Position numbers and translations under genes: made by a program | The notes under the pieces: generated by a model | What the model was told of the DNA's origin: nothing | What the model saw: the letters and a program-made list of their open reading frames with translations, nothing else | Database searches by the model: none | Shown: positions 1 to 32,000 of the stretch, piece after piece | Position numbering within the stretch: position 1 is the stretch's first letter | Layout: every line of letters starts with the position of its first letter | Source of the DNA: Candidatus Thorarchaeota archaeon | Lineage (GTDB): Archaea; Asgardarchaeota; Thorarchaeia; Thorarchaeales; Thorarchaeaceae | Reading direction: 5' to 3' | DNA length: 32,000 bases | Assembly: GCA_008080745.1 (NCBI GenBank) | Contig: SHMX01000008.1 | Location: forward strand, 1-32,000

Positions 1-62
1 ATTTCTCCTTTACAACAAAGTCAGATGATGGGTATTATCGGTATGAGGATTCGGACATCGAA

Positions 63-500
63 TTACCACTCGTATTCATTTTCCTCTGTTGCATAGACGA
101 ATTCGGTATTTCCATCTGCATCAAAGTCATAACCAACAAGGGTGTTAGGGTCAACTATTCCTACAGGAACACTCATACTTCTTGTAGTTCCCTGATTATG
201 GTCAATGAAAGCTAGTAGATTGGTGTCAGAATTTAGATATGCTATTCCACTGCTATTATCGATACTCCCTGCTTTGCAATAGTAGGAACCTGGCAGTGTG
301 ATGTGGACAAGATTTTCAGAGGCGGGTATAAATGACTCAGGAAGAGCAATATTACTTTCATCTACATTTGCGGTAACAGTACTTGTCTGAGGTAGGAGAA
401 AGAATAGAAATAGGCCAAAGATGAATAGTTTTACCAAATTAGAATTTTTCTGGTTCTTTATAATTATGGATGTGTTTCTTCTTGCTTGATAGTTTGGCAT
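63..500 (-). CDS. Secreted/membrane-anchored protein with an FG-GAP-like motif; possibly truncated
   Basis: Hydrophobic signal-like segment (LVKLFIFGLFLFFLLPQ) and a DFDADGNTEFV motif just before the stop. Start placed at ATG 500; the ORF track extends to 566. Confidence 0.5.
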   Translation of the reverse strand: MPNYQARRNTSIIIKNQKNSNLVKLFIFGLFLFFLLPQTSTVTANVDESNIALPESFIPASENLVHITLPGSYYCKAGSIDNSSGIAYLNSDTNLLAFIDHNQGTTRSMSVPVGIVDPNTLVGYDFDADGNTEFVYATEENEYEW

Positions 501-655
501 GCAGAGTTCATTCCACTTATTGCTCAACCAATTGGTGGTTGGCTGTTCCTCGCGGAAACTCACCACTTTTATGATTTATCCAAATGACATCAACTTTTTT
601 CTATGGAATTATTGTACCTCCTCTCTTGTAATCGAGTACTTCTTCTTGGCAGGTT

Positions 656-892
656 TCAGAAGAAATTAGTCATGACGAATATTACCACTATAAAGACTAT
701 GCAAATAATGCCACAACCTTTAGCACCTTCTGTTACTGCGCTTCCTCTCTTTTCTTCAGGAATTTCTTTGTGTTCGTCATATGCTTGAGCCATCTCACAG
801 CCAACCATACATATCCCTATCACAATGACAATTCCCGCGAGAATCAGTGCAAAAATAAATCCGACTCCTTCGAGAAAATCACCAATTTGCAT
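656..892 (-). CDS. Small two-TM hypothetical membrane protein
   Basis: GGAGG SD upstream of ATG 892; two hydrophobic helices separated by a charged loop. Confidence 0.6.
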   Translation of the reverse strand: MQIGDFLEGVGFIFALILAGIVIVIGICMVGCEMAQAYDEHKEIPEEKRGSAVTEGAKGCGIICIVFIVVIFVMTNFF

Positions 893-1079
893 TTTTGTTC
901 CTCCTAAAAGATGCGAACCATTTATCATTATGGTTTCTATACTTATTAAAAATTTGTTTTTCTTTTTTTATAATTAATTTTTTAGAGATAGTTGCATAGA
1001 CAAACAGAATCGGAGAGAAATTTAGTTGTCTTTTCAATTTGAAAAAAAACTTAATAATCAAATTTTCTAGACCCGAATT

Positions 1080-1823
1080 ATGTCAGTAACCAAGTCTAAG
1101 CTGTCCTATGCTTTAGTGGTATTTACTTGGTTATTCTTTCTTCTTGGTGCTGCACTTGTTTTTATTCTAATCCTATCTATTCTGTTTATTTCGAATACGA
1201 CCTCCACATTTCTAGGTGGACTACAGGTGATACAACAAGCACCATATCTATTGATATACGTTGAAATAGCGTCCGCTGGACTTTTCCCATTGGTCTATTC
1301 TCTATATAAGAAAGAACCACCTAGAGTGTATGGCATACAGAAGAAGAACTCAGTCCTATCAATAATCATATCCATCAGTTTATTGATGATCCTAGATGTT
1401 GTAGAATCGTTAGTGACAGGAAATCCAATATTCTCTATGGGTGAGAGTTATAATCTTCCTCTTGGATTCGGTGTATTTTATGCTGCTTTAGGGCTTTTTG
1501 CTTATGGTCCCCTTGAGGTATTCTTCATATTTTGGTTAATCGTAAAGACTGATGATTTATTCAAGAAGAAAATATTATTCCGAATCGATTTGGATGCAAA
1601 TAAGTCAATATTCATCACCAAAGGTACTCTCATTTCCTGTATCCTCTTCGGATTGATACATGTGATAACTACCCAATATTTTCCTTCATTCTTCCTGATT
1701 ATGCTTGTATTTCTTCTATTAGGTATCATTTTTACCAACTTAGAGAATTCGATTGGGCCCATGCTTGCGTGGAGTATCTATAATAATCAAGTTCTATCTG
1801 TAGTTACAAGTTGTCTTTTCTAA
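1080..1823 (+). CDS. CPBP (CAAX protease/Abi)-like multi-TM protein, degenerate motifs
   Basis: Many TM helices; FGLIH motif; GPLEVFF at the position of the EExxxR motif. Confidence 0.55.
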   Translation: MSVTKSKLSYALVVFTWLFFLLGAALVFILILSILFISNTTSTFLGGLQVIQQAPYLLIYVEIASAGLFPLVYSLYKKEPPRVYGIQKKNSVLSIIISISLLMILDVVESLVTGNPIFSMGESYNLPLGFGVFYAALGLFAYGPLEVFFIFWLIVKTDDLFKKKILFRIDLDANKSIFITKGTLISCILFGLIHVITTQYFPSFFLIMLVFLLLGIIFTNLENSIGPMLAWSIYNNQVLSVVTSCLF

Positions 1824-1923
1824 AATAGTATCCTCTCATCTGATATCCATATCCTACTCCCAAACATTGAAGTTAGACCAAGTTTGGAAATGGATTATAA
1901 TCGGATATTTAATGGTGCTAATA

Positions 1924-3285
1924 ATGGCTGATCGAATTGCCGTAATCGGATGTGGTGCTGCTGGGGCTACTGCAGCAATGCAGGCACGCAAATTTAACAG
2001 AAAGGCAGAGATAACCCTCTTCAACACTGAACCATATTCTCAGTACTCTCGTTGTGGTCTTCCCTATACGATTTCTGGAAAGGTCGAAGATTTCCAAGAC
2101 CTGATCCTTACAAGTGAAGATAATTGGTCAATGATGAAGATAGACGCAAAGTTGGAAACAACAGTTACTGAGATTGATCATGCATCAAAGAAGTTGAAGT
2201 ATTCTGGTTCTGAAGGAGATGGAGAGTTAGAATATGACGCTCTTATTTTTGCAACTGGTGCAGAGAATGCAGACCCACCTATCAAGGGTCTAGATAAAAA
2301 ACGTGTCTATGGGCTAAGAACAATTGATGATGCAAAATCTTTAGCTGCTGAGGTCGATAAAGCAAAGAAAGTGGTTGTCATCGGGGGTGGATTAGTGGGT
2401 GTAGAAACCGCTGAGGCATTTCATGAGTGTGGTGCTGATGTCACAATAGTTGAGTTTCTACCGCATATTCTTCTGGCTATGCTGGATCCTGACATGGCAA
2501 AGATTGTTGAGGCGCACTGTGAAGAACACGGTCTCAAACTGTTACTCAACACAGCCGCACAAGAGATTACAGGCTCCGATGAAGTCAAAGGTGTTGTCGT
2601 AAAAAATCGAGAGTCCGAGGAGGAATCCGAGATACACGCTGACATAGTTGTAGTTGCAACTGGAGTACGACCGATTACAGACCTGGCTGAATCAATTGGA
2701 TGTGAAATTGGACCTTCCCGGGGAATCGTAACCGACGATAAAATGCTGACGAACATTGAGGATGTATATGCTTGTGGAGACTGTGCTGAAGGTTCTGAAT
2801 TCATCACTAATAATCCCATGACTGGTGGTCTTGGTACCATTGCTGTCCGTCAGGCTCGTGTTGCAGGGATAAATGCTGCTGGTGGTAATGAGACATTTCC
2901 TGGTATTGTTGGTGCAAAAGTAACTAAACTATTTGGAATGGAAATAGCAAGTACAGGTCTGACAGCAGATCTGGCTAAGCGATTCGAAGTACCTATGACA
3001 GTGGGCTCAATAAAGGGCTTAACCAAGCCTCCCTATTACAAAGGTGGCAAGGAGATTAAAGTCAAGACCTACTATCATAAAGAAACTGGAAAACTAGTTG
3101 GGGGTCAAATGGTTTCACTTGAGGATGCAGCAATGCGGATTAATGTCATAACTTTAGGTATTCAACACAATATCGATGCGGCGGAGCTATTCGATTTTGA
3201 GAACTGTTATGCTCCCGCGATTTGTGATACTTGGGATCCAATAGTTTCTTCAGCTCTTGCGGCACGGAGAAGACTCAAGATTTAG
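1924..3285 (+). CDS. CoA-disulfide reductase / NADH oxidase family flavoprotein
   Basis: GCGAAG FAD motif, YSRCGLPY redox Cys, GGGLVGVE NAD(P)H motif, YACGDC, C-terminal YAP..WDP. Start at ATG 1924 (MADRIAVIG). Confidence 0.9.
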   Translation: MADRIAVIGCGAAGATAAMQARKFNRKAEITLFNTEPYSQYSRCGLPYTISGKVEDFQDLILTSEDNWSMMKIDAKLETTVTEIDHASKKLKYSGSEGDGELEYDALIFATGAENADPPIKGLDKKRVYGLRTIDDAKSLAAEVDKAKKVVVIGGGLVGVETAEAFHECGADVTIVEFLPHILLAMLDPDMAKIVEAHCEEHGLKLLLNTAAQEITGSDEVKGVVVKNRESEEESEIHADIVVVATGVRPITDLAESIGCEIGPSRGIVTDDKMLTNIEDVYACGDCAEGSEFITNNPMTGGLGTIAVRQARVAGINAAGGNETFPGIVGAKVTKLFGMEIASTGLTADLAKRFEVPMTVGSIKGLTKPPYYKGGKEIKVKTYYHKETGKLVGGQMVSLEDAAMRINVITLGIQHNIDAAELFDFENCYAPAICDTWDPIVSSALAARRRLKI

Positions 3286-3294
3286 ATTTTATTT

Positions 3295-3312
3295 GGCTAG
3301 CTTTTGCTAGCC
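3295..3312. terminator. Perfect hairpin between convergent genes
   Basis: GGCTAGC-TTTT-GCTAGCC. Confidence 0.55.
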
Positions 3313-3320
3313 TCATTATT

Positions 3321-3794
3321 TTATGGCAAAATAGGCCAATTATTTAGGGCAAATTCAAACGAGCTGACCTGAGTTGGAGTGCTTGCGATCAAATTTATAG
3401 TATGTATCGGTGATTGTTTTTTCCCATGTGCTAGTACCGCCTTTACTATTTCTTCAGCTATCTCCCAAGAAGGAATTCGTGCCACCTCAAGACCCATTGT
3501 AAATAATCCAATATCTTTGGCATCAACAGAAACTGCCTCAGCTAGAGCATTGTCCACAGCTTCAAAGATGCGTTTTCTTCGGTCCTCATCACTAAGAGCA
3601 ATAGGTGGCCAGTAAATACAGGTCTCTGCAAAGCTCTCCTCCTCAACGGTTATTGAACCTGCCTCTAGTGGAGTTCCTGGGGGTGCCATTCCTAACGAGA
3701 TATTACGGGTTTTTACAACTATATCCATATTTGAGTCATCAACGGGTCCAAGCTGTAATCTGACCGTGATATCTGAAATATCCCACTCTTTCAT
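3321..3794 (-). CDS. Divergent macrodomain-like protein lacking ADP-ribose-binding motifs
   Basis: Aligns by eye over both ends with the adjacent macrodomain; ATG 3794 lies 4 nt after the upstream stop. Confidence 0.65.
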   Translation of the reverse strand: MKEWDISDITVRLQLGPVDDSNMDIVVKTRNISLGMAPPGTPLEAGSITVEEESFAETCIYWPPIALSDEDRRKRIFEAVDNALAEAVSVDAKDIGLFTMGLEVARIPSWEIAEEIVKAVLAHGKKQSPIHTINLIASTPTQVSSFEFALNNWPILP

Positions 3795-3798
3795 TGTG

Positions 3799-4329
3799 TC
3801 ACACCAGACTCTGTAACGCTTCAGCGAAACTACTCGTGGCTTTTTCTCCGTATCCCACAAGTATCACTCTTTTTATAGAGGACGATTGCTCCGCATATTC
3901 AATAATTGCCTTGATTATTGCCTCTGCAGATTGCTTATGAGTAAGACCTCCTACTCCTGAGCCAATTGCTGGAAATGCTATTGATTCTAATCTCTTGTCA
4001 GATGCTAATTCTAACGCTCTAACCGCAGAAGAATTCACATACTCCGTTTGAGCAGATTCACCAGGTGGCATACCCGCACAATGAATGACATATCTTGCTG
4101 GAAGTCTTCCCGCAGTGGTTATGACAGCTTGACCTGGAATAATGGGTCCTTTTGCCATAGCCTCTGCCTCAATCTCTGTTCCTCCTTTACTCTTGATTGC
4201 ACCAGCAACACCGGACCCCATCCACAGAGCGGAATTTGCAGCATTAACAATAGCATCCACATCAAATACTGTGATATCTCCCTGCTGTATTTCTATTACG
4301 ATTTCACCAATTTTTTTCTCTAATCCCAA
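3799..4329 (-). CDS. Macro domain (ADP-ribose binding/hydrolase, YmdB/MacroD-like) protein
   Basis: GDIT, VNAAN, GSGVAGAI, VIH and AFPAIGSGVGG motifs; GAGG upstream of a TTG start. Confidence 0.92.
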   Translation of the reverse strand: MGLEKKIGEIVIEIQQGDITVFDVDAIVNAANSALWMGSGVAGAIKSKGGTEIEAEAMAKGPIIPGQAVITTAGRLPARYVIHCAGMPPGESAQTEYVNSSAVRALELASDKRLESIAFPAIGSGVGGLTHKQSAEAIIKAIIEYAEQSSSIKRVILVGYGEKATSSFAEALQSLV

Positions 4330-4373
4330 GCTTATTCCTCTCTAATTCATTATGTGCACGAATACGTAAAAGA

Positions 4374-4994
4374 TTGTCGTGCCACAATTCTTATCGGGTT
4401 TTGGACTTTTCCTGTTACGGGCGATTTACTCTGTATGGTCTGGATCCTGTAGATTATGAAAATATGGTTGAGAGATATGGAACACCCTATAAGTTAGAAT
4501 TTGCAGCTGATTTTCTAGATTTTGAATGTGCACTCGTTCAACGCAGTGCAGCAAAAGGACGTAATCATGATATCACCTGTTTCATAAGAAAAGGGGATGA
4601 ATTCATCGTTATTCAGAAACATGACTATGCTGGAACTGGTATCTATCGTGCTCCTTCAGGAGGTGCGTATCCTGGTGAGACAATAGAAGAAGCAGCAAAG
4701 CGTGAGATGTATGAAGAAACTGGAACTGAGATAGAACTCGTAGAATTTGTTCTAGATCTTAAACTAGTTGTACGGTGCTCAACGGGCTCTATCCCTTGGC
4801 AATCCCTTGTATTCTTAGCTGATTATATTGAAGGAGAACTCAATCCTATTGATACATATGAAATCGCAGATGTACAAACCATGACTCAGGAACAACTTCT
4901 CAGCGAGGTTAATAGCCTAATGAATTCTTCAGGATGGGGCGGCTTCAAATATCGTTCATTTCTAACGAAGGCCTTCTTTGAGAGATATAAGTAA
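4374..4994 (+). CDS. Nudix hydrolase
   Basis: Nudix box GGAYPGETIEEAAKREMYEETG. True start may be downstream (for example ATG 4464). Confidence 0.88.
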   Translation: MSCHNSYRVLDFSCYGRFTLYGLDPVDYENMVERYGTPYKLEFAADFLDFECALVQRSAAKGRNHDITCFIRKGDEFIVIQKHDYAGTGIYRAPSGGAYPGETIEEAAKREMYEETGTEIELVEFVLDLKLVVRCSTGSIPWQSLVFLADYIEGELNPIDTYEIADVQTMTQEQLLSEVNSLMNSSGWGGFKYRSFLTKAFFERYK

Positions 4995-5072
4995 GTACTA
5001 CGCCAACTAGCTTCCATATAATGAGTGAATAACACTAGCTCTCATATGGTGCTTTTGTGCTCCATTCGTAAC

Positions 5073-5166
5073 GAGTGGCGGCAACAAGTCAGCAACACTT
5101 GTTTTGTCAATCCCCGAAAATGTCTCAACAATCCCCCCTCCCATAACACTGCTGACGGCCCCACTC
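5073..5166. other. GC-rich imperfect long hairpin in an intergenic region
   Basis: GAGTGG(5073-78)/CCACTC(5161-66), GGC/GCC and GTCAGCA(5088-94)/TGCTGAC(5150-56) pair; no convincing ORF. Confidence 0.35.
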
Positions 5167-5284
5167 CTATTCCTCTAAGTATTCATTTCATACTTTTGCT
5201 CAATATACCATAAATTGAAACATTGATTTTCATGTTTTACTTAAGGAGAAACAGTTTAACTATCAACAATTGAAAAAATGAATA

Positions 5285-5305
5285 CCTTGACCATCGTGGT
5301 CAAGG
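5285..5305 (-). terminator. Intrinsic-terminator-like hairpin after rubrerythrin
   Basis: Perfect 9-bp stem CCTTGACCA/TGGTCAAGG followed on the minus strand by TATTCATTTTTTC. Confidence 0.65.
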
Positions 5306-5315
5306 CTAAGGGAAA

Positions 5316-5915
5316 TTAAAAGTTACCAAAATGCATCTTGAAATATGCCTTTGAATGATCGCAAGCAGGGCACTTCTCGGGAGCTGTAGTTCCCTCATGG
5401 ATGTAACCACAATTCTGGCATTCCCATTTGATTTTCTCGTTGCGTTTGAATACCGTACCATTTGCGATATTGTCTGCAAGTTTGAGGAATCTTTCTTCGT
5501 GCCAAGATTCCGCCTTTGAAATCATTCGCCAAGTATGTGCTATATCTGGGAAACCCTCTTTGTCCGCCACTTCAGCAAAGCCAGGATACATGTGTGAATA
5601 TTCGTGATTCTCTCCTGCTGCTGCAGCACGGAGATTTTCTTCTGTAGCTCCTAAGGGTCCTGTGGGAAATTCATATGCAACTTCTAGAGCTGGTGTTGCT
5701 CCTCCAGCTTTAAGGAATTTAAAGAATCTCTTTGCGTGTTCTTTCTCTTGATCTGCTGTTTCGAGAAACACTTTCTCAACTTGAACATACCCTTCCTTCT
5801 TTGCCTCTTTTGCATAGTAGGTATATCTATTCCTTGCTTGTGACTCGCCAGCAAATGAAATAAGGAGGTTCTTTTCAGTTTCAGTTCCTTTCAAATCCAA
5901 TGATTTTTCCTCCAT
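5316..5915 (-). CDS. rbr: Rubrerythrin
   Basis: GESQARNRY, EKEH, GENHE and ESWHE diiron motifs plus C-terminal CQNC...CPAC rubredoxin-like domain. Confidence 0.95.
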   Translation of the reverse strand: MEEKSLDLKGTETEKNLLISFAGESQARNRYTYYAKEAKKEGYVQVEKVFLETADQEKEHAKRFFKFLKAGGATPALEVAYEFPTGPLGATEENLRAAAAGENHEYSHMYPGFAEVADKEGFPDIAHTWRMISKAESWHEERFLKLADNIANGTVFKRNEKIKWECQNCGYIHEGTTAPEKCPACDHSKAYFKMHFGNF

Positions 5916-6024
5916 TGCTCTACAACGTAGAGAACAACTTGCTCCTGAACAGTTTTTTATCCTATTAAGCGTGTGTTTATAACAACGTTTGTTTTAATGA
6001 ATAGTTGATAACCATAAGGGATTA

Positions 6025-6046
6025 TATTATATGCTCACATATAATA
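6025..6046. promoter_or_regulatory. Palindromic candidate operator in the divergent rbr / 6072 intergenic region
   Basis: TATTATATG-CTCA-CATATAATA, a perfect 9-bp inverted repeat in AT-rich DNA. Confidence 0.35.
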
Positions 6047-6071
6047 ATGAAAGTGTAGTAGGTATGGACTC

Positions 6072-6677
6072 TTGGACGAATCTCTTATAGGTATGATTAG
6101 ATACCTTGTATATCAGCAGTTTTGTTCAGATAGCGAAGATATTCTTTACAGTCGTGATAAGCGCATCAAGATAAAAATACCAGGAATTCGCGAAGTAGCT
6201 GAAACACTTGTCCGGACTTTTTCCGGTAACCTGACTCTATTAGAAACAAATCAATATTATGAGTATCTTGTTGAGATAGATAAGATATTACCGCTTGATA
6301 TTGAGAAGGAGTGGAAAGAATTCAAGCGTGTTACTGATGATTTAGGGGATGAACTAAATGGACCACTAGCTGTGAACTTTTTAGTAGCGCCAATCAGAAG
6401 TCGAATGCAACAACATGAATTTGAGGCATATATGTCAGAAGCGGTGATCAAAGCTAGTGAACAGATTTCAACTCCCCACCCTCAGCTTACTGCAAGAGAT
6501 CGACTCTCTCAATTATATCAGCTCAATGATTCAACAGTTTCAATTCTCTATAACTTAGCTTTCGCCAGACTTCTTGCATCAATTTTTGACTATCATGAAA
6601 TTTATGAACTCATTGATGATATCCTCTCTGCAAAGATGGATATCCTTGTGGAAAAAATAGTAAATGAATCAGAATGA
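6072..6677 (+). CDS. Hypothetical protein (helical)
   Basis: 201-aa ORF filling the gap; no recognisable motif. Confidence 0.65.
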   Translation: MDESLIGMIRYLVYQQFCSDSEDILYSRDKRIKIKIPGIREVAETLVRTFSGNLTLLETNQYYEYLVEIDKILPLDIEKEWKEFKRVTDDLGDELNGPLAVNFLVAPIRSRMQQHEFEAYMSEAVIKASEQISTPHPQLTARDRLSQLYQLNDSTVSILYNLAFARLLASIFDYHEIYELIDDILSAKMDILVEKIVNESE

Positions 6678-6718
6678 ATGAATCTTTTTTAGAAATCCAT
6701 CCATCCGATTCAGAGATA

Positions 6719-7906
6719 TTAATTCGGCAATTGTCCCATTATCACCTTTGCTAGTTTTTTAATCTGCATCTTGTCTTCATCAGTTGGTCTGGCTTTGACT
6801 TTCAGAACTGGCTCCATAACTTCATATCTGCTATCTTCTAACTGAGCTTTCAGCTTTCTGACTCCTCCACCACCCCAGCCATAGTTACCAAAGAGGAAAA
6901 TAGGTCTCTTAGGGAAACGTTTTCCACATACTTCATTTACAAAATTCCACACTCTTGGGAAAGGATGAGCATCATAAGTTGGAGTTCCTACTACCAATAC
7001 ACCTGCACGAACGGAATCCACAATCACTTGGCTCATCTCGGTGTAAGATAAGTTATGAATGCGCACTTCCAAACCAAGTTCTATCAATTCTTTCTTGAGG
7101 AGTAAGGCAACTCTCTGATTGAATCCATACATGGAACCGTACACAATTGTTACATGTTTATCGAGTTCGTCACTACTCCATTGATCATAGTGATTGATAA
7201 CCCACATTGGGTCCTTTCTATAGATTGGACCATGACTAGGAGCAATCATCTTGATTCCTATTCCCAACTCCTTAACTTTCTTGATTGCTCTTTGAACAAA
7301 TCTGAGATATGATGTGATAATAGCTGAGATGTATCTCCTGCTCTCTTTCTCAATCATTCTCATATCGATTTCATCATCAAAATGCTTTCCATTCAATGCA
7401 CCAAATGAACCGAACGCATCACAGGAAAATACAATTTCATCCTCTACTAGATAGGTAACCATGGTTTCGGGCCAATGGAGAAATGGAGCATGAACAAATT
7501 TGAGTGTCCTCTTACCAATTGACAGTTCTTCCAAATCTTCAACGGTCTTATCTTCCAAATCTACATCATAGAATGATTTCTGCATTGGGGCTGCTTTGGA
7601 TGTGTATATCATTGTCGCATTCTTTGCAATCTCTGCTATGTGCGGAAGGGCTCCGGTGTGGTCTGGCTCCATATGGTTGAGAACGATATAATCGATTTTT
7701 GCAGGGTCGATTATCTCCCGAATATTATCAAGCCATTCTTCAGCCCATGGTTCCTTCACTGTTTCTATCAGGGTGACTTTTTCATCAATAATGAGGTAAC
7801 TGTTGTAAGATACGCCATGAGGCAAAGCCCATAGGTTTTCAAATAATTTCGTATGGTGGTCATCGACTCCCACGTAGTAGACGCCATCTGCTATCTCTCT
7901 ATGCAT
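6719..7906 (-). CDS. fprA: Flavodiiron protein FprA (type A flavoprotein)
   Basis: NHMEPDH, HWPET, SCDAFG and PSHG metallo-beta-lactamase diiron motifs plus flavodoxin domain (YGSMYG, GNYGWGGG). Confidence 0.93.
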   Translation of the reverse strand: MHREIADGVYYVGVDDHHTKLFENLWALPHGVSYNSYLIIDEKVTLIETVKEPWAEEWLDNIREIIDPAKIDYIVLNHMEPDHTGALPHIAEIAKNATMIYTSKAAPMQKSFYDVDLEDKTVEDLEELSIGKRTLKFVHAPFLHWPETMVTYLVEDEIVFSCDAFGSFGALNGKHFDDEIDMRMIEKESRRYISAIITSYLRFVQRAIKKVKELGIGIKMIAPSHGPIYRKDPMWVINHYDQWSSDELDKHVTIVYGSMYGFNQRVALLLKKELIELGLEVRIHNLSYTEMSQVIVDSVRAGVLVVGTPTYDAHPFPRVWNFVNEVCGKRFPKRPIFLFGNYGWGGGGVRKLKAQLEDSRYEVMEPVLKVKARPTDEDKMQIKKLAKVIMGQLPN

Positions 7907-8031
7907 AATTTCTTCCGTCCAAAGGCTATATCGTGTGATAGCCGCCGAATACCTACAATATAAGGTCTAGCTTTAGGCAGAGAAAAGTGGACTGGAAGAG
8001 AAAACACAGTATTCTCTTCCAAGAAACACTC

Positions 8032-8901
8032 TTACAAATCAGTAATTCGGTCATATGTTTCTGGTCTGCGGTCTCTGAAGAATGGCCAATAATTCCTAAC
8101 TTCTCTACACAGATCCAAATCAATATCAGCTATGATAATTTCATCTTTATCGCGAGACCCCTGAGCCAAGATGTTTCCTTTTGGATCAACCACATAAGAA
8201 CTACCATAGAATGTGCCAAAACCCCATGGCTCATCTCCGACCCGATTGTTCGCTGCAACAAAATATCCATTTGCTACTGCATGAGCGGATTGTTCAAGAG
8301 TCCAGAGATGATCAGAGTGCCCAGAAGTAGTAGCTGACGGATTGAAGACTATCTCGGCACCTTTGAGACCCAAAATTCTTGCTCCTTCTGGAAAGTGTCT
8401 GTCATAACAGGTGTAGACTGCAACTTTGCCATATTTTGTCTGGAATACAGGATATCCAATATTACTAGGTCTAAAGTAGAATTTTTCCCAGTAGCCTTTT
8501 GGTTGGTGTGGAATGTGATTCTTACGGTACTTTCCAAGCAGCTTCCCAGCTTCATCGATTACGACTGTTGTATTATATAGAAAACCCGGTTGCTCTTCTT
8601 CATACATTGGAACAATAAGAATAATCCCATACTTTTTGGCAAGCTTACTCATTCTCTCAGTAAGAGACCCAGGGATTGCTTCTGCATAATCATACCATCT
8701 GGTATCCTGCTCAGCACAAAAATAAGGACCAAAAAACAATTCCTGAAATCCAAGAATATTCACTTTCTCATTTGCTGCTTCAGCAGTAAGCTTTTCATGT
8801 TTTCTAATCATCTTCTCAATGCCTTCATCTATAGCATCCTTAGAAGATACATCACCTTCCCAGCTAGCCTGGGTTACTCCAACACGGACAGGTCTCATCA
8901 T
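8032..8901 (-). CDS. Nitrilase-superfamily carbon-nitrogen hydrolase, beta-ureidopropionase-like
   Basis: Catalytic triad contexts FQELF, YRKNHIP and CYDRHFPE; C-terminal RDRRPETY. Confidence 0.88.
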   Translation of the reverse strand: MMRPVRVGVTQASWEGDVSSKDAIDEGIEKMIRKHEKLTAEAANEKVNILGFQELFFGPYFCAEQDTRWYDYAEAIPGSLTERMSKLAKKYGIILIVPMYEEEQPGFLYNTTVVIDEAGKLLGKYRKNHIPHQPKGYWEKFYFRPSNIGYPVFQTKYGKVAVYTCYDRHFPEGARILGLKGAEIVFNPSATTSGHSDHLWTLEQSAHAVANGYFVAANNRVGDEPWGFGTFYGSSYVVDPKGNILAQGSRDKDEIIIADIDLDLCREVRNYWPFFRDRRPETYDRITDL

Positions 8902-9030
8902 CAATTACCTCTGCAAGTAGATAGGCGTGATAATTCTCTCTGTTATAGTTTTGCAAATCGTCTAAAACCCAAAATAAGAAACTTGTACACAAGTGAAAAG
9001 ACTATAGCGGGGTGTTACGCATTCAATATT

Positions 9031-10065
9031 ATGACACTCTATGGAAGAGACCTATTATGCACACAGGACTGGACTGTGGAAGAGCTAGAAAAAACGCTTA
9101 GGCTTGCCAATGAATTCAAGGATACTCGTTATGACCATCCTTTGAATAACTGTCTTGACCGCAGGACTTTCTTTATGTTCTTTTATAATCCCAGTGTTCG
9201 CACACGCCAATCATTCGAGTGTGCAGCAACAGAGCTTGGTGGACATGCTCAGTTCTTAGAACCGAAAACCATGCGATTGAAATCGGCTAAGACCGCAGGT
9301 GAAACCGTTGCAGATGCCTCCAATGTAATGAGTCGGTATGCATCAGGCATTGGAATTAGAATTCTTGAAACTGCTATTGAGGAATATGGCCAAGGACATG
9401 AACTTCTTGAAGAATATGCTCATCACGCATCTGTTCCTATCATCAGCATGGCTCATGATAAGTATCATCCCTGTCAAGGATTAGCAGATGTGATGGGAAT
9501 GAGAGCCCACATGAGTGATGATCTCAAAGGCAAAAAACTTGTCCAAGTTTGGGCAAAAGGTGCTCTAGTCCGTTCTTGGTGTTCAGTTCAAGAGAGTATC
9601 TTGATTAATTCGCGTCTTAGTATGGATGTGACTCTGGCATACCCACAGGGATACGACTTAGATCCAGATGTATACAAAATGTGTGAAGAAAATGCTGAAC
9701 AATCCGGTGGTAATTTCGAGATTGTGCATGATCTTGAAGAGGCTTACAAAGATGCAGATGTTGTCTACTCTAGAAACTGGATGACCGCTGGTTTTTATGA
9801 AGATGCTCAGAAACACGGGATAGACGCAGCAAAGCAGAAGGAGATCGAATTAGCATCAAAACATGAGGGATGGATAGCAAATGATGAAATGATGTCTCTT
9901 ACTAATGATGCTCTTTTCACTCATTGCGGGCCTGTGGATAGAGGTGCCGAAGTCACAGACAAAATATGTGATGGCCCCCGGTCTATAGTTTACGACGTTG
10001 CAGAGAATAGACTTCATGTTCAGAAGGCAATCATGGCTCTTACCATGGGGACCCATAACATATAA
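9031..10065 (+). CDS. Ornithine carbamoyltransferase-superfamily transcarbamylase, atypical motifs
   Basis: FYNPSVRTRQSF, HPCQ, HCGP and AENRLHVQKA. Start at ATG 9031; the upstream part of the 491-aa ORF is antisense overlap. Confidence 0.85.
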   Translation: MTLYGRDLLCTQDWTVEELEKTLRLANEFKDTRYDHPLNNCLDRRTFFMFFYNPSVRTRQSFECAATELGGHAQFLEPKTMRLKSAKTAGETVADASNVMSRYASGIGIRILETAIEEYGQGHELLEEYAHHASVPIISMAHDKYHPCQGLADVMGMRAHMSDDLKGKKLVQVWAKGALVRSWCSVQESILINSRLSMDVTLAYPQGYDLDPDVYKMCEENAEQSGGNFEIVHDLEEAYKDADVVYSRNWMTAGFYEDAQKHGIDAAKQKEIELASKHEGWIANDEMMSLTNDALFTHCGPVDRGAEVTDKICDGPRSIVYDVAENRLHVQKAIMALTMGTHNI

Positions 10066-10147
10066 CCATTCAACTGGGTGGGTTCATTTTAGGTGCCTGC
10101 CCTGAATAGTTTCAAAAAGGGAACAACATTTTCTATGATGGGACGAA

Positions 10148-11014
10148 TTGACTGAACTTGCCAGACAAACTGTTACATCGGAAACTCTGAATGATTGGAT
10201 ATTAGCGTACAATCTAGGCTCAAAGAGTCGATCCACTTCGGGATCTATTAGTGAGATTGAACTAAGATCCTTAATTGAGGCTGGTGTCGTATCTATTGAT
10301 GAATTTCAGATTGCCTATAATGGAGTGAAACCTGCATCAGCTATACGTCTCCGTTTTGATGAAAACAATACTGCACACCTCAGTGATATATCCGTAAGAT
10401 CAGGGCACCGTAAAGCACTCTATCATCTCTTGGATGCTACTCTTTTACAGTGCCGAAACAATGGCATATCTAGAGTATCAACCTGGACCACTGCGTCTGC
10501 ATCGCATACAAGTGATGTTCTTTCCACTTTCGTATTCGACGTTGAATGGATCAATGTACAACTAAAGAGTAATCTAATCGGTGTTAAAAATCCAGAATCT
10601 AACGTTCTTCCTGATGGTTTCTATCTAGAAGAACACACTAGGATGACTGAGTCAGATATTTCCACCTCTGTTCTTGACAAAGAACTGGACTTACTCTATA
10701 GACAATTCAAAGATCCACTTTTCCTGAAATTTCAAATCTATAATGAATGTATCAAAGATCCTGTTGTCACTGCTTTAGCTCAGAGAGGCATGAATTCAAC
10801 GGGATGGCTTAAATTTAGTCCTCTTACAGATCGAATCAATATTGAAGATTATTCAAATATCGTTTCAATGGTGTTGAGTATTTTTTCCCAAGAACGTGTG
10901 TCAGAAGTCAGAACTGAGATTGACGCAGGATCTCCTTTGAAAAAACTATTACAAATTCTAGGACTACGTCCAATCCTAACTTTGTTTAACATGACTTTTA
11001 CTTTAGCCTACTAA
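10148..11014 (+). CDS. Hypothetical protein, possible tandem GNAT-like fold
   Basis: Pattern LSDISVRSGHRKALYHLLDATLLQCRNNGISRV resembles GNAT motif A/B; weak. Confidence 0.5.
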   Translation: MTELARQTVTSETLNDWILAYNLGSKSRSTSGSISEIELRSLIEAGVVSIDEFQIAYNGVKPASAIRLRFDENNTAHLSDISVRSGHRKALYHLLDATLLQCRNNGISRVSTWTTASASHTSDVLSTFVFDVEWINVQLKSNLIGVKNPESNVLPDGFYLEEHTRMTESDISTSVLDKELDLLYRQFKDPLFLKFQIYNECIKDPVVTALAQRGMNSTGWLKFSPLTDRINIEDYSNIVSMVLSIFSQERVSEVRTEIDAGSPLKKLLQILGLRPILTLFNMTFTLAY

Positions 11015-11043
11015 TTTTATGTTTAGAAATTGTGTTTTTTTTA

Positions 11044-11273
11044 ATTGGCGCCAGTAAAGTCAGTGCGGATGAAAGCTAGAAAAGATAGATATACTACTAG
11101 ACAAAATACCTTTCTGTGTCTAAAGCCGGGAGGATGGCACAACGCGCCTTGACTAGTCTTGAGGCCATTGTTAGCAGCGTGTAGATTTATACTACCAGGA
11201 TGTGACCAGGCGTTGCTATGACTTGGTAGCAGGAAAACCCAGGTGGGCGCATGAGCGCTCACCCCCTACCAAT
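11044..11273 (+). ncRNA. Candidate structured ncRNA, copy 1 (homologous to 13654-13924)
   Basis: GC-rich intergenic region; terminal helix ATTGG/CCAAT; hairpins TAGACA/TGTCTA, TGCTAT/GTAGCA and GGTGGGCGC-ATGA-GCGCTCACC; G-U pairs favour the plus strand; colinear motifs shared with copy 2. Confidence 0.55.
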
Positions 11274-11274
11274 C

Positions 11275-12366
11275 TTATTCTTTGATCTCCTCATATCTGT
11301 GACATCGAACCCAATGTCTTGACTCTACTTCTCTTTGCTGGGGGACTTCTTCTATGCACCTATCTATTGCAAATTCGCATCGTGGGTGAAAGGGACAACC
11401 AGATGGAACATCAGTGAGGTCTGGTGGATCTCCTGGAATACCTCGTAATCGAGGACGCTTACCACCAGCTTTCATTCGCATCATGGCAATAGTGGGAAAC
11501 GAGCTCATGAGACCCATAGTATAAGGATGACCAGGGTGATGAAACATCTGTATTGCGTCTCCCACTTCCATGAGTTTACCGGCATACATCACTGCAACAC
11601 GATCTGCAATTTCTGCAATCACTCCTGCGTCATGACTGATTAGCATAAGTGATACATCGAAATCGTCACGTATCATTCGGAGAACATTAATGATTTGACG
11701 TTGGATTGTCACATCCAAAGCTGAGGTTGGTTCATCAGCAATCACAAGATATGGTCCAGATATTAACGACATAGCAATGAGTATCCTCTGTGCTTCACCA
11801 CCAGAGAAACTGCCAGGGTCTAAAACAAATCTGAATCCAGAGTCTGCTATTCGAACAAGATTGAGATATTCAAGAACCTGCTTCTTTAATTCGATAAGTC
11901 GGACATCTTCGTCATGAATCTCTACAGGTTCCCCGGTTTGAAACCCCACACTATATTGTGGATTTAACGCATGAGTGAGGCCTTGGGGAATCATGGATAT
12001 CTGCTTCCCCCTTATCTCTACTAGCTTCTCATCATCAAGAGTTGTAAGGTCCATTCCTTTGAAAATGATCTTCCCTCGTACTCCTGGTCGGTCACCTTCT
12101 TCTTGCCCCTTCTCGAATTTCTTTCGAAGACCTGGAATATTTGAAGAACCCGCAGCAAATTTTGCAACTCTATTGAATAACCCCATGATTGCGAGAGCTA
12201 ATGATGATTTTCCACAACCACTCTCACCAAGGATTCCCAGACATTCACCCTCTTTGATATCAAAAGAGACCCCATCTACGGCTTTTACGAATCCTTTCTG
12301 AGAAACATAGTATGCCTTGAGATCTTCAACGGATAGGAGTGTCTTCTCTTCAGTCATCATGCTCAC
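11275..12366 (-). CDS. Oligopeptide/dipeptide-type ABC ATPase (OppD/DppD-like)
   Basis: GESGCGKS, FSGGEAQR, IADEPT, ISHD and C-terminal HPY...GCPFHPRC. Confidence 0.92.
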   Translation of the reverse strand: MSMMTEEKTLLSVEDLKAYYVSQKGFVKAVDGVSFDIKEGECLGILGESGCGKSSLALAIMGLFNRVAKFAAGSSNIPGLRKKFEKGQEEGDRPGVRGKIIFKGMDLTTLDDEKLVEIRGKQISMIPQGLTHALNPQYSVGFQTGEPVEIHDEDVRLIELKKQVLEYLNLVRIADSGFRFVLDPGSFSGGEAQRILIAMSLISGPYLVIADEPTSALDVTIQRQIINVLRMIRDDFDVSLMLISHDAGVIAEIADRVAVMYAGKLMEVGDAIQMFHHPGHPYTMGLMSSFPTIAMMRMKAGGKRPRLRGIPGDPPDLTDVPSGCPFHPRCEFAIDRCIEEVPQQREVESRHWVRCHRYEEIKE

Positions 12367-12468
12367 ACTCGGAAATTATCCAGTACATATTAAGTAGTAC
12401 CTTTAGCGCCTATGGTCTTCCAACAAACGCTTTTTACATTGATTATATGTCCTAATTAGGTGGTTATT

Positions 12469-13590
12469 ATGTCTGTTCCAAAAGTATACTTCTCTGATCG
12501 AAAAACCTCTGCACACTACAATATGCTCGATAAATTAGAACACGTGTTCCAAGAATTAGGTCTCTCGGAACATATTCAAGAAGGTGATAAGGTCATGATT
12601 AAGACTCACATGGGTCTCTACGGAAATACGAATTACATTCGTCCAGCTTATGTAAGAAAGCTTGTTGAGCTTGTTAAACAGGCTGGTGGATTTCCTTTTG
12701 TAGCAGATACCTGTAGTCTTGGGTATGGCACTTCTCGTCCCTATGGTGGAAGAACTACTGCTCAAGATTATTACACCAGAGCTGAATTAAACGGATTTTC
12801 ACAAGCCACTGTAGGTGCCCCTATAATTTTGGCAGATGGATATTGGGGGTCTGATTTTCTAGATGTGTCTATTTCTGGAGATTTCATAACCTCTGTACCT
12901 GTTCCCTCTGCAGTATTTGACTGCGATAAAGTCATAATTCTCAGTCATTCCAAGTTTCACCATATAGGGATTGCAAGTGCTCTGAAGAACATGGGTGTAG
13001 GATTAGTGGCTAAGAAAGGCAAGACCGCTGTTCATTCTCCAAATGGCCTTGAGATTTATCCAGAGAAGTGCTTAGGCTCTGAGTGTTCTGAGTGTCTATC
13101 TGTCTGTCCTGTCCGTTGTATCACAGTTGCGAACACGGTAACGATAGATATTGATCGATGTATCCAATGTGGTCATTGTTCTGCTATCTGTACAAGTAAT
13201 GTAGAAGCTGGAGCTCTAAAAGTTACATGGGCTGGAGTTAACATGGCTGAAAAAATTGTGGAAAATACATTGGGTGTGATGGAATCCATCGGTCGTGACA
13301 GATTCTATTTTATCAATCTCGCTATGGATATATCCGATATGTGTGATTGTGTCTGTTACGCAGCTCCTCTTCTCATGCATGATTTAGGCATATTTGGGTC
13401 TAGAGATCCGGTTGCAATCGATGCAGCTACTGCTGATGCTATGAAGAAAGCAATGCCAAATAAGGCAAATCCAAATTCAGAACGTATTGCAACTCTTGTC
13501 GACAAATCGTCTGTATTCTTTGAACATAGTGAAAAAATCGGACTTGGTTCTAAGAAATTCGATTTGGTTTTCCTCTCGAGATCTGAATAA
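12469..13590 (+). CDS. DUF362 family protein with 4Fe-4S ferredoxin domain
   Basis: KVYF/KTHMG..GNT/HSKFH/ALKNMGVG/CDC motifs with inserted CLGSECSECLSVCP and CIQCGHCSAIC. GGTGG SD before ATG 12469. Confidence 0.85.
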   Translation: MSVPKVYFSDRKTSAHYNMLDKLEHVFQELGLSEHIQEGDKVMIKTHMGLYGNTNYIRPAYVRKLVELVKQAGGFPFVADTCSLGYGTSRPYGGRTTAQDYYTRAELNGFSQATVGAPIILADGYWGSDFLDVSISGDFITSVPVPSAVFDCDKVIILSHSKFHHIGIASALKNMGVGLVAKKGKTAVHSPNGLEIYPEKCLGSECSECLSVCPVRCITVANTVTIDIDRCIQCGHCSAICTSNVEAGALKVTWAGVNMAEKIVENTLGVMESIGRDRFYFINLAMDISDMCDCVCYAAPLLMHDLGIFGSRDPVAIDAATADAMKKAMPNKANPNSERIATLVDKSSVFFEHSEKIGLGSKKFDLVFLSRSE

Positions 13591-13613
13591 TTGATAATTT
13601 GCATGAGATGATA

Positions 13614-13933
13614 TGCACAGGGGTATGCAACAGCTGATCAAAACGTGGATAAGCTTGGACATATATCAATTGACTCTTTGATATATTGACCTGTATACGG
13701 TAGCACCGGCAGCTCGGCCACCGGGAGTGTGTGCAGATACCATCAGAAGGGAGGGTCATTAGGAATCATGTCTAAGATATAGTATGCCGCCGTGAGTTGC
13801 ACGGAGGCACAAAACGCCTGTGAAGAGGAAGTAAGACATCACCAGTCCTCTGTGACCAGTGATGCAGCCTCAATGAAGCAGGAAACAGACAGCAGATGAG
13901 GACTCCTGTCCACCTTTGTCCAAGTTCTGTGCA
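13614..13933 (+). ncRNA. Candidate structured ncRNA, copy 2 (core 13654-13924), with group I-like core motifs
   Basis: GC-rich, no credible ORF; nested long-range helices TGCACAG/CTGTGCA and CTTGGACA/TGTCCAAG; several internal hairpins; colinear motifs shared with 11044-11273. Confidence 0.6.
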
Positions 13934-13999
13934 ACGGTTATTCCGCTCCATTAAGTATTAAGGTGCTTTTGCACCAATATCTTTTTGGAGACCATTTGC

Positions 14000-15052
14000 A
14001 TGCCACCAGTGGAACCGGGACCAATACGTGACTTTATACTAGCATTAGATGCAGGTGCTATCTTCTATAGTATCCTCTATATGTCCATATTACTTCACCG
14101 TTGGTATCGGGATCGACTAAAGAAGGAACAGGACATTCGCTTTACTTGGAGTCTTTTCTTCCTGGGATTATTAGGGAACCTACTCGCCTTCTCGTTTACT
14201 CGCCTAACAGAATTATCTACTTTTGTGGAGATGTTATTGATTCGTGGGGGGTACATTTCGTTAATTTTGGCAGGAACTTCATTCTTTGCTGTTTTGGAAA
14301 GAGTCGCTGATTTTCAGAGCAAGAATCTATTTAGTAAGGTATTTGCAGCTTCGTGTTCACTCGCTCTAATTATCCCATTAGATTATGTTGGTGTCTTAGC
14401 CTTCTTGATGTCCACCATTGCACTAGGTGGGTTTGTTCATTATCTGTATCTATCAATCAAACGGAGTACTGGTCTTGTTCGACGCATTCTTATACGTATC
14501 ATATTCGGAATTATTGTAGGTTTTTTGGCATATCTGATTAGAGTAGAGCCTTTGATACTGCTCATGGGGAATATACTTCATATTCTCTCAGGTATTCTTC
14601 TTGCATTGAGTCTAATTCTTGTTGGAGAGGCTATACTCGACTCACCAGCACTGGATGAGCTTGATTGGCAGCAGCATATACTAGAACTCTATGTGACCCA
14701 TAATAGTGGTTCAATGTTGTATTCTCATTCTTTTACGGAAACAGATGAAACTAGAAGTGCTCTGACGGCTGCTAGTATATCTGGGGCTCAATCATTGTTC
14801 CAAGAGATTACTTCTACTGAATCAGGTTTTGACACACTTTCTCTTGGCGATAAACACCTATTGTTTGCCCATCGTGAGAATTTCACAGCTGTCCTCCTTA
14901 CTCAACGTCCCTATGGTGTCTTACTGGATAAGTTGAATGAATTTGCCGATGATTTTCAACTAGTATATGGTCCTGCTATAGACAACTTTCGAAGCAGAGT
15001 AACTGAGTTCAATTCCGCTTATGATCTTGTAGAGATGGTATTCTTATCATAA
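14000..15052 (+). CDS. Multi-TM membrane protein with C-terminal longin-like domain
   Basis: About 6-7 TM helices then ILELYVTHNSGSMLYSHSF...ISGAQSLFQEI...LLDKLNEFADDF, the usual longin secondary-structure pattern. GGAG before ATG 14000. Confidence 0.65.
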   Translation: MPPVEPGPIRDFILALDAGAIFYSILYMSILLHRWYRDRLKKEQDIRFTWSLFFLGLLGNLLAFSFTRLTELSTFVEMLLIRGGYISLILAGTSFFAVLERVADFQSKNLFSKVFAASCSLALIIPLDYVGVLAFLMSTIALGGFVHYLYLSIKRSTGLVRRILIRIIFGIIVGFLAYLIRVEPLILLMGNILHILSGILLALSLILVGEAILDSPALDELDWQQHILELYVTHNSGSMLYSHSFTETDETRSALTAASISGAQSLFQEITSTESGFDTLSLGDKHLLFAHRENFTAVLLTQRPYGVLLDKLNEFADDFQLVYGPAIDNFRSRVTEFNSAYDLVEMVFLS

Positions 15053-16174
15053 TTCGAACTCGGGTAACACCTCGAATCTATGACATCTAACCCAGTGCTC
15101 TTCTTCAACTTCTCTATATTCTGGTAATTCTTCTCTACATCGATCTATGGCATATTCACATCTTGGATGGAAGGGGCAACCAGATGGCAAATCAACCATG
15201 TCTGGTACTTTCCCTGGAATACCTCTAATTTTCAACCCTTTTTCACGAATTTTTCGGATTAGATGCATTGGAGGATTACTCATGATGAAGGCACGAGTAA
15301 ATGGATGACCTGGCCGTTTCATAATTGTAAGGGTTTTTCCAAATTCCATCATGTATCCCGCAGACATCACTCCTACCTTATCAGTAGTCTGTGCTATTAA
15401 TCCCTGATCATTACTGATTAGTAATAGAGAGATATCGAGTTTATCTCGTACAATTTGAATTGCATCCATTACTCTTTGTTGTACCCCAACATCAACTGCA
15501 GTAGTTGGTTCGTCAGCAATCATCAAAACAGGATTCATAATAAGTGCCATAGCAATGAGAATTCGTTGATCCTCCCCCATACTAAAATCGGAGGGTTTCA
15601 TTTTTCTTCTTATGTCCACATCTGCAATTTCAACAAGATCCAGAACAGTCAATACCCTGCGGATAACCTCACGTTCCCAGAGAATGTTGTCTTCATCATG
15701 GGCCCAGAGTGCCTCGGCTGTCTGTAGGTCTATCTCAGTGTATGGGTTCATGGAACTTCGACTTGCTTGAGGTACATAGGTAATCTCGTTTCCTCTAATC
15801 TTTCTATATTCCTTCTCATCCAATGCCAAGAGGTCTTGCCCCTTAAACCATATGTGACCTTCAACTCCAGGGAGCTCCTCACCAATTTCTTCGGAAGTCA
15901 AACCTTTTTTCATAGCTTTTTCTTTTAATGTCCATAGACGTTTCATCTCTTCATTTCCTCTTGCAGCAACAAACATCTTCGCCTGTTTATTGAATACCCC
16001 CATGATAGCTAGAGCAATAGAGGACTTGCCCGCACCAGACTCACCAAAAATTCCAACTGATTCGCCTTTATTGATTGAAAAGGAAACATCATTAACAGCT
16101 TTCAGAAGGCCTCGTGGAGTTGCATAAAAAGCTTTGAGACCCTCTATCCGGATTATCTCTTCGCCATCTGTCAT
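15047..16174 (-). CDS. OppD/DppD-like ABC ATPase paralog with degenerate signature and H-loop
   Basis: GESGAGKS, FSMGEDQR, IADEPT, ISNDQG (His replaced by Asn) and GCPFHPRC. Confidence 0.88.
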   Translation of the reverse strand: MTDGEEIIRIEGLKAFYATPRGLLKAVNDVSFSINKGESVGIFGESGAGKSSIALAIMGVFNKQAKMFVAARGNEEMKRLWTLKEKAMKKGLTSEEIGEELPGVEGHIWFKGQDLLALDEKEYRKIRGNEITYVPQASRSSMNPYTEIDLQTAEALWAHDEDNILWEREVIRRVLTVLDLVEIADVDIRRKMKPSDFSMGEDQRILIAMALIMNPVLMIADEPTTAVDVGVQQRVMDAIQIVRDKLDISLLLISNDQGLIAQTTDKVGVMSAGYMMEFGKTLTIMKRPGHPFTRAFIMSNPPMHLIRKIREKGLKIRGIPGKVPDMVDLPSGCPFHPRCEYAIDRCREELPEYREVEEEHWVRCHRFEVLPEFEL

Positions 16175-16223
16175 ACTAAATTTATGATATTTATATCAAA
16201 AATACTCTCCGAACGAAGCATTT

Positions 16224-17741
16224 TCATTGATTAGCAGAAAAATACTGGAAAGATAATCGAAAAATATTGCATTCTTTTTCCCTAAGATATTCTATATCAC
16301 CATTATAGAGTTTGACTAGCTTCTTAACAATATACAAACCAGCACCCAATCCTTGATTCTTTTGAGTTTCTTCTTCGTGTAGTGCATCAATAGTGTTTTC
16401 TTCTAACATAGGACCTTTATCTATGAATTCTATCATGCACGTATCTGATTCGTTTTTCACACGAATTTCAATAATGGGACTTTCTTTCTCACAATATTTC
16501 ACCGCATTCTCTAATAGATTTACAAATAAGAGAATTATAAGATCATCAGCTTCAACCTGAATCGGATTCTCTAATCCGGATATCTTGATATCAAAATCAT
16601 GTTTTCTAAGGGTCACTTCAATTATATCCATAGCCTTTCTGATGGATATATCCAAATCGATTGGTGTTAGAATTACTTCGTCGGTTAATCCCACATCGGC
16701 TAATTGGCGAATTCTTTGGATTACCCTTGATACGTTTTCCGATATGGTATGAAATTGCTTATAGCTCTCAATTTCGTTCGGATTCTCGCTATCCATGTAT
16801 AGATCAATATACATCTGGAGAGATTGGAGCAGATTTCCGACTTCATGTGAATAAATGTAAACATAGAAATCACTCTCATCTTTTGCTAACCGCAATTCAT
16901 TGGTTCTATCTAAGACTTGGTCACTTAGAGAACTATGAAGGTTCTTTGAAAAATCAAATATCATTGAATATGCCATTATCATCATAGCCATGATTACTAT
17001 TATTAAAATGAGCAGATTTGATACCTGGTATGTACTGGTTCTATAATGGAGTGGAACTCCCGATATTAGAACAAGACTCAACACAAAAGGTATAGTCCTC
17101 TGCATGAGATATTTTCCTTTTTTGTACTTAATTCCGAAATAGATAATGGCCAATATACTAATCATAAAATAAATTATGACTATCCAGAATCCTATCAAGG
17201 TCAAACCTGTAGATATCTCTTGGATTGGTATAGGTTCGGTAGGACTTGTTACTAAAAACAAACTGATGATGGGGCAGGTAATTATTGATAGTACTATATA
17301 CATTTTCTTTCTTTGGTCGTCTTGAGCGTATCTATTTGCAATTTCCCCAATCATAAATCCCCCACTTGGAACTAATCCTAACACTATTGTCAAATTTTGG
17401 CTTCTAGCTGAACTGATGAAAAGAAATTCTGAGCTTGGCATTCCAGGATATGAAAATGCAAAAACGAACATGATAAAGAAGATATTATAGCAGATTAACC
17501 CAGCTACTAAATTCCAAAATACTTTGTCTTGTTGATACATCATCCAGCTCATCACAGCAATGAATCCACAAAGACTTCCCAGTATTCCAGATAAAAGACT
17601 TAGATACGCAACAAATACATTTGGTTCCAAAACAACGTGAAAACGAGGGTAGAGTGGTAAGAAGAAGGCTAGAATGGAGCCTCCGATAATCGTCCATATG
17701 GCGATTCCCCTTACACTTACATTTTCTTTCTCACTTGACAT
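16224..17741 (-). CDS. Membrane-bound sensor histidine kinase
   Basis: Multi-TM N-terminus; H-box YSHEVGNLL, N-box NLLENAVKY, DKGP and GLGAGLYIV. Confidence 0.85.
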   Translation of the reverse strand: MSSEKENVSVRGIAIWTIIGGSILAFFLPLYPRFHVVLEPNVFVAYLSLLSGILGSLCGFIAVMSWMMYQQDKVFWNLVAGLICYNIFFIMFVFAFSYPGMPSSEFLFISSARSQNLTIVLGLVPSGGFMIGEIANRYAQDDQRKKMYIVLSIITCPIISLFLVTSPTEPIPIQEISTGLTLIGFWIVIIYFMISILAIIYFGIKYKKGKYLMQRTIPFVLSLVLISGVPLHYRTSTYQVSNLLILIIVIMAMMIMAYSMIFDFSKNLHSSLSDQVLDRTNELRLAKDESDFYVYIYSHEVGNLLQSLQMYIDLYMDSENPNEIESYKQFHTISENVSRVIQRIRQLADVGLTDEVILTPIDLDISIRKAMDIIEVTLRKHDFDIKISGLENPIQVEADDLIILLFVNLLENAVKYCEKESPIIEIRVKNESDTCMIEFIDKGPMLEENTIDALHEEETQKNQGLGAGLYIVKKLVKLYNGDIEYLREKECNIFRLSFQYFSANQ

Positions 17742-17899
17742 TTTGAAATTTTCCAGATGGTATTTTTTGATTACAATTTGAAATGGGATTTGAATATTTG
17801 AAAACTCCAATTTAAGTCATATTAGAATGTGACGGTATTGTGTGGAATTTTTCGCGCCGACAACAATCATTAATACTCTCCTTCTAACGAAACTGCATC

Positions 17900-19117
17900 A
17901 TGATACGTCAATGGATTTCTAGTAGAAGAGATATCTTGGCGATATACATATCCTTTGGATTTCAATCCACTGCCACCGCCATATCTTGGCAATTCATTAC
18001 GTATTTTGTTAAACACGATCTACAAGTTAGCAGTTTTCTTCTTATGACGCTGGTTTGGTCGGCTCCTGCAGTTGTTACGATGGTAGCATCAAATCTCTGG
18101 GGATCTGTTTCTGATAAGAAAGGCCGAAGAAAGCCTTTCATGATTATGGGTTTTGTTGGATATGCGGCTACCTATTTGATGTATTCATTCATTCAAGATT
18201 GGTTGCAATTCCTATTTGTATCCTTAGTGGGTTCATTTTTCTATGCTGCAGCACTGCCCATTGGTCAGGCATACCTTACGACTGATACAAAAAGCAAAGG
18301 TGAACGTCTTGGAAGTTTCCTTATGGCCCAGAGTGCTGGCTGGTTTATTGGGGCTTTGGGAAGTGGATACACTTACGACTTCCTTGGGATGTTCATGCTA
18401 TATAGAATTGCAGGATTCCTTTCAATCGGGGCAGTACTTCTCTGTATCATTTTTGTTCGTGATATTCATGTAACGCCCAGTATTGAAGTGGATGAACCCG
18501 ACAAACTGACCATTCTAAAAAAACCCGGTATGAAACGTTTAGTGGGTTCTATCACCCTTTCCAGTATTGGGATAAATTCTCTGACCTTCGTACTCGCAAT
18601 TCTAATCGTCGATGAACTCAAAGGTAATCCTGCACATGTTGGGTTGGCAAATTCATTAGCTACCTTCTTTGCAGTACTGATTGCAAGTCGAATTGGACGG
18701 GCTGTTGATCAGAAAGGACCTATCAATATTCTCCTAGTTGGTTATTCATTGTACATGATTATTGCATTTATTTTTGCTACAACAACAGACCCAATGATAG
18801 CTACTTTGTCGCAAGCTATACCTGTGTATCCATTTGTATCTACAGCTGCATATTCAATGGCAGCCATGATATCAGGAAAATCAGAAAGAGGAAGAGCGAT
18901 GGGTGTAATTGTAGGTGGTCAGAATGCTGGAAATGCCATCGGACCAATTATAGGAGGACTATTTGCTGAATATATTTTTGGCAGAGTTCAACCAATTGCT
19001 TGGATATACCTTCTGTTGAACTTTATCGCATTATTACTAGCTCTGAGCCTCATTACAATAAGCAAGGAGCTCCATGAAAATGAAAAAGCTGATGAAGCAG
19101 TTGAGATGGGGCTCTAG
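17900..19117 (+). CDS. MFS transporter
   Basis: About 12 TM helices; WGSVSDKKGRRK and GRAVDQKGP MFS motif A copies. Confidence 0.9.
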   Translation: MIRQWISSRRDILAIYISFGFQSTATAISWQFITYFVKHDLQVSSFLLMTLVWSAPAVVTMVASNLWGSVSDKKGRRKPFMIMGFVGYAATYLMYSFIQDWLQFLFVSLVGSFFYAAALPIGQAYLTTDTKSKGERLGSFLMAQSAGWFIGALGSGYTYDFLGMFMLYRIAGFLSIGAVLLCIIFVRDIHVTPSIEVDEPDKLTILKKPGMKRLVGSITLSSIGINSLTFVLAILIVDELKGNPAHVGLANSLATFFAVLIASRIGRAVDQKGPINILLVGYSLYMIIAFIFATTTDPMIATLSQAIPVYPFVSTAAYSMAAMISGKSERGRAMGVIVGGQNAGNAIGPIIGGLFAEYIFGRVQPIAWIYLLLNFIALLLALSLITISKELHENEKADEAVEMGL

Positions 19118-19129
19118 TTCCCCAGAGCC
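19109..19129. terminator. Hairpin between convergent MFS and amidohydrolase genes
   Basis: GGGCTCT-N7-AGAGCCC. Confidence 0.4.
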
Positions 19130-19138
19130 CAAAGTCGT

Positions 19139-20332
19139 CTATTTCTCAAGTTCGATTTCAATACCATCAATGAAGACTTGTTCAACCTTGCTATAGAAAT
19201 CAAATGGATGTCCTGACCAGACCACAATGTCTGCATCCTTTCCCTTCTCAAGAGAGCCAATCCTTTTCTCCAGTCCAAGAATCTCTGCAGGGTTCATAGT
19301 GATACACTTCAATGCATCCTCTCGACTCATTCCATGCTTAATAGCATACATTGGCAGTAGTGGAAAGAAGTTCATTGGAGTTATAGAGTCTGTCTGGAGA
19401 GCAACCTTTACACCAGCTTTGTTCAAGATTACAGGTGTATCAAAACCCTTCTCTATTGTTTCAGGTTTTGTAGTCCAGTGGATAGTGGGTCCTATTACTG
19501 CAGGATACCCTTTTTCACCAAGAAAATCTGCTATTTTATGACCTTCTGTGCAATGTATCAATACCACATTGATGCCAAATTCTTCAGCAATTCTAACCAC
19601 GGTCGATATATCATCAGCTCGATGAGCATGAGCATGAAGAGGAATTTCTCTTTTGAGAACCTGCGCAACAACTTCCATTCCCATGTTCGTCTTGGGTCTC
19701 TGTGGTGAGGGCTCCCCTTCTTCTTTCGCTTTTCGAGCTTTTGCTCCATAAGCTCTCCATTCTTCAAGATAGTCCTGTGCTTCTATCAGTGTTTTCCTCA
19801 ATATAGAGGCTACACCCATTCTAGTCGAGGGAGTCTTCTTCTCTGTTCCATAAACTCGCTTTGGATTCTCTCCAAAGGCAACCTTGAGTCCAGTAGGTTC
19901 TAGAACTACCATTTGGTCAACAACCGCAGACCCATTGGGTTTGAATGCAAAGGCCAATCCACCGATTACGTTTGCTGAACCGGGTCCTGTATTTACACAG
20001 GTGACACCACCTTTTACAACTTCTTTCAATGAGGGTTCAGCAGGATTGAAACTATCTACTCCTCGTAGTTCTGGCGTTACTGGATTTGTAGCTTCATTTC
20101 CATCCATACCCGCATTTCCGATACTTCCATCAAACAATCCCTGATGAGCATGAGCATCAACGAATCCGGGGAGAACATATTTGCCCTCCACATCAATTGT
20201 TTCTGCGTTAGATGGAATCTTTATCCCTTTTCCTATGTCATGGATTTTCTTCTCATCAAAGACGATGGTGCCCTCTTTGATTAATCCAAGGACCGGACAT
20301 AATATTGTAGCATTAGTGATTGCTTTCAACAT
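19139..20332 (-). CDS. Metal-dependent amidohydrolase (imidazolonepropionase-like family)
   Basis: PGFVDAHAH, LKVAFGENPK, HAH, HCTEG, QTD and GSLEKGKDADIVVW. Confidence 0.9.
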   Translation of the reverse strand: MLKAITNATILCPVLGLIKEGTIVFDEKKIHDIGKGIKIPSNAETIDVEGKYVLPGFVDAHAHQGLFDGSIGNAGMDGNEATNPVTPELRGVDSFNPAEPSLKEVVKGGVTCVNTGPGSANVIGGLAFAFKPNGSAVVDQMVVLEPTGLKVAFGENPKRVYGTEKKTPSTRMGVASILRKTLIEAQDYLEEWRAYGAKARKAKEEGEPSPQRPKTNMGMEVVAQVLKREIPLHAHAHRADDISTVVRIAEEFGINVVLIHCTEGHKIADFLGEKGYPAVIGPTIHWTTKPETIEKGFDTPVILNKAGVKVALQTDSITPMNFFPLLPMYAIKHGMSREDALKCITMNPAEILGLEKRIGSLEKGKDADIVVWSGHPFDFYSKVEQVFIDGIEIELEK

Positions 20333-20387
20333 ACTACCTCAAAGATAGGATTACGTTGCCAACCTAAATGTTTTCGGAAAGGTTTCA

Positions 20388-21041
20388 TCACACAGTATTG
20401 GAGCTATTTTTGAAGAGAACTAGACTTCTTTGAGCTAATCTGGATGTCTGATCGATAGCCTCCATTATTGTCAAATCTATCGCTTCAGCTTGAGTGAGAA
20501 TCCTAGCGCCCCTATCAACACTATAGAGTTTCCTGAGAAATTTAAGATGTGCGTGCTCCGAATCATGTTGGACTTTCATGACATCCTTAAGTGCATCTGA
20601 TGCAGAACAGGATTCAGTTGGATCAACAATATTCTCAACTAACTGGAAGGCATGATCCAGAGATTCTAGCAGATTGTTAAGATGTTCATTTATCCAGTCT
20701 TCTAACATTACAAGTCCCAACCGATGTCCTAGCTTGTTTAATAACCGGATAATTAAATCGTAACTCGAAATGAATAGCTGCAATTCACGAGGATTAAGTC
20801 CATCTGTCTTATTGGTTATTACTCTTTGATGAAGTACAATCGAATGATAGTCGTTTCTCTCATCAAATTGCGCTAACATTTTATCGACTTCAGGAGCAAC
20901 AGGCCCGGATTCTATAGCCACTACCCATTGAATTTGTTCTCTTATGCTCGCAAGAACTTTTGAAATCAAAAGAGTGATATCCTCTTCTAGATCCAAATCT
21001 TCGTTTCGGGACAAGTTGTATCTTTCTCCGTAGTCATTCAC
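20388..21041 (-). CDS. Helical-bundle protein, PhoU/DUF47-like
   Basis: Two repeated helical halves with E/D-rich ends; weak pattern only. Confidence 0.45.
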   Translation of the reverse strand: MNDYGERYNLSRNEDLDLEEDITLLISKVLASIREQIQWVVAIESGPVAPEVDKMLAQFDERNDYHSIVLHQRVITNKTDGLNPRELQLFISSYDLIIRLLNKLGHRLGLVMLEDWINEHLNNLLESLDHAFQLVENIVDPTESCSASDALKDVMKVQHDSEHAHLKFLRKLYSVDRGARILTQAEAIDLTIMEAIDQTSRLAQRSLVLFKNSSNTV

Positions 21042-21098
21042 TCACAATATATATGAGTTGTAATATAATTTTGATTATTGCAGATTCTTATCCCATTC

Positions 21099-21137
21099 AA
21101 AAGGAAAAGAAAAAGGAAAAAGCCCCCCAAGGGGCTT
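21099..21137 (-). terminator. Intrinsic-terminator-like hairpin plus U-tract after gap
   Basis: AAGCCCC-CCAA-GGGGCTT followed on the minus strand by a long T/C-rich tract. Confidence 0.7.
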
Positions 21138-21144
21138 AAATTTT

Positions 21145-22146
21145 CTACAGTTTCTTTGCAACTAGAGCGGTTAGGTCTGCAAGCCGATAAGAGTATCCAG
21201 CTTCATTGTCATACCAGCCCAGAACTTTCACCATATCGTCCTGGATATTTGTAACAAGCGAGTCATAGATACAGGAGTGTGGATTTCCAATATAGTCAGA
21301 TGAAACAAGAGGTTCATCCGCATATTGTAGATATCCCTTCATCTCCCCATCAGCGGCCTTCTTGAAAGCTTCATTAATCTCATCTACGCTAGCTTTCCTC
21401 TCTAGATTCGCTACCAGATCCACAACACTGACATCCATCACTGGAACTCTAATTGCCATTCCATCCAACTTACCAATCATTGCTGGATAGACTAGCCCAA
21501 TTGCCTTTGCAGCACCTGTAGTTGTTGGAATAATGTTCCAGCAAGCCGCACGAGCTCTTCTTAGATCTCCGTGTTGTAGGTCTAATATTCTCTGGTCATT
21601 AGTAACTGCGTGGATTGTAGTCATAAGCCCTTTCTGAATACCAAATGATTTGTCTAGTACCTTTACAAGTGGAGCTAGACAATTTGTGGTGCAGGAGGCG
21701 TTAGAGATAATGTGATGTTTTTCGGGGTCATATTCGTCTTCATTGACTCCAAGAACAACAGTAAACATATCCCCTTTTCCAGGAGCACTAACGAGTACCT
21801 TCCGAGCTCCTGCAGCAATATGCTTTGAAGCATCTTCTGGTTTTCTAAAGAGTCCTGTTGATTCAATAATAATGTCTACATCCATTTCCTTCCAAGGAAG
21901 CTTTGCAGGATCTCTTTCTTGAAGAACCTTGATTTTATCATCGTTTACTTTCATGTATTCTCCTTCGACCTTAACAGTGCCATCAAACTTACCCATAATT
22001 GTATCATACTTTAGCAAATGAGCAAGAGTTTCTGCATCGGTCAAGTCATTGATTGCTATGATTTCAAAATCTTTCATATCATGAGCAGCGCGTAGATATG
22101 TACGCCCTATTCTTCCAAATCCATTGATTGCCACTTTAACAGTCAT
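21145..22146 (-). CDS. gap: Glyceraldehyde-3-phosphate dehydrogenase, class I (bacterial type)
   Basis: AINGFGRIGR, ASCTTNCLAP, IIPTTTGAAKA, RVP and WYDNE. Confidence 0.95.
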   Translation of the reverse strand: MTVKVAINGFGRIGRTYLRAAHDMKDFEIIAINDLTDAETLAHLLKYDTIMGKFDGTVKVEGEYMKVNDDKIKVLQERDPAKLPWKEMDVDIIIESTGLFRKPEDASKHIAAGARKVLVSAPGKGDMFTVVLGVNEDEYDPEKHHIISNASCTTNCLAPLVKVLDKSFGIQKGLMTTIHAVTNDQRILDLQHGDLRRARAACWNIIPTTTGAAKAIGLVYPAMIGKLDGMAIRVPVMDVSVVDLVANLERKASVDEINEAFKKAADGEMKGYLQYADEPLVSSDYIGNPHSCIYDSLVTNIQDDMVKVLGWYDNEAGYSYRLADLTALVAKKL

Positions 22147-22424
22147 GAGTTGCACCTGCGAGAATAATTCCCTGATTTAATTTCGCATGATGCTATGCTA
22201 TATTTCTTGTGTATCATGTTTCTACATAATTTTTTCTTGCCAATTGGTGTGATAAAACATCTTCATAACACCTTACTCCGACTAAATAAGCTGGAGTAAG
22301 CAATAGTTCAATTTTAGCTACTAAAATGAATGAATCCATAAGGTTCATAGAAATCTCATATGCAACAAATGAGGGAACGGAGGTGATTTTAGGAACGTAT
22401 GTTTTGTATATTTTGTGTTTGATA

Positions 22425-23765
22425 ATGGAATCAGTAATGAACTATCTTGATGATCATCTTAATACTGCAATAGAGGATGTAATCCGACTCTGTCGATATG
22501 CAACAGTCGCTGCAAAAGAACAAGACATTGTAGAAACAGCGGATGTTGTGAAAGGAATGCTAGACGAATTGGGTCTTGAAACCACTCTTCATGAAACAAG
22601 TGGTGCCCCCGTCATAACTGCATGGATGGATAACGGAGCAGATCGAACACTTCTATTTTATGATCACTATGATGTTCAACCTGCTGAACCCTTTGATCTC
22701 TGGGATAGTCCTCCCTTTGAGCCTGAAATTCGTGATGGACGTATTTATGGGCGAGGAACTTGTGACAACAAGGGTGATTTTGTGTCACGAGTCTGGGCAG
22801 TTAAGGCATTTCTAAAGACCAATACTGATATCCCTGTAAACATCAAATTTATTGTTGAGGGGGAAGAAGAGATTGGCTCACCTAATCTTCATGAATTCAT
22901 CGAAAAGAATAAGGAATTTGTAAAAGCCGATGCTGGCATCTGGGAGTTTGGAGCATCTGATGCTAATGGTATTCAGGAGGCCTGGCTGGGATTGAAGGGT
23001 CTTCTTTACGTTCAGTTAGAAGTTGAGAAGTTGTCTCATGATGCTCATTCTTCATATGCCTGTATTTTACCATCTGCTCCCTATCGATTAGTCGACGCTT
23101 TGATGTCACTAAGACGACCTGATGGTAATATTTCAATTGATGGATTCTATGAGGATGTTCAGCCACTCTCCGAAAAGGATGAAGAAGCCATCTCAAAGAT
23201 TGATCTCAGTGAAGAAAAAATAAAGGATTTCTATGGGATTTTCGAGTTTGTCAATGGTTTATCTGGCTCTCAATTGAAGCAGGCATTCTACAATGCTCCC
23301 ACCTGTAATATCTGTGGAATCACTACCGGTTATCAGGAAGAAGGTTCTAAGACAGTCCTGCCTGCAAAAGCATCTGCAAAGATTGACTTTCGTCTTGTAG
23401 TAAATCAAGATCCTGATGATCTAATTAGAAAACTAAGGGCGCACCTTGACGAATTTGGATTCAAGGATGTCGAGATTGCTTGGTCCGAAGGATATCCGGC
23501 AGCAAGAACCCCTGTTGATCATCCTTTTGTTGAGGTCGTGCAGAAAGCGAATCGGGAAATCTATGGTCATGATATCACTATTCATCCAACCAATCCTGGC
23601 TCTGGTCCTCTATATCTATTCGATGAATATGTACCTATGGTATCTATTGGTGTTGCAGACTTTTATTCGAGAGCCCACGCACCAAATGAAAGTATCTTGG
23701 TAGAGAACTTCCATCTTGGAATGAAAAGAATGGCAGCTATCATGAATGAAATGAAGGACTGGTAA
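22425..23765 (+). CDS. M20 family metallopeptidase/deacylase
   Basis: YDHYDVQP, GRGTCDNKG, EGEEEIGS, HSS and AHAPNE. Start at 22425 or 22437. Confidence 0.9.
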   Translation: MESVMNYLDDHLNTAIEDVIRLCRYATVAAKEQDIVETADVVKGMLDELGLETTLHETSGAPVITAWMDNGADRTLLFYDHYDVQPAEPFDLWDSPPFEPEIRDGRIYGRGTCDNKGDFVSRVWAVKAFLKTNTDIPVNIKFIVEGEEEIGSPNLHEFIEKNKEFVKADAGIWEFGASDANGIQEAWLGLKGLLYVQLEVEKLSHDAHSSYACILPSAPYRLVDALMSLRRPDGNISIDGFYEDVQPLSEKDEEAISKIDLSEEKIKDFYGIFEFVNGLSGSQLKQAFYNAPTCNICGITTGYQEEGSKTVLPAKASAKIDFRLVVNQDPDDLIRKLRAHLDEFGFKDVEIAWSEGYPAARTPVDHPFVEVVQKANREIYGHDITIHPTNPGSGPLYLFDEYVPMVSIGVADFYSRAHAPNESILVENFHLGMKRMAAIMNEMKDW

Positions 23766-23783
23766 TAAGAGAATATTACGGAT

Positions 23784-24131
23784 TTACCAGACCATGGGCA
23801 CAAAGCCCCGGTTAATGTAGTCTGCAATGATTGTACCAACATACTCCACACGAACACCGATCTTCGATGTCATCTCCGAGAGGTCATCACGGTCTGATAT
23901 GTATTTGCAGGCTACCGGTTCCACCATCGTTACCATTGAATCCACCTCAGATGCAATCTCGGCATCGTCAACTAATACCCGTTGAGCTGGTCCAAAGAAT
24001 ACTACTCTAACCTTTCCCATCCACTCGTATTTGTGAGTGTTACGGGCATACATCAGGGCAGTTAGAATTTTCTCTCTATCTGACGATGATATTATCACAA
24101 GTAGGTCTTTCTTATCCGTCATTAGAATCAA
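23784..24131 (-). CDS. DsrE-like protein
   Basis: VRVVFFGPAQ and VAC motifs in a 115-aa protein. Confidence 0.7.
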   Translation of the reverse strand: MILMTDKKDLLVIISSSDREKILTALMYARNTHKYEWMGKVRVVFFGPAQRVLVDDAEIASEVDSMVTMVEPVACKYISDRDDLSEMTSKIGVRVEYVGTIIADYINRGFVPMVW

Positions 24132-24166
24132 GGTAAAAATGAGCTTCTTCTCTTAAATGTGTGGAT

Positions 24167-24197
24167 GAAAAAGAAATAGGGGAGTAGTCTCCCCTAT
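24167..24197 (-). terminator. Intrinsic-terminator-like hairpin after the DUF4139 pair
   Basis: Perfect 9-bp stem ATAGGGGAG-TAGT-CTCCCCTAT (24176-24197) followed on the minus strand by TTCTTTTTC. Confidence 0.7.
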
Positions 24198-24205
24198 GTC
24201 AGATT

Positions 24206-25813
24206 TTATGGCAATGGTGGACGAATAATAATGTCCTTTTCCCACTCAACTATGTATTCGTACTCGATTGTCTTTTCTTTCTCAGGATCAACATTGATTT
24301 CCCACTCAAGAACACCAAGTTCGAACTTCTTGTAAGGTATTGTTGGTGGAGGGGCCTCAACATTGATTTTCTCGGAATTGCTATGGGGAATTCTATCCAC
24401 AATCTTAATTTCGATTGGCTGTTTAGCGAAACTCTTGACTTCTATCTTATACTTATACTGACGCTTATTCTTACCCCTAGTGAAGCCAGCCTTTTCAGTT
24501 TCTTTGTCAACTAGAGTCTTTTCGGCCTTTATATCATATGCAATTCGTGTTCCAAGTCTGAATTTCTCACGTGGTGATTTCATATCAATTGTAGTTTCAC
24601 CCAGAAAATCGCCTTGGTTATACACCTTTACTTTACCCGGTAAGAGTACTGCATCTGAATTGGTAATTTCATCTTGTGCAACAACTTCTGTCATAGCATA
24701 AGCGTTCCAGAAATGCAATCTTCTTGACTCGAACTCTTCTTCTGTTAAAGTGACAGGGTGGGTCTCATTATCAAAAATGATAGTGATTTTACCTGGTACT
24801 TCATACATAACAGTGCCACTAAGGCTTTCCTTGACAGAAGCAGTCCGTTCTTCCATCGGTACGAAATCCATTTCTTTATCCATATCTCTAGCAAATACCA
24901 TCTCTTCTTCGGTTTCCATCATGTCATCCATTCTGGCGGCTCCCCCGCCTGCTGCACCCCCAGGTCCACCGAAACTTCCAATGAACCCACTGATATCTGC
25001 TTTCACTGTGTCAACGTAGTAGGGGCTTGGTTTGACTGCTGCGACAGGTTTTGCCGATGCTGTTGAAACTGTTAGAGATACATCTTTCCAATCCTCATGC
25101 GAGGAGTTTCTGATGAGTGCAATTCGCTTTACATGAGCAGAGTTTTCTCCAATATCAATATCATAGGTTGGATTCCATCCCGCAGTATGAAGCTGATAGG
25201 AAACATCAAGGATTAGTTCAGTATCTTCTTTGACATCTACTAAGACTTTTACTTCTCGATATACTTTGACGCCGGATAGGTTTTGAGCATCATTCAACTT
25301 TGAGTGAAGGACTTGGAGTTGGTCATCTAATTCTTTTAGCTCCTCAGTGAGCTCTCTGATTCTTTTCTTGGTTTCACTAAGAAGTTTGACACTTGTTTCA
25401 TCCATCTTGGTGAGATTTTCAATTTTGCCCTCTCCTACAGCATACCATTTGCCAAACTCGCTGGCAAATTGCTTTGATATCGTAATAAGACGATCTTGGC
25501 GAGAGCGTTGATAATTCAGGTCATCTGTCACCTGTTCCTTCTTCATTTCTAGTTTCTCGATCTCTTCTTTGAGTTGTTCTATTTTTTCTTCATCTTGGGA
25601 TTTGACATACTCTTTCTTGACATCAATTCCCTTGAGAACTGCTTTTCCCTTTCCTTTGACTCTAAAGCTATCTTCATGTGCATTTTGTGTTATGCCACCA
25701 ACAAGGAGGGTGTGTTCACCTGGTTTAAGCTTCATACTACCTGATCTGGTAATTCTTGCTCCATCTCTGAATACTGTTACTTTTGAAACGTCTGTATTGA
25801 ATTCTTTAATCAT
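24206..25813 (-). CDS. DUF4140/DUF4139 (mucoidy inhibitor MuiA family) protein
   Basis: VTVFRDGA N-terminus, coiled coil, AGWNPTYD, EDW..VSLTVSTA and LLPGKVKVY. GGAGG overlaps the upstream stop, 7 nt before ATG 25813. Confidence 0.85.
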   Translation of the reverse strand: MIKEFNTDVSKVTVFRDGARITRSGSMKLKPGEHTLLVGGITQNAHEDSFRVKGKGKAVLKGIDVKKEYVKSQDEEKIEQLKEEIEKLEMKKEQVTDDLNYQRSRQDRLITISKQFASEFGKWYAVGEGKIENLTKMDETSVKLLSETKKRIRELTEELKELDDQLQVLHSKLNDAQNLSGVKVYREVKVLVDVKEDTELILDVSYQLHTAGWNPTYDIDIGENSAHVKRIALIRNSSHEDWKDVSLTVSTASAKPVAAVKPSPYYVDTVKADISGFIGSFGGPGGAAGGGAARMDDMMETEEEMVFARDMDKEMDFVPMEERTASVKESLSGTVMYEVPGKITIIFDNETHPVTLTEEEFESRRLHFWNAYAMTEVVAQDEITNSDAVLLPGKVKVYNQGDFLGETTIDMKSPREKFRLGTRIAYDIKAEKTLVDKETEKAGFTRGKNKRQYKYKIEVKSFAKQPIEIKIVDRIPHSNSEKINVEAPPPTIPYKKFELGVLEWEINVDPEKEKTIEYEYIVEWEKDIIIRPPLP

Positions 25814-25824
25814 TCTCATTCCTC

Positions 25825-27435
25825 CTATGGCAGTGGTGGTGTGATTACAACATCCTTTTCCCACTCAACCTCATATGAATATTCAATTTCTCGTTTTTCA
25901 CCTGATTCTATCTCGATCTCCCATTTCATAACACCGAGATCTTTACTCTCAACAGAAAGCTTGTCCCAATCTATTTTGACCTCAATTGCGGGGTTCAGAC
26001 TGTGTGGAATTCTATCTCGAATCTCAATAGTTATCTGTTGCTTGGAGAAGTTTTCGATTTCTAATCGGTATTTGTATCCTCTTCTGAGCTTACCTCTTGT
26101 GATTCCTGCTTTTTCCATGTCCTTATCTACCATCTTCTTAGTAGCCTTGACATCATAAGCTGTACGTGTACCAATTTTGAATTCCTCACGTGGAGAAATT
26201 AGATTAATGGAGGTTTCACCAATATAATCTCCATCAGCATAGACCTTCACTTTTCCTGGCAAGATAACATTGTCTCCATTTGTGACCTCATCTTGTGCAA
26301 CAACCTCCGCCATACCATCAGTGTACCAATAGTGAAGTGAGCGCGACTCTAGCTTTTCTTCCGTTAATGTTACTGGGTGTCTCTCCTCGTCATACGGAAT
26401 TGTAACAGGTTTGGGAAGTTCGTAATAGGTTATTCCCGATGCTCCTTCACTGCTTTCCGCGAACTCCTCTTCCATTGGTTCTGGTTCCGGAGCTGGAGCT
26501 GGGGGTGGGGCACTTGGCATAGATGCAACTGCCTTCATCTTTCTACCTCCGCCCCCCCTCTCTCTAGCTATTTTAGGTGCATGACGTGGTTTAGGTGGAT
26601 GATATACTGATATGATATATGGAGAGGCCTCTATAGCTTCAACAGGTCTCGCAGTAGCGGTTGATACTACAAGATTTACTTTTTCCCAATCTTCACGAGT
26701 TCGGTTTCTAATCATTGCTATTCGTCGTAAGTTGGCTTCTCCCGGAAGTAGATCCACATCGTAATTTGGAGTCCAACCGGTGCCATTACACTGATAGGTA
26801 GTTTCAAGAACCACATCTCCCTTCTCTACCATTTCAAGGGATACTTCAACCTCGTAATAGACTTCAGTTCTACGGTCAGATTCAATAGATCCAATATTCC
26901 CTCTAATTATTGTAATTTGTTCTTGAATATCCTTGAGCTTCTCTCTCAGTTCTCTGATCTTTTTGGTTGTTTCTTTGTTTATTTCTAAACTAGTACTGTC
27001 TAATTCAGTCAATTGAGAGATATCCGCTTCATTTGCCGCATAGACCATTCCAAAATGCTCTGAAAATTCTTTTACCATTTGGTCCATATTTGTCAGTCTA
27101 GCTGTATGAATCTCAAGCTCATCAGAAACTGTTTCATATTCCTTCTGTAAGTCATCGAGTTTCTTTTTTAGCTTTTCAACCTCTTCTTTGGGTTTGAATA
27201 TTCTCTCTTTGCGACTAACATCAATACTTGCGAGTGAAGCTGGGCCGCTCCCTTTCACTCTAAAACTGTCCTCTTGAGCTAAATCGGTAATGTTTGATAT
27301 GACCACTTTCTGTGGTCCTTTCTCAAGAGTTGCTTTGCCGGTTCGTATAACTCGAGCACCATCGCGAAAAACCGTTACTTGAGTTATCGTTGTTTGCATT
27401 TCCAATTTGGCAATCTCCCGATGTGAATCAAACAC
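25825..27435 (-). CDS. DUF4140/DUF4139 (MuiA family) protein, tandem paralog
   Basis: Same motifs as the neighbour plus a Pro-rich linker; start uncertain (27399-27435). Confidence 0.85.
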   Translation of the reverse strand: MFDSHREIAKLEMQTTITQVTVFRDGARVIRTGKATLEKGPQKVVISNITDLAQEDSFRVKGSGPASLASIDVSRKERIFKPKEEVEKLKKKLDDLQKEYETVSDELEIHTARLTNMDQMVKEFSEHFGMVYAANEADISQLTELDSTSLEINKETTKKIRELREKLKDIQEQITIIRGNIGSIESDRRTEVYYEVEVSLEMVEKGDVVLETTYQCNGTGWTPNYDVDLLPGEANLRRIAMIRNRTREDWEKVNLVVSTATARPVEAIEASPYIISVYHPPKPRHAPKIARERGGGGRKMKAVASMPSAPPPAPAPEPEPMEEEFAESSEGASGITYYELPKPVTIPYDEERHPVTLTEEKLESRSLHYWYTDGMAEVVAQDEVTNGDNVILPGKVKVYADGDYIGETSINLISPREEFKIGTRTAYDVKATKKMVDKDMEKAGITRGKLRRGYKYRLEIENFSKQQITIEIRDRIPHSLNPAIEVKIDWDKLSVESKDLGVMKWEIEIESGEKREIEYSYEVEWEKDVVITPPLP

Positions 27436-27487
27436 GAACCCATTTATTCTTTGAGTGTTTTGTTTTTAGCCATAATTTTCAGTAATT

Positions 27488-28714
27488 TCATTGATTTTCA
27501 ATTATGGGAAGCTTAATTTGGAACGTGCACCCACTGTTTTTCTCTCCCTCTTTCAATTGTATTGTTCCATTATGCGACTCGATTATTTTCTTACAGAGAT
27601 AAAGGCCTAAACCATGATGGTCCCCATTGGTAGTTATCCCCTTTTGGAACAACTCTGCTACAATTGAATCATCTATACCCGGTCCATTGTCACATATTTC
27701 TATTGTAACATATTCATCATTGTGTTTGAGATAAACGTCCACTTCAGGTTCTGGTCCACAATATTGCGAACAATTTCTTAGGAGATTTTCAAATACGTTG
27801 GGTAATAACCTACTGATGTATACTTCGACATCAGAAAAAGAATCTAGCATTTGAACATTAACCTTCATTGGACTATAGGCAATCTCCGCTCTTGTAGCTA
27901 TACTCTCTATCAAGTCAACAATGTCATTCTCTATCTCATCCTCTACCAATCGGAAAATCTGAATCAGACTTCTCATTCGATTGGAAGCAGCTATGGCTGA
28001 TTGAAGGTTTGCATATTCCTTTGTTTCCTGCTCACAGTAATTCTGGGCAAGTTCCATACGTCCAATTATTGTTTGTAAATCATTAGAAAGATCATGTGTG
28101 AGTAATGAGGTGTAGACTTCTTGTTCTGCTTTTTGCTCTGCAAGCTCCTCATTTGCCTCTTTGAGTTGATCAATACTATATCTTTGACTCCATGTTGTGA
28201 AGATAAGTAGAAATGCTATTACATAGGATATTCCAATTCCTTCAATAGCAATTCCCAAACTAATTCCAGGATGCAACTCAATAGCCGTTATCAATCCAAT
28301 TGCGTTTGTACTAATGATTACAAATTCTTCTTTTAATTTGAGTAGTTGACTTCCCAATAATGCAGTTAGGACAGGCCAAGAAAAGGTATGAAGTAACGCG
28401 GTCGTTTCATTCCAAGTCTGGTTAATAATGAGCATTAAATAGGGAATCGAAAAGGCAATACCAAGCCCAATAATTCCTGCTAATCTATTGTGTTCACTTC
28501 TACTAAGAAGATAAAGTCCAGCTAAAACGAAGGTTAATCCTGAATATATTGGAAATCCCTGTGTAGACTCACTTGTAATCTGTAAAATTGGAAATAATGT
28601 CGTAGCTATCAGGAGCGCCGTTGATACAAATCGAGCTCTGATTCTTTCAGCACCATCTGTAATTGATGGATGGGGTCTAGTAATCGCAAAAGGCAGATCA
28701 CGAATCTTAGTCAT
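27488..28714 (-). CDS. Membrane-bound sensor histidine kinase
   Basis: Six TM helices; THDLSNDLQ H-box, FENLLRN, DNGPGI and GLGLYL. Confidence 0.87.
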   Translation of the reverse strand: MTKIRDLPFAITRPHPSITDGAERIRARFVSTALLIATTLFPILQITSESTQGFPIYSGLTFVLAGLYLLSRSEHNRLAGIIGLGIAFSIPYLMLIINQTWNETTALLHTFSWPVLTALLGSQLLKLKEEFVIISTNAIGLITAIELHPGISLGIAIEGIGISYVIAFLLIFTTWSQRYSIDQLKEANEELAEQKAEQEVYTSLLTHDLSNDLQTIIGRMELAQNYCEQETKEYANLQSAIAASNRMRSLIQIFRLVEDEIENDIVDLIESIATRAEIAYSPMKVNVQMLDSFSDVEVYISRLLPNVFENLLRNCSQYCGPEPEVDVYLKHNDEYVTIEICDNGPGIDDSIVAELFQKGITTNGDHHGLGLYLCKKIIESHNGTIQLKEGEKNSGCTFQIKLPIIENQ

Positions 28715-29023
28715 CCACCCACCTAATACTTCCTCATTCAATTCATCCACGACCAAGTGGTGACGGGATATAGAATATTTCACATATACGCCTAAAAATC
28801 CATTGCAATATCAAATTCAAGGGGAAAATCTATCTTTTTTACGAGTTCATTGAATGAGGATAGGAACCATTGATATAGCTACAAATAATTTCACTCCTCT
28901 TGGGAATAAATAGTAATTTCATTTGTCTCACTTTTTAGCAAATAATAAATCCAAGTCTTCATTAGTTTCAAATACACATTTACTCAATTGTAATCTAAGA
29001 ATTCTCAACGATTGTGTTTGGTT

Positions 29024-31615
29024 ATGGTGGATGTTGGAATTATACGAATGGGTTTCAGAAATGCATTCAGAAGAAAGCGAATTACTATATTCACATTGGT
29101 TTCTATAATGATATCAGTTGGTTTGGTATATACCGCACTCTCCGCTAGCAGCAATCTCCAAGCAAATGCAAATCATTTCATACAGGAGTCATTCTCTCCC
29201 ATTGATCTAACAGTGGAAGGTAGCTATAATTCACCCGTTTCCCAAACCATGATGAGGGATATCCAAGGTTATCTAGAAGTTCAAAGAGCTATTCCGAGAA
29301 TAGAAGAGTGGGCATCAAACGAAAGCTTTGGAGGTGACGTCATCGTGTACATAGTTGCTATAGATATGGAACTTGAGCAACATATTGGTAGTCTGAACGC
29401 AACTAATGGCATTGTTGATCTATCTTCTGGTTGCTTCCTGACTCATGAGGCTGAAGAATTACTAAATCAATCCGTGGGTGATATTTTACAGCTACATACC
29501 ACTTCTGGTTTCTTCTTCCCAAAAGTTACTGGTGTTGGTTTTGCTTTTGATAAAGGTGTAATTGGTCCCGTTGTTTTCATATCTTTACAAACCGCATGGG
29601 AGTTATACCCCTATAAATATCCCAATAATGGTACAAACAAATTACTCATTGAACTTCACGACGTTTTCTTAACTGAAGCAGTATCAGGGCGTATCACCTT
29701 TACTTATGGTAGTGATTATCACATTACTAATCTCAAAGCATATCCCTTAAAGATTGCTAATAGCTTTCTAACCCAGACCCGTGCAATTCTATTTGGTCTT
29801 GTCCTCGCTTCGATTTTTATTGCTGGATTTCGAGTATTCTCCTCTTTTGCATCTATTTTTCAGAAACGAATGCATGAAACAGGAATTATGATGGCTTTTG
29901 GAGCTGATAATAGGACTATTCTAATCGCCTTATTCTCTGAAATTGGTCTGGTTGGGTTTATTGGGTCTATCCTCGGATGCACCTTTGGCGTTGGATTTGG
30001 AGCTTTTACATTGAATATGATCTCTCAAATGCAGACCATAATTTTTTCTGGTCCCTCAACAAGTCTCTTTTCTTTGGGATTTGTTGTCGACACCTATAGT
30101 GTCATGATCTCTATCATTCTTGGAATTGGTCTGACTCTTTTTGCTGGTTATTTTCCTGCGTTATCGACAACTAGACAATCAGTTTCAAAAAGTCTCTCTG
30201 GTGGAAATCCTTTTAGTAAATTAATCACTGATAATAAGCCCAAAAAAGAACTGAGGTTGGCCCATCTAATAATCACCATCGTGAGTTCGTTTATCATAGG
30301 ATTTGTTATCCTACAACTCTTATCAGATATTTTTCACTTGGGAATCGTTTCAGAAGATTCTATAAGATTGGCAGCAATACCTGGGTTTCTGGTTCTATTT
30401 GCTCTCCTCTCCCCGCGTATCTCAAATTCTAGTGGGATTCTCAAGATGTTAACCAAACGAAGCAAAGTTGTTATTCGATATTTATCCTCCAGAAATTCAC
30501 GACGCAATACGTTATCTTCTCTTGTGATTTTTAATCTTTTTTGCGCTGTTACTGTATTATTCATTGCATCTACGAATGTTGGTTTCATGGTCACGGAATC
30601 GTGGAAACAAAATATTGGATATCAAGCAACATCAGCTAATCTAGTGGCATATATGGATCCTCCAGTTGAAATGGATTTTCTAGATGCCGTTCAATCTTAC
30701 TCTGAAGTAAGAACAGCCGTACCTATGAATCAGGATTTATATCATTTTACAAGTCAAGCATCTAGTCTTACAGGGCTTTTGTTAGCAACAGAACCTACGG
30801 GTTTTGAACAGTTAGCATCATTAGCTATCCTTGAGTCTGTAAACGAATCTGCAGGTCTTGATATTCTACACATTTCAATGTCATGTGTTATTTCGGATGA
30901 TACCGCTCTTGAATTAGATGTTACTCTGGGCGATACAATTCGAACTCACAATAATTATACCCTCTCAGTAGTTGGTATTTGTTCGTCCTCCATCGCAATA
31001 TTTGTTGTATCAGTAATCAATCCATTGTTTGCTATTGTGGGGACTGAAACTTGGTCCACTATACAAGAGGAAGATTTCAAAATCGGAAGTCTCCTCATAG
31101 AATCTACCAATCCCTCAAATACATTAGACACTCTTTCTGATATTTCTGGAGTACATCCTGTTTTAGTGTCGAATATTCTCGCTGATTACGAAACTGCGTT
31201 GTTCACTGTAGAACAGATGATTAATTCCTCTCTGATTGCACTTCTTGCTGTGACTTTTGCCAGCGCTCTACTTAGCTCTTGGTCTCTAGCTGCTTCTCGA
31301 AGAAGAGAGATTGGGATGCTATCCGCCTTTGGGATGACACGTGAGGAGATTGCAAAAACTCTGACGGCTGAAAGCACTGTGGCATTTGTAGGTGGGGTAT
31401 TGGCAGGATGTGTAGCTGGTTATTTAGTCCAATTATCAATCTCCCGTATCATAATTAGAATCACTGGTGACCTTTTCATTCTCATATCACCTCTTGTCAT
31501 TTTTCTCATAATTTTCTCACTCATTGTGTCAATTCTTGGTTCATACCTCACAGTGGCAAGAGTGACAAGAGAGAATGTGGTATCTTTACTCAGGGAAGAA
31601 AGTAGAACTGACTGA
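29024..31615 (+). CDS. FtsX/MacB-like ABC transporter permease (two FtsX repeats)
   Basis: RNAFRRKRITIFT N-terminus; KRMHETGIMMAFGA and RRREIGMLSAFGM motifs. Confidence 0.88.
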   Translation: MVDVGIIRMGFRNAFRRKRITIFTLVSIMISVGLVYTALSASSNLQANANHFIQESFSPIDLTVEGSYNSPVSQTMMRDIQGYLEVQRAIPRIEEWASNESFGGDVIVYIVAIDMELEQHIGSLNATNGIVDLSSGCFLTHEAEELLNQSVGDILQLHTTSGFFFPKVTGVGFAFDKGVIGPVVFISLQTAWELYPYKYPNNGTNKLLIELHDVFLTEAVSGRITFTYGSDYHITNLKAYPLKIANSFLTQTRAILFGLVLASIFIAGFRVFSSFASIFQKRMHETGIMMAFGADNRTILIALFSEIGLVGFIGSILGCTFGVGFGAFTLNMISQMQTIIFSGPSTSLFSLGFVVDTYSVMISIILGIGLTLFAGYFPALSTTRQSVSKSLSGGNPFSKLITDNKPKKELRLAHLIITIVSSFIIGFVILQLLSDIFHLGIVSEDSIRLAAIPGFLVLFALLSPRISNSSGILKMLTKRSKVVIRYLSSRNSRRNTLSSLVIFNLFCAVTVLFIASTNVGFMVTESWKQNIGYQATSANLVAYMDPPVEMDFLDAVQSYSEVRTAVPMNQDLYHFTSQASSLTGLLLATEPTGFEQLASLAILESVNESAGLDILHISMSCVISDDTALELDVTLGDTIRTHNNYTLSVVGICSSSIAIFVVSVINPLFAIVGTETWSTIQEEDFKIGSLLIESTNPSNTLDTLSDISGVHPVLVSNILADYETALFTVEQMINSSLIALLAVTFASALLSSWSLAASRRREIGMLSAFGMTREEIAKTLTAESTVAFVGGVLAGCVAGYLVQLSISRIIIRITGDLFILISPLVIFLIIFSLIVSILGSYLTVARVTRENVVSLLREESRTD

Positions 31616-31713
31616 TTGTTTCCTCAGCTTCGTAATTACTGTAATCGATTGATTATGGATAAAATTCGGGAAGAATCCTTCTTCTTTTGAAAGAAGAATG
31701 GATTTGAAAATTT

Positions 31714-31732
31714 AAGAAAACTGAGTGCTCAG
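31714..31732 (-). terminator. Short hairpin plus U-tract closing the small-peptide array
   Basis: CTGAG-CA-CTCAG overlapping the last stop, followed by TTTTCTT on the minus strand. Confidence 0.45.
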
Positions 31733-31833
31733 GTTGCTTCCAACGCGAGCACTTCACTGAAAGTGAGTTCACCACTCTTGCTAGAGTCCTGGTGTGTGGG
31801 AGTCGATTGCTTATCTTGAACGCTGGAGTTCAT
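31729..31833 (-). CDS. Small peptide C, 34 aa (MNSSVQDKQSTPTHQDSSKSGELTFSEVLALEAT)
   Basis: ATG preceded by GGAGATGATC (9/10 match to GGAGGTGATC) overlapping the previous stop. Confidence 0.55.
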   Translation of the reverse strand: MNSSVQDKQSTPTHQDSSKSGELTFSEVLALEAT

Positions 31834-31838
31834 TGAGA

Positions 31839-31922
31839 TCATCTCCTGAAGTAAGCGTGGGTGATAGCCTTGGTCGAGGGGGACTTGGTGTCCTTGATGA
31901 TCTTGGTCTTGGATACTGCCAT
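31839..31922 (-). CDS. Small peptide B, 27 aa (MAVSKTKIIKDTKSPSTKAITHAYFRR)
   Basis: GGAGGTAATC SD 7 nt before ATG; all Lys=AAG, Ile=ATC, Thr=ACC; paralogous to peptide A. Confidence 0.75.
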   Translation of the reverse strand: MAVSKTKIIKDTKSPSTKAITHAYFRR

Positions 31923-31927
31923 TGAGA

Positions 31928-32000
31928 TTACCTCCAGTATGTGTAAGCATAGGACAGAGCCTTGGTGCTCTGAGTCTTACGGGTGTTGTTCTTCTTCTCG
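31928..32000 (-). CDS. Small peptide A, 5'-partial (...EKKNNTRKTQSTKALSYAYTYWR)
   Basis: Open frame from the window edge; shares STKA-x-x-[YH]-AY with peptide B and the same codon bias. Confidence 0.7.
   Translation of the reverse strand, partial: EKKNNTRKTQSTKALSYAYTYWR

Follow-up and report, generated by a model that had tools for sequence, protein, structure and literature searches.

Two non-coding, G+C-rich regions of a Thorarchaeota contig

The window analyzed here is a stretch of 32,000 nucleotides from a Candidatus Thorarchaeota contig (SHMX01000008.1), for which the sequencing runs listed are two DNA (contig) sets (one marine-sediment study). It holds two non-coding regions that a preliminary description had presented as two copies of one structured RNA, and we have kept the labels copy 1 and copy 2 for them (Table 1). 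Copy 1 lies downstream of a gene for a divergent GNAT-like protein and, as that description had correctly pointed out, opposite a convergent gene, which encodes an orphan ABC ATPase. Copy 2 contains no transposase or TnpB gene. The G+C content of the two regions (0.44-0.50 and 0.47-0.53) was confirmed to be above that of their flanks (0.34-0.40).

Table 1. Position of copy 1, copy 2, their parts and their neighbors in the window.
Feature	Position	Strand	Remarks
Upstream neighbor, divergent two-domain GNAT-like protein	10148-11014	+	
Upstream block A, TTGGCGCCA	11045-11053	+	Upstream of the TATA-like box
Upstream block B, GCGGA	11065-11069	+	Upstream of the TATA-like box
BRE/TATA-like box, AGAAAAGA-TAGATATAC	11078-11094	+	
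Copy 1	about 11115-11272	+	Structured RNA candidate
Hairpin P-D, stem UGUGUC/GGCACA	11115-11141	+	Closes the loop motif
Loop motif GCCGGGAGGA	11125-11134	+	Near-invariant
Variable central domain	11142-11219	+	One to three hairpins, folds predicted per genus
Central-domain pairing GCAGCG/CGUUGC	11174-11179 and 11211-11216	+	Predicted
Conserved block F, GACUUGGUAGCAGGAAAACCCA	11220-11241	+	From alignments; within model R2
Terminal hairpin G, GGUGGGCGC-AUGA-GCGCUCACC	11242-11263	+	GC stem
Convergent orphan OppD/F-like ABC ATPase	11275-12366	-	Pfam ABC_tran and oligo_HPY
Left junction GGGGT (consensus RGGGT)	13620-13624	+	Conserved, G-rich
Copy 2, whole miniature IS607-family element	13622-13937	+	About 316 bp, no ORF; boundaries shared by the genome copies
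Left-end subterminal repeats TGGATA and TGGACA	13647-13662	+	10 bp apart; from reading the sequence
TnpB guide-RNA (reRNA/omega RNA) scaffold	13783-13937	+	3' 155 nt of copy 2; model R1, 158.6 bits
RAGATH-18-like core	13817-13884	+	RF03064, 23.6 bits
Right-end subterminal repeats, TGTCCA twice	13908-13923	+	10 bp apart; CCAAG arm included
Flank read as the guide of the copy-2 reRNA	13938-13957	+	Putative, from TnpB guide-RNA architecture

The claim that both regions belong to one new structured RNA family, with a common fold and variable spacers, rested on shared words. By checking the sequence we located four exact words of 7-9 nt, in the same order and at the positions given for them: TGTCTAA (11117 and 13769), GGCACAA (11136 and 13806), TGTGACCAG (11201 and 13851) and AGCAGGAAA (11228 and 13877). 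The colinear chain of exact words was rarer than chance in a naive test (P about 0.001 with dinucleotide shuffles as background and about 0.003 with genomic segments of similar G+C), for which this pair had been chosen post hoc among many possible pairs in 32 kb. The word CAGGAAA(A/C)C also stands ahead of the 3' hairpins in both families. Against this, the alignment scores between copy 1 and copy 2 were not significant (local P 0.35, semi-global P 0.28), and the covariance model of the copy-2 RNA (R1) gave no match in 11044-11275, with E up to 10 and filters off. Run in the same way, without filters, on the loci of 30 copy-1 relatives, R1 left the element unmatched in all of them and returned six weak matches, scattered, mostly on the opposite strand and with a best score of 9.3 bits.

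Most of the remaining similarities were lost when the relatives of each region were compared. Neither the GGCACAA..CGCCT motif, 12/14 identical between the two regions, nor ATGAG is kept in the sister-species ortholog of copy 1, and the terminal helix proposed for copy 1 (ATTGG/CCAAT) loses its CCAAT arm there. In copy 2, TGTGACCAG falls within a hairpin that varies among the members of its family, and the helix CTTGG/CCAAG turned out to be part of the inverted subterminal repeats of a transposon. Copy 2 is multi-copy and mobile, with about 16 relatives in the genome, whereas copy 1 is syntenic and single-copy, with none. A common family is very improbable and already largely refuted, the rarity of the word chain leaving a small probability of very remote kinship. 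As a lesson from this case, homology of G+C-rich intergenic islands is only weakly supported by short colinear words.

Two further claims of the preliminary description survive by halves. A multi-copy, non-autonomous mobile RNA is an apt account of copy 2, which is a mobile element with a structured RNA, and does not apply to copy 1, a single-copy element of a family of its own. Conversely, the newness claimed for the RNA may stand for copy 1, a conserved structured RNA candidate without a match in Rfam, and fails for copy 2, which carries an IS607 TnpB guide-RNA scaffold. We consider it highly probable that three results described here hold jointly: the two regions are not homologous, copy 2 is a miniature IS607-family element with a guide-RNA scaffold, and copy 1 is a conserved, covarying plus-strand element with a defined distribution.

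Copy 2 is a miniature IS607-family element with a TnpB guide-RNA scaffold

The element called copy 2 is derived from the IS607 family, has lost its genes and bears a TnpB guide-RNA scaffold. Using BLAST, we found 12 near-full-length relatives on other contigs of the same genome, with 85-97% identity, and four further loci that share only the 3' part. Alignment of the copies placed the limits of similarity at ..GGGT/ATGCAAC on the left and ..TGCAACGG on the right. All 13 copies have RGGGT ahead of ATGCAAC and differ from each other farther upstream; RGGGT may be the TAM or target side, or else the very tip of the left end. The left-end repeats are the inverted counterpart of those at the right end, CTTGG arm included. 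Both junctions contain GG, a putative crossover dinucleotide (GGGGT/.. on the left, ..CAACGG/ on the right). No empty site was found for copy 2, its sole match in the sister species being a non-syntenic solo right-end remnant. The ORFs overlapping copy 2 are only 59-69 aa long and have no family matches, and tblastn detected at this place only the last ~37 codons of TnpB, overlapping the scaffold.

The genome has a single intact TnpB gene (G000 C2:235701-236936), whose product has the Pfam domains HTH_OrfB_IS605, OrfB_IS605 and Cas12f1-like_TNB. The 155-nt scaffold directly follows this gene and overlaps its 3' end, as it does with TnpB genes in relatives. Scaffold homologs with 66-79% identity were also found downstream of the TnpB genes of relatives, themselves 59-65% identical at the amino-acid level, and 14 of the 32 predicted scaffold pairs show compensatory changes. 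Regarding the transposase, the TnpB genes of two relatives (G008 and G023) are preceded by a serine-recombinase tnpA and not by a Y1 HUH transposase, namely by Resolvase-domain ORFs of 192 and 199 aa that overlap the start of tnpB. The TnpB-bearing copy of the genome studied here has no tnpA.

RAGATH-18 RNAs are the reRNAs of IS607 TnpBs (PMC11061315), and copy 2 resembles these guide RNAs (RF03064; PMC11061315) in several respects. Its 155 nt likewise lie at the right end and come behind TnpB both in the autonomous copy and in related genomes, it shares the RAGATH-18-like words CCUGUG..GAGG / CCUCAAUGAAGCAGGAA, and its full-length relatives have the serine-recombinase tnpA overlapping tnpB, as in IS607. 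It differs from them in its archaeal (Thorarchaeota) host and in its score, since RF03064 gave 20-27.6 bits on 13 genome copies, all below the gathering score of 44.9, with the consensus words present. Moreover, unlike IS607 guide-RNA loci, copy 2 has neither tnpB nor tnpA, and the scaffold shares bases with the end of the tnpB reading frame, in contrast to the IS607 reRNAs described as separate from the coding sequence (PMC11061315; Cell Res 2024). The element also resembles MITE-like mini-IS607 and PATE-type IS200/IS605 derivatives, which keep both ends, have their genes deleted, occur in many copies and have one potential autonomous source of TnpB. It departs from them in that the whole guide-RNA scaffold is retained. 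Copy 2 is not new in kind.

In TnpB guide RNAs, the guide lies just beyond the right end of the element. By analogy, transcription through the right end of copy 2 would yield an RNA with its last ~20 nt copied from the flank, and these would guide a TnpB made elsewhere in the genome, as in IS607/IS605 elements. Judging from the IS607/IS605 systems that have been studied, movement of copy 2 would need a serine recombinase acting in trans. Because the whole scaffold is retained, each element of this type could, by the same analogy, still make a guide for its own flank. Copy 2 offers an archaeal (Asgard) example of miniature IS607 elements with a whole TnpB scaffold, and bears on the spread of guide-RNA relics and on one TnpB gene perhaps serving many copies. 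Short by-eye resemblances to R and S elements also raised the idea of a group I intron-like ribozyme core in copy 2, a reading that is refuted for practical purposes: there was no Rfam intron match even with E up to 10, copy 2 is a repeat with transposon ends at about 16 loci and without consistent interruption of host genes, and its 3' half is homologous to sequence overlapping TnpB genes.

Copy 1 and its relatives

Copy 1 belongs to a family of its own, which has one copy per genome and is limited to a single family of Thorarchaeota. To describe its range, we used R2, a model of the 68-position 3' module of the copy-1 alignment, which gave exactly one match per genome in 59 of 86 genomes of that family and none in 125 genomes from 26 other families of the phylum. 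The element was present in 7 of 7 named Thorarchaeota MAGs, and 12 syntenic members from seven genera share its ordered blocks. The syntenic ortholog in the sister species is 79% identical, more than the coding flanks (72-74%), and is set apart by 1-nt indels. In 38 of 38 loci the 3' end of the ABC ATPase gene adjoins hairpin G, although in one of them only a 35-aa remnant of the gene was detected. The upstream GNAT-like protein, in turn, went undetected by tblastn at the locus in several genera. It has no Pfam or NCBIfam match, and was related through the ESM Atlas (feature score 0.97) to GNAT acetyltransferases, with structure TM values of 0.66-0.83.

Several known or trivial identities were considered for copy 1 and rejected. 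A scan of the whole window with the 4227 Rfam models gave no match, a scan of 10900-14100 gave none to copy 1 with E up to 10, and none of the loci of 11 relatives was matched in Rfam 15 with E up to 1. The SRP RNA of the genome lies at G000 C2:303444-303753 (94.1 bits) and its RNase P RNA at C12:4769-5102 (163 bits). A decayed protein-coding gene, which the preliminary description had named as a possible explanation of the conservation, was rejected: there is only a 73-aa ORF without family on the minus strand, and the differences from the sister species include 1-nt indels. By eye, we saw no conserved ACA box and no C/D boxes of the kind expected for H/ACA or C/D sRNAs, nor a conserved start codon for a small ORF behind the GGAGG word.

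The loop of hairpin P-D is near-invariant. Among 38 members it reads GCCGGGAGGA in 19 and GCUGGGAGGA in 12, with four minor variants besides, and may be drawn as CC-[GGGA]-GG, with two C-G pairs beneath a GNRA-type tetraloop. The sequence of the stem differs between genera while its complementarity is kept. Since MAFFT did not hold the stem in a single register across genera (one row was shifted), we used a flank-swap permutation test: the stem folds at -10.0 kcal/mol with its own flanks and at -6.95 when flanks are exchanged among genera, a difference from which P<0.0005 follows, as none of 2000 permutations reached the observed value. The central domain varies between genera in length and sequence, giving a core of 105-199 nt. 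Hairpin G, in the members examined, has a stem of the form GUGRGYGCC/GGCGCYCAC and a loop that varies freely. In many members the GGGAGGA loop could, as judged by eye, pair with the pyrimidine-rich spacer that precedes hairpin G. RNAalifold also proposed a pairing between block A and the D motif (UGGC/GCCG), in which a single compensatory change was seen, at one of the four pairs.

The strand could be read from the wobble pairs. Within the stem of hairpin G, we counted 29 G·U and zero A·C pairs, the A·C counts in the tally coming from best-hairpin windows that were one base off or on a neighboring hairpin. These G·U pairs fit only the plus strand, which is thus the RNA strand, and the wobble pairs of P-D also fit this strand only. 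The mean folding z-score of 15 representatives was -1.94 on the plus strand and -1.11 on the minus strand; as a single sequence, the whole 241-nt interval gave a z-score of -1.17, which is not significant.

Upstream of P-D, 38 of 38 members have an AT-rich octamer (TATATATA, ATTATAAT, AATATTAT and similar) behind a purine-rich word. With mis-picked windows set aside, the octamer ends 25-36 nt ahead of the loop motif, and the BRE/TATA-like box is, judging by its letters, a putative promoter.

The loop motif GCCGGGAGGA is also the apical motif of a second hairpin RNA candidate of ~70 nt, more conserved, in the same genome (G000 C11:36509-36580). Counted over the whole genome, hairpins with C[CU]GGGAGG occur at 96 sites and show no clear signal.

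Possible nature of copy 1

Copy 1 is most likely a new small structured RNA gene, a reading to which we assign a probability of about 0.5. The RNA would be ~105-200 nt long, and most likely about 150-160 nt in this genome. The BRE/TATA-like box would set its start at the foot of hairpin P-D, which would display the GCCGGGAGGA loop. Lineage-specific hairpins would follow, then the conserved purine-rich block, the pyrimidine-rich spacer and the strong GC hairpin, which would end the RNA beside the stop codon of the convergent ABC ATPase. The invariant loop may be what a protein or RNA partner recognizes, and the terminal hairpin may serve 3'-end formation and stability. We infer both the transcript ends and the function from the sequence.

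Because blocks A and B are mostly conserved and inverted repeats flank the box, the transcript may start farther upstream. One could then argue for a longer RNA of ~230 nt that begins with block A (11045) and in which the AT-rich word is a hairpin loop. Blocks A and B are indeed conserved in most genera and form a 7-bp stem in one of them, and in many members the AT-rich word is surrounded by inverted repeats of differing sequence. However, two genera lack block A and the flanking inverted repeat and keep the rest, the AT-rich word fits the archaeal BRE/TATA form, and the spacing in every member would have transcription start where P-D begins, so that we hold the longer RNA to be unlikely.

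We also consider it rather improbable that copy 1 is a cis-acting 3' region, be it a shared or bidirectional terminator and stabilizer for the convergent ABC ATPase and any upstream gene, or a 3'-UTR element of the upstream mRNA. What speaks for such a region is position: hairpin G adjoins the stop codon of the ABC ATPase in every one of the 38 loci, block F corresponds on the minus strand to a U-run after the hairpin in several genera, and block A closely follows the upstream stop codon in many genomes. However, the wobble pairs of both hairpins belong to the plus strand only, and the element is kept while the upstream gene changes between genera. Besides, the TATA-like box stands at a fixed distance, and a terminator would not account for a conserved architecture 100-200 nt long, with its invariant loop and covarying stem.

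A more speculative and still less probable extension of the RNA-gene reading is that copy 1 and the C11:36509-36580 hairpin, by virtue of their common GCCGGGAGGA, are two ligands of one Thorarchaeota-specific partner, with copy 1 working together with the ABC ATPase. If this were true, copy 1 and the ABC ATPase would make up a lineage-specific RNA-protein system without a described counterpart.

Few non-coding RNAs have been catalogued in Asgard archaea, and copy 1 is a more useful result than copy 2. It is a well-delimited structured RNA family outside Rfam, with covariation in its stem, evidence for its strand and a likely promoter, and its range is clean, with a single copy per genome in one Thorarchaeota family. 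The invariant loop, common to the second hairpin RNA candidate, makes a concrete target for further work and for an Rfam family.

In order to place copy 1 among known RNAs, we compared it with archaeal small RNA genes such as those of SRP and RNase P RNA. Like them, it exists in a single copy, folds compactly, is G+C-rich, ends in a strong 3' hairpin, has a TATA-like box at a fixed distance and is better conserved than the neighboring coding DNA. It differs in matching none of the 4227 Rfam models, in being limited to one Thorarchaeota family and in evolving faster than SRP RNA (79% versus 95% identity when both species of the genus are compared). The Archaea_SRP model gave no match to copy 1, but ~30 of 34 bases at 11047-11080, upstream of the TATA-like box, are identical to a segment of the SRP RNA Alu domain of the same genome (G000 C2:303492-303527). 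The matching letters are TGGCGCCAGUAA..CAGUG.CGGAUGAAA, and this likeness is lost in other genera, where the element and SRP RNA differ.

Two segments without common origin

Copy 1 (about 11115-11272, + strand) and copy 2 (13622-13937, +) are not homologous. The preliminary description had presented them as one new structured RNA family present twice, with exact words in the same order in both segments. These words were recovered by script when the stretches 11044-11290 and 13690-13960 were inspected: TGTCTAA (11117 and 13769), GGCACAA (11136 and 13806), TGTGACCAG (11201 and 13851) and AGCAGGAAA (11228 and 13877). What had been said of their setting also holds. Both copies exceed their surroundings in G+C and both are intergenic, copy 1 lying between a 288-aa ORF and a gene for an ABC ATPase, which is indeed convergent, and copy 2 between a DUF362/ferredoxin gene and an unassigned ORF.

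Such a colinear chain of exact words seldom arises in shuffled sequences (P about 0.001) or, with true repeats removed, in genomic segments matched for composition (P about 0.003), values qualified by the post hoc choice of this pair among many possible pairs. Alignment scores between the two copies are ordinary (local P 0.35, semi-global P 0.28), and MAFFT leaves their motifs unaligned. The proposal of a single family fails. R1, a covariance model built from the scaffold of the copy-2 guide RNA, gave 158.6 bits on copy 2 and, with filters disabled and E values up to 10 admitted, reported nothing at copy 1. Over 30 loci with relatives of copy 1, the same model gave six weak, scattered hits, the best of which reached 9.3 bits (E 0.33); most fall on the opposite strand, and none aligns credibly to the element. 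Within its own genome, BLAST and nhmmer found no relatives of copy 1.

Most of the individual motifs that had been taken as conserved are not. In the sister-species ortholog of copy 1, the GGCACAA..CGCCT motif (12/14 identical between the copies) reads GACAC-ACGGGCAAT, the ATGAG loop is UUACU and the CCAAT arm of the supposed terminal helix is gone. Regarding copy 2, its CTTGG/CCAAG ‘terminal helix’ is actually part of inverted subterminal repeats, and the hairpin in which TGTGACCAG lies is variable among members of the scaffold family. Rfam, proposed as a check, returned no family for any copy-1 member and matches below threshold to RAGATH-18 for copy 2.

Copy 2 as a miniature IS607-family element

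Copy 2 adds a member to a kind already known, the miniature IS607-family elements. Using BLAST over the whole assembly, in which the window is contig C8, we retrieved 12 near-full-length relatives (85-97% identity) and four more loci matching its 3' ~150 nt only. When these are aligned with their flanks, similarity begins with ATGCAACAGCTG, directly after RGGGT, and ends with CTGTGCAACGG, which puts the boundaries of copy 2 at about 13622 and 13937. Its 3' part also occurs at position 236825 of contig C2 of this genome (G000), where it overlaps the 3' end of an ORF of 412 aa. This ORF, the sole intact TnpB in the assembly, carries the domains HTH_OrfB_IS605, OrfB_IS605 and Cas12f1-like_TNB. 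The left end of this element lies 119 bp upstream of the TnpB start, with no tnpA in between, and two other loci derive from it by internal deletion. Many further occurrences of the 3' part (66-79% identity) were found in related genomes, several of them directly 3' of TnpB genes with 59-65% amino-acid identity. A Resolvase-domain gene of 192 or 199 aa precedes and overlaps tnpB in two related genomes, which is the IS607 arrangement.

Across 25 aligned sequences of the 3' part, the consensus fold of the scaffold shows compensatory changes in 14/32 pairs. RAGATH-18 scored 20-27.6 bits on 13 copies in the genome, below its threshold of 44.9; RAGATH-18 RNAs are guide-RNA scaffolds of IS607 TnpBs, and co-occurrence has been reported with that family only (PMC11061315). 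If copy 2 behaves like the TnpB systems characterised so far, transcription over the right end of copy 2 would most likely yield a scaffold with a guide derived from the flank, which the TnpB from the C2 locus could use, and movement of copy 2 would need a serine recombinase in trans. The C2 copy would have to supply TnpB to about 15 gene-less copies or fragments, whose movement would further require an unseen recombinase.

In the sister species, which is otherwise without the mini-IS family abundant in G000, a solitary remnant of the right end of this IS (..CCCAAGTTCTGTGCAACGGTTATTTCGG) was observed at a non-syntenic site (G001 C71; L011:1501-1546).

Copy 1 as a syntenic candidate RNA

Copy 1, which is conserved, syntenic and present in a single copy, is a new, well-supported candidate RNA family in an Asgard lineage. 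It stands at the same place in the only other species of the genus, with 79% identity over 254 nt; the same pair of species shows 72-74% identity in the coding flanks and only 54% in the upstream protein. In other genera, a two-sequence nhmmer profile gave weak colinear matches just 3' of ORFs distantly homologous to the upstream one, and ordered blocks are common to the intergenic gaps of 12 such loci. R2, a 68-position covariance model of the 3' module, matched exactly once per genome in 59/86 genomes of the family (11/16 genera) and in none of 125 genomes drawn from 26 further families of the phylum. The element is present in seven named ‘Candidatus Thorarchaeota’ MAGs, SMTZ1-45 included. 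In 38/38 loci examined it runs up to the stop codon of one and the same convergent ATPase gene (66-87% amino-acid identity), of which one locus showed a 35-aa remnant only. The upstream ORF was placed among two-domain GNAT acetyltransferases (ESM Atlas features 0.97; predicted structure TM 0.66-0.83), and this GNAT-like protein went undetected by tblastn in several genera.

One-base indels between the sister species rule out a protein-coding copy 1, and SRP RNA and RNase P RNA were rejected as identities because the genome's own copies of both are located elsewhere. We also observed that no permease or binding-protein gene stands beside the ATPase gene.

Features of the two elements, their neighbours and related loci (positions in the window unless a contig is given)
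Feature	Position	Strand	Description
Upstream ORF	10148-11014	+	288 aa; no Pfam or NCBIfam match
Block A	11045-11053		TTGGCGCCA; missing in two genera
Block B	11065-11069		GCGGA
BRE/TATA-like box	11078-11094		Purine-rich word and AT-rich octamer
Hairpin P-D	11115-11141		Stem UGUGUC/GGCACA, loop with GCCGGGAGGA
Variable domain	3' of P-D		1-3 hairpins; core length 105-199 nt
Block F	11220-11241		After variable domain
Hairpin G	11242-11263		Closes element
Convergent neighbour	11275-12366	-	OppD/F-like ABC ATPase: ABC_tran and oligo_HPY
Copy 2, left-end subterminal repeats	13647-13662		TGGATA/TGGACA
Copy 2, right-end subterminal repeats	13908-13923		TGTCCA, twice
Only TnpB-bearing IS copy in assembly	G000 C2:235582-236978 (L032)		Both ends present, without tnpA
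Long-hairpin RNA candidate, ~70 nt	G000 C11:36509-36580 (L108:1510-1581)	+	GGUGGCGCC...GCCGCCGGGAGGACGAAC...GACGCCAC

With mis-picked windows set aside, the BRE/TATA-like box is present in 38/38 members, ending about 25-36 nt 5' of the loop motif; by the usual archaeal geometry, the start site would lie at the foot of hairpin P-D. In other genera the P-D stems include GUCUCA/UGAGAC, GUUUCAG/CUGGAAC, GCUCU/AGAGC, GUCUU/AAGAC, GCGUCUUG/CAAGAUGC, UCGAC/GUCGA and UUCAAG/CUUGAA. Pairing between a member's own 5' and 3' flanks gave -10.0 kcal/mol, versus -6.95 for flanks exchanged between genera, and the observed mean was reached by 0/2000 permutations. The loop, GCCGGGAGGA in 19/38 members and GCUGGGAGGA in 12/38, may form a GGGA tetraloop closed by two C-G (or U·G) pairs. 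Hairpin G takes the stem forms GUGGGCGCC/GGCGCUCAC, GUGAGCGCC/GGCGCUCAC and GUGGGUGCC/GGCGCCCAC, and its 29 G·U pairs, with no A·C inside the stem, establish + as the RNA strand. Compared with shuffles, core folding in 15 representatives gave a mean z of -1.94 on the + strand (all negative) versus -1.11 on the - strand.

Judging from these sequence features, we favour, at about even odds (roughly 0.5), a reading in which copy 1 would be a small RNA gene driven by a promoter of its own, the invariant loop would be a recognition surface, and the terminal hairpin would help to form the 3' end and to stabilise the RNA. Two alternatives are weakened by the strand evidence, by the turnover of the upstream gene and by the constant box spacing: a purely cis-acting 3' region common to the convergent genes, and a longer RNA that begins at block A and in which the AT-rich word forms a loop. 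As a putative small RNA gene, copy 1 is a moderately interesting and directly testable RNA family candidate.

Upstream of the copy-1 RNA, about 30/34 bases at 11047-11080 equal a segment of the Alu domain of the genome's SRP RNA (G000 C2:303492-303527; L039:1549-1584). Since the resemblance weakens in the sister species and disappears in other genera, it may be due to chance or local conversion.

A second hairpin with the P-D loop motif

The exact 10-mer GCCGGGAGGA has three occurrences in 3.16 Mb. One is at the apex of the long-hairpin RNA candidate on contig C11, located between a CitMHS transporter gene and that of an NYN-domain RNase, followed by alaS. The sister species has this hairpin at 96% identity, BLAST detects it in at least six genera, and no Rfam family matches it. 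From the loop sequence, it is possible that one partner is common to this loop and that of copy 1.

Finally, the assembly includes six short contigs (C14-C19), five of which (C14, C15, C17, C18 and C19) have 62-65% G+C, against 39-43% in the rest, and are therefore probably contamination of the MAG.

What the first reader, a model, noticed from the sequence alone, without database searches (positions are those of the whole stretch)
31729..32000. Tandem array of tiny, translationally coupled, paralogous peptides (possible RiPP precursor array)
Seen on the minus strand: ORF A (...EKKNNTRKTQSTKALSYAYTYWR*), ORF B (MAVSKTKIIKDTKSPSTKAITHAYFRR*) and ORF C (34 aa). Each junction is stop-TCTCA-ATG, with a near-perfect archaeal SD (GGAGGTAATC, GGAGATGATC) built into the last codons of the previous ORF. 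A and B share ACCAAGGCT...GCTTAC...ATCTCAATG at DNA level and STKA-x-x-[YH]-AY at protein level. Codons are almost all C/G-ending (AAG, ACC, ATC, TAC, AAC), unlike neighbouring genes, suggesting real and high expression. The ORF track shows only a 73-aa shadow frame. A Lys-rich N-terminal part with an aromatic C-terminal core (YAYTYW, HAYF) is the layout of precursors cross-linked by radical SAM or P450 enzymes (inference). An FtsX-like permease lies convergently next to it. The array is cut by the window edge, so more copies and any maturase may lie beyond 32000.
Basis: partly seen in the sequence, partly recalled or inferred. Interest (0 to 1): 0.85.

Follow-up and report, generated by a model that had tools for sequence, protein, structure and literature searches.

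The report
Multicopy three-micropeptide operon of Thorarchaeota
The flagged stretch is a real operon for three tiny proteins, absent from every family library searched, that Thorarchaeota (Asgard archaea) keep in several near-identical copies under the same genetic switch as membrane pump genes and a cytoskeleton-like gene; nothing links it to peptide-modifying enzymes and its function is still unknown.

Summary
On the minus strand lie three small ORFs joined by Shine-Dalgarno (SD)-stop-spacer-ATG junctions: A (34 aa, its start lies 32 bases past the window edge), B (27 aa) and C (34 aa).

They form a self-contained unit of about 405 bp: palindromic operator, TATA box, three ORFs, hairpin and T-tract. 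No further copies lie next to it; the next gene is a rubredoxin.

- **Copies:** five dispersed copies per genome (88-98% identical) plus one divergent copy. They evolve in concert.
- **Spread:** found in 80 of 85 genomes of one Thorarchaeota family and in 0 of 314 other Asgard genomes searched.
- **Coding evidence:** dN/dS is 0.10-0.34; stop codons vary but are always present; indels are in-frame inside ORFs and free in the spacer.
- **Added here:** the same operator precedes major-facilitator (MFS) transporter genes, often directly behind A/B-type peptides. It also precedes a bactofilin-like gene that always follows a conserved 107-aa winged-helix gene, the likely regulator. A second Asgard family has a simpler one-peptide form.
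- **RiPP reading (precursors of modified peptides):** not supported. No maturase lies within 37 kb, no YcaO was found, and the one RRE-radical SAM does not co-occur with the peptides.
- **Codon bias:** it is real but is not this genome's high-expression usage.

This scan had already found the same family on the other copies of this genome.

The parts
31928..32000 (-). ORF A (peptide A), last 23 codons plus stop TAA. The gene continues past the window edge to contig position C8:32032 (34 aa, pI 10.2).
   Evidence: Family HMM A1 scores 66.7 bits, E 1e-17. dN/dS is 0.34 in the close set.
31926..31935 (-). Shine-Dalgarno site for ORF B (GGAGGTAATC), built from the last codons and stop of ORF A.
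   Evidence: The 16S 3' end is GGATCACCTCCT. The same design (terminal Arg codon, AGG or AGA in nearly all, plus stop acting as SD) is seen at 58 junctions in other units.
31839..31922 (-). ORF B (peptide B), 27 aa plus stop TGA. Basic (pI 10.7), ends in AYFRR.
   Evidence: The protein is identical in all five copies, with only synonymous DNA changes and varying stop codons. dN/dS is 0.10.
31837..31846 (-). Shine-Dalgarno site for ORF C (GGAGATGATC), overlapping the last codons and stop of ORF B.
31729..31833 (-). ORF C (peptide C), 34 aa plus stop TGA. Acidic (pI 4.5), variable N-terminal part, conserved C-terminus L-[ST]-x-x-E-V-L-A-L-E-A-T.
   Evidence: The frame is open in 15 divergent lineages; the chance product is 3e-9. 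Leu and Ser/Thr codons upstream of the hairpin vary while the residues stay. dN/dS is 0.31.
31724..31753 (-). Conserved 3' hairpin (AGTGCTC GC GTTG GAAG CAAC CT GAGCACT) covering the last 8 codons and the stop of ORF C.
   Evidence: present in 29 of 42 units, with compensatory changes (for example L031 GTGCTC/GAGCAC to ATACTC/GAGTAC). It is the only stable element of the transcript.
31707..31720 (-). T-rich tract (TTTTCTTAAATTTT) after the hairpin. Likely transcription terminator and end of the repeated unit.
   Evidence: all five copies lose similarity here, and all have T-runs after the hairpin.

Best explanation
**What it is (shown).** One copy of a stand-alone transcription unit of about 405 bp, at contig C8:31713-32119 on the minus strand. 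It makes three micro-proteins from one nearly leaderless mRNA.
- A and B are basic paralogues. Each has a hydrophilic N-terminal part and a short C-terminal aromatic/Arg segment, A-[LI]-x-x-A-Y-...-R-R.
- C is acidic, with a conserved C-terminal segment, EVLALEAT.
- B and C are started by strong SD sites written into the Arg-stop end of the preceding ORF.
- A hairpin plus T-tract ends the unit.
- The genome holds five near-identical copies and one divergent copy. Gene conversion keeps the copies alike.

**How it is controlled (inferred from conserved sequence and gene order).** The promoter carries a palindrome, GTCACAA-N-TTGTGAC, and further GTGAC-like half-sites over the BRE/TATA region. The same operator precedes MFS transporter genes. 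It also precedes a bactofilin-like gene that always sits right behind a conserved 107-aa winged-helix (HTH_45) gene. I take that protein to be the regulator of the whole set.

**What the peptides do (inference, my best guess).** They are made in bulk together with the MFS transporters when the operator is released. They act with those transporters at the membrane, either as leaderless cationic peptides that the pumps handle or export, or as small partners of the pumps. C would be an optional acidic companion.
For: **Real coding unit**
- Five copies at 88-98% identity with sharp borders.
- Synonymous-only changes in B, varying stop codons, in-frame indels.
- dN/dS of 0.34, 0.10 and 0.31 for A, B and C.
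- ORF C stays open in 15 divergent lineages; chance product 3e-9.
- The whole transcript is not unusually structured, z = -1.2, and has no Rfam match.

**A family**
- 42 units were taken from 24 genomes.
- The A-type HMM matches 80 of 85 genomes of family f1 and 0 of 314 other Asgard genomes.
- It gives only 41 hits among 1.84 billion representative proteins, almost all 32-38 aa.

**Concerted evolution**
- Paralogues within one genome are 88-98% identical.
- All pairs between the two species, the four positional orthologue pairs included, are 81-85% identical.

**Regulon**
- The promoter consensus is conserved across genera.
- In the own genome the same promoter stands before a bactofilin-like gene and two MFS genes.
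- 14 of 30 MFS loci in the family carry the promoter.
- A/B-type peptides lie between promoter and MFS gene in loci of nine genomes: G395, G019, G004, G006, G341, G002, G017, G015 and, as a divergent form, G011.
- G016 (95% complete) gave no match for peptides, MFS or winged-helix gene.
- The winged-helix gene is single-copy, in 25 of 26 f1 genomes and 18 of 19 f12 genomes.
- It is followed by operator plus TATA in 14 of 14 f1 loci. A full bactofilin-like ORF was read in 12 of these, and the same order holds in f12.
- In family f12 the operator precedes MFS genes, a single 29-33 aa basic peptide ending in CRR with its own hairpin, and the bactofilin-like gene.

**Shape**
- AlphaFold2 models A as one helix, residues 8-33. 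Confidence is modest (pLDDT 65) and best in the C-terminal third.
Against: - No expression or peptide data could be obtained, so translation is inferred from evolution only.
- MFS pumps are not known, to my knowledge, to move peptides of 3-4 kDa.
- The peptides are very hydrophilic (GRAVY -0.6 to -1.5) and lack signal or leader sequences. This differs from known exported leaderless peptides.
- Most copies, this window's copy included, are not next to an MFS gene.
- The bactofilin-like gene is equally co-regulated and could be the true partner.
- Binding of the winged-helix protein to the operator rests on gene order alone.
Confidence: 0.4

Rival explanations
1. Abundant intracellular stress proteins. 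The basic peptides A and B bind nucleic acid or ribosomes, for example to compact or protect DNA or to silence ribosomes. C acts as an acidic counter-ion or chaperone. The MFS and bactofilin-like genes are only fellow members of one stress regulon.
For: - Multi-copy dosage and concerted evolution, as in other bulk structural proteins.
- pI of 10.2-10.7 with alternating Tyr/Phe and terminal Arg-Arg.
- Very hydrophilic and without export signals.
- Most copies stand alone, away from any transporter gene.
Against: - No match to any nucleic-acid-binding family.
- This reading does not explain the physical linkage of A/B-type peptides to MFS genes in loci of nine genomes.
- The peptides are shorter than known SASP- or RMF-type proteins (my own knowledge).
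Confidence: 0.25
2. A and B, and perhaps C, are precursors of a modified peptide or peptide-derived small molecule. They are consumed one for one, hence the many copies. A maturase encoded elsewhere modifies them and the MFS pump exports the product.
For: - Size, and conserved Tyr-rich C-terminal segments.
- To my knowledge MFS pumps export small peptide-derived products such as microcin C and pantocin A.
- The genome does encode one RRE-radical SAM-SPASM protein.
Against: - No maturase-type gene lies near any copy; the nearest radical SAM is at least 37 kb away.
- No YcaO was found.
- The RRE-radical SAM orthologue is present where the peptides were not found or only weakly matched, and was not found in several genomes that have them.
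- No maturase gene carries the regulon's promoter: the strict pattern found only peptide units in five genomes.
- The terminal Arg codons are partly explained by their SD role.
Confidence: 0.1
3. A toxin-antidote-like module. Cationic A and B are harmful peptides, to the cell itself or to competitors. Acidic C neutralises them inside the producer, and the MFS pump gives export or immunity.
For: - Opposite charges of A/B and C, made from one coupled mRNA.
- The variable parts diverge fast while the short docking-like ends are conserved.
- Linkage to a pump.
Against: - Many units lack C (A-B only, A only, or the single-peptide form in family f12).
- Net charges do not balance: about +11 for A plus B against -3.4 for C.
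- Five identical copies kept by gene conversion is unlike toxin-antitoxin families, to my knowledge.
Confidence: 0.1
4. Not protein-coding. The unit is a repeated non-coding RNA gene or a small mobile element, and the ORFs are accidental.
For: - Sharp borders, dispersed copies, raised G+C (0.50 against about 0.40).
- A hairpin conserved at the DNA level.
- Promoter and 3' end are the best-conserved DNA parts between genera.
Against: - Coding signatures throughout.
- No Rfam family; whole-transcript fold z = -1.2.
- No terminal inverted repeats are visible at the unit's ends.
- Four copies sit at the same chromosomal places in a sister species, so the unit is not actively mobile.
Confidence: 0.03

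Closest known systems
Leaderless multi-peptide bacteriocin operons of Firmicutes (aureocin A70, garvicin KS, enterocin L50); comparison from my own knowledge
   Same: Two to four tandem paralogous genes for cationic peptides of about 27-45 aa, made without leader or signal sequence, tightly coupled, and genetically tied to a transporter.
   Different: - Those peptides are hydrophobic or amphipathic and Trp-rich. These are strongly hydrophilic.
- Their transporters are of the ABC type, not MFS.
- They are single-copy and often plasmid-borne. Here there are five or six chromosomal copies kept alike by gene conversion.
- They have no acidic third peptide.
- There is no sequence similarity.
psm-alpha operon (phenol-soluble modulins) with the Pmt exporter of Staphylococcus; from my own knowledge
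   Same: A small stand-alone operon of several paralogous unprocessed micro-peptides, made in large amounts and dependent on a dedicated exporter.
   Different: PSMs are amphipathic, surfactant-like helices of 20-25 aa. Their exporter is an ABC transporter and their control is by AgrA. This unit has no homology to them and a different chemistry.
Repressor/operator-controlled MFS efflux circuits (TetR-TetA, QacR-QacA, BmrR-Bmr); from my own knowledge
   Same: A palindromic operator overlapping the core promoter of an MFS pump gene, with a small DNA-binding protein as the presumed switch. In family f12, genus g48, an ArsR-HTH/GyrI-like regulator gene lies divergent from the pump gene.
   Different: - The candidate regulator here is a 107-aa HTH_45 winged-helix protein without a ligand-binding domain.
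- The regulon also holds multi-copy micro-peptide operons and a bactofilin-like gene, which those circuits lack.
PqqA / MftA-type precursor peptides of peptide-derived cofactors; from my own knowledge
   Different: Those genes sit in or beside clusters with a radical SAM/SPASM enzyme and a PqqD-like RRE. Here no such cluster exists, and the only RRE-radical SAM does not co-occur with the peptides.
Alpha/beta-type small acid-soluble spore proteins (SASPs) of Bacillus and Clostridium; from my own knowledge
   Same: A multigene family of small, abundant, co-regulated proteins at dispersed monocistronic loci.
   Different: SASPs are 60-75 aa, single-gene units with a defined DNA-binding helix-turn-helix-like fold. 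There is no similarity of sequence or of operon design.

Membership tests
   27-37 aa ORFs under purifying selection.
   - The nearest Radical_SAM match is at least 37 kb from any copy, and there is none on contigs C8 and C12.
- No YcaO in the genome.
- Neighbours of the five copies differ, and those read are housekeeping genes.
- P450 and Lan-type families were not searched.
   The single PqqD/RRE domain is in the RRE-radical SAM-SPASM protein at C4:3825-5252. Orthologues are present in G005, G016 and G020, where peptides were not found or only weakly matched. They were not found in G008, G013, G014, G023 and G024, which have the peptides. MAG incompleteness weakens this somewhat.
   Needs mass spectrometry.
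Leaderless (class IId) multi-peptide bacteriocins | Tandem paralogous cationic peptides without leader | tested here: met
Leaderless (class IId) multi-peptide bacteriocins | Hydrophobic or amphipathic, membrane-active sequence | tested here: not met
   GRAVY is -1.46 (A) and -0.57 (B); family means are about -0.67. Only about 12 C-terminal residues have an amphipathic pattern.
Leaderless (class IId) multi-peptide bacteriocins | Dedicated ABC exporter or immunity genes in the locus | tested here: not met
   The conserved partner is an MFS transporter, not an ABC transporter. The FtsX/MacB-like permease beside this copy is not a neighbour of the other copies.
Leaderless (class IId) multi-peptide bacteriocins | Antimicrobial activity | not testable with these tools
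   Needs synthetic peptides and assays.
Any described protein or RNA family | Significant match to Pfam, NCBIfam, Rfam or ESM Atlas clusters | tested here: not met
   No hit at E up to 10 in Pfam and NCBIfam. No Rfam hit at E up to 1. No usable ESM Atlas hit.
Structured non-coding RNA | Fold more stable than shuffled sequence, or covariation over the whole transcript | tested here: not met
   z = -1.21, and 11 of 100 shuffles fold as well. Only the 3' hairpin is conserved and shows compensatory change.

The most novel reading that the evidence does not exclude
The micro-peptides are the working output of an undescribed Asgard-specific regulon. Its parts are a winged-helix switch, a palindromic operator, MFS transporters and a bactofilin-like polymer. 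The peptides are then either leaderless cationic peptides released through MFS transporters (a secreted peptide or archaeocin-like system of a new type), or stoichiometrically consumed precursors of a small peptide-derived product exported by those pumps.
Probability: 0.2. Interest if true: 0.8.

Novelty: new variant of a known kind. Interest (0 to 1): 0.6.

Why it matters
Small proteins under 40 residues are largely invisible to gene callers. To my knowledge almost none have been characterised in Asgard archaea, the closest known relatives of eukaryotes.

This family is unusually well supported for an uncharacterised one.
- It is near-universal in one Thorarchaeota family and multi-copy.
- Its copies are kept alike by gene conversion, as rRNA and histone genes are.
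- It is wired to a conserved regulon with transporters and a cytoskeleton-like protein.

That gives a concrete, testable entry point into Asgard gene regulation (an operator, a candidate regulator and defined targets) and into micro-protein function.

For annotation, it shows that each such genome holds 15 or more peptide genes of this family that no family library searched here covers. It also shows that a RiPP label based on peptide shape alone would be premature.

Tried and rejected
**Searches and jobs that gave nothing**
- *RNA evidence.* Two look-ups of public runs: two DNA holders (marine sediment metagenomes, one study), no RNA holder listed, and none listed with kind rna. I did not lay reads.
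- *Complex prediction of A+B+C (partner C).* No verdict; score 0.05 against a mark of 0.32. This is no evidence either way.
- *ESM Atlas search with peptide A.* No usable hit.
- *tRNA scan near copies.* ARAGORN found none. Rfam later found one tRNA beside a unit in G007.

**Regulator candidates rejected**
- *MerR-HTH/GyrI-like (BmrR-like) protein at C5:47783-48631.* Orthologues in 0 of 26 family genomes.
- *ArsR-HTH/GyrI-like gene divergent from the MFS gene in G142 (family f12).* It has no orthologue in this genome; the only weak hit has a different architecture.

**Neighbour and regulon searches**
- *FtsX/MacB-like permease beside the window copy as partner.* Not a neighbour of the other four copies.
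- *Neighbours of the syntenic peptide-MFS locus as maturase candidates.* The neighbours are topoisomerase VI A and B, a CofE-like ligase, a zinc-ribbon protein and 3-hydroxyacyl-CoA dehydrogenase. None is a maturase type.
- *Strict promoter pattern over five family genomes.* It found only peptide units, so no extra regulon members came from it.
- *One over-strict pattern search in family f12.* It returned nothing through my own error and was repeated with a simpler pattern.

**Readings considered and set aside**
- *A conserved 'fourth peptide' between the peptides and the MFS gene.* It is a second array of GTGAC-type half-sites with a TATA-like box, that is an internal promoter, not a coding frame.
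- *Leader-peptide attenuator.* Translation of C melting the hairpin to control a downstream gene. Downstream genes differ between copies, and here the downstream gene is convergent.
- *Read-through of the stops into one long protein.* The frames differ, and the 1-nt spacer indel changes the frame relation between copies.
Full report
**1. The observation**

On the minus strand of 31729-32000 lie three small ORFs:
- ORF B at 31839-31922, 27 aa, MAVSKTKIIKDTKSPSTKAITHAYFRR.
- ORF C at 31729-31833, 34 aa.
- ORF A, whose 3' part runs from 31928 to the window edge.

The window is G000:C8:1-32000. With the whole genome laid out, ORF A continues to C8:32032 and is 34 aa.

Both junctions read stop-TCTCA-ATG. 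GGAGGTAATC and GGAGATGATC each differ at one base from GGAGGTGATC. That is the complement of this genome's own 16S 3' end, GGATCACCTCCT.

Nothing more of the array lies beyond the edge. Upstream of A are 87 bp of promoter and then a rubredoxin gene at C8:32279-32500.

**2. It is a repeated, self-contained unit**

The stretch recurs at C1:659805-660210, C12:4340-4745, C2:572623-573026 and C2:311748-312150.

Aligned, the five copies share about 405 bp with sharp borders. The order of parts is:
- the palindrome GTCACAA-N-TTGTGAC;
- further GTG(A/T)CC and GTGGCT boxes;
- the TATA box TTATATAC;
- about 22-25 nt later a conserved TTGTGAA, where the transcript should start;
- the ATG of A only 7-10 nt further on, so A is nearly leaderless;
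- ORFs A, B and C;
- a hairpin and T-runs.

A sixth, divergent unit lies at C2:~49550-49870(-). It has the same junction design but a different promoter.

**3. It is coding**

- Among the five copies, ORF B is identical as protein although the DNA differs at six or more synonymous sites.
- Its stop codon is TGA, TAA or TAG in different copies.
- A 6-nt indel inside A is in frame, and a 1-nt indel falls exactly in the A-B spacer.
- For the two species of the genus, dN/dS is 0.34 (A), 0.10 (B) and 0.31 (C).
- ORF C has a very variable N-terminal part. It nevertheless stays open from an ATG 4-8 nt after B's stop in 15 divergent lineages. The chance of that is about 0.28 per lineage, giving a product of 3e-9.
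- The Leu and Ser/Thr residues just before the hairpin are kept with changing codons.
- The whole transcript is not more stable than shuffled sequence (z = -1.2), and Rfam finds nothing.
- The 73-aa and 134-aa 'shadow' ORFs are not kept in the other copies.

**4. The family**

DNA search found the unit in 21 of 24 genomes of the same family and in none of 16 genomes from other families. I extracted 42 units. The consensus peptides are:
- A: MAL[AT]xNxR...KKN...QSTxA[LI]xYAYxxxxR
- B: MALAK...STxAIxxAYFRR
- C: variable, then L[ST]xxEVLALEAT

Architectures vary: A-B-C, A-B-B'-C, A-B, A alone, and A-A'.

An HMM of A matched 80 of 85 genomes of family f1 and 0 of 314 genomes of the other Asgard families, with up to 12 matches per genome. 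Against 1.84 billion representative proteins it found 41 hits, nearly all 32-38 aa.

Pfam, NCBIfam and the ESM Atlas gave nothing. Source names of the MFS homologues identify the group as Thorarchaeota, as earlier notes of this scan also say.

**5. Design details**

- *SD sites.* In 58 junctions the last residue of the upstream peptide is nearly always Arg, encoded by AGG or AGA. Together with the stop codon it forms the SD of the next ORF, GAGGTGA or GGAGGTAA. In family f12, where nothing follows, the peptide mostly still ends in Arg-Arg. The Arg end is therefore also a peptide feature.
- *Hairpin.* In most genomes the 3' hairpin is a 12-bp stem with a GAAG loop. It covers the last eight codons and the stop of C and shows compensatory changes. 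The DNA-level conservation of EVLALEAT is therefore a double constraint.
- *Peptide properties.* A and B have pI 10.2 and 10.7, and C has pI 4.5. All are hydrophilic. AlphaFold2 models A as one helix with modest confidence, best in the C-terminal third.

**6. Concerted evolution and codon bias**

Flanking DNA shows that four copies sit at the same places in the sister species G001. The copy in this window has no counterpart found there.

Even so, copies within a genome are 88-98% identical, while all pairs between the two genomes are 81-85% identical. Gene conversion therefore keeps the dispersed copies alike.

GC3 of the three ORFs is 0.67 against a genome mean of 0.35 (sd 0.08). Ribosomal-protein and EF-1alpha genes have GC3 of 0.28-0.43, and the peptides' CAI against them is below average. 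GC3 is raised in most genera, with a mean of 0.57. GC-biased gene conversion is a possible cause; that is my inference.

**7. The regulon**

In this genome the same promoter also precedes:
- a 411-aa bactofilin-like gene at C3:523809-525044;
- a 33-aa ORF plus an MFS gene at C4:64034 and C4:64402-65715;
- more weakly, a second MFS gene at C1:631741-633192.

*MFS genes.* Of 30 MFS loci from the family, 14 carry the promoter. In loci of nine genomes A/B-type peptides lie between promoter and MFS gene: G395, G019, G004, G006, G341, G002, G017, G015 and, as a divergent form, G011. A second array of GTGAC half-sites with a TATA-like box lies just before the MFS gene.

*Bactofilin-like gene and winged-helix gene.* The bactofilin-like gene always follows, within about 40 nt plus the operator, a 107-aa HTH_45 winged-helix gene at C3:523367-523690. 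Operator plus TATA follows that gene in 14 of 14 family loci. A full bactofilin-like ORF was read in 12 of them, and the same order holds in family f12, genus g48.

The winged-helix gene is single-copy. It is present in 25 of 26 f1 genomes (63-87% identity) and 18 of 19 f12 genomes (60-74%). It was not found in G016, which also gave no match for MFS genes or peptides. It is the best regulator candidate, by association only.

*Family f12.* The operator there precedes MFS genes, the bactofilin-like gene, an LLM-type oxidoreductase and a single 29-33 aa basic peptide. An example is MHKYNDYEGMDKEKQARIIKDIYTFACRR, followed by a GC-rich hairpin. The regulon is therefore older than the three-peptide operon, which looks like an expansion within family f1.

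**8. The RiPP reading**

- Thirty Radical_SAM matches exist in the genome. None lies within 37 kb of a copy.
- No YcaO was found.
- The only PqqD/RRE domain belongs to an RRE-radical SAM-SPASM protein at C4:3825-5252.
- Its orthologues occur in G005, G016 and G020, where peptides were not found or only weakly matched. They were not found in G008, G013, G014, G023 and G024, which have the peptides.
- The syntenic peptide-MFS locus is flanked by topoisomerase VI, a CofE-like ligase, a zinc-ribbon protein and fatty-acid genes.

The reading is unsupported but not excluded.

**9. What it most likely is**

*Shown:* a real micro-protein operon that is multi-copy, homogenised, family-restricted and a member of a conserved operator-defined regulon.

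*Inferred:* on release of the operator the peptides are made in bulk with the MFS transporters and work with them, as cargo or as partner. My confidence in this is 0.4.

*Rivals:*
- intracellular nucleic-acid- or ribosome-binding stress proteins (0.25);
- RiPP or cofactor precursors (0.1);
- a toxin-antidote-like module (0.1);
- a non-coding unit (0.03).

No expression data could be found, and the complex prediction gave no verdict.

**10. Novelty**

I found no description in the literature searched and no family in the libraries. This scan had already reported the same family from the other copies of this genome, with the same basic verdict. The summaries of the earlier reports shown to me mention only the shared control site with a cytoskeleton-like gene and transporter or efflux-pump genes.
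- the physical peptide-MFS linkage across genera;
- the winged-helix/operator/bactofilin cassette;
- the one-peptide form in a second Asgard family;
- the quantified concerted evolution;
- the failure of the codon-bias argument;
- the negative co-occurrence test for the only RRE-radical SAM.

Noticed in passing
L003:1811-2144 (-) = G000:C12, just downstream of the C12 copy: The archaeal RNase P RNA gene (Rfam RF00373, 163 bits) lies convergent to the C12 copy of the peptide unit. This explains why that flank is 89% identical to the sister species.
   Followed up: partly
G000:C4:3825-5252 (-) (L096:823-2253): A 476-aa PqqD(RRE)-radical SAM-SPASM protein, the only RRE in the genome. Orthologues of 66-86% identity occur in most family genomes, and I saw no obvious precursor gene beside it. 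It is a candidate orphan RiPP-type maturase, unrelated in distribution to the peptides studied here.
   Followed up: partly
G000:C2:~49550-49870 (-): A sixth, divergent three-peptide unit (…AVALYHAYVYRR, MAQEKNQTHKKQRKAISTKAIGYSYQYR, …DEVLRLECT) with the same junctions but another promoter carrying GGTTTG-N-CAAACC-type palindromes. Similar palindromes lie upstream of the C4 peptide-MFS promoter.
   Followed up: partly
G000:C5:47783-48631 (-) (L163:1483-2331): A MerR-HTH plus GyrI-like (BmrR-type) regulator, followed by a second stand-alone GyrI-like gene. It is rare in Asgard genomes (5 of 151 searched) and absent from the other family members searched, so it may be a recent acquisition.
   Followed up: partly
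G000:C2:309659-311011 (-): The EF-1alpha gene next to the C2b copy reads as two ORFs (102 aa and 339 aa) separated by a short gap. This could be a frameshift, an assembly error or something else.
   Followed up: no
L095:4505-5374 (+), L094:11692-12420 (+) and orthologues: A conserved 240-290 aa protein with C-terminal zinc ribbons and an unassigned N-terminal domain directly follows the MFS gene in five genera. It is missing at that place in this genome.
   Followed up: no
L124:4129-4980 (+) = G142:C213: In family f12, genus g48, an ArsR-HTH plus GyrI-like/Cass2 effector-binding regulator gene lies divergent from the operator-MFS pair, the classic layout of a ligand-sensing efflux circuit.
   Followed up: partly
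window 29012-31615 (+): An 867-aa FtsX/MacB-like permease with two FtsX domains and a MacB periplasmic core domain lies convergent to the unit. It is not linked to the other copies.
   Followed up: partly
L009:1975-2085 (-) = G007:C30: A tRNA gene, long enough to hold an intron (111 nt), lies just downstream of a peptide unit. ARAGORN missed it and Rfam found it.
   Followed up: no
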